A DNA stretch of 64,000 nucleotides from Escherichia phage vB_Eco_F27. The notes beneath the pieces were generated by a model. It was not told the DNA's origin. It made no database searches and saw nothing but the letters and a program-made list of their open reading frames with translations. Positions 1 through 64,000 of the stretch are shown here, in pieces. Within the stretch, counting starts at the first letter, position 1. Every line of letters begins with the position of its first letter. Location: the sequence record OP870146.1; one strand, written 5' to 3'. Made by a program: the position numbers and the translations under genes.

Positions 1-2275
1 ATTCTTCACCTTCTTGAAGCATACGACGAATACATTCTTTAAGAGCTTTCTGTACTGCTTTAGGGGTCGAAGATTTCTGAGTTTCTAGACCCATGATTTT
101 GAGTTTAGGCTCGGCGTAACGAGTACCTTCCATATCCCACACGTTTAATGCATAACGTTTCTTACCAGTCCAGAATCCACCAATACCTTTAGAACCGAGC
201 GGAGGACCAGCGATAGCTTCTCGGTCCATGAACATTAAGTGTTGTTTATTGTTCATGTATTCACACATTTCACGGAAACCTCTATCAATAGCAGGTTCCA
301 TACGTTCACGTGCAAACTTATCTAAGAAGTCTACCCAATGGTTAGTATCGCGGAATTTAGATTCACCGACCTTATCGATAATTTTATCGGCGGATACGTA
401 AATAGAGTCTGTATCACCATAAAGAACGAAAGCTTCACCTTCTGTACCACAAACTTCATTCAGATATTCATTAACTTTACGTTCAATCCACTGTAAAGCC
501 ATTTGACCAAATGTTGTGATTGCAGTTGCATTACGCAAATCGTAATAACGGAACCAAACGTTTCCAAGTGCACCATAAAGCGAGTTGATAAGCAATTTAC
601 GGTTAATTTGTGCAGTCATACCTGCAACTTCAGTACGTTGAGCTCTAAACAACATTTCATTAAGAGATTTAGCAGACAACTTTTTAATCTTTTCTTTAAT
701 CTCATCACTGAAGTCGAAACGATAATCAACATCTAATGGTTCGTCAACAGAAAGATTAGGATTATGCAATGCCTCTTTAATTATTTCGCCATTACGTTGA
801 GCTGCAAGCATGTAACCTTTATGTTCTTTACGTTGATTAAAGACCTTAGTGATTTCAGTTGGAACTACACCATCACGGTCTTTATAATACATCATGCCGT
901 TAGGAGAGCAACTGTACACATCTGAAGGACGTTCAGCGATTGCGTTAATATAATCATGCAGTGGAGCTACTTTAAACGTTCCTGCTATTGTTTCAGGGCT
1001 AATATTCACTTGGCGAATAATACTTGGATACAGAGATGTAAGGTCGAAACTCATTACATATTTGTATCGATTTGGAATAGGTTCCTTAACAAAAGCGCCA
1101 GGATAAGGTTGAACCGGGTGAGAACGACCTTGTGGAATCACCTTGTTCTGCTCTTTAAGGCTATTAAAAATAATAGCATCCCATGTTTTAATTGGACTGA
1201 ACACAGATTGAATCTGAATTTTAGCATAATAACCCATGTCCAAACTCAAGTTGATGAACTGACGCTTAGCATCAATTTGCAATACACGATATACGTCGAT
1301 AATGTTATAAGAAATATATCGTTGGTGATTGCTTTCACGAAGTTTAGAAATAGGACCGTCGTATTTCAGTTTACCAACGTTCAATTCAAATTCTGAAATG
1401 TAATCCAGAGAATACGACGGTTGGTTCGTGAAAGAGAACTTTTTGTAAAGGTCAATGTAATCAAGAACAGAGATACCGAACAATGTAATGATTTCACGAG
1501 AACCATACATGTTTTCGATAACTTTAACACGAGTTTTACGATGTGGTGATAAACGTTTAGCGGTAGATTCGCCAAAAATATTCTTGATTCGGTTATACAC
1601 ATATGGAATATCAAATGACTCAACGTTCCATCCAGTCAAAATGACAGGAGTTTTCTGTTGCCAGAAATTGAGATATTCCATCAATAATTCTTTTTCATTA
1701 TCAAACGGCATATAAACAATTTTGTCGATAATTTCGGATGGAACTTCATCACCACCTTGTTCTTGAAGCTTAGCCGCAATTTCGATAGACCATTCTTCTA
1801 CATTACCATATGGAGAATTCAATAGATCAAATACGTAGAACCTGTCGTCAATTGAGTCATAATGGGTGATAGCATCAATCGGATGTTTTGCTTGTGACGG
1901 CTCAGGGAACCCGTCCGGAGATGTTACTTCGATGTCGAAGTTAGCCACACGAATTTTTGTATGGTCGTATTTGATTTCATAGTTATAAGTGTCAGACAAA
2001 TACGCCAATTTGAAATCGTCCATGCCAAGTGCTTCAAGTCCGATATCTTCCATGCGTTTAATCCATTGTGAGGCATCACGCATATTAGCGAACAACTTAC
2101 GAGTACACGGCTTACCATAGATATCGAAATATTTCGTAGCCTGACTTTCTGGACAATGAGCAAACAGTGATGGTTTATATTCTACTTCACGAGTACGTTC
2201 ACGGCCATTAGAATCGATGTAACGTTCAAAAATTGAATCACCGATCTGTTCAACCGTTAAGTAAAATTCTTTCAT
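1..2275 (-). CDS. 43: DNA polymerase gp43, N-terminal ~758 codons (partial, continues past window start)
   Basis: Minus-strand translation starts MKEFYLTVEQIGDSIFER at 2275 and reads ...KIMGLETQKSSTPKAVQKALKECIRRMLQEGEE at the window edge, matching T4 gp43 as I recall it. Not in ORF track because it is truncated. Confidence 0.9.
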   Translation of the reverse strand, partial: MKEFYLTVEQIGDSIFERYIDSNGRERTREVEYKPSLFAHCPESQATKYFDIYGKPCTRKLFANMRDASQWIKRMEDIGLEALGMDDFKLAYLSDTYNYEIKYDHTKIRVANFDIEVTSPDGFPEPSQAKHPIDAITHYDSIDDRFYVFDLLNSPYGNVEEWSIEIAAKLQEQGGDEVPSEIIDKIVYMPFDNEKELLMEYLNFWQQKTPVILTGWNVESFDIPYVYNRIKNIFGESTAKRLSPHRKTRVKVIENMYGSREIITLFGISVLDYIDLYKKFSFTNQPSYSLDYISEFELNVGKLKYDGPISKLRESNHQRYISYNIIDVYRVLQIDAKRQFINLSLDMGYYAKIQIQSVFSPIKTWDAIIFNSLKEQNKVIPQGRSHPVQPYPGAFVKEPIPNRYKYVMSFDLTSLYPSIIRQVNISPETIAGTFKVAPLHDYINAIAERPSDVYSCSPNGMMYYKDRDGVVPTEITKVFNQRKEHKGYMLAAQRNGEIIKEALHNPNLSVDEPLDVDYRFDFSDEIKEKIKKLSAKSLNEMLFRAQRTEVAGMTAQINRKLLINSLYGALGNVWFRYYDLRNATAITTFGQMALQWIERKVNEYLNEVCGTEGEAFVLYGDTDSIYVSADKIIDKVGESKFRDTNHWVDFLDKFARERMEPAIDRGFREMCEYMNNKQHLMFMDREAIAGPPLGSKGIGGFWTGKKRYALNVWDMEGTRYAEPKLKIMGLETQKSSTPKAVQKALKECIRRMLQEGEE

Positions 2276-2336
2276 TTAATTTCCTTTAGACGAGTTATTG
2301 TCTTTTGTTTGTTGATGAACTTATTATACTCCAAAT

Positions 2337-2350
2337 GGGACCGAAGTCCC
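2337..2350 (-). promoter_or_regulatory. GGGACTTCGGTCCC stem-loop (UUCG tetraloop) between regA stop and gene 43 start
   Basis: Perfect inverted repeat seen in sequence; followed on the minus strand by GGAGTATAAT (-10-like). Role as terminator or gene 43 operator element is inferred. Confidence 0.45.
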
Positions 2351-2356
2351 ATTGCT

Positions 2357-2734
2357 TTAATTACCAATTGTATATTTTGCTTTCAAAGTCCAGTCATCTT
2401 TCTGTTTAAAAGAGATAACTCGGAAGTTATTAGTCAGGCCAAACAGATCTTCACGAGCAGAGTCTTCAATAACAATCAATCCCCAGTCTTCAAGCAACTG
2501 AGCAATCGAATCACGTCGTTGGTAGTCTTCACCATCGATATCAACTTGACGTCCGTCCATACGCAGCATTTCTTTAAAGTGGACGATATAGTATTTACCT
2601 TGCTTTTGGAGGATATGACAAGACTGGTAAAGGACTTTATCCTTGTTATTAGCGATGCCCATACGGGTCAAAGTCTCTTTGACTTTCAGAAAATCTTCAG
2701 GGTTCTTCAATTTAATTTCAATCATTTTTACCAT
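2357..2734 (-). CDS. regA: RegA translational repressor
   Basis: 125 aa, [56 protein letters not shown]...; position between 43 and 62. Confidence 0.9.
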
Positions 2735-3291
2735 TCCAATGCTAATTTTTTAAATTGTTTTTGTTCTTTCACATTTTTTGTAACTTCTTTGAGAAACTCA
2801 TCAGTGACCATGGCCTTCAGTTCTTTAAGGACTATTGGCAACTTGTTATTTTTTTCAAGGAGCCGCTTATACACAGTAGCATCATTCATGTTGATTGTGT
2901 AATGTTTCATCAACAGTTTGATAACTAGTAACTCTGAAGTGTCTTCGACTAGTTTAGCCCATTTAGAGAATCGTCGGCCACGTGGAATTGCCGCCATCAT
3001 ATAGTTGAAGTGCGCTTCATCACTTAATTCAGAACCGACCAAGTTCATCATGTAAACTGCGGGCATACATTCTGGAAACTGGGACAATGAGTTTTCAACC
3101 ATAAATTTTGAGTAGTCAACCTGAGCAATTGACATCGATTTCTTTTCATTAATTGCGTTAATGATTTTAAAGAATTCGTTCTCAGGTTTTTCTTTAAACA
3201 TGTCAGCACATTTTTGAATCGCATCAGCGTCGTTAGACTTCCATGCGATTTGGTGCTCGTTAAGTTGGACGTCATCATCAAATAAGTTCAT
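2728..3291 (-). CDS. 62: clamp loader small subunit gp62
   Basis: 187 aa, [32 protein letters not shown]...; overlaps regA start as in T4. Confidence 0.88.
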
Positions 3292-3292
3292 A

Positions 3293-4255
3293 TTATTTCC
3301 AAGTCAATTCACAAGTCAATTGAAGAAGCATATACATAACATGTAATTCAATATTACTAGCTAGTCCATGAAACTTATTATTTTCACCTGCAATTTCATA
3401 AAGCGAAATAATACTTTTACCTGGTGCGACTTTGTCATAACACTCAGAAACTAATTTATCGATGAACCATGAATAATCAGCGGCATATTTTGGAGCTAAT
3501 GCACGAAGCTGTTTGATATCTTTATTTTTCATTGCTTCTATGACATCATCTACCGTGCCACGATCATTGGTTACAATCGACAAAATACCTGCATCAAGAA
3601 CACCTTTAGACGAGTACTGGTCTAATTGACCAATTGTACGACGAAAGTCCGGGAAGTTCTTTTTAACCAGAGCTGCAACAACTTTCATGTCAGCGATTTC
3701 GATATTTTCGTTCTTACAGATTTCAACCATACGATGAATCATTTTCTTCATCATCGAGATTTTATCTTCTTCGGTTGGACGACCGAATTCGATAACTCGA
3801 CAACGACTACGTAACGGTTCGATAATTCCATCGATGTTGTTGGCAGTAATAATAATAGAACAGTTACTAGAGAATTCTTCCATGAATGTACGAAGGTGTC
3901 GTTGTGATTCAGCAAGGCCACTACGGTCAAATTCATCGATAACGATAACTTTAGGCTTGCCTTCCATTGAGACTGAACGAGCAAATGCAGTTAACGGACC
4001 GCGTACAAAATCAATTTTACAATCAGAACCGTTGACGAACATCATTTCAGCGTTGATATCGTTACATAATGCTTTTGCCACGGTTGTTTTACCGGTACCA
4101 GGAGAAGGAGAGTGTAAAATAATATGAGGAAGTTTTCCTTTAGATACTAAAGACTTGAATGTTTCATGGTCATACGCAGGCAGAATACATTCGTCAATGG
4201 AAGAAGGACGATATTTCTGTTCTAGAATGTGTTCTTTGGAATTGATAGTAATCAT
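3293..4255 (-). CDS. 44: clamp loader ATPase subunit gp44
   Basis: 320 aa; Walker [20 protein letters not shown]-like [11 protein letters not shown] motif; strong match to T4 gp44. Confidence 0.92.
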
Positions 4256-4330
4256 GTAATTTTCCTCATTATCATTAAACTGGAGGATTTCTCCTCCATA
4301 ATCGTACTACATTAAACGTAAAGCTTTGAC

Positions 4331-5017
4331 TTAGAAGTCGTGAGTAGAATCGGCTTCCATCGCAATAACATAACTTACTTGAGAGCTTTCAAACTTGGCT
4401 GCAACTTTATCACCAGCTCCCCACAACATTACTTTATAGTTACCTGGCTGGATTTTCATATTAGCCATATTGATTACGAAGTTAAAGTTGTTAGAACCAT
4501 CATAATCGGTAAGAGTCAAAGAATACTTAGGACGAGTTAGTCCGGAATCTTCAACTTTATTATAGCCATTGATAACAATTTTACCATCTTTATTTGTAAT
4601 AGCAATTGTATCAATCTGAAGTCCACGTGAAACTCGAAGCAATTGTTGAAGGTCTTCAGCTTTAATTTCAGTAATCACAGAAGCCACTGGGAATTGAATT
4701 GGCTTATTAGGAAAAACAATGGTGCTCTTGTCGGCAGCAGGCCAATAAACTGTGGAACGTGTATCTGCAATTTTAATATTGCCATCAGTATGCATTGAAA
4801 TTTCGGCATCATCAGACACTAGACTCAAAATGCTTAAGAAGCTATTCAAATCATAAAGTGCTACGTCAAAATCAATTTCATCAGAGATATTTGCTTCCGC
4901 ATAAGTGGTGCCATTAACTGCGCGAGTCATAATAAATTTACCTTGACTCAGCAGAATGCCAGAGTTAATAGAGGCAAAGTTTTTCAGAATAGCGATAGTA
5001 TCTTTAGACAGTTTCAT
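4331..5017 (-). CDS. 45: sliding clamp gp45
   Basis: Start moved to the ATG at 5017 (MKLSKDTIAILKNFASINSG...) preceded by AAAGGAAAT; 228 aa as in T4. Confidence 0.92.
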   Translation of the reverse strand: MKLSKDTIAILKNFASINSGILLSQGKFIMTRAVNGTTYAEANISDEIDFDVALYDLNSFLSILSLVSDDAEISMHTDGNIKIADTRSTVYWPAADKSTIVFPNKPIQFPVASVITEIKAEDLQQLLRVSRGLQIDTIAITNKDGKIVINGYNKVEDSGLTRPKYSLTLTDYDGSNNFNFVINMANMKIQPGNYKVMLWGAGDKVAAKFESSQVSYVIAMEADSTHDF

Positions 5018-5059
5018 TTTATTTCCTTTCAAGACAATTCAAAGTTTATAACAAATTTA

Positions 5060-5476
5060 TTACGCAGCAACCATCTGCTTTTTAATAGCTTCAGGCAGTG
5101 ATTCAATATATTCTGGAATTTTAGAAGCAACAATTTCGCCAGCTGCAATTAGTTGTTCGTCGGCATCAACACAGTAAAAATCTTCAAGGCGTTCAGAACC
5201 GTCTTTATCAAGAACGATTTTAGCACCTGCTTCGATAGAATCTTTATAGTGCTTACGCATCAAATGAATCCACATATCAGACACATCGTTATCAATAAAA
5301 CCATAAATCATAAAACGAGTTTCTTGTGGCAAAGATTGGAGTTTTTTAGCACTTGCGTCATCACAATGCAGGACCCATGCTTTACGAACACGATTATGGT
5401 TATGTGGGTTAGCGTCAGTACGGATAGAAGTAACTTTCAGATCAGCAGCAGTGAAACCTTTAGCAGTAGTAAACAT
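5060..5476 (-). CDS. rpbA: RNA polymerase binding protein RpbA (positional and size match)
   Basis: 138 aa ORF between gene 45 and gene 46 region. Confidence 0.7.
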   Translation of the reverse strand: MFTTAKGFTAADLKVTSIRTDANPHNHNRVRKAWVLHCDDASAKKLQSLPQETRFMIYGFIDNDVSDMWIHLMRKHYKDSIEAGAKIVLDKDGSERLEDFYCVDADEQLIAAGEIVASKIPEYIESLPEAIKKQMVAA

Positions 5477-5488
5477 ATTATTTCTCTC

Positions 5489-5689
5489 TTATTCGTAGAA
5501 GTCGGTAACTGTCCATGCGGAATTGCGATTAGACATTATTTTATTATACTCATCTTTAAAAGCAGATTTGAGCATTTGTTCAGTAACAATATGTTCTTCA
5601 CCTGAAAACGTATTGGTCAAAACATATTTTTTAATTTCAGGGACAACGAGAAGATGTTGTCCAGTTGAATACTCCATGTTGTTCTCCAT
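5489..5689 (-). CDS. hypothetical protein (45.2 position)
   Basis: 66 aa ORF, co-oriented and tightly packed. Confidence 0.5.
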   Translation of the reverse strand: MENNMEYSTGQHLLVVPEIKKYVLTNTFSGEEHIVTEQMLKSAFKDEYNKIMSNRNSAWTVTDFYE

Positions 5690-5731
5690 TTAATTTGATG
5701 TGGTCATTATAACCACATCGTGTTAAAGCGT

Positions 5732-7420
5732 TTATGAAACAGTCATTACAGTAAATCGTCCAACTTTGCTCATTTGCAAATGTTGTCCATAACGTTGAGG
5801 GTCATGGTCCCTATGAGAAATAATGAACACGTTAGTATTTTGTAAACTTCCAAGAATGGTATCTATAGCCTTAACAGCTTCAGAATCAACTGCCCCATCA
5901 AAAACCTCATCAAGAATCAGAGTGTTGATTTTAACACCAGAGACCTTTTCAGCAATATCTCGCCATGTAAACAACAACGCGATATCAATGCGTGCTTTTT
6001 CACCTTGACTAAATGAAGCATAACTAAAATCTTCACGACCACGTGATTTTATAGATTCATTGAATTCTTCATCAATAGAAAACACGTAATCAGCTTCCAT
6101 AATTTTAAGATAATGGTTAATCTGCTTGTTGAACAGAGGCACATATTTTTTAATGATAGCACCTTTAATACCAGAATCTTTTAACATATCTGTGATAATA
6201 CCACGATGGTATTTTTCAAGAACGGTATCCGATTTTGTTTTAATGATTTTATCAAGTTCTTTTTGAAGCAAAGCTATCTCATCGGCATGGTCGATAAATT
6301 CTGCTGAGGCTTGCTCTATTGCAGCTTTAACTTTCTTAGCTTTATCAATAGTGGCAATCATTGCTTGTTTCTTGGTACGAATATCAGATGCAAGGTCCTG
6401 CTTAGTCTTAACATTAGCTCTATATTCATCAACTAGGACACTCAGATTATCTCTGTGACAGGTAAGTTGCTCGAATGAGTGATTACATTCATGAAGCTTA
6501 TCGGTAATCTTAGAGACAATAGGGTCACCCTGGTGCAATTGTGATGCACAAGTAGGACATGTGCCACCGTCATGATACATCTTAATAACTTTGTTATATG
6601 AGTCAATTTTAGATTTAATCAAGAATGCTTCTTGTCCTATCTTATTGAATGCCTCAGTAGGGTCTTCATCAAGAACGATATTAAGTAGTCGCTCATTAGC
6701 TTCTTCGATTTCTGCTTTTAATGAACGAGCTTCTTTGGCTAGGTCGTCATACATATTCTGTAGACGCGCTACATTATCACCAGATAATTTCTTTTGACGT
6801 TCGATATTCTCATTATAAATCTTAATTTGTTGGATAACACCATCTTTCTTGGCATCGAGAACTTGCCCCTGGGAATTAAGTTCGCGAACTTGAGACTTAT
6901 TGATTTTATCCATTTCAGCGAGTGTGCCGACTTCTAAAAGGTCTTCGACAAGTTTTCTACGAGCAGGGGTGCTAAGAGCCATGAAAGGGGTATACCCTGC
7001 CGTCCCAAGCACAACGATCTGTTTAAAAGACGCGTATGACATTCCGATGCTACGTTCAAATTCTTCTTGGAAGTCACGACTGCTGGCAGATTCATCGAGA
7101 CGAACACCGTCAACGGAGATTTCGAAAATATTGGGCTTTTGGCCGCGTCTAATGAAGTATTTTTTATCATCGAATTCCATCCAAAGCTCAACTAAGAGCT
7201 CTTTCTTGTTCGTGCTATTAATGATTTGTCCTTTCTTAACATCACGAAATGGTTTACCGAAAAGTCCGAAAGTAATGGCTTCTAACATCGTAGATTTACC
7301 ACCGCCATTTTTACCAGTGATTAATGTCTTTTGGACTTTATCTAATTGGATATCAATAGGATTCCCACCTACCGACATGATGTTTTGATAACGAACACGA
7401 TTTAATTTAAATGATTTCAT
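5732..7420 (-). CDS. 46: recombination endonuclease subunit gp46 (SbcC/Rad50-like ATPase)
   Basis: 562 aa; N-terminal Walker A GKNGGGKST, long coiled-coil middle, C-terminal Walker B LILDEVFDG. Confidence 0.92.
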   Translation of the reverse strand: MKSFKLNRVRYQNIMSVGGNPIDIQLDKVQKTLITGKNGGGKSTMLEAITFGLFGKPFRDVKKGQIINSTNKKELLVELWMEFDDKKYFIRRGQKPNIFEISVDGVRLDESASSRDFQEEFERSIGMSYASFKQIVVLGTAGYTPFMALSTPARRKLVEDLLEVGTLAEMDKINKSQVRELNSQGQVLDAKKDGVIQQIKIYNENIERQKKLSGDNVARLQNMYDDLAKEARSLKAEIEEANERLLNIVLDEDPTEAFNKIGQEAFLIKSKIDSYNKVIKMYHDGGTCPTCASQLHQGDPIVSKITDKLHECNHSFEQLTCHRDNLSVLVDEYRANVKTKQDLASDIRTKKQAMIATIDKAKKVKAAIEQASAEFIDHADEIALLQKELDKIIKTKSDTVLEKYHRGIITDMLKDSGIKGAIIKKYVPLFNKQINHYLKIMEADYVFSIDEEFNESIKSRGREDFSYASFSQGEKARIDIALLFTWRDIAEKVSGVKINTLILDEVFDGAVDSEAVKAIDTILGSLQNTNVFIISHRDHDPQRYGQHLQMSKVGRFTVMTVS

Positions 7421-7671
7421 ATGTATTCTCTTCGAATGAAGTCCTCTACATATTTTAACATGTCATCTCTATCAGCAAAATATTCATCTAGTTCTGCATA
7501 CATAACAACACCTGGTGCGTACTCACAGGTAACATACATTGTTCCAAAGAAACGAGGAGTTGATTCCTCGTAATTCTCAGTCCATTCAACGATACCAATA
7601 TAGCCGTCACCAATACTAAATTCATGACGATGGATTTCATAATCAGTCTTCGTCATTATACGCATCCTCAA
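7417..7671 (-). CDS. hypothetical protein (46.1 position)
   Basis: 84 aa ORF overlapping gene 46 start by 4 nt. Confidence 0.5.
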   Translation of the reverse strand: MRMRIMTKTDYEIHRHEFSIGDGYIGIVEWTENYEESTPRFFGTMYVTCEYAPGVVMYAELDEYFADRDDMLKYVEDFIRREYI

Positions 7672-7900
7672 TACACGCTTCAGCCATTTTAATAATAGAG
7701 CCGGGAGTATCGTTGTCCATTATATTAAAGCTAAATTCAATAGCCCAGTCGGTGCAGACATGAACTGCTTTAACTTCATTGCCTTCAACGCGTAATGGCT
7801 CAATCCAATACTTGATGGTGTTCTCGAATCCATCATCATCTTTAACGTCTATTTCAACTTCAAGCCCGAGCCCAGCATTGTTAAATTCATCTAAAGTCAT
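7643..7900 (-). CDS. hypothetical acidic protein (46.2 position)
   Basis: 85 aa ORF. Confidence 0.5.
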   Translation of the reverse strand: MTLDEFNNAGLGLEVEIDVKDDDGFENTIKYWIEPLRVEGNEVKAVHVCTDWAIEFSFNIMDNDTPGSIIKMAEACIEDAYNDED

Positions 7901-8916
7901 TGTGTTGCCTCAATATAAAGTTCGTTGGAATATTTGACCAGCGCTTCTCTGTCTTCGTCTGAGATATCTGGAATCGCGTCAATATATTCTTTAATGATAT
8001 CTTGAAGTGATTTAATCTCGATTTCCTGGTCGTCATCAGATTCAACACTGTTATCAACTTTAGAAACCATACGAAGAGAGTGAACTACTTTTTCAAGTTC
8101 AGATTCAAACTTAGTCAACTCTGAATCAATTTCTGATACTATAACACGTACGGCTAGATTAGTATAATCAGAATAATTAATTTTGCCTTTAAACGGATAA
8201 GTGATTCGTCGATGCCATGTTGTTTCATTAGGAATAAATTCCATACGTTCAACATCAGTGTCAAATACCCAGAATCCGCGTGGGTCGTTCTCATCGCCTG
8301 CAGTAAGGGTCCATGGTGTCCCAATATATTTGACGTTAGCAGCTTCAGAGATTGTGTGGAAGTGGCCGGACCAGACTTGTTTATAGGTCTTTAAGAAATC
8401 AGGTTCAAGCCCATGAGACTTCATTCCTTTATAGAAATAAAAGCCATTCAGTTCCCAGTGACCAACACAATACGCAGCAGAAGAAGTCTTGATGTGCTCT
8501 AATATTTCACCTGTATTTTCTTCACACATCCATGGAACGATATCAATCAGACATCCGTCAAAATCTACAGTAGTCGGATGCTCGTAAATAGTAAAGTTTT
8601 CAAATTGAGTTAACAATTCAGAAACAGTGTTAGGTGTTATTGTATTCTTAAACGCCATGTCATGGTTTCCTATCGTGACATGAACGTGAATGCCTGCTTT
8701 AGAAATCATATCAACGATTTCACGATTGAATTCCATTGTACGATGTGTTATTGCTTTACGGACGTCAAACCAATCACCGTACTGAATCCAAGTTTTAATC
8801 CCGTGTTTCTTAGAGTATTCAATTGCTTGATGAATACCATCACGTTGAATATCTTGAACCCATGGGTCGTCTTGTTTGACTCCGATATGGAAGTCGCCTA
8901 AGTGCAAAATTTTCAT
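7897..8916 (-). CDS. 47: recombination endonuclease subunit gp47 (Mre11/SbcD-like phosphoesterase)
   Basis: 339 aa; MKILHLGDFHIG, GDWFD, GNHD phosphoesterase motifs. Confidence 0.92.
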   Translation of the reverse strand: MKILHLGDFHIGVKQDDPWVQDIQRDGIHQAIEYSKKHGIKTWIQYGDWFDVRKAITHRTMEFNREIVDMISKAGIHVHVTIGNHDMAFKNTITPNTVSELLTQFENFTIYEHPTTVDFDGCLIDIVPWMCEENTGEILEHIKTSSAAYCVGHWELNGFYFYKGMKSHGLEPDFLKTYKQVWSGHFHTISEAANVKYIGTPWTLTAGDENDPRGFWVFDTDVERMEFIPNETTWHRRITYPFKGKINYSDYTNLAVRVIVSEIDSELTKFESELEKVVHSLRMVSKVDNSVESDDDQEIEIKSLQDIIKEYIDAIPDISDEDREALVKYSNELYIEATQ

Positions 8917-8961
8917 ATTATTTCCTCATTAGTTAATTCATTCTATCATCCGTTTATAAAG

Positions 8962-8987
8962 CAAAAAAAGGAACTCCGAAGAGTTCC
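8962..8987 (-). terminator. intrinsic terminator, GGAACTC-TTCG-GAGTTCC followed by U7
   Basis: Perfect 7-bp stem with UUCG loop and T-run on the minus strand, seen directly. Confidence 0.7.
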
Positions 8988-9199
8988 TATCCACATAGTA
9001 CACCATACAGAGGCTCATTTGAACTTTTAAATCGAATGGGCTTGTACGTAATAGTTCCTTCGGCTTTAGCTTTATCATAAGACTCTTTAAAACGTCTCAT
9101 TCTTTCTGCTTTGCCTTTACGGATTTTATCGAAATTTTCAGAAGTCGGGATGTTCGTCATGCATAAGCACCTCTCAGAAAATACCTAAACCGATTTCTC

Positions 9200-9421
9200 T
9201 CATTGTTTCCACCATTTCTTAACTTGAAATGAATCAACCCACACGAGTTGTTTTGGGTCTGCCTTTACAATAGGCGGACAAATTTCTGTAATAGAACCGT
9301 CATGATATTCCTTTTCAGAAATTTTAACACAAAGAGGACCTCCCAATTTAAGGGTGAACCCTGCGTTCAGCTTCAGACGTTTAAACTTTGTTTGAACTAG
9401 CGCCATTAATGATGTCCTCAA
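9200..9421 (-). CDS. hypothetical protein
   Basis: 73 aa ORF; start uncertain, overlaps the next ORF. Confidence 0.35.
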   Translation of the reverse strand: MRTSLMALVQTKFKRLKLNAGFTLKLGGPLCVKISEKEYHDGSITEICPPIVKADPKQLVWVDSFQVKKWWKQ

Positions 9422-9704
9422 TAGCCTGACGAGTAGTAACCCACTGGATTTTAATTAACTTGTCATTATATGGTTGTCGTAGAATATCCCGAGATTTCTT
9501 AATAGCATATTCGTAAGCTTCGAAGTTGTTTTGAATTGCTGCTTCTTGAGCATGTGCATAAAGACGGTTTAGTTCAAAACGATTCTTTTTAAGAATCTTT
9601 TCGGATTTTTTACGTGCTTCAGCTTCATTTTTCTTTTGGATTTCTTGTAGCATTTTAGCTACTGCATCTTCTGCTTCTTTATTTTCAATAATCTCGGTAG
9701 TCAT
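9381..9704 (-). CDS. hypothetical protein (Lys/Glu-rich)
   Basis: 107 aa ORF downstream of gene 55. Confidence 0.45.
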   Translation of the reverse strand: MTTEIIENKEAEDAVAKMLQEIQKKNEAEARKKSEKILKKNRFELNRLYAHAQEAAIQNNFEAYEYAIKKSRDILRQPYNDKLIKIQWVTTRQAIEDIINGASSNKV

Positions 9705-9705
9705 A

Positions 9706-9921
9706 TTATCTCATTAAATTAAAATAAAAACGTCCGTCCTCTTCAATACAGAACTCGTACTCAACTGGAGTTCCATTTATCGAAAATGACACGTCATGTG
9801 GGTTCAAAGGGTCGATGTCAAAATTAATTTTAAATTCTCGACCCAACAGTTTTACCAAATAAGGGATTGCTTCGTCAAAAGGTTCTTCTAAGTAGTTAGA
9901 GATGTCAATTGTCATCCTCAT
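9706..9921 (-). CDS. hypothetical protein
   Basis: ORF track 9706..9999 overlaps the gene 55 end; likely starts at an internal Met (MRMTIDIS...). Confidence 0.35.
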
Positions 9922-10480
9922 ATAAAAAATCCAAACTAGGCGAATCGCTAACAACTTCCTTCTTTTCAGCCCCAGGAGCTTTATAAGCGGATTCTTCATA
10001 ATGCGTCATTTTATCGTAGATGTCTTGAATAAACGTTTCATCTACCAACGCTACCATATCATCGTCATGACTGTCGTAGACATTATGAACGAAGTAACTA
10101 TATTTCTTTGCAACTTCCTTACGTTCTTTTTTGATACGTTGGACAAAAGCATTAAAACAAGCTCGAGTTATGTATGCATGTGGGTTATTGTACTTAGTTT
10201 CGTCGAAATTATGAAGTCCCTTAATAGAGGCTTCAATCCCATCTGCAATCATCTCCTGCTTCCAAGACTGGGTATATCCTGAAAAGTTGAAACGTTTGGA
10301 CAGGCCTTCGGCGATAAGCATAATTGCTAAACCGATGGTATCATTCTGACGAATAATTTTGTTTGGGTCTTTATTATTTAAGAGCTCCTTTTTCCATTCG
10401 ATTATAGCGGCGAGAAGCTCTTTATTATTCACATAGTTATTTTTAGGTTTTTGTTCAGTCATAAGTACCTCTTGGCTCAA
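9905..10480 (-). CDS. 55: late transcription sigma factor gp55
   Basis: 191 aa; ...[87 protein letters not shown]... near-identical to T4 gp55 as recalled. Confidence 0.92.
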
Positions 10481-10617
10481 TTCATAGGTCTATTATATCA
10501 TAATATTTAGAGACCTATCTTAAAGCACGAGATACTATCAAAGATACGTAACTTTTATAAAGTTGTCGACTTAAAATTCACCAAACTTTTCTTCGGTTAT
10601 AGTGATTCGAGATAGTT

Positions 10618-10845
10618 TCATTCTATTTCCTTTGCTGCAAATAAGGCAGCATCCAACGAATCAAATTGGTCAACGAAATCAATATTCAACGCATCGTCAA
10701 CCGTAGCATATAACCACCATTGTTTGAATTCGTATTCTAGAATAAATCCAGGACCTTCAATCTGAGGAAGACCTAGGCTATTTGTACCAACTTCGTAACC
10801 AGCTAGACGCAAGTCATTAATCAAAGTTTCTGTTAATACGCTCAT
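10618..10845 (-). CDS. hypothetical protein (55.x region)
   Basis: 75 aa ORF. Confidence 0.45.
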   Translation of the reverse strand: MSVLTETLINDLRLAGYEVGTNSLGLPQIEGPGFILEYEFKQWWLYATVDDALNIDFVDQFDSLDAALFAAKEIE

Positions 10846-11174
10846 TTTACCGCCTTAACAATTTTCAAGTCAGCGAATTTTTTCTTACGTTGATTTTTCA
10901 TACGACGGATAGTCTTTTCAGAGATTTCATGTTTCTGATAAGCTTTAGATTCAACACCAAATGCAGCAACGTCAAATTCAGAAAGAATATATTGTACTAG
11001 AATTTCGCGAATAGAATTACGTCCAATTTTCTGGTCGTGTTTTTGCATGATTTCATAAAGACGGAATTCCCACGCATCAAGAACTTGAGGAGTAACAATA
11101 TTGCCGGATTCCAGAAGAGCAACAACTTTATCGAAAGCGAAAGAATTAACTACGTTTTTGATTTTAGTAGACAT
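10842..11174 (-). CDS. hypothetical protein
   Basis: Start set to the ATG at 11174 (MSTKIKNVV...) preceded by GAGGAAAA. Confidence 0.45.
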   Translation of the reverse strand: MSTKIKNVVNSFAFDKVVALLESGNIVTPQVLDAWEFRLYEIMQKHDQKIGRNSIREILVQYILSEFDVAAFGVESKAYQKHEISEKTIRRMKNQRKKKFADLKIVKAVK

Positions 11175-11243
11175 ATTATTTTCCTCGGTTATTTTATTAT
11201 CCAATGAGAGCATTATACTCTGCTCTCAAGAGTTTGTAAATCG

Positions 11244-11444
11244 TTATCCGAACTTTTTAGCGCCTTTCCAGCCTTCGTACATAACTGCGCAAGTCAATAG
11301 CACAGCGTGTTGGCATTCTTTGTATTTGTAAATCCAGAACCAGCGTAAGAAGTCTTCATCCTCAACGCCGTTGAGTTTCATATTGGCAAAGAATTCAGCT
11401 CGTTCTTCGCGAAGTTTTTGAGATAACATAGATTCAGGATTCAT
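11244..11444 (-). CDS. hypothetical protein
   Basis: 66 aa ORF. Confidence 0.4.
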   Translation of the reverse strand: MNPESMLSQKLREERAEFFANMKLNGVEDEDFLRWFWIYKYKECQHAVLLTCAVMYEGWKGAKKFG

Positions 11445-11668
11445 TTTATATTCCAGGCCCCATTTTCATCGATGAACTTAATCCAGTCATTTACAGACCA
11501 TTTAGTTGTATCACCCTTTGGATTAACATTTAAAGTATATAATCCCTGCTTAAAAAGCATTCGTTTGATATTCATAATTTCCTCAACTGTAACGATAACA
11601 TTCGTTAGCTTTACGTTTGGCTTCAGTATGAGAAGTATTATAATCATACTCTTCTTTACTGTAAACAT
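11441..11668 (-). CDS. hypothetical protein (start uncertain)
   Basis: 75 aa ORF overlapping the stop-proximal end of 11583..11876; true start may be an internal Met. Confidence 0.3.
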   Translation of the reverse strand: MFTVKKSMIIILLILKPNVKLTNVIVTVEEIMNIKRMLFKQGLYTLNVNPKGDTTKWSVNDWIKFIDENGAWNIK

Positions 11669-11876
11669 CTTTTTTCAACTTACGAACTTCTTTGCGGAGT
11701 TGTCGATTCATTTCATTCTTGACTTCAGAATCAACGCCTTTCATACGTTTCCATTTATCTGAGCGGAAAATGTTTTCAACCATGTCTTTGTGGCTAACAC
11801 CGTCAGGAGCTTTACGCTTACCAAAATAGTCGTAATCACGAACTTTCAAATCTTTACGACGATATGTTTTACCCAT
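11583..11876 (-). CDS. hypothetical basic protein
   Basis: ATG at 11876 (MGKTYRRKDLKV...) preceded by GAGGT; track start is a TTG further upstream. Confidence 0.45.
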   Translation of the reverse strand: MGKTYRRKDLKVRDYDYFGKRKAPDGVSHKDMVENIFRSDKWKRMKGVDSEVKNEMNRQLRKEVRKLKKDVYSKEEYDYNTSHTEAKRKANECYRYS

Positions 11877-11883
11877 AAGTACC

Positions 11884-12132
11884 TCAAAGGTTGATTGATA
11901 CAATGCGTTTGATAAAATTCACTTCACTTACTGAAAGGTCTTTAAGACCGATTGATTCTAAACGCTGAGTAAGCGTCAACATCGGGATATAATCCCAATG
12001 AGTTTTATTTGCTTGATAAGTACGAACGCCATTAGCAATTTCAACATACAAATCGGAAATGGTAACGAATACCGGTCGCTCGTCATTAACTTTAAGGGTT
12101 AGAACAACTTTCTTTGAATCTAAACTAATCAT
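11884..12132 (-). CDS. hypothetical protein
   Basis: 82 aa ORF. Confidence 0.4.
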   Translation of the reverse strand: MISLDSKKVVLTLKVNDERPVFVTISDLYVEIANGVRTYQANKTHWDYIPMLTLTQRLESIGLKDLSVSEVNFIKRIVSINL

Positions 12133-12431
12133 GGCTTAATTTCCTTCGCAATTGAACAGAAGATACCACGGTCACAAAGCATTTCACCAATTTCTGGATA
12201 TTTGATTGAACGGTACCAAACATCCAGGCTTGAAACTCTGGTTATCTGTACGGCATTACCATTGACAGAATAGTACTGGTCAACCTTAATTTCTTTATCT
12301 TCAATTGTCATTTTATTTTCCTCTATAGTAGATGGTTTAATCTTAACACATCTATTGAGGATGTAAACTGTTTTATGAAAATATTTTTGATTTGAGAGGG
12401 GCACAAGGAGATAGTGAAGTGAAGATTCCAA
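12129..12431 (-). CDS. hypothetical protein
   Basis: 100 aa ORF. Confidence 0.4.
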   Translation of the reverse strand: MESSLHYLLVPLSNQKYFHKTVYILNRCVKIKPSTIEENKMTIEDKEIKVDQYYSVNGNAVQITRVSSLDVWYRSIKYPEIGEMLCDRGIFCSIAKEIKP

Positions 12432-12476
12432 TGGATTATATTAGAAATGAGATAAAGAAGACCAGGCGGCACCTGG

Positions 12477-12800
12477 TCAATCTTCTATGATATCAGAGTC
12501 ATATCCTAATGAAATCAAGGACTTTTTAAACTCTGCAATATTCTTTTGTTTCTTATCATTTAAAAATATGACAGGATAACGAATGTTAAGAGATGTGAAT
12601 CCTGCACGTTTAGCAAGAGATACGATTAAAGGACGGTCATATTCAATCTTACCATTATTAGTGAGGACTTTATAAAATGTATAAGGAGCATTGAGCTCCT
12701 TTAAAAGTTTTGTAACAGTATAACATCCTGGACAACGTCCTACTTCTTCAGGGATGCCATAGATTTCAATCTTGTTCTTTAAGTTCGAGTTTTGTTCCAC
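12477..12800 (-). CDS. nrdH: glutaredoxin-like protein (NrdH position), CPGC active site
   Basis: ...KIEIYGIPEEVGRCPGCYTV... redoxin CxxC motif; probable GTG start at 12800 after AAGGA; track start 12929 would overlap the upstream gene. Confidence 0.6.
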   Translation of the reverse strand: MEQNSNLKNKIEIYGIPEEVGRCPGCYTVTKLLKELNAPYTFYKVLTNNGKIEYDRPLIVSLAKRAGFTSLNIRYPVIFLNDKKQKNIAEFKKSLISLGYDSDIIED

Positions 12801-13083
12801 AAGAAATAATTCCTTGGTAAGCCCAATAAGGAGGATTAACAGGATCCTCGCCAGAGTTTTCTTCAGGAAAATAAACCTGGATAACGAAGCCGGATTCATC
12901 AAAGGTAAAATAAACCGTAGGCAGTTCACCTAACAAATCGGCACGAGCGTTGATTTCTTCGAGGTCTTGTTCACGTCCAGCCCAGAAGCTTGGGTTCAGA
13001 CTACATTCATAGAAATAATAGTCATTACCGAACATATCAAAACCATTCCAACTCTCTACTACATACCGCTCAAAACTAATCAT
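12766..13083 (-). CDS. hypothetical protein
   Basis: 105 aa ORF. Confidence 0.4.
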   Translation of the reverse strand: MISFERYVVESWNGFDMFGNDYYFYECSLNPSFWAGREQDLEEINARADLLGELPTVYFTFDESGFVIQVYFPEENSGEDPVNPPYWAYQGIISCGTKLELKEQD

Positions 13084-13085
13084 AA

Positions 13086-13301
13086 TTAAGCCTTTTTATC
13101 AAGAACAGAATTCAGTTTATTAGTAATTTTGTCCAAACGTTCATTGAATTCGCTGGAGGATAAACCCTTTTCTGGAGAAATTAAACTAATCACGAAAAAT
13201 ACGCCAGTAAAAGGAATAAGAAAAATAGCTCCAACTGCCATAAACAAAAAGAACGTTACAGTTGTAAGAAAATCAGCTAAACCTTTACGAAATTTGTACA
13301 T
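13086..13301 (-). CDS. hypothetical small membrane protein
   Basis: 71 aa, hydrophobic central segment. Confidence 0.4.
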   Translation of the reverse strand: MYKFRKGLADFLTTVTFFLFMAVGAIFLIPFTGVFFVISLISPEKGLSSSEFNERLDKITNKLNSVLDKKA

Positions 13302-13411
13302 ATTTACCCTTAATTAACTAAGCATTGATAATCATTAAACTATATTGCGAATAAAATTCTGGACCAAAACGAAAAATCATATCATTTATAGTATCCATAA
13401 TGTAATTCAAT

Positions 13412-13882
13412 TTAATCATGTTTCCACACCCCATCGGTATTTGACCAAAGTCGCTGATTATCTGATCCTCGCCACAGCTTTTTAGTCGGAAGATTTTTCT
13501 CATACTTCCCATCAATAATAACATCAACATATTTAAGCATTTCTAGTTGTTTAATATCTTCAAACTTATATCCTGTCCACAACCAAATGCTTTTATTGGG
13601 ATAAAGATTTTTTACTGTTTGAACAATGCAATGAATAACATCTCGGTTATCAGGATAGAGAGGGTCACCTCCGGTTATAGTTAATCCTTCTATATAATCA
13701 TTATTCAAACATTCAATTAATTGTTCTAGTGTTTCACCAGTGAATGGAACACCATTTCTAGCATTCCATGTTGATTTATTATAACACCCTTCGCATTTAT
13801 GCAAACAACCCGTAACGAAAAGAACGACCCTGCATCCAGGGCCATTCACAAAATCGCAAGGATAAAATCTATCATAATTCAT
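13412..13882 (-). CDS. nrdG: anaerobic ribonucleotide reductase activating protein (radical SAM)
   Basis: 156 aa; CxxxCxxC-like cluster GCLHKCEGCYN; immediately downstream of nrdD. Confidence 0.9.
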   Translation of the reverse strand: MNYDRFYPCDFVNGPGCRVVLFVTGCLHKCEGCYNKSTWNARNGVPFTGETLEQLIECLNNDYIEGLTITGGDPLYPDNRDVIHCIVQTVKNLYPNKSIWLWTGYKFEDIKQLEMLKYVDVIIDGKYEKNLPTKKLWRGSDNQRLWSNTDGVWKHD

Positions 13883-15160
13883 TGGTGTTTAACCCTATGC
13901 ATGATTTCTTTATTTTTACCGAGATTAAATCCGCGTTCGTTCGGATTTCCCAAATAACCACATGTTCTTCTTATTGTGTTCATCTTTTTAGGATCAGTTT
14001 CTCCACAAATAGAACAAACAAATCCGTTTTCAGTAGGAGTCATTTCATGGGTACTTCCACATGTAAAACATTTATCTACTGGCATATTAACACCAAAATA
14101 ATCTAAATGTTGTGCAGCATAATCCCATACGGCCTCAAGGCCTTTCAAGTTATTTTTCATATCAGGAAGTTCAACATAAGAAATGTGACCACCTGTCGCA
14201 ATGAAATGATATGGCGCTTCACGAGAAATCTTTTCAAACGGAGTAATATTTTCTTCTACTGAAACATGGAAACTGTTAGTGTACCAACCTTTATCGGTAA
14301 CATCTTTTACGCTTCCATATTTTTCTGTATCAAGTTTACAGAAGCGGTAACAAAGGTTTTCAGCAGGAGTAGAATACAAACTAAAAGCAAATCCAGTTCT
14401 TTCGGACCACTGTTTAAGATGAGCATTCATTTTAGTTAAAATTTCTTGCCCAATATCACGACCGACAAGAATATTCAATTCGTGAATACCAATGTATCCT
14501 AAAGACACTGAACTTCTACCGTTTTTAAATAACTCAATTATGTCGTCATCAGGTTTAAGACGAACCCCGAATGCACCTTCTTGGTAAAGAATAGGAGCAA
14601 CAGTCGCTTTAACACCCTTTAAAGAACTAATTCTACACATCAAGGCTTCAAAACACAGATCCATTCGTTCATTAAACAATTCGATAAATTTCTGTTCATT
14701 GAACTGTGTTCCAATATAAGAATCTAATGCGATACGAGGAAGATTCAGTGTTACAACACCAAGATTATTACGTCCATCAAGAATTTCATTACCGGTTGAA
14801 TCTTTCCACACACTCAAAAAACTGCGGCAACCCATTGGAGAAACAGGAATAGATGAGCCGGTGATAGCTTTATTGTTCTTAGCTGAAATAATATCAGGAT
14901 ACATTCTTTTGCTTGCACATTCTAACGCAAGTTGTTTAATATCATAGTTCGGATCATCTTTATAAAGATTAACACCTTCTTCAACAAACATAACAAGTTT
15001 AGGAAAAATAGGAGTTATTCCATCACGACCAAGGCCTTTAATGCGGTTTTTAAGAATTGCCTTCTGAATCATTCGTTCAGTCCAGTCAGTTCCCGTACCA
15101 AATGTAATTGTTACAAAAGGCGTTTGACCGTTTGAACTGAAAAGTGTATTTACTTCATCA
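13879..15160 (-). CDS. nrdD: anaerobic ribonucleoside-triphosphate reductase NrdD, exon 2 (5' boundary approximate)
   Basis: Class III RNR C-terminal region with Cys-rich C-terminus. 3' splice site placed by length inference about 25 nt below the I-TevII stop; not determined exactly. Confidence 0.75.
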
Positions 15161-16197
15161 TTATATTCAGCATGAGTCGCAAATTCATGCCCGTTTATAT
15201 GAAACAACAAAATTTGGATAGTCCATAGATATGCAACGTTCTTTTATAGTGCTAGGATGAAAATTTAGCGCTTTAGCTGCTTCTATATAAGACGTATACT
15301 TAATACCGTCAACAACCACATATTCAGGAACTTTATGAATAGTAGTCTTAATACTCAAAACAAGAGGATGAGTTTCGACTTCACTTTCAGTGCAATTTAA
15401 ATATTCCGCTGCTTTTTTAAAACTTCTAAAAGTTTTATTTTTAAGCTTTATCGATACTTGTTTTTTACTTTTTCGACTATTGATATTATTTTGCACATGT
15501 TCCTTAGATCTTCCGTTTTTAGCATAATATTCAGCTACAGAAGATTTTATATTGTTTTTATGAGATTCGGATAACACTTTACCCTTATGAGCATCTCTTA
15601 ATTTTTGAATATGTTCTTCAGTATCCGGATGCTTATAAAACTTTTTACCGCCTATGGATTTATTTAAACATTTTTTGCTATAAAAATATTTACGTATGAC
15701 CTCTTCTTCATGTTTTAATGCATCTTTATAACTATCAAATGTTTTTAAAATTATCCATTTAGTAGGTGTATCAGTTTTTAAGCGTTCATTTATATACTTA
15801 GATGACGTTGTGTAAGTTTTCCAGTTTGTGGGCTTGTTTTTAATTGTTCTAAATTTTTTATAACCGATATAAATGTCGCCATTAGAAAACTTAACTAAGT
15901 ATGTAAATGCGTCTTTATCTTTTATTTTAGTACAACGTCTTTTATCCATTTCATTGTTTCACCTCGTATTCATAAGATAATCTTATTTATACAAGATGAC
16001 TGCTGCATGTCGCCATGCAGATTAGACTATATCTTCATCTTTCGATGCCGGTCGTTTCGAATAGCATTAGCTTCTATTCTACACCGCTACATTCATCACG
16101 GTTAGTCGTTAGGCATTTAGTTCAAAAGAACATTTAGCACGGGATTGTCTACTAGAGAGGTTCCCCGTTTAGACCGGTTTTACATGAGCCTGAATTA
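15161..16197 (-). mobile_element. group I self-splicing intron in nrdD (boundaries approximate)
   Basis: Exon 1 frame hits a stop at 16195-16197, followed by AAACGGGGAACCTCTCTAGTAGACAATCCCGTGCTAAAT, a sequence I recall from T4 group I introns, then an embedded endonuclease ORF. Confidence 0.8.
15185..15949 (-). CDS. intron-encoded homing endonuclease I-TevII (GIY-YIG type)
   Basis: 254 aa; ...FTYLVKFSNGDIYIGYKKF... and basic C-terminal DNA-binding region; lies inside the nrdD intron as in T4. Confidence 0.85.
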   Translation of the reverse strand: MDKRRCTKIKDKDAFTYLVKFSNGDIYIGYKKFRTIKNKPTNWKTYTTSSKYINERLKTDTPTKWIILKTFDSYKDALKHEEEVIRKYFYSKKCLNKSIGGKKFYKHPDTEEHIQKLRDAHKGKVLSESHKNNIKSSVAEYYAKNGRSKEHVQNNINSRKSKKQVSIKLKNKTFRSFKKAAEYLNCTESEVETHPLVLSIKTTIHKVPEYVVVDGIKYTSYIEAAKALNFHPSTIKERCISMDYPNFVVSYKRA

Positions 16198-16740
16198 AAT
16201 TAACTCATACGCCTGGAACGCGTCATAGACATCTTTTTCTGTTTTAGATTGAGCATAATTCAACGCATCAGCGATTTGCCATTTTTCTGCATCTTCAACA
16301 TGTTTAGCGTATGTGCGTTTAACATAAGGAGAAAGTACTTTATCGACATTCGCAAATGTAGTTCCGCCATACTGGTGTGAAGCAACTTGTGCAGTAATTT
16401 GTGCCATAATTGCAGTAGCAACGCCAATAGATTTAGGCGTTTCAATTTGAGCATTGCCTAATTTAAATCCATTCTCAAGCATCCCCTTTAAATCGACCAA
16501 ACAGCAATTAGTAAACGGAAGAGCAGGAGAATAATCAATATCATGCATGTGAATGATTCCGCTTTCATGCGCATTCATAATAAAAGACGGGACCATATTT
16601 TTGGCAATGTGCTTAGACACAATACCAGCCATAAGGTCCCGTTGAGTTGGAAAAACACGAGAATCTTTATTAGCATTCTCGTTCAAAAGATCTTTATTAG
16701 TTTTATGAATTAATCCTTCAATTTCTTTTTCAATTTTCAT
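16198..16740 (-). CDS. nrdD: NrdD exon 1
   Basis: 181 codons MKIEKEIEGLIHKTNKDLLNENANKDSRVFPTQRDLMAGIVSKH... ending at the intron. Confidence 0.8.
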
Positions 16741-17210
16741 TTTAAACTCTTTCTAAGCTGCTTTTTGAATGAAGCTATTAATTGTGTTTTAGTATCAGAT
16801 TCATTATATTCAAATCCTCTTTGAAGCATCTCGGCCATCATTTCCTCTTTACCTAGTCTTGAGAACTCTTTAGTTTTGTCTGGAACAAAATTAGGATGGA
16901 TATTATTAGCAGAATAATCTTGTTTCAAATAAGCAAGAAGAGCTTCAAGCCATTCGAGGTAGTCGACATCACGACCTTTAAGACCAGAACGGTTGAACTT
17001 ATGCTTCATTTGTCCTTCTGCTGCGTTGCACAGAGAACAGAGTAATCCACGAACTCTACCGGCTTTTGGCCCGTTTAATTCATGGTCGTGGTCAAGATGG
17101 TTACCTTGAACATCAGGGTCTAATTCACGGTGGCAAATAGGACACTTACCGTTCTGTGCATCATAAAATTTTTGTTTTTCTTCTTTATATTTTGCGCCTG
17201 ATAATAACAT
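16737..17210 (-). CDS. 49: endonuclease VII (Holliday junction resolvase)
   Basis: 157 aa; CPICHRELD...HLDHDHELNGPKAGRVRGLLCSLCN zinc/HNH-like core. Confidence 0.9.
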   Translation of the reverse strand: MLLSGAKYKEEKQKFYDAQNGKCPICHRELDPDVQGNHLDHDHELNGPKAGRVRGLLCSLCNAAEGQMKHKFNRSGLKGRDVDYLEWLEALLAYLKQDYSANNIHPNFVPDKTKEFSRLGKEEMMAEMLQRGFEYNESDTKTQLIASFKKQLRKSLK

Positions 17211-17245
17211 GATAAACCCTTACCTTAAATAGATAAGGGTATTTA

Positions 17246-17671
17246 TTAACTTAAACGTCTTTCTAAATATTCAATGTATTCTGCGGCTGCTTGCATCAGG
17301 TTACCTTCATAGCCGTCGTTATTTTCTTGTCCGGCTAATTTAGCTAATGCATAAGAAATTCGTTCACCTTCGAATTCACCAAGTTTACTACCTAGCACAT
17401 CCGCAATATCAGCCGAATCAATTTCTTCGAGTTCATCTATTGAATGTGATTCCCAGAAGCACCAAAGAGAAGTATCACGGTCATAGATGCAAAGTTTCTC
17501 ACCAGTGTTCAACATCACTTCAATAATGCCATGGTCGCCATAACCATCTTCGGTAGTAGTACCAATTACCTTGATGATTGTATCTTTCTTTAATTCAGGA
17601 AACTTGACTTGTAGTTCTTCATCTTCTTTAACAATCTTGAACCATTTACCGCGAGTTTCAGAAATATTCAT
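17246..17671 (-). CDS. hypothetical acidic protein (T4 pin/49.x interval)
   Basis: 141 aa ORF; identity with pin not verifiable here. Confidence 0.45.
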   Translation of the reverse strand: MNISETRGKWFKIVKEDEELQVKFPELKKDTIIKVIGTTTEDGYGDHGIIEVMLNTGEKLCIYDRDTSLWCFWESHSIDELEEIDSADIADVLGSKLGEFEGERISYALAKLAGQENNDGYEGNLMQAAAEYIEYLERRLS

Positions 17672-17672
17672 A

Positions 17673-17870
17673 TCAATATTCTCTATAAAAGTTATGATGA
17701 GAACGTTTAGCTTTGCGAAGCTGACGTTTAGTAGGACGAACTGTAAATGGTTGTCCGGAGAAAAAATTTGGTTCAGTTTTAATCAACACATACCAATCGT
17801 GTTCGCCACTTTTTAATAAACGGTATAACAATTTAACTTGCATAATAATCTCTTCCCATTTCCAAATCAA
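17673..17870 (-). CDS. hypothetical protein
   Basis: 65 aa ORF. Confidence 0.35.
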   Translation of the reverse strand: MIWKWEEIIMQVKLLYRLLKSGEHDWYVLIKTEPNFFSGQPFTVRPTKRQLRKAKRSHHNFYREY

Positions 17871-17971
17871 TTATATCGTTTACTGTAGGTTCATTATAAC
17901 ACGTTTCTTCGTCGTTGTAAACTGTTTCGACGTCTGGCTCGACAGTTTCCCATCGAGCCGAATACCATGGT

Positions 17972-18328
17972 TTAGCCCCGGAGTTTATTGAGCTCTTCAT
18001 AATCAATCCAGGATTCTAGCCCTGACGGCAGGTCACATTCAATGTTCCACAGAAGCTCTTCAATGGCTTGCAGGCGATTATATTCTTCAACGGTAATGGT
18101 AACCATTGGTGCAACCGGTTCTGCCTTTTTAACCATCATATCGTTCATCAGGACGTAAAGGTCATCACGAACGTCAGTGTCGTTCCAACCCCATGATTTG
18201 GCTTCGTAAGCTAATGATGAAGTGAGCACATTTAAAACTTCAATAATAGTTGGAGCATCAGGACCAAGTTCATTGGCACAAACTTCGTATACATCTTGGA
18301 AATCTTTAAGATTTAATGAATATGTCAT
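17972..18328 (-). CDS. hypothetical protein
   Basis: 118 aa ORF. Confidence 0.45.
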   Translation of the reverse strand: MTYSLNLKDFQDVYEVCANELGPDAPTIIEVLNVLTSSLAYEAKSWGWNDTDVRDDLYVLMNDMMVKKAEPVAPMVTITVEEYNRLQAIEELLWNIECDLPSGLESWIDYEELNKLRG

Positions 18329-18588
18329 TTAAAATATTCTCGTAGTTGGTCAAAGCCACCGATCGAAGTTCCATCAGGAGCAAACACCTGAGGCATCGTC
18401 AATCCAACATGTGTTTCACGTCCAAGCTTAGCCAGAAGCTCAGCAATTTTTTCTTCATCGAATACACCTTTTTCTGGCATAACATTAATGAATTCGAACG
18501 GCTGTTTCTTAACAGTCAGCAATCGTTTCGCATTATCACAATAAATGCATTTATGAATAGTAGAGTCATACCCGTACACTTTAAACAT
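18325..18588 (-). CDS. nrdC: thioredoxin/glutaredoxin NrdC
   Basis: MFKVYGYDSTIHKCIYCDNAKRLLTVKKQPFEFINVMPEKGVF...; start set to the ATG at 18588. Confidence 0.9.
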   Translation of the reverse strand: MFKVYGYDSTIHKCIYCDNAKRLLTVKKQPFEFINVMPEKGVFDEEKIAELLAKLGRETHVGLTMPQVFAPDGTSIGGFDQLREYFK

Positions 18589-18994
18589 TATTTTTCCTTT
18601 CATCGATTAAATATGCAATGCCAAATACAATACATGTAATAAAACCTGTGATACAGATAGAGACCAACAACACTGTACCAAAGAACCAAATCAAGTTATC
18701 TTTAGTAGTTTGTTTGATATCCATCTCACGAATTTCTATAGCTATCGTATCACCTTTATTCAGAAGCGTATAAAATGATGGAGATACACGCCTGTCAAAA
18801 ACTCGTCCTTGCTCATCTTTATAGACTGCAATAAATTCTAATTTAGAATATTTTCCTGTAGATTGGCCTGAGATTAATTCCACTACCTCCACAGGAATTA
18901 CTTTAGTTTCCATGTAAGTATTCTGACTGTTCCAAATGAATGGAATAATGGCAAAAACTAAAGCTGCGATAAAACAACGAAGACTATATCTCAT
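18581..18994 (-). CDS. hypothetical membrane protein (nrdC.1 position)
   Basis: 137 aa with N- and C-terminal hydrophobic segments. Confidence 0.5.
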   Translation of the reverse strand: MRYSLRCFIAALVFAIIPFIWNSQNTYMETKVIPVEVVELISGQSTGKYSKLEFIAVYKDEQGRVFDRRVSPSFYTLLNKGDTIAIEIREMDIKQTTKDNLIWFFGTVLLVSICITGFITCIVFGIAYLIDERKNNV

Positions 18995-19299
18995 TATAAT
19001 GTTCTCTCAAATTTGTGGAAGCATTTACGGCATTTCAATTTCAAGTTATCAGTGGTCCAGTTAACCAGTTGGACTTGGATAGTTCCACATTCTGGGCATG
19101 GATGTTTTGCTGCCGATTTGGCAGCATTTTCACGTCGTTCAACCATTTTCATTATTTCGTTCCATGCCGGAGGAACGAACTCTTCTTCACCGTGGATTTT
19201 ATCTCGCTGAACAAATTCAATCTTTGAACTATCGCCAATAAACTTAACCAAGCGGTGATTAGTGTTCATATCAATATCCTCTAAAAGACGTAGTTTCAT
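18994..19299 (-). CDS. hypothetical protein with CxxC...CxxC zinc-ribbon-like motif
   Basis: 101 aa; CPECG...CRKC. Confidence 0.5.
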   Translation of the reverse strand: MKLRLLEDIDMNTNHRLVKFIGDSSKIEFVQRDKIHGEEEFVPPAWNEIMKMVERRENAAKSAAKHPCPECGTIQVQLVNWTTDNLKLKCRKCFHKFERTL

Positions 19300-20249
19300 T
19301 ATAATACCTCAATGGCATTTCGTAAACCATCCGCTTTTGCATTCAGAGCTTTTAATGATTTAGTTTGTTCTGCAATTTGGGCTTCGACTTCTTTCAGACG
19401 AGATTTGAGATATTCGCGTTCTTCAGCCATGATATCGACCTTTTCTGCTTTAGGTTCTTTAATAAGCTTAGGTTTATACGTATTAGGGTTCTTCAGCTTA
19501 ATTCGGGTACGAGAACTGAATAACATTGAACCGTTATCTTCGGTTTCGTCGAACATTTCAACAACATCCATAGTCTCTAACAATGTAATAAGTTTATAAG
19601 ACAACGAACGAATAGTTTTGTTGTGCTTATTAATTTCTTCGGCTTTCATGGTACCGAGATTACGTGAGTAATAATAAGGAACCTGGATATCAATTGATAA
19701 TGATGCGTTACCATTACCGGTTGGTTTGAATACTGCAGTAACCCAATCTTTAACATGAACTTTATTTGTACGACCATCACCGCCTGTGAATAATTTACGA
19801 GAATGTTTAAAAAGCATATTCACTTGTTTATTGAATTCACAAGCAAATTTATCAGCAAATTTAGTTTCAGGAATGGTAGTTAACCAATCAGCCAAATGAG
19901 TCTTTTTAACATCGTTAATAATAGTGAATTCAACCAAATCGGTTTTAGACGTCACAGATTTAATAAAACTCGGCTTCATAAAGTTTTTAATGTTATCGCG
20001 AGCTACAGTAGAAGATAATAAACGAGAACGTTTGAACCATTGAAGCAACGTCCCTAACGAATGAGAATACGCATTTTGAGTATCTTTACAGATATGATTT
20101 TCTTGGCCTATGTATGTACCAAAATCGCGAAGAATACCACTTACCACATCTCGGTGTGGAACATCAAATCCTAGTGCACCAGAAGCGCGCTGAGCATGAA
20201 CGTTAGCGATAAGACCTGCAAAATAATCAATGTAATGTGAACGTGTCAT
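19299..20249 (-). CDS. hypothetical protein with C-terminal coiled coil
   Basis: 316 aa ORF. Confidence 0.6.
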   Translation of the reverse strand: MTRSHYIDYFAGLIANVHAQRASGALGFDVPHRDVVSGILRDFGTYIGQENHICKDTQNAYSHSLGTLLQWFKRSRLLSSTVARDNIKNFMKPSFIKSVTSKTDLVEFTIINDVKKTHLADWLTTIPETKFADKFACEFNKQVNMLFKHSRKLFTGGDGRTNKVHVKDWVTAVFKPTGNGNASLSIDIQVPYYYSRNLGTMKAEEINKHNKTIRSLSYKLITLLETMDVVEMFDETEDNGSMLFSSRTRIKLKNPNTYKPKLIKEPKAEKVDIMAEEREYLKSRLKEVEAQIAEQTKSLKALNAKADGLRNAIEVL

Positions 20250-20306
20250 AATATTTTCCTCTCGTTAAGATAGAAAGATTATACTCCAACCATCCTTGGT
20301 TGTACA

Positions 20307-21302
20307 TCATTCCTTAAGAAGTTTTACTACTTGAATAAGATTAGCTCGTTCTGTTTTATTTTTACCGTTTAAGCCTGCTAATCGTGAGATTTCATCGTCA
20401 GTCTGTTGAATAGTTACATTAAGTTCGTTAATCAAAGCTTCAAAGTATTTGATTTGCTCAGCATGTTTTGATTCAAATTTCTGAACCGGAATAACGTCTT
20501 GATTCAGTTCATCAATAAGGTCTTTAAGAGCATCTTCTTGGTTGATATCATATTCAACTTCTTTTATTTCTTCAACGAGCTCGTCTTTATATCTAACGTC
20601 TTTTAGTCCTGGAGCTGGTCCTAAAATCTCTTCTTTAAGAGTACAAACATATCCAATACGATATCCAGTGCCGTCTCGCTTGATATCAACTTCGTCGATA
20701 AATCCACAATGTTTAAGACCAGAGCCGATTAGGTTAAAATATCCTTGACGTCGTCCTTCAAACGTTACGCGAACTACTAAGACAGTTTTACCTGCAACCT
20801 TTTGAAGCTCACATTTATAAAAGTCAGTTGAACCTGAATAACGTGGATGAGTTTTAAAGTTCATCTGACGATCTAGGCCCATTTGTAAACGTGCTGATAC
20901 GGCCAGAAAACGTGTTTGGTTCTCGTTAAGATGAGCAACAATCTGTTTCAAAGGCATTTTACCATGTTCACGACCGAACAAATCAGTACGTCCTAAATTA
21001 CGCAGGATATTGTTAGAGTTAATCATCGACAGAACGTTAAGTTTATTCAGCGCGCTGAAGATTCCATCAGCCATTGATTTTCCATAACCTTTACACGCTT
21101 TAATAAGTGCTCGCGGCAGATTAGTATAGATTTCAGACGGCATATGAAAATCAAATTTACTAACCAGTAATTGATGAACTTGGATAGAAATTTGTTCATA
21201 ATTAAGTGCTCTGCGATCATTATGGTCTTTAAACCACACTTTAATCTGTGAAGCACATAAACCATTAATTTCATGTTTTACCGCATCAGATGTAATGCTC
21301 AT
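20307..21302 (-). CDS. hypothetical protein with C-terminal coiled coil
   Basis: 331 aa ORF. Confidence 0.6.
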   Translation of the reverse strand: MSITSDAVKHEINGLCASQIKVWFKDHNDRRALNYEQISIQVHQLLVSKFDFHMPSEIYTNLPRALIKACKGYGKSMADGIFSALNKLNVLSMINSNNILRNLGRTDLFGREHGKMPLKQIVAHLNENQTRFLAVSARLQMGLDRQMNFKTHPRYSGSTDFYKCELQKVAGKTVLVVRVTFEGRRQGYFNLIGSGLKHCGFIDEVDIKRDGTGYRIGYVCTLKEEILGPAPGLKDVRYKDELVEEIKEVEYDINQEDALKDLIDELNQDVIPVQKFESKHAEQIKYFEALINELNVTIQQTDDEISRLAGLNGKNKTERANLIQVVKLLKE

Positions 21303-21364
21303 AACTATTTCCTCAGATTGAATTGGAACTCAAAACCATTATAACCCGTCCTTGGGTAAAGCGT

Positions 21365-21889
21365 TTATGCGTGAACCGTCTTTAAACGTTCTTCAAATTT
21401 CCGAAGAAGTGCTTGGCGTTCTGCTCGTTGTTCCATATAAGTTTTAATACGACCTGAAGTGAGGGCGTATTGTTCGTTTACCGATTCCTTCATAAAATCA
21501 GGAATCTCACGACAAGTTTTGATTTCGTCGAACTTGTCAATAACTGCTTGTTGTTCTGCAATCAGATTATTGTAGTATTCGATATCTGATTTAATGTTTT
21601 GGATATCAGACTCAGTAGGCATGTTACGTGCTTTACGTTTTGCCTGATATTCTGCGTTTGTAGCACGACTCCAGTGAAGAGTACGTTTTTTGTTAGTGTT
21701 TTTGTAGACTTCCACAATTCCAACTGAATCGATGATAACAATCCAATTCCAGCGAGATTTGAAAATCTGACCTCCGTCCACGGTAATCTCGTTACCATAA
21801 GCAACATCATTAAAGAACTTGCTTTGTGCTTCAGATTTAAATTTACCGTCGTTATAATTTACCAGGTTGAAAATATCTTTAGCGTTCAT
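21365..21889 (-). CDS. hypothetical protein
   Basis: 174 aa ORF preceded by GGAGGT and an early-promoter-like element. Confidence 0.55.
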   Translation of the reverse strand: MNAKDIFNLVNYNDGKFKSEAQSKFFNDVAYGNEITVDGGQIFKSRWNWIVIIDSVGIVEVYKNTNKKRTLHWSRATNAEYQAKRKARNMPTESDIQNIKSDIEYYNNLIAEQQAVIDKFDEIKTCREIPDFMKESVNEQYALTSGRIKTYMEQRAERQALLRKFEERLKTVHA

Positions 21890-21947
21890 GTTTTACCTCC
21901 AGTAGTTGATAGGTCTATAATAACATAACCGTAGACCTTGTAAACAA

Positions 21948-22235
21948 CTAAAAGAAACTTTTTTCGGTATTTTTTCCACTGAACCAAACAGACTTCGGTA
22001 TTTTCTGTAATTTTTCAGATTTAAGTTTCTCTTCCCGTTCTTTCTTATATACACCCTTGTCGTACTGGAGCATCTCTATGGCATTCTTTTGCAAACGATC
22101 TAAGGTAATTAAGGCTTTAGTTTTTCCTTTCAAGGAAGAGTCCTGGCGAACCTCCTCGCTATATTGCATTGTAGAACTAACCATATGATGAGCATAGAGT
22201 TCGACTGCGGCTTTAATTTTTTGCATAAAATCCAT
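21948..22235 (-). CDS. hypothetical protein
   Basis: 95 aa ORF with AAGAGGA RBS. Confidence 0.4.
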   Translation of the reverse strand: MDFMQKIKAAVELYAHHMVSSTMQYSEEVRQDSSLKGKTKALITLDRLQKNAIEMLQYDKGVYKKEREEKLKSEKLQKIPKSVWFSGKNTEKSFF

Positions 22236-22373
22236 AACATATCCTCTTTGATTTGTACATCATTATTTTTAAATATTTCTATGCCCTAAGTAGGTTCCTG
22301 GTGTCCTTCTTTGAGGTAAGCCATATGATTATTCATCTTTATGGCTTTTGTTACCTCAGAACTTCCTATAAGC

Positions 22374-23375
22374 TTATTTCAGTAAAGTTACTTCAGAGAT
22401 TTCCTCCCAACCATCTTTATCAGTTGAAATAAAATCTGCTACATAAAGAGCCGTACGTAATGATACATTGCGAAGACGAGATACGTTAGCCTTCATCCAG
22501 GACAATGCTTTATACGTTTCTGCATCCGTCAGACCACGTTTCTGCATCATGTCAGTAGATAATATTACATCTTCAACTCGAACCATAATCTCTTCATTAG
22601 AGTGTACTCCAAGGTCGAGATACACTGAACGAGATACTAAAGCTTGAAGGTGCGGAGCAAGTTTCGAACCGCGTTCTAACTCTTTATCGATATCAACGTT
22701 TGTAATGAAAACGATAGTACCTTCAAACTCAAATTCTTTATCAATACCCTTATCATCGAGATAAGATGACGCAGTGCTCCAACAAACTTTGCGTTTATCT
22801 CCGGTATCTAATGCTGCTTTAAGAAGGTTCAAGATGTCCATATCTGAGAATACATCAACGTCGTCGATTAAGAGAACGCTGTCTGCATCACGGTTGAGCC
22901 AAAGTTGTTCGTAAAGGCCAATACCAGAGATTTTACCATTAATGCTTTTGTATTTGATGAAACCATTATCATTAGCATTATTAAGTGCTTTATCCAGAGA
23001 ATACGTCTTACCAATACCGGCTGCACCTGAAATAATGAGTGAACGAATTTTGCCATCGATAATGCCATTCGTCATCATGTTCATTACTTTAAAGCGTTTG
23101 TTGATACGAGTTTTCATATCTTCAGTGCTTTCAACAACTGCAACTGGTGGTGTCTCAACTCCTTCCATTACGATGTCTGATTTGAAGACCCATACTCCAC
23201 GTTCAGAACCATCAATCATAACGAAAATTTTACCATCACCTAAGTGGGAACATTCAGGATTAAGCTTTGCCGGGAACCATGTCTTTGTGGCAACATAAGA
23301 ACCAGAGATTTCGTTATTACGATAGATACCTTTTTTGATTTGAACGTTGAACATTTTATTCTCCAATTTACTCAT
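22374..23375 (-). CDS. P-loop ATPase (nrdC.10-like position)
   Basis: 333 aa; Walker A GAAGIGKT and Walker B LLIDDVD. Confidence 0.7.
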   Translation of the reverse strand: MSKLENKMFNVQIKKGIYRNNEISGSYVATKTWFPAKLNPECSHLGDGKIFVMIDGSERGVWVFKSDIVMEGVETPPVAVVESTEDMKTRINKRFKVMNMMTNGIIDGKIRSLIISGAAGIGKTYSLDKALNNANDNGFIKYKSINGKISGIGLYEQLWLNRDADSVLLIDDVDVFSDMDILNLLKAALDTGDKRKVCWSTASSYLDDKGIDKEFEFEGTIVFITNVDIDKELERGSKLAPHLQALVSRSVYLDLGVHSNEEIMVRVEDVILSTDMMQKRGLTDAETYKALSWMKANVSRLRNVSLRTALYVADFISTDKDGWEEISEVTLLK

Positions 23376-23384
23376 TTCGTTTCG

Positions 23385-23421
23385 ATAGGTCTATAATAAC
23401 ATGTTTAAAGCAAAAGTAAAC
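23385..23421 (-). promoter_or_regulatory. early/middle promoter-like element (GTTTAC -35, MotA-box-like TTTGCTTTA, TATTAT -10)
   Basis: Minus strand reads GTTTACTTTTGCTTTAAACATGTTATTATAGACCTAT upstream of the 22374..23375 start. Confidence 0.5.
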
Positions 23422-23423
23422 AA

Positions 23424-23642
23424 TTATTTGCGACGAGATTTTTTGGTAAGAGGTTGAAAGAACACTGCTTTACCTGCTGGGGATAAGGTGACTCGTAATG
23501 CATTACCGATTCCTAAGGATGCTTTAACTAAACCTTTAGCTTTCAGTTCACCAAATGCTTGACGTTGGTCTGCATCACGAGTGTTAACCATAAGACCTTT
23601 ATCACCTGCTTCACGAATCATTTCTAACATTTTGGTTTTCAT
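23424..23642 (-). CDS. hypothetical small basic protein
   Basis: Start set to the ATG at 23642 (MKTKMLEMIREAG...) preceded by GAGGAGAA. Confidence 0.5.
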   Translation of the reverse strand: MKTKMLEMIREAGDKGLMVNTRDADQRQAFGELKAKGLVKASLGIGNALRVTLSPAGKAVFFQPLTKKSRRK

Positions 23643-23729
23643 TTTGTTCTCCTCTTGTTTTGATAGGTCTATAATAACATATCCTAAAAGCATGTACACT
23701 ACTTTTTAAAAATATTTTAACCCCCTAAA

Positions 23730-23745
23730 GGGACCCGAAGGTCCC
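23730..23745 (-). terminator. GGGACC-TTCG-GGTCCC stem-loop downstream of 23751..24032
   Basis: Perfect 6-bp stem with UUCG loop, seen directly. Confidence 0.5.
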
Positions 23746-23750
23746 CACAT

Positions 23751-24032
23751 TTACTTATCGCACTTAGCAACATAATTAGGCATATCACAGAATACGGAGC
23801 GAGTAACTACTCGGCCCTTTGACCATGCTTCAGTTGCTTGTCCGGCCGTGCTATTAATATAGCTTGATTTGATATTCTCAATACCCTGAGAATGTGATGC
23901 ATTTACCGAACCATTAGAAGGCCCAGAAGACTGGTTACCACCAGCTCCTGCACTACCGCTAGCTGCACCTGTGGTAGCGCCAACAGAGAATGCCATCATT
24001 ACTGCGAATAAACCAATTACTAATTTTTTCAT
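23751..24032 (-). CDS. putative secreted Gly/Ser-rich protein
   Basis: 93 aa; N-terminal signal-peptide-like MKKLVIGLFAVMMAFSVGA. Confidence 0.5.
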   Translation of the reverse strand: MKKLVIGLFAVMMAFSVGATTGAASGSAGAGGNQSSGPSNGSVNASHSQGIENIKSSYINSTAGQATEAWSKGRVVTRSVFCDMPNYVAKCDK

Positions 24033-24063
24033 ATTTACCTCAAGTTAAGGGTTATTTATCTAC

Positions 24064-25053
24064 TTATTTATAGTAAGAATTATGATTTTCGAGATAGACT
24101 TGTTCAAGGAAGTCATCCCAGAAACTCATATCTACTTTTTGTTGCATACCGTTCTTAGTGGCTTGTTCCGATGCTTGTTCAACTTGGTCAACGATATCTT
24201 CTAGGAATTCTTGTACAGTTTTAAACGTATGTTTACCAAGCTTAACATCGAGAATAAATGGAGCATCCTGAAGTGGGTAAACCAGGTCGCCGGTTTTGTA
24301 AATTTCCAATAGTTGAAGTCCACCACGACATGCATGACTCAATGCTTTCCAGTCAATACCTTCGTTGGCTTCTGCCTTACGAGCACGTTCACCATAGTTC
24401 TCTTCCAGTTTAACCAGGATGGCATTGAACTCTTTATTGGTTAACGTGTCTTGGAATTTACGGTCTAACAGATTATAGAATGTTTGCTTACCTGTTTTCT
24501 CGTTTTCGGTTTCAACCCACGAAGCAAATTCACCTACAGGCAGAACATTCTTCATATGTGATAAACGAATTACTGCACCATTATCAAAGTATTGTCCCCA
24601 TTCATTAGAACGTTTAAGGGCTTGACGAAGAACAGCCAGTCGAGAACCCTTGACACCGTATTTAGAAGCTTGCTTACGGACATACCCTAAATAAGATTTC
24701 ATGTTAGTAGTATAGAAACGAGACCTGTTGTCTTGAATATACTTCCACACGTCAGGCAAATCAGATTTAACTACTAGACTTGGTGGAGTGTGAAGCATAT
24801 CTAATGCGACGGTTTCACCATCCGCAGCTAGTTTAAAGAAATATTTGAGACTATACAACTCATGGTCCACGTCGTCTTTTGTGTTCTTAGAAGATGTGTT
24901 ATTCGTGTTCTTGCTCATGTGTTCTTTAACGTTACCGGTCAAGATATCACGAGCATGAGGGACATAAATTTCTTTAAAATCGACGTCAGATTCAGGAGTA
25001 GACGTTCCATAAAGGTGGCTACCAAAGTAGCCTTTCATAATTGTTTTCATCAT
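24064..25053 (-). CDS. Pol-beta-type nucleotidyltransferase-like protein (nrdC.11-like position)
   Basis: 329 aa; GSHLYGTSTPESDVDF fits the G[GS]x9-13DhD nucleotidyltransferase signature. Confidence 0.55.
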   Translation of the reverse strand: MMKTIMKGYFGSHLYGTSTPESDVDFKEIYVPHARDILTGNVKEHMSKNTNNTSSKNTKDDVDHELYSLKYFFKLAADGETVALDMLHTPPSLVVKSDLPDVWKYIQDNRSRFYTTNMKSYLGYVRKQASKYGVKGSRLAVLRQALKRSNEWGQYFDNGAVIRLSHMKNVLPVGEFASWVETENEKTGKQTFYNLLDRKFQDTLTNKEFNAILVKLEENYGERARKAEANEGIDWKALSHACRGGLQLLEIYKTGDLVYPLQDAPFILDVKLGKHTFKTVQEFLEDIVDQVEQASEQATKNGMQQKVDMSFWDDFLEQVYLENHNSYYK

Positions 25054-25523
25054 TTAGCCTTATATTCAAGAGTAGGACAGACTTTTTCTTTACGAGCTTT
25101 AAGGTATTCGCCTATTAATGATTTCTTACGTTCAATAGGCTCAAGTCCATTTTTAATTCGTTCTTGGTTTTGTGCAATGAGCTCAATTTCTTTATAATAT
25201 TTTCTGTCGTTATATTTGTCTAACAACCAAGACGGACCAATTACCAACCCGGTAGCAATAAAAGCCATGACTGCTACAATTAAAACGCCTACACCAATTG
25301 AGGCTGGAACTAATGTCCATAGACTGCTAAAAACAAAGAATTTAGTTAAAATTTCCTGGCCAATGATTGTGACTGCTGCTAAAATCGCAAATCCAATAAT
25401 TGAAACAGCTAATACCGGGATTAGCGTTTTCCAAAAATAAGCACACAACGTTTTCGGACGATTCCATGTACTATTGAACGCGGCATAAATTTTAAAGTGC
25501 CAAGAGTTTTCATTGATAATCAT
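25050..25523 (-). CDS. hypothetical membrane protein
   Basis: 157 aa, two or three hydrophobic helices. Confidence 0.5.
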   Translation of the reverse strand: MIINENSWHFKIYAAFNSTWNRPKTLCAYFWKTLIPVLAVSIIGFAILAAVTIIGQEILTKFFVFSSLWTLVPASIGVGVLIVAVMAFIATGLVIGPSWLLDKYNDRKYYKEIELIAQNQERIKNGLEPIERKKSLIGEYLKARKEKVCPTLEYKAK

Positions 25524-25532
25524 AATAATTCC

Positions 25533-26075
25533 TTATTTCAAAGTTGGGATAATAGAATCGAGATAAGCTTTAAGAGCAACTGCTTCATCTTTGTCTAATG
25601 TAATGATATGTTGACGAAGGTCATCAATTTGGCGAATAACTACGACATCACCGTCTTCATAAGAAGGATTAACGCCTAGGACTGTTGTATAGTCAGGGCG
25701 GTCCTGATTTGTAATAAAAGCATTACGGCATTTAGCCCATTGAAGTTTGGCCTTTTTGGCTGTTTCAGATTCCATTAATTCTTTCACCTTAGTGACGAAT
25801 GTTTTCCAATTATTGATAGAAAGGCATTCATCTTCTGTTTCGATATTAACCCCACTATAAAGACCGTGATAAAAACGAACTTGAAGGTCTTCATCAATGT
25901 TAATTACAGATGCATGGCCGGGCGGATTGAGTTTCAAAATCTTGTCCAGTTCCATAGGAAGAATAGTAACAGCATCATCTTCTTGTGTCAGAACGTAAGC
26001 ATAACCACGTTTTTCGATACATAAATCACCAAACAACTCAGTCGTTTCAATTACAGTTTTCATATTATTCACCAA
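25533..26075 (-). CDS. hypothetical protein
   Basis: 180 aa ORF. Confidence 0.5.
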   Translation of the reverse strand: MVNNMKTVIETTELFGDLCIEKRGYAYVLTQEDDAVTILPMELDKILKLNPPGHASVINIDEDLQVRFYHGLYSGVNIETEDECLSINNWKTFVTKVKELMESETAKKAKLQWAKCRNAFITNQDRPDYTTVLGVNPSYEDGDVVVIRQIDDLRQHIITLDKDEAVALKAYLDSIIPTLK

Positions 26076-26343
26076 TTAAAGTTTCAACAAAATTCACTAA
26101 AGCATTCTGGCAAGCATCAACCTGATTTCTATAAAAATTAAATAAGATCCATCAATTTATTAGCTTGTTCACGAGTCATTTTACCATGCTCGCTTCAATA
26201 AGATTCATTACACCATTTACCATGTTATAGGTAAACATCGGATAATTGTATTGTACTACAACATAAGCGATAAGCAAAAGTTTCATTTTGTTCTCCATTT
26301 GTTTTGGTAGGACTACTATAACATAGTCCTACCAAGTTGTAAA

Positions 26344-26577
26344 CTACCGATTGTGTTTTAAATGTTGATAAAGCTCTTCAACTTGTTTAGGGTCCAAAAC
26401 AATTAAGTCATTTTCTTGACGAAGATAAATCCATCCCTTATCCCCAGGACCATTTTTACAAAACATCACCACCATATCATCATCTTCAGCGCTTTCAGGT
26501 AAAAGTTCAAGTACACCGTCTTCAGATTTTCCAGTATAATCGTAAAGCATAATATCCTCACATAATCTCGTTAACAT
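26344..26577 (-). CDS. hypothetical protein
   Basis: 77 aa ORF. Confidence 0.4.
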   Translation of the reverse strand: MLTRLCEDIMLYDYTGKSEDGVLELLPESAEDDDMVVMFCKNGPGDKGWIYLRQENDLIVLDPKQVEELYQHLKHNR

Positions 26578-26737
26578 ACATTTGCAATTCGGTGTGGGCG
26601 TCAGCCATCTTTTTCATAGCTCTGTTAATGTCGATGTCTCCATCTTCGCAACCATGAGCATTTTCCCAATCAGATACCGCATTAGCGTACTCTTCAATCA
26701 AAAACATTAACTTAGAAATTTTTTCTTTACGTGACAT
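26558..26737 (-). CDS. hypothetical protein
   Basis: Start set to the ATG at 26737 (MSRKEKISKLMF...) after GAGGAGAA. Confidence 0.4.
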   Translation of the reverse strand: MSRKEKISKLMFLIEEYANAVSDWENAHGCEDGDIDINRAMKKMADAHTELQMYVNEIM

Positions 26738-26792
26738 AACGTTCTCCTCTAGTAAGTAAGGTTTACTATAACACAACCTGAGGAGAAGTAAA

Positions 26793-26822
26793 CTGATAGA
26801 TGCCAAAAAGCCCCAACCTTTC
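26793..26822 (-). terminator. intrinsic terminator AGCCCCTTCC-GAAA-GGTTGGGGCT plus U-run, downstream of rI
   Basis: Hairpin and T-run seen directly; same hairpin sequence recurs at 42082-42111. Confidence 0.65.
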
Positions 26823-26838
26823 GGAAGGGGCTAGTAAA

Positions 26839-27141
26839 TTAGATAGATGTAGGCTCTAATTTTATTTTCATGAACTCGGCAAATTGTCTGGCAGTTTTTA
26901 TGCCTTGTTCATGACATTCAAATGCATCATCACAGGGGCTATTTTTGTAATGCTTTGCCATATACTTATAGAATTTTTCAGAATTCTCGACATTTTGAAT
27001 TTCAAACAAAGTATATACGTTTTTAATCCCTGATTCCATAAAGTTATCAAAATATGGGTCGATATATGCAGTACCAACGATAGGAGTTGTTGCTGCAAAA
27101 AACCCCAGCATCGCCATGACAGCTATCGCTCTTAAGGCCAT
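26839..27141 (-). CDS. rI: lysis inhibition regulator rI
   Basis: 100 aa; MALRAIAVMAMLGFF...DPYFDNFMESGIKNVYTLFE...; resembles T4 rI as recalled. Confidence 0.8.
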   Translation of the reverse strand: MALRAIAVMAMLGFFAATTPIVGTAYIDPYFDNFMESGIKNVYTLFEIQNVENSEKFYKYMAKHYKNSPCDDAFECHEQGIKTARQFAEFMKIKLEPTSI

Positions 27142-27153
27142 ATAGGCCTCCTG

Positions 27154-27366
27154 TTAATTTTGGCCAGTATTTATTTTTCGCCTTTGGACGGCCTTAACAT
27201 CTGTGAGGTATTTTTCCAGCTTGCGCTTGCGTGTATAATCAGCTTTAGAACCAGTTTGACGGATATCCTCGTTTAAATGAGAAATAGAATGTCCTAATTC
27301 TCTTCGGATTTCATCCAATTTGGTTACAGTAAGATTACGAAGTTGTCTTTCGTTTAATTGCTGCAT
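27154..27366 (-). CDS. hypothetical protein (rI.1 position)
   Basis: 70 aa ORF. Confidence 0.45.
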
Positions 27367-27393
27367 ATATACCTCTTGGTTAGATATTAGTAT

Positions 27394-27975
27394 TTATAAC
27401 AACCCTGTCAAATCGTTCCAATGCTTCCGGCATAATGACACATATCTATCGGTATCACCAATTTCAATTTGACTGCCATCTGTAATTGGAAGTCCGTCTT
27501 CCGTGACTCTAGCTACCATTGTGGCCTTTTTACCGCAATGACAGACACCTTTAAGTTCAACAAGCTTATCGGCAATAGCCATTAATGCTTGAGAACCTTC
27601 AAATAGATTACCTTTAAAATCTGTTCGTAGTCCATATGCCATTACCGGCACATTGTATACGTCAACAATACGACTAAGTTGATACACCTTTTCAGTAGTT
27701 AAGAACTGAGCTTCGTCAACAAATACGCAGTGAATATCCTTTTGTGCTGCAGCCCATTTATAGAATTCAAAGATATCCATGTCTTTTGTAATTATATTGG
27801 CGTCCTGGCGAATACCAATACGAGAGACTATTTCACCTTTTGAATCGCGAGTATCAATAGCCGGTTTAAGAACTAATACACCCATGCCACGTTCTTTATA
27901 GTTATGTGCGGCAGTAAGTAATGAAGCAGACTTACCAGCGTTCATAGCGGCATAGGTAAAAATTAAACTAGCCAT
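27394..27975 (-). CDS. tk: thymidine kinase
   Basis: 193 aa; P-loop YAAMNAGKS, VFVDEAQF, C-terminal Cys cluster. Confidence 0.92.
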   Translation of the reverse strand: MASLIFTYAAMNAGKSASLLTAAHNYKERGMGVLVLKPAIDTRDSKGEIVSRIGIRQDANIITKDMDIFEFYKWAAAQKDIHCVFVDEAQFLTTEKVYQLSRIVDVYNVPVMAYGLRTDFKGNLFEGSQALMAIADKLVELKGVCHCGKKATMVARVTEDGLPITDGSQIEIGDTDRYVSLCRKHWNDLTGLL

Positions 27976-27984
27976 AAGAGTCCC

Positions 27985-28167
27985 TTATAGTGAATTCACG
28001 TAGTCAATGAGTTCTTGTTCTTTCCTGTCAAATGATTCCAACAATGCTTGATATTCTTCGTCCGTCAAAGGAGCATATTCATCATACGCATTGGTGGCTG
28101 CTTGCTCATCCAATAGGTCATGGATAAGTTCAAACAGTTTAGTTTTCTCTTCTTTAGTCAATTTCAT
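27985..28167 (-). CDS. hypothetical acidic protein (tk.1 position)
   Basis: 60 aa ORF. Confidence 0.4.
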   Translation of the reverse strand: MKLTKEEKTKLFELIHDLLDEQAATNAYDEYAPLTDEEYQALLESFDRKEQELIDYVNSL

Positions 28168-28391
28168 TTAGGTTCACCTTCTTTAACGAAATCTGGGTAA
28201 GGGTAAAATCCTGAGTAAAACCCTTCACCTTTATGATTGCTACAACCTTTGTTCGAACAGTAACACCAATAATCAAAATCACAAGCCATTTCGTCATTGC
28301 ATAAAGCAAAAACTACAGGCCATTCGCATTTTTCGCATTTAGCACCTGTAAGAATTTTTGTTTGACTCATAGCCATGTCACCTTTAAGCAA
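28164..28391 (-). CDS. hypothetical Cys-rich protein (tk.2 position)
   Basis: 75 aa with nine Cys. Confidence 0.4.
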   Translation of the reverse strand: MLKGDMAMSQTKILTGAKCEKCEWPVVFALCNDEMACDFDYWCYCSNKGCSNHKGEGFYSGFYPYPDFVKEGEPK

Positions 28392-28594
28392 TATTCTTCT
28401 ACATGTTGTTTACGGCCTTTCTTATCAATAAAGGTATATTCAACGAATGTTCCGATGTAGTCTTTATCTACATCATGTGGACTATTAATTGGACATTTAG
28501 TACGACAAATGCGTTCCCATTGACGAATAATTACTGCCTTATTCTTTGGATCATATGGATGTGGATAATGTATATTCATAATAACGGTTCCCAA
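28367..28594 (-). CDS. hypothetical protein (tk.3 position)
   Basis: 75 aa ORF. Confidence 0.4.
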   Translation of the reverse strand: MGTVIMNIHYPHPYDPKNKAVIIRQWERICRTKCPINSPHDVDKDYIGTFVEYTFIDKKGRKQHVEEYCLKVTWL

Positions 28595-29073
28595 TCAACA
28601 ATCACAATTTCTAGTTTAGTGGAATACGTATCTAAAATCTCTTCGATGACATCCCAGTTTCCACCACCAATACCTGCACCAATTCTTGGCATATAAATTA
28701 CAGGCTTTGTTATCTTATTCTTTCCGAATTCATTTAATTCTATTATACAATTCATTAAAGCAGAGTACTCAAAATTAGGTCCCGGCTCAAACTGTGTATA
28801 AAGATTAAAGCAATAAGCTTTATGGGTCTTAAAATATTTTTCATAAACCGAATAAGTCCAGAGTTTAGACTTGTCTCCGAATTCGGTTTGAAGTTTATCG
28901 GCTTCCAGAATTTTTGGATAAGCCTTTGCTAATTGCCCTGCCACACCAGCGCCCATTGTATGAAAACAATTACACCCATGAGCAATATTATTACCTTTAG
29001 AAAACAGGGCGACAATATCGCCCTTGATATAGTTTTTAATCACTTGCTGCAAGTCCTCTATTATAAGAGTCAA
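28576..29073 (-). CDS. macro-domain-like protein (tk.4 position)
   Basis: 165 aa; HGCNCFHTMGAGVAGQL and PRIGAGIGGG resemble macro-domain nucleotide-binding motifs. Confidence 0.5.
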   Translation of the reverse strand: MTLIIEDLQQVIKNYIKGDIVALFSKGNNIAHGCNCFHTMGAGVAGQLAKAYPKILEADKLQTEFGDKSKLWTYSVYEKYFKTHKAYCFNLYTQFEPGPNFEYSALMNCIIELNEFGKNKITKPVIYMPRIGAGIGGGNWDVIEEILDTYSTKLEIVIVDWEPLL

Positions 29074-29383
29074 CTAAACGGTCCACCATAGAATTGCATG
29101 CTGCCTTATCTTTAGGTTCCGCCACCGAGCATTCTAATATTTGCCATTTTTTATAGTATCTTTTAATTAAGGTAGACGCCTTGAACCTACTAGACGCCCC
29201 ATCTTTTTCTCCGTCTTTATAAGCGTATAACAATTTTTGTGAAAAATCTACTTTACACTCTTGACTTTTACCACAATAATCAGACGCCGTTCTGTTTGTA
29301 TACTCCGTTACATCAGTATATGTAGTATTAGCAAGAGCGTTAAATGAAACCAAGCCAACTATTAAAGCCAACATTTTGGTCAT
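29036..29383 (-). CDS. small secreted protein (T4 vs position)
   Basis: 115 aa with N-terminal signal peptide MTKMLALIVGLVSFNALA. Confidence 0.45.
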   Translation of the reverse strand: MTKMLALIVGLVSFNALANTTYTDVTEYTNRTASDYCGKSQECKVDFSQKLLYAYKDGEKDGASSRFKASTLIKRYYKKWQILECSVAEPKDKAACNSMVDRLVDSYNRGLAASD

Positions 29384-29922
29384 TCTTTTATTTCCAGTAG
29401 TTTATTTGATTTAAGGTAATTAGCCTTTTCTAGGACTTCAGAAGCATATTTACTTCCAGCACTTGTCTTCCATCCCGCATTATATGAGGATATAGCTTTT
29501 CTTATATCCCCGTTATGTATATTTAACCAATAAGAAAATTCGATATAAGCCCATCTGGTTGAATTAGACCGCTTAGATAGCATTTTCTTAATTTGGGCAT
29601 CAGTCATATTATAACCAAGCTGGTTAATTCTTGCCCTCATTGTTGGTAGATAATTTTGGAACATTCCATACGCATGGTGACCTTTCTTATCTTTAAGATT
29701 AATACCGGCAGATGATTCCTGCCATAGTATTGCGGCCATTATGTATCCAAGTCCTTTCTTATGCATATTTTCATGCGTTTTAAATTTTCCATCCTTAGAA
29801 AACTGTTCCCCAAACTGATAAGCATAATTCAAGTTATCGAGTTGGACATTACTAAAAGTATGCTCGGAGCTATGTGCTGATAACGAAAGAGCAAATAGAC
29901 CAGCGAGTAGTGCTTTTCTCAT
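29380..29922 (-). CDS. secreted lytic transglycosylase-like protein (vs.1 position)
   Basis: 180 aa; signal peptide, then QESS...GMFQ...SYNAG, matching the SLT E-S / GLMQ / AYNxG signature. Confidence 0.6.
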   Translation of the reverse strand: MRKALLAGLFALSLSAHSSEHTFSNVQLDNLNYAYQFGEQFSKDGKFKTHENMHKKGLGYIMAAILWQESSAGINLKDKKGHHAYGMFQNYLPTMRARINQLGYNMTDAQIKKMLSKRSNSTRWAYIEFSYWLNIHNGDIRKAISSYNAGWKTSAGSKYASEVLEKANYLKSNKLLEIKE

Positions 29923-29930
29923 GTTTACCT

Positions 29931-30389
29931 CTAGATTTTAATCACTGCTTTAGAAGCTTTTCCTGGTAGTCGTTTACTGTTAATAATAGCCATTCTGCAT
30001 TGAAGAGTCTTCATTTTGAATGCTGGATTTTCGCGACAAACTGTAAGTCCTAACCAAAGATTTCCGTCAGTTATTTCTAAACGGCCTGGACGATACTCGA
30101 CACCTTCGACAAAATCTTCATCAACATCTGGACGGGCCGGCATTGATAAAAATTCTGCAACTTCTTTAACATGATTTTTTACTTTATGAAATAATTCAAA
30201 AACGTAATTCTCATCTATTTCTCTCTGGATGGCACGATCTAAGAGATGTTGAGAATACTTGATATGAAAGCCTGGTAGTCCAAGAGACTTTGCAGCATCT
30301 TTTATACTGGCATTTATTTTGCGGAACTCCGTTTCAAAGATTCGACGGAGTTTATTACGGCGGATAAAAACGTCTGAATTGATAGTCAT
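29931..30389 (-). CDS. regB: RegB site-specific endoribonuclease
   Basis: 152 aa; MTINSDVFIRRNKLRR...FHIKYSQHLLDRAIQREIDENYVFELFHK... matches T4 RegB as recalled. Confidence 0.9.
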   Translation of the reverse strand: MTINSDVFIRRNKLRRIFETEFRKINASIKDAAKSLGLPGFHIKYSQHLLDRAIQREIDENYVFELFHKVKNHVKEVAEFLSMPARPDVDEDFVEGVEYRPGRLEITDGNLWLGLTVCRENPAFKMKTLQCRMAIINSKRLPGKASKAVIKI

Positions 30390-30410
30390 TTTGATTTCTC
30401 CTCTAGTTGA

Positions 30411-30446
30411 CAGGTCTATAGTAACACAACTAGAGGAGAAGTAAAC
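30411..30446 (-). promoter_or_regulatory. early promoter-like element upstream of regB
   Basis: Minus strand GTTTACTTCTCCTCTAGTTGTGTTACTATAGACCTG followed by GAGGAGAA and the ATG. Confidence 0.55.
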
Positions 30447-30449
30447 TGC

Positions 30450-30701
30450 TTATTCTTGGAATGGTGTGAGTTTTCCAGCTATCGAACAAATTTCTACCAT
30501 TGCAGGATAAAACTCTTTCACTTGTTCAAGGCGCTGGACAGCGTACCGCATTTCGCCTTCTTCAAGACAAGCCACCTGGTCATCGAGCAAATATTTGTGG
30601 TAACCAGTACAGGCTTCACTAATGATACGTTGGAATTCTTGCAAACTTTCAATTTTCACTAGTATTTTTCCTCGGGTCGAAATACTGCACGACATGCCCA
30701 C
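30450..30701 (-). CDS. hypothetical protein (vs.3 position)
   Basis: 83 aa ORF. Confidence 0.45.
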   Translation of the reverse strand: MGMSCSISTRGKILVKIESLQEFQRIISEACTGYHKYLLDDQVACLEEGEMRYAVQRLEQVKEFYPAMVEICSIAGKLTPFQE

Positions 30702-30925
30702 ATGCTGGCTTCTTTTAGATGTTGCTTAGCATACTTAAGAGCCTGTACTGCATCCATATCTTCTTTGGTTTGTTGCTCTGTTTCATTTTCTTTCAAGATA
30801 TATGCTTCTTCAATCAGAGCATCAAACAACAATCCAAGACGGACTTCTGCATCTTTAATAGCGTTCACTTTACCGATTTTATCGTCGGTATGTGGCTTGT
30901 AGCCTTTAATATCTTCAATCGACAT
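30659..30925 (-). CDS. candidate anti-CBASS Acb2 (vs.4 position)
   Basis: 88 aa from the ATG at 30925 (MSIEDIKGYKPHTDDKIGKVNAIKDAEVRLGLLF...) after GAGGAAA. Assignment is positional and by size; I could not verify the sequence. Confidence 0.45.
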   Translation of the reverse strand: MSIEDIKGYKPHTDDKIGKVNAIKDAEVRLGLLFDALIEEAYILKENETEQQTKEDMDAVQALKYAKQHLKEASMWACRAVFRPEEKY

Positions 30926-31139
30926 AAGGAATTTCCTCATCGGTGGCAAGGTCATATTCGACCAATTGGATAGGCTCATTAATACCATATCCACGTACAG
31001 TGATATCAGTTGCCGGATAGTTTCCAGTAATATCACCCATTCTAAATGCTTCAGTGAATGATTGCTCGCCTGAGCAACTAAACCAGGCGGCAAAACATTT
31101 TAAAACATCTTCAGACCCTTCTATAATCAATTTAGCCAT
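30915..31139 (-). CDS. hypothetical protein (vs.5 position)
   Basis: 74 aa ORF. Confidence 0.45.
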   Translation of the reverse strand: MAKLIIEGSEDVLKCFAAWFSCSGEQSFTEAFRMGDITGNYPATDITVRGYGINEPIQLVEYDLATDEEIPYVD

Positions 31140-31501
31140 TATAGACTCTCAGTAAAGGTACGAGCGATAACGTCGCGCTGCTGTTCCGGAGTCAGAGAGT
31201 TAAAGCGAACTGCATAACCGGATACACGGATGGTCAGCTGCGGATATTTTTCCGGATGCTTAACTGCATCTTCCAGAGTTTCGCGACGCAGAACGTTAAC
31301 GTTCAGGTGTTGACCACCTTCAATTTTAACTTTAGGTTGATGTTCAATTTCAATTTCACGGGCATGCAAACCGTAGAAAATTTCCGGGTCTACAATAGAG
31401 TCTTCTTTAAAAGTCTTAGAGACGATAATCCGGGCTTGAGTACCGTCTTCAAAATAAATAGTGCCTTTATGTGTACCTTCAAGAATTTGATATGCTTTCA
31501 T
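31139..31501 (-). CDS. autonomous glycyl radical cofactor (GrcA/YfiD-like; vs.6 position)
   Basis: 120 aa ending ...[29 protein letters not shown], the glycyl radical signature. Confidence 0.75.
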
Positions 31502-31507
31502 ATAACC

Positions 31508-31816
31508 TCAATTAGAAAATAAATTTATCCAAGATTTTTCTTTAATCAAAAATGGGTCGGAATTAAACGCCATTAAACTTTGAGTGATTAATCCCTTAAA
31601 TGGCCCATCAATAAATTCCATTTTGAAATGTGGAATACTAGTCATCAACCGTGCATTAGGAGCAGTACAAAGAACATGCTGCCCTGCGAACGGACCTTTA
31701 GTTAAACGATATCGTTTAGGTTTAAAATGGTAAATCTCGTAATTTTCTACAAGAGCCCTTTTATTGCATACTGGGCTGTTATAACAATACTCAAAAACTT
31801 CAATAGTGGTCATCAT
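31508..31816 (-). CDS. hypothetical protein (vs.7 position)
   Basis: 102 aa ORF. Confidence 0.45.
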   Translation of the reverse strand: MMTTIEVFEYCYNSPVCNKRALVENYEIYHFKPKRYRLTKGPFAGQHVLCTAPNARLMTSIPHFKMEFIDGPFKGLITQSLMAFNSDPFLIKEKSWINLFSN

Positions 31817-32352
31817 TGCATTCCAATCACAAAAAATTGAGGACGAGCATTACCGCCGATGCAATATTTGCTTTTGCAGCAGTGCTGTACTGTTTTAATG
31901 TGGACATTGTAAATCTTATCCATATCAGGAGCTTTAATAGGCTCGTCAATTATATACAGAATACGAGAAAGCGTTAATCCACGGAATTTAGAACCTTCAT
32001 TGCCAATAAAACTACGAACAGAATCAGTAAATAAACGGAATCGAATATCATCGCTAGAATAACGAGAAAATTCTTTTTTAATGTTGCCAGCAGAAATTTT
32101 AGCATAAGCTGAAGTATTAGAAAGAACAATAACTGTTCCACCATCATATAGCCAATTAACAGCAAAATTAGTTACTGCGGACGATTTACCTGATTGTCTG
32201 CCGCCGTCTAAACGAAGTGTACAGTACTGCTTGAGTACGTCTTCAAATGGTGGGGCATAACCGTTCTTACAAATTTCTTCTACTCTAGCATCAGAATGGT
32301 GTGTAAAAGCATTCATCAGGGATAGATAAGGTCCAGTTAAAAATGTTCTCAT
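31813..32352 (-). CDS. hypothetical protein (vs.8 position)
   Basis: 179 aa ORF. Confidence 0.5.
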   Translation of the reverse strand: MRTFLTGPYLSLMNAFTHHSDARVEEICKNGYAPPFEDVLKQYCTLRLDGGRQSGKSSAVTNFAVNWLYDGGTVIVLSNTSAYAKISAGNIKKEFSRYSSDDIRFRLFTDSVRSFIGNEGSKFRGLTLSRILYIIDEPIKAPDMDKIYNVHIKTVQHCCKSKYCIGGNARPQFFVIGMQ

Positions 32353-32462
32353 TTAGTTTCTCTTTTAGGTTGGGCCATTCCGTGGCGCATGAATTGTCCA
32401 TTTCTGTATTTACCCCTCCAAGTAATTATGAATATACTATCACAATTCTAGGAGATGTAAAC

Positions 32463-32861
32463 TTATTTGTAGGTTTTCATCCAATTCTTGAACAAAGCCG
32501 CGACGTCTTTCTCTTTAACGTTCAGTTTAATGTCCAACATTTTACCGCCCGCTGCTCTCGTTTGACGAATCTTAGCAGTACCGGTTTCACCATTCCACTC
32601 AACATAATATTGCCCAGTGTTCATAGCGATACCGTTGCCAAAGTCTTCGTTATTAGAAGTAGTGAATGCCAACTTCATGGTCTTAGAGACACGGGCCGGC
32701 ATGCCTGTCTGAAGGGCATTACGAACGCGAATAACCTGAGGAGTGGCCTGGGTCAGGTTCTCATTCAGTTCTTCGGTGAACTCTTCAGATTCAAACATCG
32801 CCAAAAGTTCTTTAGATGCAGGAATTACATTCTCTGCGATAAATTCTTTATATGTTTTCAT
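32463..32861 (-). CDS. internal protein-like, with capsid targeting sequence
   Basis: 132 aa starting MKTYKEFIAE, the T4 internal-protein capsid targeting sequence; preceded by a GTTTAC...TGGTATAAT promoter. Confidence 0.6.
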   Translation of the reverse strand: MKTYKEFIAENVIPASKELLAMFESEEFTEELNENLTQATPQVIRVRNALQTGMPARVSKTMKLAFTTSNNEDFGNGIAMNTGQYYVEWNGETGTAKIRQTRAAGGKMLDIKLNVKEKDVAALFKNWMKTYK

Positions 32862-32925
32862 TTTTTGTTTCCTTGTTTGTTTTGATAGAGTAATTATACC
32901 ATATTAATACTTAAGCGTAAACCGT

Positions 32926-33186
32926 TTAAGCTTTACCGCCAGAAATAATTCCGAAGTTGTTAAAATCGTATCCAATATCGTCAACATCTACTTTAGGACT
33001 TACTACAACATAAGCAATTTCACTACGTTTTGCATAGGTGTTTATTTCTTTACCATCACCACCTAAGAAAGAATACCCATTACGTTTTAATGAGCCAAAG
33101 TCTTCCGCATCACCAATGAAAGCTTTAACTTTAAATTTAGGACCTTTGGCATCTGCTTCAACGATAAATTCTTGATACATTTTCAT
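32926..33186 (-). CDS. internal protein-like, with capsid targeting sequence
   Basis: 86 aa starting MKMYQEFIVE. Confidence 0.55.
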   Translation of the reverse strand: MKMYQEFIVEADAKGPKFKVKAFIGDAEDFGSLKRNGYSFLGGDGKEINTYAKRSEIAYVVVSPKVDVDDIGYDFNNFGIISGGKA

Positions 33187-33192
33187 TTTTCC

Positions 33193-33306
33193 TTAGTAAA
33201 TTGATTTACCATAGTATTTGTACCAAGTCGGACGTTGAGCAATTTTTTCATCTAAGCGTGCTTGATTTATCGCAATGGACGCTTCGGACGGGTCATAATT
33301 TCCTCC
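33193..33306 (-). pseudogene. denV: denV (endonuclease V) remnant: start codon plus out-of-frame C-terminal fragment
   Basis: Promoter, RBS GGAGGAAA and ATG ACC CGT (MTR) at 33306 are followed by a stop after 9 codons. The adjacent frame encodes ...[31 protein letters not shown], matching the T4 DenV C-terminus as recalled. Confidence 0.65.
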
Positions 33307-33355
33307 AAGTAGTTGATGAATGTATAGTATCAAAACCCTTGGAGGAAGTAAACAA

Positions 33356-33637
33356 CTATTTTTCTGAAGCGCCTGAAATATATTTTTCAAGACGTTGTTT
33401 CATTAAAGAGCCGTTCTTAGCGATTTCTTCCGGTTTATCGCACATACGCAACAAGGCTTCGAGCTTAACGATATCGCTGGTACGTTCAAATTTGCGAGTA
33501 TCTATCTTACTAGCAAGTTCAGAAATACGTGCTAATAGACTTTCGGCTTCAACCAAAGCTGCACCTAGCTTAGTTGCAAATGTGTCAGTAGCTTCGTTAA
33601 GAATAGATTCTGATAAAAATTCACTATATGTTTTCAT
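33356..33637 (-). CDS. internal protein-like, with capsid targeting sequence (ipIII/ipII position)
   Basis: 93 aa from [10 protein letters not shown]; lies directly downstream of e. Confidence 0.6.
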
Positions 33638-34122
33638 ATATACGCTTTCCAAGTTCCTGTTTTAAATGTTGAGATTACGCGTTTCGCGCGATTAGGTGTC
33701 TGACGATACCATTTAGATTGGGCTAGATTTACTGCCGCTTCGTCCCAACGTTTCTGTTGAAGCATACGAAGAGAATTAGTAAAACCGGCAACGCCTGCTA
33801 CGCCCATTTGGAAGACCATATTGACCAATGCACATCGACGAACAGCATCTAAAGAATCATATACCGGTTTAAGTTTAGCATTACCCAAGATTCCGCGAAC
33901 GGCTTTATCAACGTCTTCATTAAATAGCTTTTCAGCCTCATCAAGGGTAATTGTACCGTTGCATTTACGACCGATCATTCTGTCAAGTTCAGCTTTAGCT
34001 ACGGCTAAAGAAGGGTTCTTTGTTACTAAATGGCCTATGCCAATCGTCCAAAAGCCTTCAGTGTCTTTGTATAAAGTCAGTCTAAGACCTTCGTCATTAC
34101 GAAGCATTTCAAATATATTCAT
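33634..34122 (-). CDS. e: lysozyme (endolysin)
   Basis: [32 protein letters not shown]... 162 aa, near-identical to T4 lysozyme; start set to the ATG at 34122. Confidence 0.93.
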
Positions 34123-34156
34123 AATACCTCCCACGTTTATAGGAGGTATTTATTAC

Positions 34157-34615
34157 TTATAGGAGGGTAGTGAGCACCTTATATAATGATTTGCCCATTA
34201 CATATTCCCATTGAGAAGGTTTAATTAAAGCGAATGCATCAAATTCAGGAATCTGACGTCCGTCTGGGAATGTATGATAGGAATTACAAACACTGTTTCT
34301 GAATTGCTCGTGCTCTACAGGGATGGTATATAGGAACAGATGAATATTCTTATTGTCTGAGTAATGATGTTCACCTAGGTCTTTCAGGAAGGCAGGGTCA
34401 TATTGTGTAAACCCAGTTTCTTCTTCGCATTCACGAATAGCGGCTTCAATAGGAGATTCGCCAGGTTCGACACGGCCTTTAGGAATATCCCACCGATGAG
34501 CTAATGCACCTTTAGGACGAGAACCAGTTACACGGCCCATGAATAATTCTTTATCTTTTGTCATGAAGATAATACCAGCGGACAACTCTTTCACTTTATT
34601 TTTCTTACTCATCAT
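34157..34615 (-). CDS. nudE: Nudix hydrolase
   Basis: 152 aa; Nudix box GRVEPGESPIEAAIRECEEETG. Confidence 0.8.
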   Translation of the reverse strand: MMSKKNKVKELSAGIIFMTKDKELFMGRVTGSRPKGALAHRWDIPKGRVEPGESPIEAAIRECEEETGFTQYDPAFLKDLGEHHYSDNKNIHLFLYTIPVEHEQFRNSVCNSYHTFPDGRQIPEFDAFALIKPSQWEYVMGKSLYKVLTTLL

Positions 34616-34856
34616 CTCGGTCCCATGATTTGGCCATTAATTCGGACATAAATTCTTCAATGCGCGTTTCTTTAGATGGACTTTCACTATTAGAGACCGC
34701 AAGTTTGTAATCTGCAATAGGACAGAACATATCAAGGTCCATATTAAGGTCGTCTTTGATTTTTTCTTCTGACACATCTTTATCGTATGTGTACAGATAA
34801 CTATCACATGATTCTGATTTAATGTAAATTGCTATACTCATCTCAAATTCCTGCAT
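34605..34856 (-). CDS. hypothetical acidic protein
   Basis: 83 aa ORF. Confidence 0.45.
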   Translation of the reverse strand: MQEFEMSIAIYIKSESCDSYLYTYDKDVSEEKIKDDLNMDLDMFCPIADYKLAVSNSESPSKETRIEEFMSELMAKSWDRDDE

Positions 34857-35335
34857 TCGGTAATAAAACGTTCAACTTCATTATTCTTGGCCTTTATCTT
34901 GTCTTTACGTTCCTGTAAACTACTTTTAACAAGATTAATAATGATGCCTACAGTACCTCCACCAATAATACCACCAATAATACTTACAATAGTAGATGCT
35001 AATAAGATAGCGATAATATCTAGTACAGCAAAGGCACTTACTTTAGTACTAAAAAACCATACCGACGGTACAAATATAATCCATCCTGTTATCCATTGGC
35101 ACTTATTGAAAAACTTTTCAAGCTCAGCTTGAGTTGTTCGTATTACTTCATCGATAGGTTGATATCCATTAATGTATCTGTTCACAATAATACCTGCTGG
35201 CTGGTCGATTTTAAATTCTTGGCAAATATGTTTCACTAAGTAGGATGGACATCCTGTCCAATCTACCGAATAATACGAAATACCTTCGTTGCCATCGTCT
35301 ATATTAGACCAATATGTTTTGTTAATCATTACCAA
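34838..35335 (-). CDS. hypothetical membrane protein
   Basis: 165 aa with two hydrophobic helices. Confidence 0.5.
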   Translation of the reverse strand: MVMINKTYWSNIDDGNEGISYYSVDWTGCPSYLVKHICQEFKIDQPAGIIVNRYINGYQPIDEVIRTTQAELEKFFNKCQWITGWIIFVPSVWFFSTKVSAFAVLDIIAILLASTIVSIIGGIIGGGTVGIIINLVKSSLQERKDKIKAKNNEVERFITECRNLR

Positions 35336-36015
35336 CCTTCCATAGGGAATTCCAGATAAACTTGGGCATTGACACGAATTTCATTGGTAATCTTTTTAAC
35401 TCGGTCTGTATTACGAGATACACGTCCGAACCAACGCCATCCATTACTAATTGCACGAGAACCAGTGTGCCATGTTTGCCAATCAAACTGAAGAAGAGTA
35501 CGATCTGGAGCTTCCCATTTCTCTAGTTCACCTTTTTCAATTTTTTCGAGGACTTCTTTGTGCCACTGGCGATAGATAAGTTCGCCATCAGGAATCTGAC
35601 TGAACTCTGCAGTTCCTGTTGCAAAATGAGTAGGACACACATCAGCGTTAACAAGACCAAGAATATGTTCAGACAAATAGCGAGGATTGTCATAATCAGG
35701 TTGTCCTGCAGTAATAAAATGTTGTCCTGTTGGAATATCTGGGCGTGGTACGTCATCATGGTGATATCCAGGAATAGCAGGGTACCAACCAGGCATCAAC
35801 ATGTGGACTCGTGAATCAAATACTACATCCGAGTCTTTCCAATCGTCAGGGAGATTTTGAATAAAGCTACGAGTAATTGGGCCGCCATTATCAAAAGCAA
35901 AATTCAAATCGCAGTTAAAGAACATAGGCTCGTTTTTAATCTGGTCGTTTTTAATCGCATGAGCAAAACCACCTACTGCACGAGCTTGACTATTAAACAC
36001 TTTAGAACTATTCAT
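35329..36015 (-). CDS. hypothetical protein
   Basis: 228 aa ORF. Confidence 0.55.
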   Translation of the reverse strand: MNSSKVFNSQARAVGGFAHAIKNDQIKNEPMFFNCDLNFAFDNGGPITRSFIQNLPDDWKDSDVVFDSRVHMLMPGWYPAIPGYHHDDVPRPDIPTGQHFITAGQPDYDNPRYLSEHILGLVNADVCPTHFATGTAEFSQIPDGELIYRQWHKEVLEKIEKGELEKWEAPDRTLLQFDWQTWHTGSRAISNGWRWFGRVSRNTDRVKKITNEIRVNAQVYLEFPMEGW

Positions 36016-36016
36016 A

Positions 36017-36322
36017 TTATTTTCCTCGACATTCTTTAATGAAATTTTCTAGATTGGTAGATTCAATAGCTTTTTTACGAGCTTCAACATGTTCTTCTTC
36101 AGACAATTTACATTTATAATTGACCCAGACATTATGGTCGAAACTAGTCGTGGCATATAATAACAAAGCTCCGACGAATAATAAAAACGGTGATAAGAAT
36201 ATACAACCAGGCACACCATCCATACTGTAAGCCTTTTGTAATACTGCAACAGAAAGAGTTGCGTAAAAAAGTGATGCAAATATTGTTAAAAGACCAATTC
36301 GGTTGGTTTCGCCTAATTTCAT
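36017..36322 (-). CDS. hypothetical membrane protein
   Basis: 101 aa ORF. Confidence 0.5.
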   Translation of the reverse strand: MKLGETNRIGLLTIFASLFYATLSVAVLQKAYSMDGVPGCIFLSPFLLFVGALLLYATTSFDHNVWVNYKCKLSEEEHVEARKKAIESTNLENFIKECRGK

Positions 36323-36392
36323 AATATTCTCCTCATGTTTTAATAGGACTACTATAACATAGTCCTATAATTGTGTAAACAGTTTTGCGAAA

Positions 36393-37349
36393 TTATTTGA
36401 AAGGTTTTACCATATGGAAATTTTGTTTGAAACGTTTGACGTAATCGTCATGTCCTAAGCTTTGGTACATACTTACTACTTTGCTGTAGTTTTCCCAGGC
36501 GTATTCACGGAACCAACCGGAGGTGATGCTTGTGCAGACTTTTTCTAATGCCATCATGAAACTGGCTTCAGGGTTAATTTTAAAGTCATTAGGAATCTGA
36601 GAACGTTCTAATGCTAGTACACATGATTCTTCATATACACCGGCCAATTTGACCATTTCTGGTAACGATTCGAACTTCTCGCGTGAGGTCATGACTTCAG
36701 AACCGTCTTTCATATAAAATGTATAAGCCGGACGGTCTGTTAGTGCAATGGCTTCATGAATAGTATCATGGTCATATGTATAGATGTCATCTTTAAAGAA
36801 CGCACTTTTAGAAGTGTCAAGAACCGGGTGAGCATAGTTCAAGGTTTCTTTCTGGCGTTTCAGCATAATTTCAGTAAGTTCATCGTTCAGTGTAACACCT
36901 TTACCACGAAGATACTGAATATGGTTCATAGTCTTTAAAAAGAATGGATTATTTTTCTTGAAACGATGAGACATCTTAATTGCAAGACATATCTCAGGAG
37001 TTGCCCAGTAAAACCCGTTCAAACGGTCTTTAGTCAAATTTTTCTTGGCGTATTTTAAAAGGTCATAAGAAGACGTGAAATCTTCAGGAGTGAGTTCACC
37101 GACTAATTCACGGACATTAGTGATTGCCGGAACAATATATGCTTCAAAATGAGTTTCGCGTCCATTATGGAAGCATTTGAAAACTTGGACATCAGGGTTA
37201 TCTTGGTGAACATATACACCCATCATTTGATTTTTGAATGCATTCCAAGAACCTTGGTCCGCAATAAAGTCCCAATCGCTATTTTTGATAGCGCTAGAAT
37301 CAATAAGACCATGATAGTGAAGTGCACGAGAACCAATAACTAACATCAT
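36393..37349 (-). CDS. Pol-beta-type nucleotidyltransferase-like protein
   Basis: 318 aa; IGSRALHYHGLIDSSAIKNSDWDF fits the GSx9-13DxD pattern. Confidence 0.5.
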   Translation of the reverse strand: MMLVIGSRALHYHGLIDSSAIKNSDWDFIADQGSWNAFKNQMMGVYVHQDNPDVQVFKCFHNGRETHFEAYIVPAITNVRELVGELTPEDFTSSYDLLKYAKKNLTKDRLNGFYWATPEICLAIKMSHRFKKNNPFFLKTMNHIQYLRGKGVTLNDELTEIMLKRQKETLNYAHPVLDTSKSAFFKDDIYTYDHDTIHEAIALTDRPAYTFYMKDGSEVMTSREKFESLPEMVKLAGVYEESCVLALERSQIPNDFKINPEASFMMALEKVCTSITSGWFREYAWENYSKVVSMYQSLGHDDYVKRFKQNFHMVKPFK

Positions 37350-37377
37350 AATATTTTCCTCGGATTAATTCATTAAC

Positions 37378-37629
37378 TTAAATTTCACGACATGCGATAT
37401 TATATTCGTCCCAGAGGTCATCGTGTGAAGCCTCTACCAATGGAACGATTGTACCGTTTATGTCTTCATTATAAGGGCAAATTGTACAGTGCGCATCTTC
37501 GAATCGGATGCCTTTGTGTTCAGATTTTTTATAACGCATATCGAATATCTTTGCAAACTTTTCACGAGTAATGGTTTTAGCAACCACTTTGGTTCCGATA
37601 CTTTCGTAATAAATCATTGTGGACTCCAT
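37378..37629 (-). CDS. hypothetical Cys-containing protein
   Basis: 83 aa ORF. Confidence 0.45.
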   Translation of the reverse strand: MESTMIYYESIGTKVVAKTITREKFAKIFDMRYKKSEHKGIRFEDAHCTICPYNEDINGTIVPLVEASHDDLWDEYNIACREI

Positions 37630-37679
37630 TTAATTTGATAGGACTACTATAACATAGCCCTATCTTGTTGTAAACTGTT

Positions 37680-37877
37680 TTAGCAAGAATAACTAGATGA
37701 TACCCAGCCTTGAACAGTGATACTATTATGGGATAATGAGATCGCGTCCTGGAGATTCAGACCTGCGTTATCTTCAATCCATAATGTAACTTCTTCGCGT
37801 TCTTCTGTTGCAATTTGGAACAGGTTTTCCAGAGCAGCTACTGCCGTACGTACAGCACAATCTAATTCACGAGACAT
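37680..37877 (-). CDS. small protein, WVSSSxxC-terminus family (paralog 1)
   Basis: 65 aa ending ...QGWVSSSYSC. Confidence 0.45.
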   Translation of the reverse strand: MSRELDCAVRTAVAALENLFQIATEEREEVTLWIEDNAGLNLQDAISLSHNSITVQGWVSSSYSC

Positions 37878-37886
37878 ATTGTTTCC

Positions 37887-38159
37887 TTAGCAAGTGTGAG
37901 AAGATGCGACCCAACCACCAGTTTCGAGGCTCAGGTTGTAGTCGTATTGGTAAACGTCAGCCCATTCAGCATAGCCGTTTTTTGTACAACGTTCAAGATC
38001 GGCTTTAAGATGTCCGGGTGAATGATAGGTTCCACCCATACCATAAGCTGGATACAAGTCGAATGTTGTGTTTTGTTTATCAGCAATTTCTTTGGCAGCC
38101 TCAATAGCTGCATAGATTTTTGCTACAGCTTCAGCCAGTTCGGTTTGTTCTTTAGACAT
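37887..38159 (-). CDS. small protein, WVSSSxxC-terminus family (paralog 2)
   Basis: 90 aa ending ...GGWVASSHTC. Confidence 0.45.
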   Translation of the reverse strand: MSKEQTELAEAVAKIYAAIEAAKEIADKQNTTFDLYPAYGMGGTYHSPGHLKADLERCTKNGYAEWADVYQYDYNLSLETGGWVASSHTC

Positions 38160-38168
38160 AATGATTCC

Positions 38169-38474
38169 TTAGCACAACGCAGAAGACGAAACCCAAGCAC
38201 CTTCAGTAATAACGTAACCATTACCTTCACGCTTAACATCGCCACCATTATTTTCAATTTCATCTTTCATCCACTGGGATACGATTTCACCCTTAGGATA
38301 ATAAGTACGACCACTACCATAATCACCTACAGAAAATGATACGGCATATTGGTCTGCGATCTTTGTTGCTTCTTCTTCGATACGTTCAGCTTGATTCAGA
38401 AGTTTATAAATTGCATCTGAAGCGGATTTGGCATCATTAAACTCTGGTACTTTAATTTCAATAATCTTACTCAT
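38169..38474 (-). CDS. small protein, WVSSSxxC-terminus family (paralog 3)
   Basis: 101 aa ending ...GAWVSSSALC. Confidence 0.45.
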   Translation of the reverse strand: MSKIIEIKVPEFNDAKSASDAIYKLLNQAERIEEEATKIADQYAVSFSVGDYGSGRTYYPKGEIVSQWMKDEIENNGGDVKREGNGYVITEGAWVSSSALC

Positions 38475-38830
38475 TTTCTACATTCCTTAATAAAGTTTTC
38501 GATTGTTTCATTTTCACGTCTAGCTAGGAGTTCATTATAACTAATCGTTTGAGAAGCGTAAACCTTTTTATTTTTCTTGTTGTGGTTTATAAAATCGTAG
38601 TAAAAATAGACTACAGTACAAAATGATGCGATGGATGCAAAGGCTTGGGTATACCGTAAGTCCTGCCATTGGTCTGTGAATCCACCAGTGTTCCCTATAA
38701 ATCCTAACACAACGCCGTCAATAAGAAATCCAACTAATCCAAAGGCAAATCCCATGCCAATACTCATAATAAAAATTAGAATGTTCTCACCAAGAGAAGG
38801 CCATACGGTTAAGAGTTGAGGCTTTTGCAT
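38471..38830 (-). CDS. hypothetical membrane protein
   Basis: 119 aa ORF. Confidence 0.45.
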   Translation of the reverse strand: MQKPQLLTVWPSLGENILIFIMSIGMGFAFGLVGFLIDGVVLGFIGNTGGFTDQWQDLRYTQAFASIASFCTVVYFYYDFINHNKKNKKVYASQTISYNELLARRENETIENFIKECRK

Positions 38831-39234
38831 CTTATTTCCTTAACGAATTCCATAGCTTCTTCATATTCATACTTTTTAACAGCTTCATCATACTGAGCTT
38901 GGGCTTTTGCGCACTGAACTTTCCATTCGCGTACTCGAGCTCTATAATGACGGCCTTGGTGCCAATATCCTGCCCAATTAATAGGCATTAATAAAAATGG
39001 CACAATAAACGGCCCGGCTATAATAAGTAAAAACACTGCATCAGACGATATAACTTCACTAGAATCTAAAACAGCTCCTATAATCATAAAGATTAAAAAT
39101 GCTAAAGCTAAAATAGGGCCAAATAGTACTTCATTTGGGATTAATTTACGTTTGTATTCGTATGCCCAGGGCTTAATTGGCATGTACAGGGTTGGCTTTG
39201 ACATATTCTCTACATTCCATAATAAATTGCTCAA
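38809..39234 (-). CDS. hypothetical membrane protein (start uncertain)
   Basis: 141 aa ORF. Confidence 0.4.
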   Translation of the reverse strand: MSNLLWNVENMSKPTLYMPIKPWAYEYKRKLIPNEVLFGPILALAFLIFMIIGAVLDSSEVISSDAVFLLIIAGPFIVPFLLMPINWAGYWHQGRHYRARVREWKVQCAKAQAQYDEAVKKYEYEEAMEFVKEIRCKSLNS

Positions 39235-39775
39235 GGATTAAATTGTTAGTGAAATTAGGACTAACAACCATAGTTTCATAAAGCGCATCAATAGCACTTA
39301 AAGCATCAACTCTTTTAAGCAAAGGCTTGCCTTCATACATAGTTTCAGAATCGATGATTAACGTAAAGTAATATTTTTTATTATCGACTAGAACTTCCGT
39401 ATCGATATAAAACATATTAGACCTCAGAAGCTTATCTCTAAAACCATAATAATCTTCAGAGCGTTCGCTGATATATTCCCATTCAGTGTTTAAACAACAA
39501 ACAGACCATGTAGGAGCAACGAAATCGGTGAATCTAATATCATGGTCTGCAACTAGTTTAGCAATAGCTCCGATATCATGAATCATAATACCTGGGGCTA
39601 ATAAAGATTTTCTGCTATGGCTAGCCGTTTTCTCAGTAGTCTCATAAGAAGACGACCAGTACCATTTACGTCCAGTTGCAACATATCGTAATGAATCAAC
39701 TAAAGATGTAGGTGGATTTACCTTATCTCGGAACTCTTCGAACATTGAGTCAATATCATTATTTTGGTTTCGCAT
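39173..39775 (-). CDS. hypothetical protein
   Basis: ATG at 39775 (MRNQNNDIDS...) preceded by AAGGAG. Confidence 0.5.
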   Translation of the reverse strand: MRNQNNDIDSMFEEFRDKVNPPTSLVDSLRYVATGRKWYWSSSYETTEKTASHSRKSLLAPGIMIHDIGAIAKLVADHDIRFTDFVAPTWSVCCLNTEWEYISERSEDYYGFRDKLLRSNMFYIDTEVLVDNKKYYFTLIIDSETMYEGKPLLKRVDALSAIDALYETMVVSPNFTNNLILEQFIMECREYVKANPVHAN

Positions 39776-39824
39776 GTTAACTCCTTTATTATCCAAAAGG
39801 AGGACCGGAGTCCTCCGTATTATT

Positions 39825-40418
39825 TTATTTCAAAGAGTTAATATATTCTTGTACATCAGCAGAAGTGGTTTCGACGCCGGCTGGAGTGCCATTGAACGTT
39901 TCAACACGAGTCAGAGTGTCTTCGATATCAACCTTAGTCAGTGCAGCGATTTCAATTACATCATCGGCCGTAGAGATACCAAGGGCATTGGCTGCTCGAG
40001 TTTCACGAATGTATTCGAGTTTGATTGCCAGGTTCTGACGAGCATCGTCAAGTTCAACCACCTTACGAGCAATTTCAATTCGCATAGCGGCATACCCGTC
40101 AGCTTTTGTATTAAGTTGTTCGGCAGTTCGACGATACAGAAGACCAAGCTTAGCATGCATGGTAACATCTTGTCCTTCAGCCAGGAGCTTACGAATTTCA
40201 CGTTCCTTAGAAGCGGCTTGCTTGTTCTTTTCATTAACAAGTTCGCGAATACGTTTTTCTTCATTAATAGATTTAACAGAAGCCGTTTTTAGTTCTTTGA
40301 TTTGGGTAATCAACTTATCTGCAGCTGCGTTATACTGTTCTTCGACAGTCAGATTTTTAGCCATAGCAGTACCAAGTTTAGTGCGGATGAATTCAACAAG
40401 TTTCTTCAGTGTGTTCAT
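39825..40418 (-). CDS. hypothetical coiled-coil protein
   Basis: 197 aa from the ATG at 40418 ([10 protein letters not shown]...). Confidence 0.5.
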
Positions 40419-40488
40419 ATTATTACCTTTCAATTGGTGGTTTATTATCCAACGAGAGCATTATACTCTGCTCTCAAGAGATTGTAAA

Positions 40489-40716
40489 TTATTTTTTAAT
40501 CAAATTGACATAAAACTCGGCGTCTTCCGGGTGCATGCCTTCGCAGTATTCTTCAACCATGAACTTCTTAACAGCTTCATAAGGACCGCTCAGATTAAGC
40601 TCAGTTGTCCAGAACTTGGAATCTTGGACCGAATCGATACGAACTTCAGGGTGACGGTTGCGAATAACTTCTTCAGTGTATTCATAATCAACGACATCAA
40701 TACTAACTGTAGCCAT
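40489..40716 (-). CDS. hypothetical acidic protein
   Basis: 75 aa ORF. Confidence 0.45.
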   Translation of the reverse strand: MATVSIDVVDYEYTEEVIRNRHPEVRIDSVQDSKFWTTELNLSGPYEAVKKFMVEEYCEGMHPEDAEFYVNLIKK

Positions 40717-40763
40717 TTTGTTTCTCCTCTTGATTTGATGTGATTACTATAACATAAACGTAC

Positions 40764-40928
40764 TTAGATGTAAATTATTTCAACGTCACCTTTAGCGGCT
40801 TTATAACCTTCAGCCCAAGATACAACAGAGTTTTTATCCGAGGATTCAAATTCAGGCATTGGACTTTCACCAATATTCACACAGTATGTTTCTTCATTTT
40901 CATCGAACCAAATAATTAAAGTAGTCAT
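40764..40928 (-). CDS. hypothetical small protein (below ORF-track size cut-off)
   Basis: 54 aa MTTLIIWFDENEETYCVNIGESPMPEF... read by hand; GAGGAG RBS and promoter-like element upstream. Confidence 0.35.
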   Translation of the reverse strand: MTTLIIWFDENEETYCVNIGESPMPEFESSDKNSVVSWAEGYKAAKGDVEIIYI

Positions 40929-40996
40929 TTTGTTTACTCCTCTGTAGTTGATAAGTCTATAGTATCACCATCCTTGGTGCTTGTACATCATTATTT

Positions 40997-41302
40997 TTAA
41001 TTTTTCCAACTTAACAACTTGTAGTGTCCTTCATTCATACGTGGTTTATCCCAAGAAATACTAATATATGATTCGCTGTCAATAGAAGTCGCCGGGTTTT
41101 TCTCTACCGTAAGACCTTCACTTTCCAGCCATTCAATAGTATTTGCGCATAAATCAGAAGAACACCTAATCGGAAACCGGCAAGATTTTTCACCTTTAGC
41201 TGCAGTGTTATACATCTTTTCTAAAATACGCTTTTGCACGTTTTTAAAAATAGTTTCAGCAGATTCTTCAGATTTTTTATTCAGTTCAGTGTAAAGACTC
41301 AT
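40997..41302 (-). CDS. hypothetical protein
   Basis: 101 aa ORF. Confidence 0.45.
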   Translation of the reverse strand: MSLYTELNKKSEESAETIFKNVQKRILEKMYNTAAKGEKSCRFPIRCSSDLCANTIEWLESEGLTVEKNPATSIDSESYISISWDKPRMNEGHYKLLSWKN

Positions 41303-41390
41303 AATATTCTCCTCATGTTTTGATAGGTCTATAGTAACACATCTAGGGAAGAAGTAAACAACTTTTTCAGTAAGTTATAAACCCCCTAAT

Positions 41391-41406
41391 GGGGACCGAA
41401 GTCCCC
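41391..41406 (-). terminator. GGGGAC-TTCG-GTCCCC stem-loop downstream of 41412..42038
   Basis: Perfect 6-bp stem with UUCG loop, seen directly. Confidence 0.5.
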
Positions 41407-41411
41407 ATTCT

Positions 41412-42038
41412 TTACTTACGAGTTTTTGCATATTGAGCAGCGTCAGCAGCCAAACGACCTGCCTGACGAAGTTTTTCTTTAATCGCATCGTGAAGTGGTT
41501 GAGTGTACTTCAAACCTTCGATAGTCAAATAAAGACGATAAAGGTCCGGGGTATCAAGGTTGTTGATATGTTGGCCATTACGAAGAATATTGAATTCACG
41601 AACGAGTGAAGATGTATCGGATTCAATATCACGAACAAGCGAAGATAGTTGTTTATATTTTTTTTCCAGACTAGAAGTATCAAACTTAAGAGCAGGAGCT
41701 TTAGGAGTTGCTTTTACTTCAGGCTTAGGCTCAGGTTTTGCTATTGCTTTAGGGGTCGCAGGTTTAGGAATGGAAGGAGTAGGTTTTACTTTAGGCGAAC
41801 CCGATTTAGCAGAAACACCACCACTAACAATATCTTTGAATGCTTTAGAAGCTCTGTAATATTCTTTTTGGCTGGAAGTGTCGATACCGTACATGGCTTG
41901 AACGTTTTTGAAAAACTCTGTACTAGTTTTTGTACCAGAAATAGCATCGTAAGCAGCTTGCCATTTCTCTTTTGTCATACGTACACCGGCTTCGGTGATT
42001 ACTTCCGTTTCGGCTAAAAATTCATTAAAAGTATACAT
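41412..42038 (-). CDS. internal protein-like, capsid targeting sequence variant and Pro/Lys-rich linker
   Basis: 208 aa starting MYTFNEFLAE; TATAAATA late-promoter consensus on the minus strand at 42074-42081. Confidence 0.5.
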   Translation of the reverse strand: MYTFNEFLAETEVITEAGVRMTKEKWQAAYDAISGTKTSTEFFKNVQAMYGIDTSSQKEYYRASKAFKDIVSGGVSAKSGSPKVKPTPSIPKPATPKAIAKPEPKPEVKATPKAPALKFDTSSLEKKYKQLSSLVRDIESDTSSLVREFNILRNGQHINNLDTPDLYRLYLTIEGLKYTQPLHDAIKEKLRQAGRLAADAAQYAKTRK

Positions 42039-42073
42039 CGATGGTCCTTAGAAAGTAGGTTTATTGTTTACTA

Positions 42074-42081
42074 TATTTATA
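42074..42081 (-). promoter_or_regulatory. late promoter consensus TATAAATA
   Basis: Exact match on the minus strand about 36 nt upstream of the ATG at 42038. Confidence 0.5.
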
Positions 42082-42111
42082 CAAAAAAGCCCCAACCTTT
42101 CGGAAGGGGCT
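42082..42111 (-). terminator. intrinsic terminator AGCCCCTTCC-GAAA-GGTTGGGGCT plus U-run
   Basis: Same hairpin sequence as at 26793-26822. Confidence 0.65.
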
Positions 42112-42119
42112 ATATACCT

Positions 42120-42414
42120 TGTCGGGGTTTCCACCTACTAAGGCAAGTGTTTGTACGAAACGCCGGGATTCGAACCCGGTTATTGAGTAGTTGACGCTAC
42201 TCAATATTTTTAAAAGGCCATATCTCGACCATATCCGAACGTTCCGTCAAAAACGCTACTCGGCTTACGGCAAAGATATTTCCTCGAATCGATAATTCGG
42301 TGCGCCGTTTCTGCTGTGATGTAAGGGGATATTAACAAATCGTAAAGATTTATTAAGACCAGTCCTTACTCAGGGAACATCAGTCCGACGACTTACCGGT
42401 AGCGACCCGGCTTC
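42120..42414 (-). ncRNA. candidate structured stable RNA region (tRNA-like T-arm, no full cloverleaf found)
   Basis: No plausible ORF; contains ACCGGGTTCGAATCCCGG (T-arm-like) and a 9-bp hairpin ATTGAGTAG/CTACTCAAT. By position could correspond to T4 stable RNA species. Confidence 0.3.
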
Positions 42415-42759
42415 TTATTTTGGCATATCATCAATTTGCTCTCGACGCCGACGCCATAGATTAATCGCTTCATAAACACATTCTGCGTTTGGTATATGAC
42501 GGCAATAATATAATGATTCGCGTTTCTGGAATCGATGTTGCAATGGGATTTCGTTTAAAAGGTCTTTACGGTCAAAGTATTCAAAACTAGTTAACCCGGA
42601 ACGGTTTTTAATGAACTTCCAATGACCAAATTCATTTTGAACATAGATGTAATCTGCATGTTGGTATAACAAATTAATCAATCGGTCTGAAATAACTGTA
42701 TCATGTTCGTTAAAATAAAACGTTAAATCATGAACTACTAAGTAAACATTACCTTTCAT
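42415..42759 (-). CDS. hypothetical protein inside the tRNA region
   Basis: 114 aa from the ATG at 42759 (MKGNVYLVVHDL...) after GAGGAAAA. Confidence 0.5.
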   Translation of the reverse strand: MKGNVYLVVHDLTFYFNEHDTVISDRLINLLYQHADYIYVQNEFGHWKFIKNRSGLTSFEYFDRKDLLNEIPLQHRFQKRESLYYCRHIPNAECVYEAINLWRRRREQIDDMPK

Positions 42760-42777
42760 ATTTTCCTCACTTAAAAT

Positions 42778-42854
<77 letters not shown>

Positions 42855-42954
42855 ATGATGCGGCTTTGGGTGTTTCAGTGTTACTCGTTTGTAGGTTCTA
42901 CTTTTAACCCTTATTCGAACAACTTACCTACCTAAGAGCGTACTCACCGCGAAT

Positions 42955-43029
42955 TGGTGGCCCTGGCTGGTTTCGATCCAGCTACCTATCAGTTATGAGC
43001 TGACAGCTCTCCCATTGAGCTACAGGGCC
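42955..43029 (-). tRNA. tRNA with CAU anticodon (Ile2-type or Met)
   Basis: Hand-folded: acceptor GGCCCTG/CAGGGCC, D-arm GCTC-AATGGGA-GAGC, anticodon stem GTCAG/CTGAT with loop CTCATAA, T-arm GCTGG-ATCGAAA-CCAGC, encoded CCA. Confidence 0.75.
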
Positions 43030-43125
43030 TAAATAAATTTCTATTATGAAAGGCCCTTGAGGGAGCACCTTTGGTAATAGAGGGTAGATTAATAATAACA
43101 CATAATTCTTAAAGCAAATTACGTT

Positions 43126-43416
43126 TTACCGTACCATATTAATGTAGTTATATTCAATGCAACGTAATTTCAAAGGGTTCTTGAAAATATCATATTCAAG
43201 AGGGCCTTTTTCTGTTTCAATAAAGAAATCAAAGTTAACTGTGTTAAATTTAACGTCTTCACAGAGTAATTTAACTTGTGAAGATGAACGGTCGATATAA
43301 ACCTTTTCAACCTCAAAGATAGTCAGAATACCGTAGTCATTAACCAGTGCTTTAGCTGCACGTTGGTCGCTTTCATATCCGTTCTCAATGGACGATACTT
43401 TAGCATAAAGAATCAT
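43126..43416 (-). CDS. hypothetical protein
   Basis: 96 aa ORF. Confidence 0.45.
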   Translation of the reverse strand: MILYAKVSSIENGYESDQRAAKALVNDYGILTIFEVEKVYIDRSSSQVKLLCEDVKFNTVNFDFFIETEKGPLEYDIFKNPLKLRCIEYNYINMVR

Positions 43417-43775
43417 GAATGTTCCACCATTTCAAAGGTATGAGCATCAACAATATGATACCAGTCAAAATTTTCTTCCGCGTTTTTATAAATTTCGCGA
43501 AGAGCTTCAACAGTTTTTCCTGTAGCAACAAGATCGTCAATACCACCAAGAGGATAACAGTAATAACCAGCAAACAGAAGGAAATTAATAGTTTCTGTAG
43601 GTTCTGGATGCAGAACACCGTTATCGTCTACCACTTCAAAGAAAGTGTAAGAAGGAGTACAAGTTTTAATCCAAGCCCATGCTTGAGCTGCTGAATCAAA
43701 TGGTCTGCGTATCAAACGACAATCAGGGTCTTTAGAAGGATTTGCTTCAAAATCCGCATATACGTGATATTTCAT
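43413..43775 (-). CDS. hypothetical protein
   Basis: ATG at 43775 (MKYHVYADFEANP...) preceded by AAGGTGAG. Confidence 0.5.
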   Translation of the reverse strand: MKYHVYADFEANPSKDPDCRLIRRPFDSAAQAWAWIKTCTPSYTFFEVVDDNGVLHPEPTETINFLLFAGYYCYPLGGIDDLVATGKTVEALREIYKNAEENFDWYHIVDAHTFEMVEHS

Positions 43776-43776
43776 T

Positions 43777-43962
43777 TTACTCACCTTTTGCAATTTTATC
43801 CATAACGATAGCGATTAAGCCGATTAGAAATGCTACTACCAATGAGATAGAGTTTTCAGTTGTTGTCAGTAGTCCACAAATGAATCCTACAAACATCGAA
43901 AAACTAAAAGCCATTGAAGCAATTACTACAGCAACATTACGAATCAGTTCAGCGCGTTTCAT
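43777..43962 (-). CDS. hypothetical small membrane protein
   Basis: ATG at 43962 (MKRAELIRNVAVVIASMAF...) after GGAGAAA. Confidence 0.45.
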   Translation of the reverse strand: MKRAELIRNVAVVIASMAFSFSMFVGFICGLLTTTENSISLVVAFLIGLIAIVMDKIAKGE

Positions 43963-44031
43963 TTTATTTCTCCATTTACTCATTTGTTTTGATAGGACTA
44001 CTATAACATATCCCTATAGGCTTGTATACCT

Positions 44032-44295
44032 TTATTTCAAATATATTGCGTATTTTTTATAGCCACCAGGCTCGTGTCGAAGACCTTTATCATTCGCAAA
44101 ACGTTGAATGTTATTGAACTGATTTTCATCAAGTTCGGATGTGTCAAATATGAAAAAGTTTCGTTTGTTGCCAAGCGTGATATGCGGAGTTAAGTCAATG
44201 TTATACAAATTAAGAATATCAGCAATAACCTGATTGACCGCTTTGTTAATTTTCACACCAGACGATTCTGAGATGAATTCGTTGAAAGTTTTCAT
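44032..44295 (-). CDS. internal protein-like, with capsid targeting sequence (ipI locus)
   Basis: 87 aa from MKTFNEFISE. Confidence 0.55.
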   Translation of the reverse strand: MKTFNEFISESSGVKINKAVNQVIADILNLYNIDLTPHITLGNKRNFFIFDTSELDENQFNNIQRFANDKGLRHEPGGYKKYAIYLK

Positions 44296-44356
44296 TTTAG
44301 GTTCCATTTGGTTGTTTTGATAGGACTACTATAACATAATCCTATCGTGTTGTAAA

Positions 44357-44668
44357 TTATTTTATGCCTTTAGAAGAAATGGTGTTTTGGCGTTTGGTCC
44401 CTGTTTGTGAAAAATCGTGGTTATCGATTTGGTCGACTCGCATAACACCAAATGCAGATTTAATTTTAGCCTTTGAACCTTTTTTGATACTAATTATCAT
44501 ATAAGTATCATTTTTCTTATATTCGAAATTTGTTACTTCAACGCCTTGATTAGAAATTGACTTAATAATAGCATTAGCGTATTCATCATCTAACGGACCG
44601 GTGGTGTTAATAATAAAATTTTTATCGGCTTTAGTAGCTTCAGCGATAAACTCTTGATAAGTTTTCAT
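44357..44668 (-). CDS. internal protein-like, with canonical capsid targeting sequence (ipI locus)
   Basis: 103 aa from MKTYQEFIAE, identical to the T4 internal-protein capsid targeting sequence; the rest of the protein does not match T4 IPI as I recall it. Confidence 0.6.
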   Translation of the reverse strand: MKTYQEFIAEATKADKNFIINTTGPLDDEYANAIIKSISNQGVEVTNFEYKKNDTYMIISIKKGSKAKIKSAFGVMRVDQIDNHDFSQTGTKRQNTISSKGIK

Positions 44669-44747
44669 TTGTTTTTTCCGTTTGGTTTGAGATTTGATAG
44701 GATGATAGTAACACACCATCATCCTTATGTAAACTGTTTTGTGAAAA

Positions 44748-45433
<686 letters not shown>

Positions 45434-45437
45434 TTTA

Positions 45438-46172
45438 TTACCTTAAGATTGTTTCAATTTTAGAATAAAGCTCTTCTAAAGAGCCGTCGTTTGTAATAAC
45501 TAAATCGCCTTCTTCAATAGGCAACCCAGCTTCTGTAATATGTTTATCAGTGGATTCCGTACCAGAGCGAACCACATGAATAACTGTAGCACCCATCGCT
45601 CTAGCGGTTTCCATTTCATGGACTTGGCGTGTATCGGTTACAACATAGTAATCGAAATCACTTCCAATATAATCCATATAGTTTAATGCAAAAAGCTTAA
45701 CCCAATACATACGGTCAAATAAATTAACGACAACATCCGTACCGAGGGCTTGCATAAGACGGCGGATTGACCATGTGTCGTTGATATTATTTATAGCTTC
45801 ACGCAGGGCTTCATATGGTTTAATATCTAGATATGAATACCCACCTTCTAATGATGATAATACTTTAACATTATTAATTGGTAAATATTGACTTTGTAAA
45901 TAAATTAGCGCTTCTTCCAATAATTCAATAACATCCAACTTATTGATATTTAATGGTGTTTCACGGTCATATCCGACACCTTCAAAGTATTCGTATTTCA
46001 ACTCTGTGAATACATCAGGATCTTCAGCATGTTTACGTCCCCAGGCTATTGCTAGAGCGTCTTTAATCGGATATGCCAATTGGTATTTTACGGATTTAAA
46101 GTTTGAATTGATGTAATCAGCAGTAGTGTCTTTACCACTACGTTTGATGCCGCTTAAAAAGATTAGCTCCAT
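45438..46172 (-). CDS. 1: deoxynucleoside monophosphate kinase gp1
   Basis: 244 aa; IFLSGIKRSGKDTTADYI P-loop, ...DRMYWVKLFALNY..., ...HITEAGLPIEEGDLVITNDGSLEEL. Confidence 0.9.
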   Translation of the reverse strand: MELIFLSGIKRSGKDTTADYINSNFKSVKYQLAYPIKDALAIAWGRKHAEDPDVFTELKYEYFEGVGYDRETPLNINKLDVIELLEEALIYLQSQYLPINNVKVLSSLEGGYSYLDIKPYEALREAINNINDTWSIRRLMQALGTDVVVNLFDRMYWVKLFALNYMDYIGSDFDYYVVTDTRQVHEMETARAMGATVIHVVRSGTESTDKHITEAGLPIEEGDLVITNDGSLEELYSKIETILR

Positions 46173-46225
46173 AGGTTTTCCTCATATAATTTATGAGTGA
46201 TTATAACATACGGAGCTAGAAGCGA

Positions 46226-46810
46226 TTAACGCAAAGAAGGGTGTCTAGAAATGGATTTAGATTCGGCTGCCTGACGTGGTTGTTGAGATACAATGACTTC
46301 ACCATCTTTTTCTATCGTCATATACGCATAGTGAATAGTTGCTACGCACGTAACAGCAGGGTCAGAGTCTTCAGTGTAACTAAATTCAATTTCACTCAAA
46401 TCAGAAATCCATGGTTTATAGAAATTTGCCGTCAAAACGACTTCAGTCTTATTGTTGTTTAAAATGTGCAAAGTAACAAACTCAGGACCATCGGAGTGGG
46501 CTGTATTATGTCCGGTTATATAGTTATTAGTGCTGAGCATCCATTTATACATGTTCATCCAGGACGTCATGTCTTCATCAACTATAAATCGTACAACAAA
46601 AGGGTCATATTCAAATGTGGTGCCTGCACGCATTGCACGCCCTAACCCCATTGTGCCTGTCACAGTTTCAACAACAGGAATTCTCACACCTGGCAATGGT
46701 GCCGTTTGGGCATTGAGCACAAAACCTGAAGTTCGTGTACTATCCGGGATATCCACAACAAAGTTTGTTATATTTGTTTGGTTAAAAATCTGTCTCGTTG
46801 GACGAGTCAT
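46226..46810 (-). CDS. 3: tail completion/sheath stabiliser protein gp3 (positional)
   Basis: ATG at 46810 after GAGGTG; sits between genes 1 and 2. Confidence 0.65.
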   Translation of the reverse strand: MTRPTRQIFNQTNITNFVVDIPDSTRTSGFVLNAQTAPLPGVRIPVVETVTGTMGLGRAMRAGTTFEYDPFVVRFIVDEDMTSWMNMYKWMLSTNNYITGHNTAHSDGPEFVTLHILNNNKTEVVLTANFYKPWISDLSEIEFSYTEDSDPAVTCVATIHYAYMTIEKDGEVIVSQQPRQAAESKSISRHPSLR

Positions 46811-46912
46811 AAGCACCTCAAAAACGCTTTAATAAAAATGCAGTATAATGGTTTTAGGTCTCTTCCATTAATCTGGTTCAACAGAATATCAGAAGAACGG
46901 AAGAGAATAGAA

Positions 46913-47734
46913 TTAAGATTTCCAAACAGTATTCGCAGAGAAACGTTTTCCTTTTGACATAAACTGCTGAGTAGGTAACATGATTATGTTAGCCCAGTCT
47001 TTAGGAGCTATTTCTGTTATTGTTCCTCTAATGTGGCCTGGCAGGTATGCTTTAATCATTTTGTCAGCACCTTGAAATCCTTTCACCTTGCTCCAGTCTA
47101 TCTTCAACTTTGTGTTATTAGTAATAGTAGTTGTGCTAGCGTATTGCTTCAGCAATTCTTCAAGAAACTGTTGACGTGCTTTAGGTGGGATATAGTGCAA
47201 GTTTAACCCGTACATCAAATTATGTTTACCTAATCCCAAATAAATAATTAAAGGATATCGGTCCCAGTATGGCAGAGTATCTTTATGTTTAGCATCATAC
47301 ATGTAAGTATAAATTTTGCCTGGCGTAGGCTTGACTACTTTATGACCCTTTACACTTTTCTTAATTGTTTCAGCAAACCACTTAGATGATTTGTTGTTTA
47401 CTGCTGCGCCTTCATTTCTAATCTTTTCTCGTATTGAACTGCGAAACGAGTTTATCATCAGAAGTTGACGTTCTTGCTTATTGAGTTTATTTTTAGGTTT
47501 AGATTCAAGCGTTTCAATTTTCTGTGCAGTCTTAATAGATGATGCATATCTAGACATTGCGGATGTAAACGACGAGTATTTTATTCCTTTTGATTCTGCA
47601 AATGCTTTTGCAGTGATTCCTTTCTCTTTAGCTTTCTTGTATTCTAATCCTATCTCAATCCATTTTCTTTCATTCATAGACTGAGCAATCTTAGGGGCTT
47701 GTACGCCTTCAGATATAATTTGGAATATGCTCAT
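46913..47734 (-). CDS. 2: DNA end protector protein gp2
   Basis: 273 aa; position and length match T4 gp2. Confidence 0.75.
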
Positions 47735-47736
47735 AA

Positions 47737-48186
47737 TTACCCCTTGTATCCGAGTTTTCTAAGACCATCTTCGGTTAGAACTCGAAATTTTATATTTCTC
47801 TTTTCAGCAACAGCTGAGGCAGCTTTCCATTTGTCACAGTTCACAGACCACGTGTAGATTTCATTCATATAACGTTTCTTTGCTGCAGTCGTAAGATTTG
47901 CAGGCTTAATAGGTGGTTGAGTTTCTTTCTTTGGTTTTATTTCTACAAAGAACTCTTGACCTGATGCATCTTTCATCCATATGTCCATATAGTATCGACG
48001 TTTCTTACCTTCAGCATTACAAAAATATGGAATTACTGCTGTTTCACTACCCCATGCAATAATTTCTGGATTTTTATCTAACCATTCGAAAAAGAATTTT
48101 TCCCAGTTTGAACGATACGTTATTTTGGTATGGTCTCCACGGTATTTTTTTAAATTTTTTGGGACCCATTTACCAGAGTAGGCCAT
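47737..48186 (-). CDS. 4: head completion protein gp4
   Basis: 150 aa from the ATG at 48186 ([21 protein letters not shown]...) preceded by AAGGAGGA. Confidence 0.8.
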
Positions 48187-48197
48187 GTTGTCCTCCT

Positions 48198-48205
48198 TAT
48201 AAATA
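48198..48205 (+). promoter_or_regulatory. late promoter TATAAATA for gene 53
   Basis: Exact consensus about 43 nt upstream of the gene 53 start. Confidence 0.6.
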
Positions 48206-48212
48206 GTATTAT

Positions 48213-48220
48213 TATTTATA
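48213..48220 (-). promoter_or_regulatory. late promoter TATAAATA (minus strand) for gene 4
   Basis: Plus-strand TATTTATA is the reverse complement of the consensus; about 27 nt upstream of the gene 4 ATG. Confidence 0.55.
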
Positions 48221-48247
48221 CCAATTTCATATTGGAAGGAGACTATC

Positions 48248-48823
48248 TTGTTATTTACATTCTTCGACCCAATAGGATATAGTGCTAAAACAGTTAATAA
48301 GAATGCACCTACTATTCCTATGACAGACATATTTCGTAATTATAAAGAGTACTTTAAGCGTGTGGCTGCCAATTATAGATTACGTTCTTATTATATTAAA
48401 GGCTCTCCACGTCCTGAAGAACTAGCGAATATCATTTATGGCAACCCGCAATTATACTGGGTTCTTTTGATGTGTAATGATAACTATGATCCGTATTATG
48501 GTTGGATTACATCTCAGGAAGCAGCGTATCAAGCTTCTATTCAGAAATATGCTAATGCCGGCGGCGACCAAATTCTTTATCATATTAACGAGAACCGTGA
48601 GAAATTTTACAATTTAGTTTCATATCCTGACGAGCCTTTAGTGTGGTACGATAAAGGTGATGAAGCTCGTAAGTATCCGCAATATAAAGGACCTTTAGCT
48701 GCAGTAGATATTTATGAAGCGGCTGTATTAGATAACGAAAAACTTCGTAAAATAAAAATTGTTGCAAAAGAAGATATAAACTCGTTTATTACTGATTTGA
48801 TTCGTGAGATGGAGATTGCATAA
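48248..48823 (+). CDS. 53: baseplate wedge protein gp53
   Basis: 191 aa (M)LFTFFDPIGYSAKTVNKNAPTIPMTDIFRNYKEYFKR...; first codon is TTG after AAGGAG. Confidence 0.85.
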   Translation: MLFTFFDPIGYSAKTVNKNAPTIPMTDIFRNYKEYFKRVAANYRLRSYYIKGSPRPEELANIIYGNPQLYWVLLMCNDNYDPYYGWITSQEAAYQASIQKYANAGGDQILYHINENREKFYNLVSYPDEPLVWYDKGDEARKYPQYKGPLAAVDIYEAAVLDNEKLRKIKIVAKEDINSFITDLIREMEIA

Positions 48824-50556
48824 TGGAAATGATTAGCAGTAGCCTTAATTGGTTCGTGGGTGTTGTCGAGGACAGAATGGACCCATTAAAACAAGGGCGA
48901 GTTCGAGTTCGAGTCGTTGGTCTTCATCCAGCACAGAGAGCACAAGGTGATGTACAAGGTATTCCTACAGAAAAACTTCCATGGATGACTGTTATTCAAC
49001 CTATTACGTCTGCATCAATGTCAGGTATTGGTGGTTCTGTTACAGGTCCTGTTGAAGGAACTCGAGTATATGGTCATTTCTTAGACAAATGGAAAACAAA
49101 CGGGATTGTACTTGGTACATACGGCGGAATCGTACGTGAAAAGCCTAATAGACTTGAAGGTTTTTCAGACCCGACAGGCCAATATCCGCGACGTTTAGGT
49201 AATGATACGAACGTATTAAACCAAGGTGGTGAAGCTGGTTATTATTCGAACTCTAACGTAATTCAAGATAACAACTTGGATTATGGTATAAACCCAGACG
49301 ATACAGATTTAGCAAATATTCCAGAAGATGATGACCCTAATTTTACAATAACAGAAATGTTACGTCGTGACGAAGGTCTTCGTGATAAAGTGTATTGGGA
49401 CCATCTCGGATATCCTACCGTAGGTATTGGACACCTTATCGTAATGGAAAAGACCAGAGATATGTCTCGAATTAATAAATTGTTATCCGATCAAGTAGGG
49501 CGTGAAGTAACAGGAAATCCGGGAACTATTACATTAGAAGAAGCAACAGCGTTATTTGAGAAAGACCTTGCTAAGATGCAGAAAGACATTCGTTCTAATT
49601 CTAAAGTAGGTCCTGTTTATGCTAAAATGAACAGGTCTCGTCAAATGGCATTAGAAAACATGTGTTTCCAAATGGGCGTTGGTGGTGTAGCAAAATTCAA
49701 TACTATGCTTAAAGCAATGGCCACAGGCGATTGGAAAACTGCATACAAATCTGGACGCGATTCATTATGGTTCCAACAGACTAAAGGACGCGCTTCACGT
49801 GTAACAACAATTATTTTAACCGGTAACATGGAATCATACGGTGTTCCTGTTAAAACTCCGCCTTCACCAGGAGTTGGTGCCGATTTAGTTACTAGAAATA
49901 CCGATCCAGAAGACCCGGCCGGTCCTCCTGTTCCATTAGATTCACGTATCCTTTTTAAAGAACCAGAATCAAGTTATCGTGGTGAGTATCCATACGTTCA
50001 TGCTATGGAAACAGAAAGTGGTCATATCCAAGAATTTGACGATACTCCAGGTAATGAACGTTATCGCTTAGTTCATCCAACAGGGTCATATGAGGAAGTT
50101 TCTCCATCCGGCCGTCGTACTCGTAAAACTGTAGAAGACCTTTTTGACATCACTAATGGCGATGGGAACTTTTTGATTTCTGGCGATAAGCTTGTTAACG
50201 TTGGTGCTAATGAAATATATTATAACATGGCAGACCGCCTCCATCAAATAGACGGCAATGACACAATCTTTATTCGTGGTAACCAATCTAAAACTGTTGA
50301 AGGCGATGGAACTCTTTACGTTAAGGGTAATATCAAAATAGTTGTTGACGGAAATGCAGATATTCTTGTTAAAGGTGATGCTAAAACTCAGGTCGAAGGG
50401 AATCATGATTACACCGTCAACGGAAACGTTAAATGGACTGTTAATGGTAATGTTGATATGACTGTTGCCGGGGATTGGGCAGAAACAATGTCTACAATGA
50501 GCTCAGTAGCTTCAGGACAATACACCGTTGACGGATCTCGTATTGATATTGGGTAA
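48823..50556 (+). CDS. 5: baseplate hub and tail lysozyme gp5
   Basis: 577 aa; OB-fold N-terminus, lysozyme domain (...DEGLRDKVYWDHLGYPTVGIGHL...), C-terminal beta-helix VxGxxxxx repeats. Confidence 0.95.
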   Translation: MEMISSSLNWFVGVVEDRMDPLKQGRVRVRVVGLHPAQRAQGDVQGIPTEKLPWMTVIQPITSASMSGIGGSVTGPVEGTRVYGHFLDKWKTNGIVLGTYGGIVREKPNRLEGFSDPTGQYPRRLGNDTNVLNQGGEAGYYSNSNVIQDNNLDYGINPDDTDLANIPEDDDPNFTITEMLRRDEGLRDKVYWDHLGYPTVGIGHLIVMEKTRDMSRINKLLSDQVGREVTGNPGTITLEEATALFEKDLAKMQKDIRSNSKVGPVYAKMNRSRQMALENMCFQMGVGGVAKFNTMLKAMATGDWKTAYKSGRDSLWFQQTKGRASRVTTIILTGNMESYGVPVKTPPSPGVGADLVTRNTDPEDPAGPPVPLDSRILFKEPESSYRGEYPYVHAMETESGHIQEFDDTPGNERYRLVHPTGSYEEVSPSGRRTRKTVEDLFDITNGDGNFLISGDKLVNVGANEIYYNMADRLHQIDGNDTIFIRGNQSKTVEGDGTLYVKGNIKIVVDGNADILVKGDAKTQVEGNHDYTVNGNVKWTVNGNVDMTVAGDWAETMSTMSSVASGQYTVDGSRIDIG

Positions 50557-50559
50557 TAT

Positions 50560-51075
50560 ATGGCACAAATACTTCCTTTAAATACCGACTTAGGAGAAGA
50601 CATGGAAGGGGCGTCTATTGACGTCCTTTTTACTCCACAGTTAGAAACAACCGAAACTTTAGTGTCAATAAATATAACAGATTATGAACCGACACAAGGC
50701 ATTACGGTAGATGGTAATCGTTTATATGGAACATATGAAAGTGTGTTTAGCTTTTCTTCGGACGCATTGAAATACCGATTAAATGATGATTTTGAAACTG
50801 CATCTTCATGGGATGATTTACCAAAAGATGAGTCTACACAGTTATATTTGTGGAGAGCTCCTCAGAATCTTCGTAAAGTGTTTAGTTATACGGTTGAAAT
50901 GATTTATAACTACCAAGAAGAAAGTTCATCAGGCGGTTCTAGAAGTGACTCTGGTACAGAACCTCCACCGGCTCCAGTACAAAAAACTCTTACTAAGGTT
51001 TATACAAAAACTATAGTAGGAAATTGGAGCAAATGGGCTCATCAATTACGAAACTATGTTTATGTGAGGCCGTGA
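50560..51075 (+). CDS. gp5.1-like protein
   Basis: 171 aa ORF between genes 5 and 5.4. Confidence 0.65.
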
Positions 51076-51077
51076 AA

Positions 51078-51371
51078 ATGTCTGGCTTAAGTTACGACAA
51101 GTGCGTTACAACAGGTCATAAAGCATGGCCTCCTACTGTAATAAATGCTTCCCAATCTAAAGTGTTCACCGGCGGTATTCCTGTTCTTGTGGCAGGAGAC
51201 CAAATAACACCTCATACAGAAATTAAAAAACCATACGAGACTCATGGAGGTGTTACTGAACCTCGTACATCTAAAGTATACGTCACCGGTAAAAAGGCCG
51301 TTCAAATGGCTGACCCAATTTCATGCGGGGATACTGTTTCTCAGGCCTCGTCAAAAGTCTTTATAAAATAG
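51078..51371 (+). CDS. 5.4: baseplate spike tip protein gp5.4 (PAAR-like)
   Basis: 97 aa [41 protein letters not shown]... Confidence 0.85.
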
Positions 51372-51379
51372 GAATTAAA

Positions 51380-53353
51380 ATGGCAAACACTCCTGTAAAT
51401 TATCAATTAACACGAACAGCGAATGCTATTCCCGAGATTTTTATCGGGGGCACATTTGCCGAAATCAAACAGAACATTATCGAATGGCTCAATGGACAGA
51501 ATGAATTTCTTGATTATGATTTTGAAGGTTCACGCTTAAACGTATTGTGCGACCTTTTAGCATATAACACTCTTTACATCCAACAGTTCAGTAATAGTGC
51601 AGTGTATGAAAGTTTTATGCGTACTGCAAACTTGCGTAGTTCTGTTGTACAAGCGGCTCAAGATAACGGATATCTGCCTTCATCTAAATCAGCAGCACAA
51701 ACAGAAATTATGCTCACATGTACAGATGCATTAAATAGAAACTATATCACCATTCCACGTGGCACTCGTTTCTTAGCATACGCTAAAGATACTTCTGTTA
51801 ACCCGTATAACTTTGTTTCTACTGAAGATGTCATTGTAGTTAAAGACAAAAATAACCAATATTTTCCACGTCTTCGATTAGCTCAAGGACGTATTGTTCG
51901 CACTGAATTAACATTTGATAGATTAAAACCTATCATTATTCGTGATAAGAATATTGACCGTAATTTGGTTAAGTTGTATGTTGACGGAGCAGAATGGATT
52001 AACTGGACTCGTAAGTCGATGGTTCACGCTGGTTCTACGTCAACAATCTATTATATGCGTGAAACAGTTGATGGGAACACCGAATTTTATTTTGGTGAAG
52101 GCGAAATCTCTATTAACACATCAGAAGGTGCGTTAACATCTAACTATATTGGTGGCCTTAAACCTGTTCAGGGTTCTAAAATCGTAATTGAGTATATTTC
52201 TACTAATGGCGCAGATGCTAACGGTGCTGTAGGATTTTCTTATGCTGATACATTAGCTAATATCACGGTAATCGATATTAACGAGAACCCTAGCAATAAC
52301 CCAGACTTTGTCGGGGCCATCGGCGGCGGTGACCCTGAAGATATTGAACGTATCCGCGAATTAGGCACAATTAAACGCGAAACTCAACAACGTTGTGTAA
52401 CCGCTTCCGACTATGACACATTCGTCTCTGAGCGGTTTGGTTCTATTATTCAAGCGGTTCAAACATTCACAGATTCATCTAAACCAGGGTACGCATATAT
52501 TGCTGCTAAGCCTAAATCTGGATTGTATTTGACTTCTGTCCAACGCGATGATATCAAAAACTATTTGAATGATTATAACTTAGGGACTATTACACCTGTT
52601 GTTATTTCGCCTGATTATTTGTTTATCAAAATGAATATCAAAGTTACATACGCGTTGAATAAACTCCAAGAATCAGAACAATATCTTGAAGGGCAGATTA
52701 TTAATAAAATAGACCGTTATTATATTGAAGATGTAGAAATTTTTAACTCATCGTTTGCAAAATCTAAAATGCTAACTTATGTCGATGATGCAGATATTTC
52801 TATTATTGGTTCTTCAGCTACTATTCAAATGGTTCGCGAAGTACAAAACTTCTATAAAACGCCTGAGGCCGGTATTAAATACAATAATCAGATTAAAGAT
52901 AGATCGATGGAATCTAATATATTCTCGTTTGATTCGCACAGACCTAATCCAGAAAATGTAAATGAAACTATTAAATACGGTGTTCGCATAGTATCTTCTG
53001 ACCGTAATGATCGTGGCATAGGTCAAGTTATTATTGGTCCATTTGCAGACGGTGATGTTGTTGAAAACGAAAATATACAACCTTATACAGGTAATGATTT
53101 TAATAAACTTACTGTTACTGACGGACGAAACAAATACTATTCAATTGGTGAAGTGAATTATCCTGCCGATTCGATTTATTGGAACATTGCTAAAATTGAC
53201 CTCACTTCAGACCGTTTTGAAGTTCAAACAATTGAACTTTATTCCGACCCTGCAGATGATATTATTTTTACAAAGGATGGTTCTTTAATCGTATTCGAAA
53301 ATGACTTACGTCCTCAGTACTTAACTATAGATTTGGAGCCTATTTCACAATGA
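51380..53353 (+). CDS. 6: baseplate wedge protein gp6
   Basis: Start at ATG 51380 (MANTPVNYQLTRTANAIPEIFIGGTFAEIKQNIIEWLNGQ...). Confidence 0.92.
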   Translation: MANTPVNYQLTRTANAIPEIFIGGTFAEIKQNIIEWLNGQNEFLDYDFEGSRLNVLCDLLAYNTLYIQQFSNSAVYESFMRTANLRSSVVQAAQDNGYLPSSKSAAQTEIMLTCTDALNRNYITIPRGTRFLAYAKDTSVNPYNFVSTEDVIVVKDKNNQYFPRLRLAQGRIVRTELTFDRLKPIIIRDKNIDRNLVKLYVDGAEWINWTRKSMVHAGSTSTIYYMRETVDGNTEFYFGEGEISINTSEGALTSNYIGGLKPVQGSKIVIEYISTNGADANGAVGFSYADTLANITVIDINENPSNNPDFVGAIGGGDPEDIERIRELGTIKRETQQRCVTASDYDTFVSERFGSIIQAVQTFTDSSKPGYAYIAAKPKSGLYLTSVQRDDIKNYLNDYNLGTITPVVISPDYLFIKMNIKVTYALNKLQESEQYLEGQIINKIDRYYIEDVEIFNSSFAKSKMLTYVDDADISIIGSSATIQMVREVQNFYKTPEAGIKYNNQIKDRSMESNIFSFDSHRPNPENVNETIKYGVRIVSSDRNDRGIGQVIIGPFADGDVVENENIQPYTGNDFNKLTVTDGRNKYYSIGEVNYPADSIYWNIAKIDLTSDRFEVQTIELYSDPADDIIFTKDGSLIVFENDLRPQYLTIDLEPISQ

Positions 53354-56300
53354 CAGTAAAAGCGCCAGCAGTCACAAGTCTCAGAATATCCAAGTTGTCC
53401 GCTAACCAAGTTCAAATACGCTGGGATGACGTTGGTGCTAATTTCTACTATTTTGTAGAAATCGCTGAGACTAAAACGGCAGACGGGGAAATAATTCCCA
53501 CTGCCAGCTACAGATGGATAAATTTAGGATATACTCCTAATAGCAACTGGTTCGAAAGTAGCTTAGACCCATTAACTTCTTATATTATTCGTGTATCAAC
53601 TGCCGCCGAAGGCTTCGAGAGATCTGATTGGGTATATACCGAAATATTTGAATCATTTCAGACTAACGCGTATACATTTCAACATATGATTGAAATGCAA
53701 TTGGCTAACACTTTTATTAGAGAAAAATTTACAAATAACAACATGGCTTATGTCGATTTTAATACCGACACTATAATGGCAGCTCTAATGAATGAATCGT
53801 TCCAATTTAGCCCTGCTTATGCGGATATTTCATCTATTAAAAATTTCATTATTGGCGAAAATGAGTATCATGAAATTCAAGGTTCGATTCAACAGGTGTG
53901 TCATGATATAAACCGTGTTTATTTGATGGAATCCGAAGGAATTCTTTATTTGTTTGAACGGTATCAGCCTGTGGTTAAAGTCTCTAATGATAAGGGACAA
54001 ACCTGGAAATCGGTTAAATTGTTTAATGACCGTGTAGGGTACCCTGTATCAAGAACAGTGTATTACCAGACAGATTATACCACGTATGTTCTTGGGTACG
54101 ATAAATTATTTTACGGTCGTAAATCAACTGACGTTCGTTGGTCTGCTGATGATGTGAGATTTAGTTCTCAAGATATAACATTTGCTAAAATTGGTGACCA
54201 GTTAAATTTAGGATTTGATGTAGAAATATTTGGTAACTATGCATCATTACCTGCTAACGTATCACGTATTGCAGAAGCTATCGTTTGCAATGACGATTAT
54301 GTATACGTTGCTGCTCGAGATAAAGTTCGTTTTATTAAAACTAGTAATGCCCCTATTGATTCAGACCCGTTATCTCCGACATATTCCGAACGTTTGTTTG
54401 AACAAGAAACATTTAACATCACAGGTAACCCTAAGGCAGTTTGCTATAAAATGGATTCTGTCGGTGGTAAGATATTTGCACTGATTATCGGTGAAGTTGT
54501 TAATCTTAACGATGACCCGAGGACTACTCCTATTGTTGATTCTTCTGATAAGGGTATTTACGTTCTAGACCATGACGCTGGCACATTTAAACGTGTGTTT
54601 GGTAATACTGAAGAAGAACGTCGCCGTATTGAACCAGGGTACACCAGTATGTCTACTGATGGTGTTGAGTTATCTATTTCATCTAGTAATTTTAAATTTC
54701 TAGAATCAGATATTGTTGATGACCCAAAAACACAAGTCAAGTACGGTTTAATCGGTGCTGTTAAATATGAGTATCCTCGTGAATGGCTGGCTGATAAACA
54801 TTACCATATGATGGCATTTATTTCAACTGAAGACTCTCAATGGGAATCGTTCACTCCCCAACCGATGGAATACTATGCCGAGCCGTTCTTTAGTTATTCT
54901 AGAAAGTCTGGTACTCGTTGTTGGATTAATAACTCAGACAAGGCCGTTGTAATTTATTCTGATTTACTTTACACTAAGGTTATTGAGAATCATCCACTTA
55001 GTTCTTCAGACCGTGAAGTTCATGAATATTGGAAGGACGGTGACTGTACAATAGTGATGCCTAACGTAGATTTCACCGGATTTAAAAAATATGCATCCGG
55101 CATGATTTTCTATAAATCATCAGGTGAGATTATTTCTTATTATGATTTTAGTTATCGTGTTAGAGATAATGTTTCTATAATTTGGAAGCCTACTAATATA
55201 TTCTTAACAGCATCATTACAAAACCAAGAAAAAGATACCACATGGACTCCTGTGGAAGAGAATGGTATTGCGGACCCAGATTTACGACCATTGCTCACTA
55301 CAATGATGCCGGAGTCTTATCTTTTAGATAATACAAACTTCGAAGCATTCTGCGAGGCTTATATTCAGTATCTTTCTGACGGTTATGGGACCCATTATAA
55401 CAACCTTTTGAATCTTATTAAAAATCAATATCCGCGCGAAGAACATGCGTGGGAATACTTATGGTCTGAGATTTATAAACGAAACATTTACTTAAACGCC
55501 GAAAAACGCGATTTAGTGTCTCGTTTCTTTGAATCAAGAAGTTATGACTTCTATTCAACTAAAGGAACTGAAGCATCGTATAAATTCTTGTTTAAAGTGC
55601 TTTATAACGAAGATGTTGAAATTGAAATTGAATCTAGTTCCGGGACCGAATATGATATCATCATTGAATCTGATTCGCTGACAGAAGATTTGGTCGGACA
55701 AACCATATACACCGCGACAGGACGTTGTAATGTGACGTATATCGAGAGAAGTTACTCTAAAGGTAAATTACAATGGACTGTAACAATTCACAACCTCTTA
55801 GGTCGTTTAATCCAAGGACAGGAAGTTAAAGCTGAAAGACTCCCTGGTTTTGAAGGTGAAATTGTTCGTGGTATTAAAGGTAAAGAGCTTTCTCAGAACA
55901 ACATCGATTACATAAATCGTGGTAGAGCATACTACGTAATGAAGATTAAATCTAAACTTCCATCATCTCGTTGGAAATCAGACGTATTACGTTTTGTTCA
56001 TCCGGTTGGATTTGGATTTATCGCAATTACACTTCTCACAATGTTTATTAACACCGGTTTAACACTTAAACATGTTGAAACCATTATTAATAAATACAAA
56101 AACTATAAGTGGGATTCTGGATTACCGACTAAATATGCAGACCGAGTGGCTAAATTAGACCCACAAGGAAATGTTGAGTTTGACCCTATTACAGGTAAAG
56201 CGATATATGAAATAGGCCCTATGGCTGGTCAAGATTATCCATTACCTGAAGATTATAACGCTGAAAACAATAACTCCATATTTCAAGGTCAACTTCCATC

Positions 56301-56448
56301 GGAACGACGTAAACTGATGAGCCCATTATTTGATGCGTCCGGAACAACATTCTCTAGATTTAGAGATTTGGTTGAACAACGGTTAATCGATAATGTAGGA
56401 AATCCAAGAGACCCCGTGAATCCACCACAGGTTAAATTAGATGAATGA
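53350..56448 (+). CDS. 7: baseplate wedge initiator gp7
   Basis: 1032 aa, same length as T4 gp7. Confidence 0.92.
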   Translation: MTVKAPAVTSLRISKLSANQVQIRWDDVGANFYYFVEIAETKTADGEIIPTASYRWINLGYTPNSNWFESSLDPLTSYIIRVSTAAEGFERSDWVYTEIFESFQTNAYTFQHMIEMQLANTFIREKFTNNNMAYVDFNTDTIMAALMNESFQFSPAYADISSIKNFIIGENEYHEIQGSIQQVCHDINRVYLMESEGILYLFERYQPVVKVSNDKGQTWKSVKLFNDRVGYPVSRTVYYQTDYTTYVLGYDKLFYGRKSTDVRWSADDVRFSSQDITFAKIGDQLNLGFDVEIFGNYASLPANVSRIAEAIVCNDDYVYVAARDKVRFIKTSNAPIDSDPLSPTYSERLFEQETFNITGNPKAVCYKMDSVGGKIFALIIGEVVNLNDDPRTTPIVDSSDKGIYVLDHDAGTFKRVFGNTEEERRRIEPGYTSMSTDGVELSISSSNFKFLESDIVDDPKTQVKYGLIGAVKYEYPREWLADKHYHMMAFISTEDSQWESFTPQPMEYYAEPFFSYSRKSGTRCWINNSDKAVVIYSDLLYTKVIENHPLSSSDREVHEYWKDGDCTIVMPNVDFTGFKKYASGMIFYKSSGEIISYYDFSYRVRDNVSIIWKPTNIFLTASLQNQEKDTTWTPVEENGIADPDLRPLLTTMMPESYLLDNTNFEAFCEAYIQYLSDGYGTHYNNLLNLIKNQYPREEHAWEYLWSEIYKRNIYLNAEKRDLVSRFFESRSYDFYSTKGTEASYKFLFKVLYNEDVEIEIESSSGTEYDIIIESDSLTEDLVGQTIYTATGRCNVTYIERSYSKGKLQWTVTIHNLLGRLIQGQEVKAERLPGFEGEIVRGIKGKELSQNNIDYINRGRAYYVMKIKSKLPSSRWKSDVLRFVHPVGFGFIAITLLTMFINTGLTLKHVETIINKYKNYKWDSGLPTKYADRVAKLDPQGNVEFDPITGKAIYEIGPMAGQDYPLPEDYNAENNNSIFQGQLPSERRKLMSPLFDASGTTFSRFRDLVEQRLIDNVGNPRDPVNPPQVKLDE

Positions 56449-57445
56449 TTCAAGTGTTATCTATCGTGCAATAGTTACATCAAAATTTAGAACAGAAAAA
56501 ATGCTGAATTTTTATAATTCAGTTGGGGATGGAGATGATAAGAACTCCATTTATATTACGTTTGGACGTTCAGAGCCTTGGGCGTCAAATGAAAATGAGG
56601 TGGGCTTCGCCCCACCTTATCCTACAGATTCTGTTCTTGGTGTTACTGATATGTGGACCCATATGATGGGTACCGTTAAAGTTTTACCTTCAATGTTAGA
56701 TTCTGTTATTCCTAGACGTGATTGGGGAGATGTGCGATATCCAGACCCTTACACGTTTAGAATTAATGATATAGTCGCATGTAATACTGCTCCGTACAAC
56801 GCGACAGAAGTTGGAGCCGGTTGGTTAATTTACCGTTGTTTAGATGTCCCTGACGTAGGGCTCTGTTCAATAGAATCTTTAGATAATAAAGATGAATGTC
56901 TTAAATTGGGTGGTAAATGGACTCCGTCTGTTCGTTCTATGTCTCCTCCTGAAGGCAGAGGCGATGCTAATGGGGTTATCGAAACCGGTGATGGATATAT
57001 TTGGGAATATCTTTACGAGATTCCTGCCGATGTGTCAATTAACCGTTGCACTAATGAATATCTTGTAGTTCCGTGGCCGGAAGAAATTAAAGAAGACCCC
57101 ACCCGTTGGGGATATGAAAATAACTTAACTTGGCAACAAGACGACTACGGCTTGATTTACCGTGTTAAAGCTAATACGATGCGGTTTAAAGCATATTTTG
57201 ATTCTGTTTATTTCCCTGAGGCAGCTTTGCCTGGTAACAAGGGTTTTAGACAGATATCAATTATCGCAAACCCGTTAGAAGCTAAGAAAAATCCAAATGA
57301 CCCTAATGTTAAAGCAGAAAAGGATTATTATGACCCTAGAGACCTGCAACGTCATTCTGGTGAAATGATTTATATGGAAAACCGACCACCTGTTATTATG
57401 GCAATGGACCAAACAGAAGAAATTAACATTTTGTTTATGTTTTAA
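56441..57445 (+). CDS. 8: baseplate wedge protein gp8
   Basis: 334 aa, same length and order as T4 gp8. Confidence 0.92.
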   Translation: MNDSSVIYRAIVTSKFRTEKMLNFYNSVGDGDDKNSIYITFGRSEPWASNENEVGFAPPYPTDSVLGVTDMWTHMMGTVKVLPSMLDSVIPRRDWGDVRYPDPYTFRINDIVACNTAPYNATEVGAGWLIYRCLDVPDVGLCSIESLDNKDECLKLGGKWTPSVRSMSPPEGRGDANGVIETGDGYIWEYLYEIPADVSINRCTNEYLVVPWPEEIKEDPTRWGYENNLTWQQDDYGLIYRVKANTMRFKAYFDSVYFPEAALPGNKGFRQISIIANPLEAKKNPNDPNVKAEKDYYDPRDLQRHSGEMIYMENRPPVIMAMDQTEEINILFMF

Positions 57446-57448
57446 TTA

Positions 57449-57474
57449 GGGAGCCTTCGGGCTCCCATTTTTGT
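57449..57474 (+). terminator. intrinsic terminator GGGAGCC-TTCG-GGCTCCC plus U-run after gene 8
   Basis: Perfect 7-bp stem with UUCG loop and ATTTTTGT, seen directly. Confidence 0.7.
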
Positions 57475-57477
57475 ATC

Positions 57478-57485
57478 TATAAATA
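57478..57485 (+). promoter_or_regulatory. late promoter TATAAATA for gene 9
   Basis: Exact consensus 33 nt upstream of the gene 9 ATG. Confidence 0.65.
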
Positions 57486-57517
57486 GAATATAATATCGGA
57501 CAACAAAAGGCAGAATT

Positions 57518-58390
57518 ATGGCATTTTTTAAGCAAACTCCTAAACAATTAATCGATACCGGCGAAATTGGTAATGCCTCAACAGGTGATATCTTATTCGA
57601 CGGTGGTAATAAAATAAATGACGATATCAACGCTATTTACAATGCATTTGGCGATCAACGTAAAATGGCCGTGGCAGATGGAACCGGACCTACAGGTCAA
57701 ACTATTCATGCCACAGGTTATTATCAAAAAGGAAAGGCGGTCGATTATCAAACTCCTATTAAACCAGGCACTATGCATGATATTGATGCTTCTGATGGTG
57801 GTGTGATTGTTATTATTGACCGTCCTGAATTAGGTGACTCTGTAGAATTCATAAACTCTAATGGGTCTATTTCTGTTAACAATCCTTTAAGTATCCAAGT
57901 AACCGATGGTTCGATTAAAGGTGTTCTTAATAATCTTGTTATTTCCACCCCTTATACCCATGTTGTTCTTCGTTGTGTTGAAATTAATGGGCCAACTTCA
58001 GTATGGAATTATTCTACTGATAGCATGTTTGGGCAGAAAGAATCTCCTGTTGATGGGACTTGGAGTCTTACAGGAAACTCAGTTTCTATTCCTCTGTTTT
58101 ATCGCACAGATTATAACATGGCTAAATTGCTTGTTACATGCCAATCCGCCGACGGTAGAAAAATAAAAACATGTGAAATAAATATTCTAATAGATACAAT
58201 TAACTCAGAAGTTCTTTCTACCGAATTTGCAGTAATGCGAGTTGGTAATGTAGATGAAACCGACGAGATTGCTAATATTAGCTTTAGTATTATTAACAAC
58301 TTTGCTACTATGACGATTACATCCGATATTATTGGATTACGTTCAGCAGTTAAAATTATCTCAACTCAGAAAATTGGGGTCGCTCAATAA
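57518..58390 (+). CDS. 9: baseplate wedge / long tail fibre socket protein gp9
   Basis: 290 aa MAFFKQTPKQLIDTGEIGNASTGDILFDGGNKINDDINAIYNAFGDQ... Confidence 0.9.
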   Translation: MAFFKQTPKQLIDTGEIGNASTGDILFDGGNKINDDINAIYNAFGDQRKMAVADGTGPTGQTIHATGYYQKGKAVDYQTPIKPGTMHDIDASDGGVIVIIDRPELGDSVEFINSNGSISVNNPLSIQVTDGSIKGVLNNLVISTPYTHVVLRCVEINGPTSVWNYSTDSMFGQKESPVDGTWSLTGNSVSIPLFYRTDYNMAKLLVTCQSADGRKIKTCEINILIDTINSEVLSTEFAVMRVGNVDETDEIANISFSIINNFATMTITSDIIGLRSAVKIISTQKIGVAQ

Positions 58391-60195
58391 TGAAACAAAA
58401 TATTAAAATTGGTAACGTCGTTGATGACGGACAAGGCGATTACCTTCGTCGAGGTGGTGAAAAAATAAATGAGAACTTTGACGAAATCTATTATGAATTA
58501 GGTGATGGTGAAGTTCCTTATGCCGCTGGTGCATGGAAGACTTATGATGCGGCTGATGGTCTTAATCTTAAGGCTGCTTGGGGTAAATCTTATGCAATTA
58601 ATACTACTTCTGGGCGAGTTTCGGTAAATCTTCCTAAAGGGACAATTGCAGACTATAATAAAGTTATTCGTGCTCGTGACGTATTTGCAACTTGGAACAT
58701 TAACCCTGTTACTTTAATTCCGGCAAACGGAGACACGATTAAAGGTTCTTCATCTCCGGTAGAAATTAACGTTCAGTTCTCTGATTTAGAATTAGTTTAT
58801 TGTGCTCCTGGACGTTGGGAATACATCAAGAACAAACAAATTGACAAAATAGTTAGCTCTGACATTAGTAACGTTGCTCGTAGAGAATATCTGGTTGAAA
58901 CCCAAGGTCAGACCGATTTCATGGATGTTTTTAACGGGACCTCTTATAACGTTAACAACATTCGCGTAAAACATCGTGGCAACGAATTGTACTATGGTGA
59001 TGTATTCAGTGATAACAGTGATTTTGGTTCTCCAGGCGCTAATCCTGGTGAACTGGTTGCACTTGATGGATTTAATATTAGATTACGCCAACCATGTAAT
59101 GTTGGAGACACTGTACAAATTGAGACATTCCTAGATGGTGTTTCTCAGTGGCGTAGTTCATATACTCGTCGCCAAGTTCGCATTTTAGATAGTAAATTGA
59201 CTGCTAAAAAGTCTATTGACGGAAGTATTTACGTCACCGATTTGAGTACTTTCCGGTCTATTCCATTTACAGCATTTGGTATTAATCCTACGGAACCACC
59301 TAACCCAAATTCATTAGAAGTTCGCTTCAATGGTATTCTCCAAGAATTAGCTGGTACTGTTGGAACTCCTATTTTCCGTTGTGAAGGTGTGGATGCTGAT
59401 TCTGAAGAGTCATGCGCTAATCTCGGTGGGACATGGACCCAATCATATACAGATTATGCGATTGAATATACTGATAATATCCCTAGCGCAATTCTGTTTG
59501 ACCGTCAATTTGAAGACCAAGACATTATTACCATCACATGGTTTAATAACGATTTAGGAACTCTTCTTGAAATGGAAGAAATCCTTGATGTCGCTGATGA
59601 GAAATATGTTTCTCAAGGGTCTAACATTGAAATTACTGGTGACGTTGCATTAACCGATTTCGATAAAATTGGATGGCCTAATGTAGAACCTGTTCCTAAG
59701 TATGAACGTGAATTCTCGACTATCTCAGCAATATTTGACACAATTTATCCTGTCGGGACTATTTACGAAAATGCGGTTAACCCTAATAATCCGGCCACTT
59801 ATTTAGGTTTTGGTTCGTGGAAAATTTGGGGACAAGGCAAAGTATTAGCAGGTTGGAATGACGACGCGGCGGATCCTAATTTTGCATTAAATAATAATGA
59901 CCTTGACGTCAATGGTAACCCTACTCATACCGCAGGTGGTACTGTTGGTGTAACAACTATCACATTAGAAAATGCTGATTTACCAGCTACACAAACCGAT
60001 GAAAAGGTTCTTATTTCTGATGATAATGGTACGGTAATTATAGGCGGTTGCCAATATGACCCGGATGCAGAAGGTCCTATTTACACTAAATATCGTGAAG
60101 ACCATGCAAAGACTAATGGATCTCATGTTCCAGCGCGTTCTATAACTAATATTCAGCCATCTATAACTGTATACCGTTGGGTAAGGATTGCATAA
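58390..60195 (+). CDS. 10: baseplate wedge and tail pin protein gp10
   Basis: 601 aa. Confidence 0.9.
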
Positions 60196-60854
60196 TGACT
60201 GTACTTAATACAAAGGCTGGAGTTATTTCCCGTCATGCTGATTTTTTGAATTACAGAAAAAATCCAGCTCAAATTGATGTTTTAAACAACCAAGCTGTAG
60301 GTTCCGTGACTATTTCTCAGTTAGCTCGCGGTTTTTATGATGCTAACGTAGAATCTGCAATAAATGATGTCCATAATATGGCACGAGCTGATATTGGTAC
60401 TGTTGTCACAAACACTTCAGGCATATCGCCTGAAGGTACAGCACAAGTTGATTATTGGACTTTTTCTGGTGATGTTCTCGACGATACTTTGGCCCCTGGA
60501 ACGCCGGTCGTTATTAACGTATTTGGACTTGCTGTTAAAGCAACAATCGGTATGACTGATAACGAATTAACGGCACAAGTTCGTATAGCTTTACAAGAAG
60601 CCATTGCTAATCAAATCGCTATTTCTTCTTATAAAGACCATCCGTCTGAAGGTAATAAACTTCAGGTGACATATTTAGATAACCAACGTCATGTGTTGCC
60701 AACATATGCTTCGTTTGGTGTAACAATTTCGCAAGAAATTTTGTCTGAAGCAAAATCCGGATACGGAACATGGAATTTATTGGGTGCCCAAACGGTTACT
60801 CTTGATAACCATGATACTCCTACCGTTTTCTACCACTTTGTGAGAGCCTCATGA
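60195..60854 (+). CDS. 11: baseplate wedge and tail pin protein gp11
   Basis: Start at ATG 60195 overlapping the gp10 stop (TAATG); [17 protein letters not shown]... Confidence 0.9.
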
Positions 60855-62434
60855 GTAATAACAATACATACCAACACGTTTCAAACGAATCCATTTACGT
60901 TGAATTCGACCCTACGGGGTCGAATTTTCCAGATACAGTCACTAATGTCCAAGCCGCATTAGCTGCTATTTCTCCTTCAGGTGTTAATGGCGTACCAGAA
61001 GCAACAACTACCACACCTGGAATTATTCAAATAGCTACTCCACAAGAAGTTATTGATGGATTAGATAATAGTAAAGCTGTTACTCCGGCAACACTGAATG
61101 CTCGTCTACAATATCCTAATGCAACCGAAACTCAATATGGCTTAACTCGTTATGCTACTGAAGATGAAGCAGTAACAGGAACTATTGACGATGCATCAAT
61201 TACTCCGCTTAAATTGAATCAAAAAATAGACGATGTATTTCAGACAAAAGTGTCAACAGAAGCAACAAATGGTGTAATTAAAATTTCAACTTCTGCTGCG
61301 GCATTAGCTGGTTCTGATGATACAACGGCAATGACCCCGTTAAAAACACAACAATTAGCAATTAAACTTATTTCACAAATTGCTCCAAATAATAGTGACG
61401 CCACCGAATCTATTACCGGTGTTGTTCGTTTAGCTACAGTTGCACAAGCACAACAAGGCACCCTGCGTGAAGGCTATGCAATTTCACCTTATACCTTTAT
61501 GAATTCAGTAGCATCAGAAACTAATAAAGGTGTCGTTAAACTAGGGACCCAGACTGAAGTAAATAGTAACAACTCTTCAGTTGTAGTGACCGGCGCAACA
61601 TTAAACGGGCGTGGGGCTACAACTTCTTTACGTGGAGTTGTTCGTTTAACTACACAAGCGGGTAACCAATCAGGTGGTGATGGTTCTTCTGCCCTTGCTT
61701 GGAATGCTGATGTTATCCACCAACGAGGCGGACAAACTATTAATGGCACGCTTCGCGTTAATAATACGTTGACGGTTGGTTCTGGCGGTGCTAATATAAC
61801 GGGTAATGTCAATATGACTGGTGGTTATATTCAAGGCAATCGTATTGTGACTCAAAACGAATTAGACCGAATTCTTCCAGTTGGCGCTATTACAATGTGG
61901 GCTGCAGATAGTTTACCAAGTTCTGATTGGCGCTTCTGCCACGGTGGGACCGTTTCTGCTTCAGAATGTCCGGTATATGCTTCCAGAATTGGGACACGAT
62001 ATGGTGGTAGTTCTTCTAACCCAGGCTTGCCTGATATGCGTGGATTATTTGTTCGCGGCTCAGGTCGTGGTAACCATTTAACTAACCCTAATGTTAATGG
62101 TAATGACCAATTCGGTAAGCCTCGACTGGCAGTAGGTTGTACTGGTGGATATGTCGGTGAAGTGCAAAAACAACAGATGTCGTATCATAAGCATGCTGGT
62201 GGTTTTGGCGAACATGACGATTCCGGTGCATTTGGTAATACTCGTCGTTCAAACTTTGTTGGTACTCGTAAAGGACTTGACTGGGATAACCGTTCATATT
62301 TTACTAACGAAGGATATGAAATTGATCCAGCGTCTCAGCGTAACTCTAAATATACCATGAATCGTCCAGAATTAATTGGAAATGAAACTCGTCCATGGAA
62401 TATTTCTTTAAACTATATCATTAAGGTAAAATAA
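60851..62434 (+). CDS. 12: short tail fibre protein gp12
   Basis: 527 aa [30 protein letters not shown]... Confidence 0.92.
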
Positions 62435-63882
62435 TGGCTGATATAACTCTGGTAGATTTACCATATGTTGACGGCCCGCCAGACGCGGGTCAGAGTCGTA
62501 TTGAATGGATTAAAAACGATGAAGAAATAACAGGTGCTGACACAAAATACGGTTCTGAAGGTGTAATGAACCGTCCTATTGTTGAAGTTCAACGTAACGT
62601 AGAAGCGTTAGATGTTAATATTAAAACTATAGCATCTTCTTTGAATACGGCCAATGAAGATATCAAAGTTATTCAAGGTATTTTAGATGTTTCTGGGGAT
62701 GTTGATGCTCTTGCACAGATAGGCCAGAACACCCAAGATATCGATGTCATTAAAGTCACAGTTCAAACCCATGCCAGTGAATTGAATGATTTGAATGAAC
62801 ATATTGATGCGAATACTGATGATATTGGTGTTTATAATCAGGAAACAGATTCAGTTTATAGAACGGTTCGTAACGACCTGCTTTGGATTAAAAATGAATT
62901 AGGACAATATACTGGTCAAGATATTAATGGGGTTCCTACTCCAGGAAATGATAGCACTGGTATGAAACGCCGTATTATGTCTAATAGCTCCGTAATTGTT
63001 GACCATGGTGTTCGATTAACTGATTTAGAAACTAAATTTGCTGATTCTGATGTTGGCTCTTTAACTACTGAAGTCGAACACTTGCGTGAAGAAATGGGAC
63101 CTCGCACTTCTTTCACTACTCCAGTGTTTAGTCGTCTTTCTAGTATTGATTTAACTTTGTCGCGTCAAAATGCTGACTTGGATGGCATTAAACAGTCTAT
63201 TGGGTATCCTAATATGACTTCTATTATTACTACCACTAATGCAAATAGTTCAGCAATAAATGACATTAATCTTGAGCTCAATCAATCCGGTGGTATTAAA
63301 CCTCGTTTGACTACAGTAGAAACTGCCATTGGCGCCGATGATTTGCCTACTACAATCCAAGGACGTATTAAACTAAATACTGATGCTATCGGAGCATTGA
63401 ACACTGTTGTCGGCTCTGATTCTTCTTCAGGATTGCGTTTTAATGTGTCATGGTTAAATAACGTAGTTGGTGTTGACGCTTCAGGTGGGAAACCGGAACC
63501 AGACGGCTCTTTGCTTTATCGTACTCGAGAGCTTGAAGGAACTATCAGTGGGATGAGTAATGACATCCAGAACATTCAAACTGATGTTGGGACTAATTCC
63601 ACAGGAATTAAGGGTTCTGTAAACACATTAAATACTCTTATAAACGGCACCCACCCAAATGGTTCGACTGTTGAAGAACGCGGTATATTGCCTACAGTTA
63701 AAAGTCATGATACGACAATTAATGGTTTAACTTCTAGAATTGCTACTCTTGAAACTGATTTGGCCGCTGCAGAAGCTGAAATCCAAACTCTTAAGGACGC
63801 TGGATATATTGAAGATGCTCCTTCAGACGGTAAATTCTATGTTCGCAAAGATGGTGCATGGGTTGAACTTCCTACAGCTTAA
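62434..63882 (+). CDS. wac: fibritin (whisker) Wac
   Basis: 482 aa coiled-coil protein with C-terminal foldon-like GYIEDAPSDGKFYVRKDGAWVELPTA. Confidence 0.92.
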   Translation: MADITLVDLPYVDGPPDAGQSRIEWIKNDEEITGADTKYGSEGVMNRPIVEVQRNVEALDVNIKTIASSLNTANEDIKVIQGILDVSGDVDALAQIGQNTQDIDVIKVTVQTHASELNDLNEHIDANTDDIGVYNQETDSVYRTVRNDLLWIKNELGQYTGQDINGVPTPGNDSTGMKRRIMSNSSVIVDHGVRLTDLETKFADSDVGSLTTEVEHLREEMGPRTSFTTPVFSRLSSIDLTLSRQNADLDGIKQSIGYPNMTSIITTTNANSSAINDINLELNQSGGIKPRLTTVETAIGADDLPTTIQGRIKLNTDAIGALNTVVGSDSSSGLRFNVSWLNNVVGVDASGGKPEPDGSLLYRTRELEGTISGMSNDIQNIQTDVGTNSTGIKGSVNTLNTLINGTHPNGSTVEERGILPTVKSHDTTINGLTSRIATLETDLAAAEAEIQTLKDAGYIEDAPSDGKFYVRKDGAWVELPTA

Positions 63883-63888
63883 TGAAAA

Positions 63889-63902
63889 GGGCCTTCGGGC
63901 CC
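63889..63902 (+). promoter_or_regulatory. GGGCC-TTCG-GGCCC stem-loop between wac and gene 13
   Basis: Perfect inverted repeat with UUCG loop; no U-run follows. Confidence 0.5.
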
Positions 63903-63905
63903 TAA

Positions 63906-64000
<95 letters not shown>

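What the first reader, a model, noticed from the sequence alone, without database searches (positions are those of the whole stretch)
37680..38474. Tandem triplet of small proteins sharing a C-terminal WVSSSxxC motif
Three adjacent ORFs (65, 90 and 101 aa) have divergent bodies but each ends with G-x-W-V-[SA]-S-S-x-x-Cys-stop (QGWVSSSYSC, GGWVASSHTC, GAWVSSSALC). The nucleotide sequences differ, so the motif is conserved at protein level. A conserved C-terminal tail ending in Cys suggests a shared targeting, modification or interaction signal.
Basis: seen in the sequence. Interest (0 to 1): 0.6.

Follow-up and report, generated by a model that had tools for sequence, protein, structure and literature searches.

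The report
Phage small proteins paired with nucleotidyltransferase
The three small genes are real tandem copies of a large, unstudied phage protein family that always ends in Trp-x-Ser-Ser-Ser-x-x-Cys and almost always sits beside one particular uncharacterised nucleotidyltransferase gene, so the tail is probably how these proteins engage that enzyme.

Summary
Observation confirmed. In an RB69-like Mosigvirus window, minus-strand ORFs 38169-38474 (101 aa), 37887-38159 (90 aa) and 37680-37877 (65 aa) end GAWVSSSALC, GGWVASSHTC and QGWVSSSYSC, using different codons. The motif occurs nowhere else in the window.

They are diverged paralogues, not unrelated bodies. The family is phage-restricted and acidic, with 714 clusters at 50% identity and no Pfam model. 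Its signature is always at the C-terminal end: G-G-W-[VILM]-[SA]-S-S-x-x-C. AlphaFold (pLDDT 92) places the tail inside a helix plus beta-sheet fold with no relative in the PDB.

Best reading: the trio are partner proteins of this enzyme, and the tail is the docking or acceptor site. They could be substrates or MenA1-like inhibitors. The mechanism is inferred, not shown. No literature was found on either family.

The parts
38169..38474 (-). ORF3, 101 aa (equivalent to RB69ORF139c+138c, which are split in the RB69 reference). Family member of the 'DYGSGRTYYP' subtype, ending GAWVSSSALC.
   Evidence: (phrog_899, E=1e-22). AlphaFold pLDDT 91.9.
37887..38159 (-). ORF2, 90 aa (equivalent to RB69ORF137c). 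Family member of the 'AYGMGGTY' subtype, ending GGWVASSHTC.
   Evidence: (phrog_899, E=3.5e-19).
37680..37877 (-). ORF1, 65 aa (equivalent to RB69ORF136c). Short subtype with a helix plus the C-terminal motif and no YGxGxTY loop, ending QGWVSSSYSC. It is the copy nearest the nucleotidyltransferase gene.
   Evidence: (phrog_4882).
38172..38201 (-). Codons of the ORF3 C-terminal motif G-A-W-V-S-S-S-A-L-C. The stop codon is at 38169-38171.
37890..37919 (-). Codons of the ORF2 C-terminal motif G-G-W-V-A-S-S-H-T-C. The stop codon is at 37887-37889.
37683..37712 (-). Codons of the ORF1 C-terminal motif Q-G-W-V-S-S-S-Y-S-C. The stop codon is at 37680-37682.
36393..37349 (-). Partner gene: 318-aa Pol-beta-fold nucleotidyltransferase (DUF7277 N-terminal domain plus DUF7275 helical domain; equivalent to RB69ORF134c). 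Invariant residues include G6-S7, D25-x-D27, E69, H128, H174, H194-D195, H198, C243 and C272.
37378..37629 (-). Intervening 83-aa ORF (equivalent to RB69ORF135c, phrog_3723). It is present in only a subset of related loci and is not part of the conserved core.
37646..37674 (-). T4-early-like promoter consensus match (TTTACA-N17-TATAGT, with TG) between ORF1 and the 83-aa ORF.
   Evidence: This is a consensus match only, and such matches are not enriched over shuffled sequence.
38534..38562 (-). Promoter-like site (TTTACG-N17-TATAAT) inside e.3, upstream of ORF3.
   Evidence: This is a consensus match only.

Best explanation
The three ORFs are tandem paralogues of a large, phage-restricted family of small acidic cytoplasmic proteins. 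Each has an N-terminal helix packed on a small beta-sheet and the hallmark ending W-x-[S/A]-S-S-x-x-Cys.

The family forms a conserved two-component module with a single-copy Pol-beta-fold nucleotidyltransferase (DUF7277+DUF7275; here 36393-37349). I propose that the small proteins are the enzyme's protein partners. The C-terminal Trp/Ser-Ser/Cys end would be the element that docks in or next to the nucleotidyltransferase active site.

My favoured version is that the tail is an acceptor. A Ser hydroxyl (or the Cys thiol) would be nucleotidylylated, as MntA does to HepT or GlnD does to PII. Several diverged paralogues with variable acidic loops would then be alternative substrates or effectors.

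Shown:
- The family exists and the motif is invariant.
- The gene linkage holds across diverse phages.
- The partner has a nucleotidyltransferase fold and intact catalytic motifs.

Inferred:
- Physical interaction between the small proteins and the enzyme.
- That the tail is the contact or acceptor site.
- The chemistry of any modification.
- The biological target.

I put a functional partnership at about 0.7. The overall confidence of 0.45 is for the statement as a whole, including the tail as the docking or acceptor site. The covalent-substrate version specifically is about 0.3.
For: 1. Family and motif. An exhaustive profile search finds 714 representatives (50% clusters) at E<=1e-3. All listed hits are 68-175 aa, and the domain is essentially always at the very C-terminal end. 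Of 200 sequences, 186 end W-x6-C, with W, the Ser at -4 and Cys in all 186 and the Ser at -3 in 184. The short ORF1 subtype lacks the YGxGxTY loop but keeps the tail, so the tail is the universal element.

2. Linkage. In 34 viral loci fetched with the small protein, every locus with enough downstream flank has the 318-aa gene 0.3-2 kb downstream on the same strand. Conversely, 69 of 80 loci fetched with the 318-aa protein have an HMM-detectable member upstream, and 6 of the 11 misses have diverged W..SS..C ORFs. Among 28 representatives (<62% enzyme identity to each other), 26-27 carry the small family. All 59 motif-bearing ORFs are on the enzyme's strand, within -2.8 to +1.2 kb. No other gene cluster is shared by more than 6 loci, apart from one 9-locus cluster that is an antisense ORF inside the enzyme gene.

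3. The linkage is not just inherited synteny. It holds in Straboviridae (Tevenvirinae and Twarogvirinae), Otagovirus, Phapecoctavirus, Menderavirus and about 370-kb jumbo-phage contigs, where the flanking genes differ. In phage Mendera the order is inverted but adjacency is kept.

5. Chemistry of the small proteins. The invariant residues are mostly hydroxyl or thiol bearing (Y, T, Y, S, S, C). In 105 of 192 proteins the terminal Cys is the only Cys, so it cannot serve an intramolecular disulfide.

6. The pattern of several diverged paralogues (1-6) per single, highly conserved enzyme fits multiple substrates or adaptors sharing one recognition element.
Against: - No interaction or modification was tested. 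AlphaFold-multimer was not available.
- AlphaFold puts the tail inside the fold (pLDDT about 91 for residues 91-100). It may therefore be structural rather than a docking peptide.
- One related group of loci (L084/85/87/112) and L065 keep an enzyme with intact motifs but have no small gene within 2 kb. Distant DUF7275 homologues in actinophages, DSS3_VP1 and ValKK3 also have none. The enzyme therefore does not strictly need an adjacent partner.
- About 4% of members carry one extra residue after the Cys, and two lack the terminal Cys.
- Gene linkage in phage early regions can reflect co-regulation rather than physical partnership.
Confidence: 0.45

Rival explanations
1. Antitoxin-like or pseudosubstrate regulators. 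The small proteins bind non-covalently and block or tune the MenT-like nucleotidyltransferase, as the 68-aa MenA1 blocks MenT1 active sites with its long helix. The enzyme would be a host-directed (for example tRNA 3'-end) modifier that the phage must restrain or time.
For: The closest structural neighbours of the enzyme are MenT1/3/4 toxins. In MenAT1 a small helical protein encoded upstream neutralises the toxin by occluding its active site (PMC10435456). Here the small genes are usually upstream, have a 29-residue N-terminal helix and are strongly acidic, with median pI 4.4. That would suit an RNA-binding cleft.
Against: - One to six diverged paralogues per single enzyme is unusual for an antitoxin.
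- The genes are often separated from the enzyme gene by other ORFs or promoter-like sites, and lie downstream in Mendera.
- Some phages keep an intact enzyme with no adjacent small gene.
- There is no sequence or profile similarity to DUF1814 or to known antitoxins.
- This model does not explain the invariant Ser-Ser...Cys.
Confidence: 0.22
2. Independent function. The motif is a structural cap or ligand- or metal-binding site of a stand-alone small protein, for example a sponge for a nucleotide signal or an inhibitor of a host protein. Linkage to the nucleotidyltransferase would reflect only co-regulation or a shared pathway at a distance.
For: - The tail is confidently modelled as part of the fold.
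- The conserved Y/G/T/Y loop plus W/S/S/C could line a small pocket.
- Tandem diversifying paralogues are typical of phage counter-defence proteins.
- The enzyme occurs without an adjacent small gene in a few phages.
Against: The linkage survives across five or more phage lineages with otherwise unrelated neighbourhoods and an order inversion, and no other gene is co-conserved. The small family was never seen away from the enzyme gene in any locus with sufficient flank.
Confidence: 0.18
3. Specificity adaptors. Each paralogue docks on the enzyme through the conserved tail and presents a different variable acidic or aromatic loop, directing one enzyme to different targets.
For: The pattern is conserved ends plus a hypervariable middle segment of 10-40 residues. 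Copy number varies around a single conserved enzyme.
Against: There is no precedent among MenT/ANT-like nucleotidyltransferases and no direct evidence. The variable loops are short and of low complexity.
Confidence: 0.08
4. RiPP-like maturation of the tail. This could be a Ser-x-x-Cys thioether or AviCys-type ring, as in epidermin's C-terminal S-x-x-C (recalled from general knowledge of lanthipeptides). Ser activation might be by nucleotidylylation and elimination.
For: The pattern S(-3)-x-x-C(0) and S(-4)-x-x-x-C(0) matches common lanthionine ring spacings. The partner enzyme has invariant Cys243, Cys272 and several His that could bind a metal.
Against: - No LanB/LanC/LanD-like, flavoprotein or radical-SAM gene is co-conserved.
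- The proteins are folded, 65-100 aa, and not leader-core peptides.
- About 4% have a residue after the Cys, which is incompatible with obligatory oxidative decarboxylation.
- I know of no nucleotidyltransferase-driven dehydration (own knowledge, not searched).
Confidence: 0.05
5. Artefact: chance ORFs, or a motif imposed by overlapping signals such as the TAAGGA Shine-Dalgarno sequence at the gene junctions.
For: The stop codon plus GGA does form TAAGGA before the next ATG at two junctions.
Against: ORF1 has no downstream coupled gene but keeps the motif. The motif is conserved with different codons, across hundreds of distant homologues, and in different junction contexts.
Confidence: 0.01

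Closest known systems
MenAT1 (MenA1 antitoxin / MenT1 DUF1814 nucleotidyltransferase toxin) and related AbiE/MenAT systems
   Different: - No sequence or profile similarity to DUF1814 or to MenA proteins.
- The module is phage-only: 5 loci in 185,579 bacterial and archaeal species genomes, all on contigs from metagenome assemblies, the longest (167 kb) of T4-like phage size.
- There are 1-6 paralogous small genes.
- The enzyme has an extra, highly conserved 190-aa helical domain (DUF7275) with His/Asp/Cys invariants.
- The small proteins have a beta-sheet and an invariant W-x-S-S-S-x-x-C end, which MenA1 lacks.
Protein-nucleotidylylating Pol-beta enzymes with small protein substrates (MntA/HepT type VII toxin-antitoxin; GlnD/PII; CitX or MdcG with acyl-carrier proteins). 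Recalled from general knowledge, not tested here.
   Same: A Pol-beta-fold transferase is encoded next to a roughly 100-aa protein that it modifies on a hydroxyl side chain. The small proteins here have invariant Tyr, Thr and Ser residues.
   Different: The small proteins have no conserved Arg or His, so there is no HEPN Rx4-6H motif. No PII or ACP relative turned up in the Pfam or PDB searches. The acceptor, if any, is unknown. The multi-paralogue arrangement and the terminal Cys have no counterpart.
Aminoglycoside and lincosamide nucleotidyltransferases (ANT(2'')/AadB, LnuA)
   Different: Those are stand-alone enzymes acting on small-molecule hydroxyls, without partner proteins. There is no sequence similarity.
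Lanthipeptide and AviCys precursor peptides (for example EpiA ...S-x-x-C-COOH)
   Same: Both have a C-terminal Cys with Ser three or four residues upstream.
   Different: These are folded proteins, not leader-core peptides. No dehydratase, cyclase or decarboxylase is co-conserved, and an extra C-terminal residue is sometimes tolerated.

Membership tests
W-x-S-S-S-x-x-Cys small-protein family (PHROG 899 / 4882; not in Pfam) | Significant profile match to family members | tested here: met
   phrog_899 E=1e-22 (ORF3) and 3.5e-19 (ORF2); phrog_4882 E=8e-37 (ORF1). All three are recovered with the A2 and A3 profiles.
W-x-S-S-S-x-x-Cys small-protein family (PHROG 899 / 4882; not in Pfam) | C-terminal G-x-W-[VILM]-[SA]-S-S-x-x-C immediately before the stop codon | tested here: met
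   All three ORFs have it. Of 200 homologues, 186 do.
W-x-S-S-S-x-x-Cys small-protein family (PHROG 899 / 4882; not in Pfam) | Located within about 3 kb, on the same strand, of a DUF7277+DUF7275 gene | tested here: met
   The enzyme gene at 36393-37349 lies 331 bp downstream of ORF1. The same arrangement is seen in 26-27 of 28 representative loci.
Pol-beta nucleotidyltransferase superfamily (for the 318-aa neighbour) | hG[GS] ... Dh[DE]h ... third carboxylate motif | tested here: met
   G6-S7, D25-W-D27 and E69 are invariant in 36 diverse homologues.
Pol-beta nucleotidyltransferase superfamily (for the 318-aa neighbour) | Alpha/beta nucleotidyltransferase fold | tested here: met
MenAT / AbiE (DUF1814) toxin-antitoxin systems | Toxin matches the DUF1814/AbiEii sequence family | tested here: not met
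   Pfam scans of 36 members at E<=5 give only DUF7275 and DUF7277. There is no PADLOC hit and no relevant NCBIfam hit (only a sub-threshold hisJ_fam match). The profile search against PDB sequences finds no MenT.
MenAT / AbiE (DUF1814) toxin-antitoxin systems | Small or wHTH antitoxin gene directly upstream, in an operon with the toxin | tested here: inconclusive
   Small genes are usually upstream. They are often separated by other ORFs or promoter-like sites, are multi-copy, and lie downstream in Mendera.
MenAT / AbiE (DUF1814) toxin-antitoxin systems | Toxicity of the nucleotidyltransferase, neutralisation by its partner, and tRNA 3'-end nucleotidylation | not testable with these tools
   This needs expression assays and tRNA sequencing.
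MenAT / AbiE (DUF1814) toxin-antitoxin systems | Carried on bacterial chromosomes or plasmids | tested here: not met
   Only 5 loci in 185,579 species genomes, all on contigs from metagenome assemblies, the longest (167 kb) of T4-like phage size. 733 phage records carry the enzyme.
HEPN/MNT type VII toxin-antitoxin (protein AMPylation) | Substrate protein is a HEPN domain with an Rx4-6H motif | tested here: not met
   There is no invariant Arg or His in the small-protein alignment. No HEPN hit in Pfam.
Lanthipeptide / AviCys RiPP precursors | Co-encoded dehydratase, cyclase or LanD-type decarboxylase | tested here: not met
   The only co-conserved gene is the nucleotidyltransferase. The neighbours in the distant locus L003, where Pfam hits of all called genes are listed, carry no such domains.
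Lanthipeptide / AviCys RiPP precursors | Short unstructured leader-core peptide; Cys strictly C-terminal for AviCys | tested here: not met
   The fold is confident through the tail. Eight of 200 members have one residue after the Cys.
Ubiquitin-like / sulfur-carrier proteins (ThiS/MoaD) | C-terminal Gly-Gly and an E1-like adenylating partner | tested here: not met

The most novel reading that the evidence does not exclude
The module is a previously unrecognised phage post-translational modification system. A MenT-like nucleotidyltransferase with a unique His/Asp/Cys-rich helical domain would covalently nucleotidylylate the invariant Ser-Ser (or terminal Cys) of a family of small acidic proteins. 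It might go further and convert them, for example by elimination and thioether formation. Each phage would carry one to six alternative substrates whose variable loops target different host factors or defence systems.
Probability: 0.3. Interest if true: 0.85.

Novelty: new variant of a known kind. Interest (0 to 1): 0.66.

Why it matters
The small-protein family has at least 714 clusters at 50% identity. The enzyme family has more than 2,200 clusters at 90% identity and is present in 733 deposited phage genomes. Both are widespread in therapeutically used T4-like, rV5-like, Acinetobacter, Aeromonas, Klebsiella and Pseudomonas phages, yet neither has any assigned function.

The block is absent from the syntenic e.2/e.3 junction of T4, and neither family was found in the parts of T4 examined. 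That may explain why it was never studied.

Recognising the two families as one module turns two 'hypothetical protein' families into a testable hypothesis. The enzyme has a defined candidate active site, and the small proteins have defined candidate acceptor residues. The closest structural relatives of the enzyme are tRNA-modifying toxins used in abortive infection. The module could therefore be a host-takeover or counter-defence device, and possibly a new kind of protein nucleotidylylation.

Tried and rejected
- Pfam, NCBIfam and PADLOC scans of the three ORFs and of 35 family members: only isolated sub-threshold matches, none shared by more than 2 of the 35 members.
- Sequence and profile searches of both families against PDB sequences: nothing.
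- Literature searches for RB69ORF134c-139c, DUF7275/7277, PF23940/23942, VOG and PHROG ids, and keyword combinations: no paper on either family. The jumbo-phage survey PMC7824862 describes RlaP and CCA-adding nucleotidyltransferases but not this module.
- RNA-repair or tRNA linkage: tRNA genes are not consistently nearby. RNA ligase and PNKP neighbours occur only in some loci.
- Rosetta-stone fusions of enzyme and small domain: none among 87 enzyme genes. The longest (411 aa) has an unrelated N-terminal extension.
- The 'sulfurtransferase' label in phage JK45 is on the e.4 homologue and is irrelevant.
- A third conserved component: none. The 83-aa ORF between the trio and the enzyme is present in only a subset of loci.
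- Promoter and terminator scans are not enriched over shuffled sequence, so expression timing remains an inference.
- The whole T4 genome was not scanned. Only 1-50 kb and 65.5-72.5 kb were examined.

Full report
**Context.** The window is an RB69-like Mosigvirus. Bases 36000-40500 are 98.5% identical to phage mogra and 97.8% identical to RB69. The finding lies in the e.2-e.6 accessory region downstream of lysozyme e and nudE. The three ORFs correspond to RB69ORF136c, 137c and 138c+139c. In T4 itself e.2 directly abuts e.3. The block containing the trio and its neighbours (window about 35329-38474) is therefore an accessory insertion relative to T4. No homologue of either family was found in T4 bases 1-50,000 or 65,500-72,500; the rest of T4 was not scanned.

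**Observation.** The ORFs at 37680-37877 (65 aa), 37887-38159 (90 aa) and 38169-38474 (101 aa) are on the minus strand and in one frame. They end QGWVSSSYSC, GGWVASSHTC and GAWVSSSALC respectively. Codon choice differs between copies. No other ORF end in the 64-kb window carries the motif.

They are paralogues:
- ORF2 vs ORF3 gives E=3e-6 (30% identity over 73 aa).
- ORF1 vs ORF2 and ORF1 vs ORF3 give E=4e-4 and 1e-3.
- ORF2 and ORF3 fall in phrog_899, and ORF1 in phrog_4882.
- There are no Pfam, NCBIfam or PADLOC assignments.

**The family.** Word-indexed and exhaustive profile searches find a large family. There are 714 representatives of 50%-identity clusters at E<=1e-3, and 120 at E<=1e-10. 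All listed hits are 68-175 aa, and the match nearly always runs to the last residue. The architecture is:
- an N-terminal amphipathic helix ending ...A-x-x-[IL]-A-[DN]-E;
- a strand and tight turn, x-F-x-x-(G)-[DA]-Y-G-[SM]-G-[RG]-T-Y-Y-P;
- a variable acidic and aromatic segment of 10-40 residues;
- G-x-W-[VILMQ]-[SAP]-S-S-x-x-C-COOH.

Of 200 sequences held, 186 end W-x6-C, with W(-7), S(-4) and C(0) in all 186 and S(-3) in 184. Eight have one extra residue after the Cys, and two lack the terminal Cys. The ORF1-type subfamily (MSRELDCAVRTA..., 65 aa) is conserved in several genera. It lacks the YGxGxTY loop but keeps the tail, so the tail is the one universal feature.

The proteins are acidic, with median pI 4.4 and net charge -8. 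In 105 of 192 the terminal Cys is the only Cys.

**The key finding: a conserved two-gene module.** A homologue from a 371-kb jumbo-phage contig (P0050) is followed by a second paralogue (...GRWMGSSDFC). About 1 kb downstream is a DUF7275 protein, the same family as the 318-aa ORF at window 36393-37349, which lies 331 bp downstream of ORF1.

I tested this link in both directions:
- Starting from the small protein: among 34 viral loci fetched this way, every locus with enough downstream flank has the 318-aa homologue 0.3-2 kb downstream on the same strand.
- Starting from the 318-aa protein: of 80 viral loci, 69 have an HMM-detectable member (E<1e-3). These are always on the same strand and, with one exception, upstream of the enzyme gene. 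Six of the 11 misses have diverged small ORFs ending W-x(2-3)-S-S-x(0-2)-C. Only one related group (L084/85/87/112) and L065 show none within 2 kb.

In 28 representative loci whose enzymes are <62% identical to each other, the small family is the only gene family co-conserved with the enzyme. It is present in 26-27 of the 28. All 59 motif-bearing ORFs lie on the enzyme's strand within -2.8 to +1.2 kb. The only other recurrent clusters are an antisense ORF inside the enzyme gene (9 loci, an artefact) and clusters in 6 loci or fewer.

The link extends beyond Straboviridae:
- Otagovirus phiPsa347 and Phapecoctavirus phiWec181 and tuntematon carry it.
- Acinetobacter Twarogvirinae carry it.
- In Stenotrophomonas phage Mendera two members lie immediately downstream of the enzyme gene, so the order is inverted while adjacency is kept.

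Very distant DUF7275-only homologues have no small partner. These are in Gordonia and Streptomyces phages, DSS3_VP1 and ValKK3. Copy number ranges from 1 to 6. The module is essentially phage-only. Only 5 loci were found in 185,579 species genomes, all on contigs from metagenome assemblies, one of them 167 kb, the size of a T4-like phage genome. By contrast, 733 phage records carry the enzyme.

**The partner enzyme.** The 318-aa protein (DUF7277+DUF7275; more than 2,200 clusters at 90% identity, all unnamed) has invariant G6-S7, D25-x-D27 and E69. This is the Pol-beta nucleotidyltransferase signature. It also has a very conserved helical C-terminal domain with H128, H174, H194-D195, H198, C243 and C272.

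No sequence-level similarity to these is detectable. MenT toxins add nucleotides to tRNA 3' ends. MenT1 is neutralised by MenA1, a 68-aa helical protein encoded upstream that occupies the active-site face (PMC10435456).

**Interpretation.** Three things are shown. The ORFs are real and conserved. The motif is the signature of a large family. The family is genetically coupled to a nucleotidyltransferase with intact catalytic motifs.

What is inferred is that the small proteins are physical partners of that enzyme and that the tail is the contact or acceptor element. I favour a substrate model, with nucleotidylylation of Ser-Ser or the Cys, analogous to MntA/HepT or GlnD/PII. Three observations point that way:
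- The only universal element is a hydroxyl- and thiol-rich tail.
- The terminal Cys is usually the sole Cys.
- Several diverged paralogues accompany one highly conserved enzyme.

A MenA1-like inhibitor or pseudosubstrate model is nearly as good, and fits the closest structural analogue. Against both models, the tail is predicted to be part of the fold. A few phages also keep an intact enzyme without an adjacent small gene.

An independent role, such as a ligand sponge or host-protein inhibitor with only regulatory linkage, remains possible. A RiPP or AviCys reading is unlikely: no maturation enzymes are co-conserved, the proteins are folded, and an extra C-terminal residue is sometimes tolerated.

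**Comparison with the known.** The module works most like small-partner-plus-minimal-nucleotidyltransferase pairs such as MenAT1 or MntA/HepT. It fails membership tests for DUF1814/MenAT (no family match, phage-only, multi-copy partners) and for HEPN/MNT (no HEPN motif). Neither family has a published function in the searched library. I therefore rate it a new variant of a known kind. There is a real chance (about 0.3) that it is a new protein-modification system.

**Expression hints (weak).** The stop codon plus GGA forms TAAGGA 8-9 nt before the next ATG at both internal junctions, which suggests translational coupling. T4-early-like hexamers occur at 38562-38534 and 37674-37646 on the minus strand. 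The scan is not enriched over shuffled sequence, so this is only a consensus-level hint.

Noticed in passing
L001 4669-4975 (RB69 reference) vs window 38169-38474: The RB69 GenBank record has a one-base insertion (T) that splits the ORF3 orthologue into RB69ORF139c and 138c. It also has TCT->CCT, changing the motif to WVSSPALC. This is either a lab-strain pseudogene or a sequencing error. Nearly all relatives have the intact 101-aa gene.
   Followed up: yes
window about 35329-38474 vs T4 (L135 2153-2820): In T4, e.2 abuts e.3. The block holding a 228-aa ORF, a 101-aa membrane ORF, the nucleotidyltransferase, the 83-aa ORF and the trio is an accessory insertion in RB69-like phages.
   Followed up: partly
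window 37878-37889 and 38160-38171: At the ORF3-to-ORF2 and ORF2-to-ORF1 junctions, the TAA stop plus GGA makes a TAAGGA Shine-Dalgarno sequence 8-9 nt before the next ATG. All three ORFs share one reading frame, consistent with tandem duplication and translational coupling.
   Followed up: partly
window 37378-37629 (-): An 83-aa ORF (equivalent to RB69ORF135c, phrog_3723) with a Cys/His-containing segment (HCTICPYNED...ACREI) sits between the trio and the enzyme gene. It is conserved in only some related genera. Its function is unknown.
   Followed up: partly
L116, L108, L089, L121: Some metagenomic phages carry four to six tandem family copies next to the enzyme gene. L116 has one further copy downstream of the enzyme gene.
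   Followed up: partly
protein P0061 (134 aa, metagenomic): This appears to be two family units fused head to tail. The first unit's ...GWAASSQSC is internal and the protein ends ...VWDHSGCAF. It may be a read-through of two tandem genes, and would be a natural test of whether the Cys must be terminal.
   Followed up: no
L084, L085, L087, L112, L065: These nucleotidyltransferase genes keep the G-S/D-x-D and Y-x-H-D-x-I-H motifs (in L087 the G-S/D-x-D part lies on a separate 55-aa ORF just upstream), but have no recognisable small partner within 2 kb upstream. Whether a partner lies elsewhere in those genomes is unknown.
   Followed up: partly
L137 3079-3474 (Shigella phage JK45): The e.4 homologue, a predicted membrane protein, is annotated 'sulfurtransferase' in that record. 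This is probably an annotation artefact and is unrelated to the Cys-ending trio.
   Followed up: yes
window 42778-42854 and 42955-43029 (-): tRNA-Arg(tct) and tRNA-Met(cat) genes lie about 4.3 kb upstream of the trio. No consistent tRNA linkage was seen in other loci.
   Followed up: yes
window 39799-39816: A strong GC-rich hairpin (GGAGGACCGGAGTCCTCC) followed by a T-run on the minus strand lies between e.6 and e.5. It looks like an intrinsic terminator.
   Followed up: no

Follow-up and report, generated by a model that had tools for sequence, protein, structure and literature searches.

Introduction

The closest described counterparts of the gene reported here are the internal proteins of phage T4. 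IPI, a member of the variable T-even internal-protein set, travels in the head and enters the host along with the DNA, where IPI* counters GmrSD (PMC3012670). In the T4 internal proteins, only lysines touch the DNA phosphates (PMC3012670). T4 needs IPIII for infection of ECOR17, and IPIII works in the cytoplasm in its tag-less form (PMC9391042). Head assembly in T4 drops to half the normal rate when IPIII is mutated (PMC9026906). The capsid targeting sequence (CTS) of T4 is MKTYQEFIAE, in which residues 4 and 7 serve targeting and residues 8 and 10 serve processing; the prohead protease gp21 cleaves after L/I-x-E (PMC9026906).

Here we describe a gene for a 208-aa protein in a stretch of 64,000 nucleotides (the window) from Escherichia phage vB_Eco_F27 (sequence record OP870146.1). 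We estimate a probability of roughly 0.8 that its product is a CTS-targeted packaged head protein. The gene is an unannotated member of the known T-even internal head protein class, not a new kind of system.

Results

The gene and its surroundings

The window comes from a Mosigvirus, an RB69/JS09-like coliphage of the T4 type. Over 901 bases around the gene, the best 30 matching records were 97.7–99.3% identical and all were Mosigvirus; vB_EcoM_G2469, FL31, JS09, HX01 and mar005P1 are among them. The coding sequence occupies 41412..42038 on the minus strand, stop included. It starts with ATG, ends with TAA at 41414..41412 and encodes a precursor of 208 aa (23.2 kDa, pI 9.5) that begins MYTFNEFLAETEVITEAGVRMTKEKW. 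A Shine-Dalgarno sequence, AAGGA at 42045..42049 (minus strand), is seen in the sequence 6 nt 5′ of the ATG.

Read in the direction of the gene, the upstream order is tRNA-Met and tRNA-Arg, an ORF150c-like gene, rnaD, rnaC, a terminator, a late-promoter motif and then the 208-aa gene. The terminator is the intrinsic terminator of the rnaC/rnaD/tRNA unit at 42111..42083 (minus strand), with the stem AGCCCC..GGGGCU and a GAAA loop at 42111..42088 and a U5 run at 42087..42083. Its RNA fold has an energy of −16 kcal/mol (z = −3.1), it carries a terminator annotation in phage G2469, and the same hairpin stands 3′ of rnaC in both T4 and RB69. From this arrangement, the terminator would shield the gene from early transcription. 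On the other side, a 9-bp stem-loop with a UUCG tetraloop lies at 41409..41388 (minus strand), 2 nt past the stop and without a U-run. It was also detected in the hairpin scan, folds at −15.5 kcal/mol (z = −2.5) and is probably a mark of the transcript end or a stabiliser. A T4 early-type promoter for the next gene (GTTTAC, 17 nt, TACTAT) follows 3′ of this hairpin. With a terminator and its own promoter motif 5′, and a hairpin and then the promoter of the next gene 3′, the 208-aa gene appears to be an insulated monocistronic unit.

In all seven other phages that were fetched, the gene lies directly past the last tRNA gene and ahead of the e.8/e.6 block. T4 has the rnaC terminator but neither the promoter motif nor the 208-aa gene at the site. 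In RB69, homology stops at 42075, at the junction of terminator and promoter, and returns at 41316; between the points that match these positions RB69 carries a different segment of 1.19 kb.

The region upstream holds several features of its own. An Rfam scan of 41300-43200 matched two tRNAs only. Homologs of T4 rnaD (42415..42299, minus strand, 88% identity) and rnaC (42292..42154, minus strand, 98.6% identity over 139 nt) were present, and no Rfam model matched either of them. The near-identity of rnaC stands out against the overall nucleotide identity of T4 and Mosigvirus, for which a preprint quotes 61%. The small ORFs 42061..42204 and 42210..42338, as well as a 42-aa CDS that is annotated in G2469 at the position matching 42210..42338, overlap rnaC/rnaD and are therefore probably not genes. 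Further upstream, the ORF at 42415-42807 (minus strand) has a TTG start at 42807 and overlaps tRNA-Arg (42778..42854). The true start of the gene in it is probably an ATG, as it is in RB69 ORF150c, which would yield a protein of 114 aa beginning MKGNVYLV....

A conserved late-promoter motif

T4 late promoters consist of an octamer at about −10 and have no −35 element. The initial annotation placed an exact late-promoter consensus upstream of the gene on the minus strand. This was confirmed. The T4-type motif TATAAATA is matched exactly at 42081..42074 (minus strand), begins one base past the U-run of the terminator and is separated from the ATG by 35 nt. Transcription is predicted to start near 42068.

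The motif occurs 8 times in the window as compared with 8.4 times expected from shuffles, and we rejected its copy number as meaningful in itself. The copy at 42081..42074 is significant because of its position and its conservation. We compared eight phages from eight genera, namely the window phage, JS98, CHI14, EcS1, Kosakonia 305, fHe-Yen9-01, PG7 and Marfa. Half of them (4/8) have the exact motif and the other half (4/8) have the form [G/C]ATAAATA, always 30–50 nt 5′ of the ATG. Besides the window phage, TATAAATA is found in JS98, fHe-Yen9-01 and PG7; CHI14, EcS1 and Kosakonia 305 have GATAAATA and Marfa has CATAAATA, so that each of the four inexact motifs has a single mismatch at the first base. 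The late-promoter motif, the N-terminal tag and the position past the last tRNA gene are all kept in 8/8. Conservation across eight genera supports the reading of the octamer as a putative late promoter.

No TATAAATA was found within 110 nt 5′ of T4 ipI, ipII or ipIII, and a dedicated late promoter is thus not a hallmark of internal-protein genes. Within 120 nt upstream of the other five tag-bearing ORFs of the window (see below) there is likewise no exact copy. Early-type promoters (GTTTAC/ATTTAC ... TAnnAT) are found instead at T4 ipI, ipII and ipIII and at three of those five ORFs.

Elsewhere in the window, two exact copies of TATAAATA stand back to back, 15 nt apart and on both strands, in intergenic DNA at 48198-48220. 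On each side they lie upstream of an ORF whose ribosome-binding site is good. The two copies resemble divergent late promoters, and the flanking genes are probably the homologs of gene 4 and gene 53.

Capsid targeting sequence and predicted processing sites

The reported start of the ORF with MYTFNEFLAE and its length of 208 aa both held. Residues 1–10 (42009..42038, minus strand) form a CTS comparable to MKTYQEFIAE of T4 IPII/IPIII, and all four mapped T4 positions are satisfied by F4 (aromatic), F7, L8 and E10. F7 is invariant in the family. A motif of the protease type, L-A-E10, closes the tag.

The pattern M..[YF].EF[ILVM].E was found 6 times in the six-frame translation of the window, whereas 0.005 matches were expected from residue shuffles. 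All six are ORF starts on the minus strand. The gene had been counted as a fourth CTS locus; this has to be revised to six CTS ORFs in three clusters (44668..44357, 44295..44032, 42038..41412, 33637..33356, 33186..32926 and 32861..32463). The other five encode 86–132 aa, and one of them has the tag MKTYKEFIAE. A remnant of denV (endonuclease V) lies among them at 33196-33355 (minus strand). Its start and first codons (MTR) are fused to the last ~36 codons in a different frame, and these ~36 codons correspond to aa 102–137 of RB69 denV. About 297 bp of RB69 sequence are absent here between the 93-aa and the 86-aa tag-bearing ORFs.

Family alignments point to a second site of the prohead-protease type directly after the CTS. 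It spans aa 11–16, TEVITE (41991..42008, minus strand), with I-T-E16 followed by A. The family form is [ILV]-[ST]-E16 followed by A, and E16 in the context [ILV]-x-E followed by A is invariant in 12/12 family members. In EcS1 and CHI14 the first site is absent and the second alone is kept (MLKFKEFISE followed by A). A gp21-type motif therefore occurs twice at the N-terminus, as L8-A-E10 and as I14-T-E16 followed by A, and cleavage is predicted from these motifs. Based on L8-A-E10, the family-invariant E16–A junction and the likeness of the second site to that of IPI, the mature chain is expected to start with T11 or, with greater likelihood, with A17. The predicted mature chain has ~21 kDa, a pI of 9.8 and 25 Lys. 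One further motif, I-K-E188, is not conserved across the family. The tag, together with protease-site glutamates, is retained in proteins whose identity is down to 32–40%.

Protein architecture

AlphaFold2, run on a 12-sequence alignment, gave a model with a mean pLDDT of 75 and two helical domains joined by a disordered linker. The N-terminal domain comprises aa 17–75 (41814..41990, minus strand), with helices predicted at 23–31, 39–50 and 57–72 (pLDDT 81–89). The linker, aa 76–117 (41688..41813, minus strand), is rich in Pro, Lys and Ala and has a pI of 10.3 (pLDDT 33–49). The C-terminal domain, aa 118–208 (41415..41687, minus strand), has predicted helices at 122–153, 164–177 and 180–206 (pLDDT 90–97).

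Conservation differs between the three parts. Identity to orthologs is 20–83% in the N-domain and only 19–36% in the linker, which also varies in length. The C-domain is 64–77% identical in 5/7 compared phages and holds most of the invariant columns; among the most distant orthologs in which it persists, it is the best conserved part. The linker had been described as a PKPxxPK repeat. We found a low-complexity Pro/Lys/Ala stretch instead (11 P and 9 K in 42 residues), with PKPATPK present once and no tandem repeat detected by TRF in the DNA under the linker. The protein had also been said to be larger than the T4 internal proteins, which is correct only marginally, as T4 IPIII has 193 aa. Compared with the mar005P1 ortholog, dN/dS is 0.19, a sign of purifying selection.

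Family and distribution

The protein matched PHROG 2280 ("unknown function") with E = 1.9e-57. By tblastn, the gene was found in 138 phage records, T4 itself not among them; the genera are Mosigvirus, Dhakavirus, Winklervirus, Kagamiyamavirus, Kanagawavirus, Tegunavirus, Karamvirus and Marfavirus. The annotation was "hypothetical" throughout the listed records and cluster names that were checked. Only 15 proteins, and no annotated relative, came out of an exhaustive profile search across 1.84 billion protein representatives. One of the 15, the repetitive P0030 (479 aa), is probably spurious. Two distant members could be placed in phage records, one from a Serratia phage and one from an Aeromonas phage, both with T4-like genomes. 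As judged from these sequence searches, the PHROG 2280 family is small and confined to T4-like phages.

The distant members show exchanges of whole domains. P0025 and P0027, the latter from Serratia phage 92A1, keep the N-domain and the linker and have other C-domains. P0026, P0029 and P0031, the last from Aeromonas phage avDM4, keep the C-domain and have other N-domains. The replacement domains around the conserved Pro/Lys/Ala linker in these five proteins had no Pfam match.

Pfam, NCBIfam and PADLOC gave no match above threshold for the window protein; SIX1_SD appeared at E = 0.21. TonB was rejected, with 16.9 bits against a cut-off of 315. Its match covered only the Pro-rich aa 80–121 and thus reflects composition, not homology. 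The sequence profile search of the PDB returned Lpp coiled-coil noise alone (E ~0.3). Foldseek found family members alone in BFVD and no match with E < 1 in the PDB. No similarity in sequence or fold to known anti-defence proteins or DNA-binding domains was found. Fold and family searches suggest no biochemical function.

Presence of an ortholog in virions

The initial annotation proposed virion proteomics as a check and named absence from virions as one half of its refuting condition; published data on an ortholog already speak against such an absence. In CsCl-purified particles of vB_Eco_mar005P1, MAR005P1_00015 was one of five proteins detected by mass spectrometry (PMC6563131), and in GenBank it bears the remark 'confirmed structural protein by MS'. 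MAR005P1_00015 is 98% identical to the window protein, with four residue differences. The other four virion proteins are the tail sheath, a prohead core protein, the major capsid protein and the packaged Alt ADP-ribosyltransferase; the authors made no mention of a targeting tag (PMC6563131). In a virion proteome this shallow, detection as one of five proteins speaks for a high copy number. The papers on the Kosakonia, Serratia LC53, GADS24 and AV110 phages contain no virion mass spectrometry or transcript data on the gene.

The reading as a head-packaged protein is supported by the CTS, by the late-promoter motif and by the ortholog in whole virions, from which a location in the head would follow by the tag.

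Comparison with known internal head proteins

The protein has the features of the internal-head-protein class. It is a small, basic and variable protein of a T4-type phage with a CTS and an L/I-x-E motif, and its ortholog is in the virion. A T4-type prohead core is indicated by the 97–99% identity of the window to Mosigvirus and by the prohead core protein in the mar005P1 proteome.

Compared with T4 IPIII (PHROG 5341), the protein shares the 10-residue CTS ending in L/I-x-E and a similarity that extends to about residue 26 and includes K-D/E-x-W. Both proteins are basic, belong to one size class (193 and 208 aa) and occur in virions, and both genes belong to the non-essential stretch that separates gene e from gene 57 in T4-type genomes. 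However, BLASTP similarity is restricted to residues 1–26 and the two proteins belong to different PHROGs. The IPIII gene adjoins gene e, whereas the 208-aa gene lies 3′ of rnaC; the latter has its own exact late-promoter motif, whereas ipIII has none within 110 nt. The window protein is also distinct in its predicted all-helical fold of two domains and a Pro/Lys linker. None of the inspected hits of the exhaustive profile search resembles IPIII. With no homology past residue 26, another PHROG and another locus, we rejected the identification of the gene as an IPIII ortholog. By tblastn against the window, neither T4 IPIII nor T4 IPI gave a match, and the sole match of a T4 internal protein was the 11-residue tag of IPII at 44668.

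The likeness to T4 IPI lies in the CTS-type propeptide, which ends ...STITE followed by A in IPI and EVITE16 followed by A here. IPI* is a compact alpha/beta inhibitor of the type IV restriction enzyme GmrSD with 76 residues, whereas the window protein is 2.5 times larger and predicted to be helical. No similarity of sequence or fold was found between the two.

RB69 has a relative at the corresponding site. At 15429-15991 (minus strand) of NC_004928, ORF149c (146 aa) and the overlapping ORF148c, which holds the C-terminal part, are two frames of what is apparently a single gene broken by a frameshift. This split is either a genuine pseudogene or a sequencing error. ORF149c/ORF148c match PHROG 2280 with E = 6e-37 and the family HMM with E = 3.9e-10 in the N-half. 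ORF149c lies directly past the rnaC terminator and has the CTS MKTYAEFLTE, the motif MY.IDTSS and a linker followed by FDT. However, it is highly diverged, its upstream motif is AATAAATA, and the next gene is e.8, which is absent from the window. With T4 lacking the gene at the site, the RB69 allele divergent and apparently frameshifted, and homology breaking at the promoter, the gene appears to be variable, dispensable and cassette-like.

Like other CTS-type packaged proteins of T4-like phages, Alt enters the head by means of a propeptide, is cut by gp21 and reaches the host along with the DNA. In mar005P1 virions it was detected together with the ortholog. Alt differs as a 70-kDa low-copy enzyme, whereas the window protein has no detectable catalytic domain.

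Discussion

Taken together, we consider it probable that the gene encodes an internal head protein that is made late, targeted by its tag, processed, carried on the DNA and injected. Judged from the motif and its conservation, transcription would occur only late, from the gene's own TATAAATA, with the rnaC terminator blocking early read-through. MYTFNEFLAE would bind the scaffolding core of the assembling prohead, as its match to the mapped T4 determinants suggests. The gp21 homolog would then cut after LAE10, after ITE16 in front of A, or at both sites, and leave a Lys-rich mature chain of ~21 kDa and pI 9.8. This chain would stay in the filled head, consistent with the mass spectrometry of the ortholog. 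By analogy with IPI* and IPIII, it may lie on the DNA through its lysines and the basic Pro/Lys linker, be ejected with the genome into the host and shield the incoming DNA from a first-response defence there. T4 IPIII unites a defence role of this kind with a part in head assembly. That the selected role here is counter-defence, and not purely architectural, we hold at somewhat less than even odds.

A purely architectural protein, an IPIII-like filler that builds the prohead core and neutralises the charge of the DNA with no host target, is the most serious alternative, and we regard it as somewhat unlikely. Its apparently high abundance in virions would suit such a role, as would the Lys-rich composition, the pI of 9.8 and the Pro/Lys/Ala linker that resembles a histone tail. 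The locus is fixed and the folded domains are conserved across eight genera; a fixed position together with a dN/dS of 0.19 suits a housekeeping protein no less than an arms-race effector. The half-rate head assembly of T4 IPIII mutants (PMC9026906) and the generic predicted helical fold, which has no enzyme or inhibitor signature, point the same way. However, T4 has no copy at the site and RB69 appears to have only a divergent, frameshifted one, so that the gene cannot be essential for head building. The domain swapping in the family is more typical of conflict proteins, and host defences are the target of both T4 internal proteins for which a phenotype is known.

Two further alternatives place the protein outside the filled head. 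As an accessory of the tail, neck or baseplate, it would carry its N-terminal tag as a vestige of recombination between the 5′ ends of internal-protein genes. Mass spectrometry places the ortholog in whole CsCl-purified particles only, T-even internal-protein loci swap cassettes at shared 5′ sequences, and the homology to RB69 breaks at the promoter. A vestige would decay, however, whereas the tag and the protease-site glutamates are kept at 32–40% identity and every mapped functional position of the CTS is intact. No similarity to any tail protein family was found, and we consider this explanation very unlikely. Least probable of all, with very slim odds, is a transient component of the scaffold or core that is degraded and expelled during maturation and is neither carried nor injected. 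The CTS does direct proteins to the scaffolding core, where gp22, gp67 and gp68 are cleaved to peptides (PMC9026906), and I-K-E188 adds one more candidate cleavage motif. However, the ortholog is present in mature purified virions, and I-K-E188 is not conserved; only the N-terminal sites are, as in internal proteins.

For the packaged internal head protein that we favour, a more speculative extension concerns the family as a whole. PHROG 2280 could be a modular delivery scaffold, in which the tag, a helical domain and the basic Pro/Lys linker form a generic carrier that rides on the DNA, while the remaining domain serves as an interchangeable effector against first-response defences of the host. 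The exchange of C- or N-domains in distant members and the shared cassette bounds, terminator and promoter, allow this reading, which we nevertheless regard as unlikely. If true, the PHROG 2280 scaffold would be to the phage capsid what polymorphic effector systems are elsewhere.

No phage molecules come into contact with the host cytoplasm earlier than the internal proteins, and IPI and IPIII of T4, the only ones with a known phenotype, set which strains can be infected. Proteins of PHROG 2280 occur in at least eight genera of T4-like phages of the type used in therapy, whose hosts are E. coli, Shigella, Klebsiella, Enterobacter, Serratia, Yersinia and Kosakonia. The second natural targeting tag with its conserved double cleavage site would be a tool for placing cargo in capsids other than that of T4, and the dedicated late-promoter cassette would likewise be usable for loading them. 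Recognition of the protein as a tag-bearing packaged protein would correct the annotation of about 140 genomes and turn a hypothetical gene into a concrete candidate for host range and anti-defence.

Follow-up and report, generated by a model that had tools for sequence, protein, structure and literature searches.

The T4 internal proteins Ip1, Ip2 and Ip3 inhibit a different GmrSD Type IV restriction enzyme each, and none protects against the enzyme of another (PMC12373910). IPI, as IPI*, is the inhibitor of the GmrSD from strain CT596, IPI* being the published 76-residue mature form (PMC3012670), left when the precursor is cut at the I-T-E at residue 19, with a pI of 9.0. Ip2 and Ip3 (the inhibitors of GmrSD from ECOR21 and ECOR17) are small, non-essential, injected proteins bearing a capsid targeting sequence (CTS) and having one defence target each, and are the template for the mechanism proposed below; their genes lie at the other internal-protein (IP) locus, between e and vs.8. 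Internal proteins number about 1000 molecules in a T4 head, and their lysines touch the phosphates of the DNA (PMC3012670). When ip4-10 of T4-like phages were assayed against further GmrSD variants no inhibition was reproducible, and what looked like an ip7/CLS_011 effect failed to recur (PMC12373910, Suppl. Fig. 9); those assays used T-even phages and, presumably, Tequatrovirus alleles, which are only ~66-72% identical to the two proteins described here. Reviews and later papers name Repoila et al. 1994 as the first description of these alleles with a CTS, and a literature search covering papers other than that one found none that names Ip7 or Ip9 as phage internal proteins.

The locus discussed here belongs to a 64-kb stretch of Escherichia phage vB_Eco_F27 (OP870146.1), which was analysed whole and is called the window below. 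The region is transcribed from the minus strand, in the order gene 1 (45438-46172), 57A (45203-45433), 57B (44748-45203), ORF A (44357-44668; 103 aa, MKTYQEFIAEATKAD...) and ORF B (44032-44295; 87 aa, MKTFNEFISESSGVK...). 57B, the conserved upstream flank, encodes a homologue of the Acb1 anti-CBASS phosphodiesterase, as judged from synteny with RB69 and T4 and from a match to Pfam PF23474 (1.3e-58, model positions 1-144 of 144) that scores 197 bits where the gathering threshold is 27. The downstream anchor is a homologue of trna.4 (43777-43983, minus strand), encoding a small membrane protein and recognised by T4/RB69 synteny and by phrog_1692 (2e-32), beyond which two more conserved ORFs lie in the direction of transcription. 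The interval bounded by 57B and trna.4 is, from the gene order shared with T4 and RB69, the ipI locus; the second variable IP locus is e-vs.8. Coordinates, lengths and N-terminal sequences given for both ORFs in a preliminary description of this DNA agree in full with the ORF list, and its placing of the two genes directly downstream of 57B (Acb1) is borne out by the Pfam match and the gene order. Escherichia phages AV118, G2469 and mogra match the locus at 98% DNA identity, and its flanks are ~95% identical to those of RB69, all of these records being classified as Mosigvirus.

Both ORFs fall into families that have already been named. ORF A matches phrog_2667 ('internal head protein') at 2e-38 over positions 1-101 of 101, and is 99% identical to mogra_128 ('internal head protein 7'), 96% to RB69ORF156c, 67% to RB15 Ip7 over its full length and 66% to the gene of T2. 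ORF B matches phrog_7673 ('internal head protein') at 7e-49; its counterpart in mogra, mogra_129, is annotated 'Ip9 putative internal head protein', it is 100% identical in phages TH58 and ECO111 5-P, and its identity to RB15 Ip9 is 71% by tblastn and 74% by alignment. Relatives of Ip7 were found by tblastn in 282 phage records and those of Ip9 in 199, with 26 in each set at least 90-95% identical. Judged by sequence, the hyperplastic ipI locus of this Mosigvirus thus carries an Ip7-family allele (ORF A) and an Ip9-family allele (ORF B), both already named and widely sequenced, and therefore known genes with no function assigned. They share with RB15 Ip7 and Ip9 the family over the full length, the CTS, the size, the 57B-trna.4 locus and the lack of an assigned function, but the order differs (ip5-ip9-ip7-ip8 in RB15, ip7 then ip9 in the Mosigvirus studied here), and so does the DNA, which carries arabinosylated cytosine here, unlike the glucosylated cytosine on the RB15 side (PMC13390438). 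The Ip7 relatives that were aligned all carry the CTS, and those examined come from T4-like phages, at either IP locus.

Scans of Pfam and NCBIfam with both ORFs returned nothing meaningful, and profile searches of the PDB gave chance-level matches only (DARPins for Ip7, and 9lkj, 'Phage protein', which scored best with E 0.075). Chain A of 9lkj (79 aa), a weak match to the Ip9-family profile, starts with MKTFNIIVSES, which recalls a degenerate CTS. A pairwise BLAST hint (the motif NF-I--T--LD) that Ip7 and Ip9 might be distant paralogues did not hold, since profile-profile comparison aligned the 12-residue CTS alone; the two families are therefore not detectable paralogues. A separate observation concerns Escherichia phage OLB35, whose 77-aa 'ip7 protein' (P0017) has an Ip7-like N-terminal part (...KGSKAKIKSSF) that runs on, in frame, into the last 32 residues of Ip9 (DENQFNNIQRFANDKGLRHEPGGYKKYAIYLK). 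Such a chimera would be expected from a deletion running from ip7 into a neighbouring ip9 when the two are ordered as they are here.

What the two proteins have in common is their N-terminus. From the first Met, ORF A reads MKTYQEFIAE and ORF B MKTFNEFISE, a CTS of the T4 type that covers residues 1-10 in each (codons 44639-44668 and 44266-44295, respectively). Six-frame translation of the window yields six instances of the motif M[KY][TM][YF]xEF[ILV]xE, each opening a minus-strand ORF, against none in 200 shuffles. The CTS ends in the motif of the gp21 prohead protease (L/I-x-E), as I-A-E10 in ORF A and I-S-E10 in ORF B, and the predicted cuts would leave mature proteins of 93 aa (pI 9.5) and 77 aa (pI 9.0). 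A second motif of this kind, L-D-E at residue 57 of ORF B, lies within the folded domain. An in-frame ATG four codons upstream (window 44296-44307, MEPK-MKTF...) lengthens ORF B to 91 aa, and the RB69 ipI annotation starts at the equivalent ATG. With the MKT start, the protein of ORF B opens with the CTS, and a GGA lies ~9 nt upstream of that start, so that annotations beginning at the upstream ATG are probably mis-started.

The likeness to T4 IPI goes as far as the locus, an N-terminal targeting signal with I-x-E, the mature size (76 against 77 and 93 aa) and a pI of about 9; T4 IPI is cleaved after residue 19, the two ORFs, by prediction, after residue 10. In BLASTP the alignment of ORF A and ORF B with T4 IPI is confined to residues 1-12 or 1-14, and in the multiple alignment their mature regions have no similarity to it. 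The earlier claim that neither protein matches T4 IPI is thus upheld, and high identity to IPI over the mature 76-residue region, the result that would have spoken against it, was looked for by BLASTP and not found. RB69 IPI groups with T4 IPI, and with neither ORF, in the multiple alignment and in clustering. Since tblastn with T4 IPI found no homologue anywhere in the 64-kb window, this phage appears to be without IPI at both IP loci, which the window covers.

For ORF A, AlphaFold2 (pLDDT 78.6) predicts a core of the order beta-alpha-beta-beta-alpha-beta (residues 16-81), followed by a disordered tail, modelled with low confidence, that holds a conserved R-x-N-T motif; the model of ORF B (pLDDT 85.5) has the CTS as a helix followed by an alpha-beta-beta-alpha-beta-beta domain. 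Both predicted folds are small, basic and generic alpha+beta domains. Compared by description, they bear no obvious likeness to T4 IPI*, the fold of which has a helix at each end flanking a pair of beta sheets (PMC3012670).

Each of the three intergenic regions around these genes contains a predicted sigma-70-type promoter with an extended TG that overlaps a hairpin, and the three can be aligned to one another. The cassette upstream of ORF A (44699-44733, minus strand) was recognised in the promoter scan as TTTACA-N17-TACTAT with TG, and its 12-bp hairpin (44699-44725; -15.7 kcal/mol, z -3.1) overlaps the -10 element. Upstream of ORF B (44319-44356, minus strand) the scan gave TTTACA-N17-TATAGT with TG, matching 10 of 12 consensus positions, with an 11-bp hairpin (44319-44346; -14.6 kcal/mol, z -3.8) equalled in none of 200 shuffles. 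The third, upstream of trna.4 (43992-44028, minus strand; TATACA-N17-TATAGT), belongs to the conserved downstream flank and has a weaker hairpin (z -1.1), and its region shares a 43-nt direct repeat of 88% identity with the ORF B cassette. The published promoter-early stem-loop (PeSL) of the PST/T4 type is TTTACW-N17-TAYWAT with AGNA-loop-TCNT stems, and the paper that describes it itself points to an earlier parallel with the T4 IP locus (PMC4122927); the -10 hexamers found here (TACTAT, TATAGT and TATAGT) are each one position off TAYWAT. From their sequence, the three cassettes fit the PeSL pattern and stand at indel boundaries. As in the PeSLs of T4-like phages (Arbiol 2010; Comeau 2014, PMC4122927), TTTACA-N17-TAYAGT-type promoters and AGGA...TCCT stems lie between small accessory genes, and the breakpoints of indels and replacements coincide with them. 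No late promoter (TATAAATA) stands directly upstream of either gene, the nearest on the minus strand being inside gene 1, so that synthesis during head assembly would need read-through or continued early/middle transcription.

The breakpoints come from comparison with relatives. In blastn against RB69, homology of 95% runs from 45275 to 44269 (57B, ORF A and the second cassette), that is, to nine codons into ORF B, and resumes at 44029, in the -35 element of the next cassette. The segment in between (44030-44268, minus strand) has no homology, so what has been exchanged is only the part of ORF B that codes for the mature domain (Ip9 here, IPI in RB69). Unlike in the PeSL precedent, the 5' breakpoint of this exchange is in the CTS codons and not in a PeSL, so the CTS is a second recombination anchor. 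Against L010 (IMGVR_UViG_3300030021_000002), whose 57B is 99% identical, homology ends at 44728 and resumes at 44047. In that genome 57B leads straight to trna.4 (~3950-4100), with no IP gene between, which makes it a natural empty-locus control for functional tests. The full two-gene segment is present in 22 of 154 related phage records; most of the 154 share only window 44646-44760 (the end of 57B, the cassette and ~8 CTS codons), and such records have IPI or a 'nuclease inhibitor' annotated right after 57B. The ipI locus had been called polymorphic, and 33 IMG/VR loci agree, with 0-3 CTS genes per interval and mature domains falling into more than 12 clusters without detectable similarity. 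The CTS codons and the cassettes, where the breakpoints fall across relatives, are thus the conserved anchors of exchange, and these clean breakpoints illustrate how such phages swap injected effectors.

The Ip9 domain is also found without the CTS. Relatives of 72-74 aa lacking it occur in two siphovirus genomes, SHAK7858 (44.5 kb), which resembles the Kagunavirus match of the Ip9 tblastn, and Seuratvirus KS_S4, in both among small genes beside replication/regulatory genes (L005 3007-3225 and L006 2992-3216). From this setting the domain would work without a capsid, which speaks for a host-directed role; these siphoviruses have no T4-type head. In addition, a 964-aa protein of Kuttervirus allotria (L007 340-3234) has an Ip9-related C-terminus (residues ~887-945, 31% identity; phrog_7673 at 2.9e-8), and since most homologues of that protein end at ~863-881, the Ip9-like domain is a variable C-terminal addition to it. 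An exhaustive search with Ip9 through 1.84 billion representatives yielded only 12 short relatives, some with the CTS and some without. A scan of bacterial genomes with the CTS-less SHAK7858 homologue gave a single 6-kb MAG contig, so the domain appears confined to phages. This distribution suggests that the domain is limited to phages, does its work inside the host cell, and came to be delivered by capsids once a CTS had been fused to it. A bolder proposal, and one that we consider rather doubtful, is that the mature Ip9 domain is a mobile host-directed effector module, delivered in different ways by different phage lineages, which could counter a defence not yet tied to internal proteins. 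The routes would be CTS injection in T4-like phages, a small CTS-less protein in Kagunavirus-like phages and Seuratvirus, and a variable C-terminal domain on a ~960-aa protein in some Kuttervirus. If true, Ip9, which stands in IPI's place here, could counter, e.g., the sensing of arabinosylated or otherwise hypermodified DNA.

Taken together, what seems to explain the locus best (with a probability of roughly 0.6) is that Ip7 and Ip9 are packaged, gp21-processed and injected anti-defence proteins, whose alleles are carried in exchangeable cassettes. By analogy with T4, the 10-residue N-terminal CTS would steer each protein into the prohead scaffold core, gp21 would cut it off after I-x-E10, and the small basic mature domain (93 or 77 aa) would travel in the head with the DNA and enter the cell with it when the phage infects. 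Once inside, it would most likely bind one particular host defence protein and neutralise it ahead of phage gene expression, on the model of T4 Ip1, Ip2 and Ip3 against three different GmrSD enzymes. The unit of exchange would comprise an early promoter with its stem-loop, the CTS codons, a variable mature domain and the next promoter/stem-loop, and recombination in the conserved CTS codons and in the cassettes would swap or delete mature domains between phages. The parts of this explanation differ in strength: that both proteins are packaged, processed and injected is highly probable; that both neutralise a specific host defence has slightly better than an even chance; and that the target is a GmrSD-type enzyme is a real possibility against which the odds nevertheless stand. 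The preliminary proposal of alternative injected anti-defence alleles is thus supported in part, family identity and synteny upholding the alleles as alternatives at ipI, and injected, host-directed anti-defence being the most likely function.

A narrower version of the same explanation makes Ip7 and Ip9 specifically inhibitors of GmrSD-family Type IV restriction enzymes, i.e., analogues of IPI tuned to the variants that attack arabinosylated Mosigvirus DNA. The T4 internal proteins characterised so far, three in number, each inhibit a GmrSD enzyme of their own (PMC12373910), Ip9 fills the exact slot that IPI has in RB69, the window is without IPI, and the DNA of Mosigvirus, with arabinosylated cytosines and not glucosyl-hmC, is cleaved by GmrSD-family enzymes (PMC13390438; PMC6024577). 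Even so, this version can be held only tentatively, given that ip4-10 showed no reproducible inhibition of the GmrSD panel (in T-even phages, presumably with Tequatrovirus alleles), and that homologues of the Ip9 domain occur also in siphoviruses, for which the data examined record no DNA modification.

The absence of a target in that same screen could also be read in favour of a mainly structural cargo, in which Ip7 and Ip9, being basic, would offset the charge of the DNA or would help packaging or ejection, with no specific host target. Their pI values (9.5 and 9.0) and the ~1000 internal protein molecules per T4 head, with lysines on DNA phosphates (PMC3012670), would suit such a role. However, T4 IPI* is of similar pI (9.0) and still has a specific target, unrelated folds fill the same slot, the Ip9 domain is found without the CTS in phages that lack a T4-type head, and the locus is empty in the close relative L010, so that the ip7/ip9 genes appear dispensable; we regard a purely structural role as improbable. 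It is more improbable by far that these are ordinary early cytoplasmic proteins that are never packaged, with an N-terminal motif that is a mere relic of cassette recombination, as each gene's own sigma-70-type early promoter and the lack of an adjacent late promoter might lead one to think. The full CTS, with its I-x-E, is kept across Ip7 homologues down to ~40% identity and in CTS-bearing Ip9 homologues as low as 34-36%, and it is absent from the Ip9 homologues of non-T4 phages, which argues that selection retains the CTS where there is a T4-type head.

The weight of these results is modest, since a classic polymorphic locus and two named, uncharacterised alleles have been found again. Nevertheless, now that Ip1, Ip2 and Ip3 have been shown (in 2025) to disarm different GmrSD enzymes, every orphan internal protein becomes a ready probe for a host defence yet to be assigned, and a Mosigvirus with arabinosylated DNA in which Ip7 and Ip9 are present and IPI is absent offers a natural case for such tests.

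Other parts of the window hold further CTS-bearing ORFs. A second internal-protein cluster (32463-33637, minus strand) lies between the lysozyme gene e (33634-34134), which it directly follows, and a vs.8-like gene further downstream, and consists of three CTS-initiated ORFs on the minus strand, one resembling RB15 Ip5 (33356-33637, 93 aa; phrog_3499), one recognised by its CTS motif and starting MKMYQEFIVE (32926-33186, 86 aa), and one of 132 aa (32463-32861; phrog_15461, 'unknown function'); no relative of T4 IPI was seen in this cluster with T4 IPI as the query. Near the tRNA genes, a minus-strand ORF of 208 aa (41412-42038; phrog_2280, 'unknown function') starts with the CTS-like MYTFNEFLAE and may, to go by that N-terminus, encode an unannotated capsid-targeted protein. 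The central linker of the protein is Pro/Lys-rich and TonB-like; a T4 late-promoter motif (TATAAATA) stands at 42074-42081, ~36 nt upstream of the start of the ORF, whose relative in L010 is shorter (126 aa). Finally, a called ORF of 130 aa with a TTG start (42415-42807) overlaps tRNA-Arg (42778-42854); its true start is probably the internal MKGNVYL, giving 114 aa, as in its relatives.
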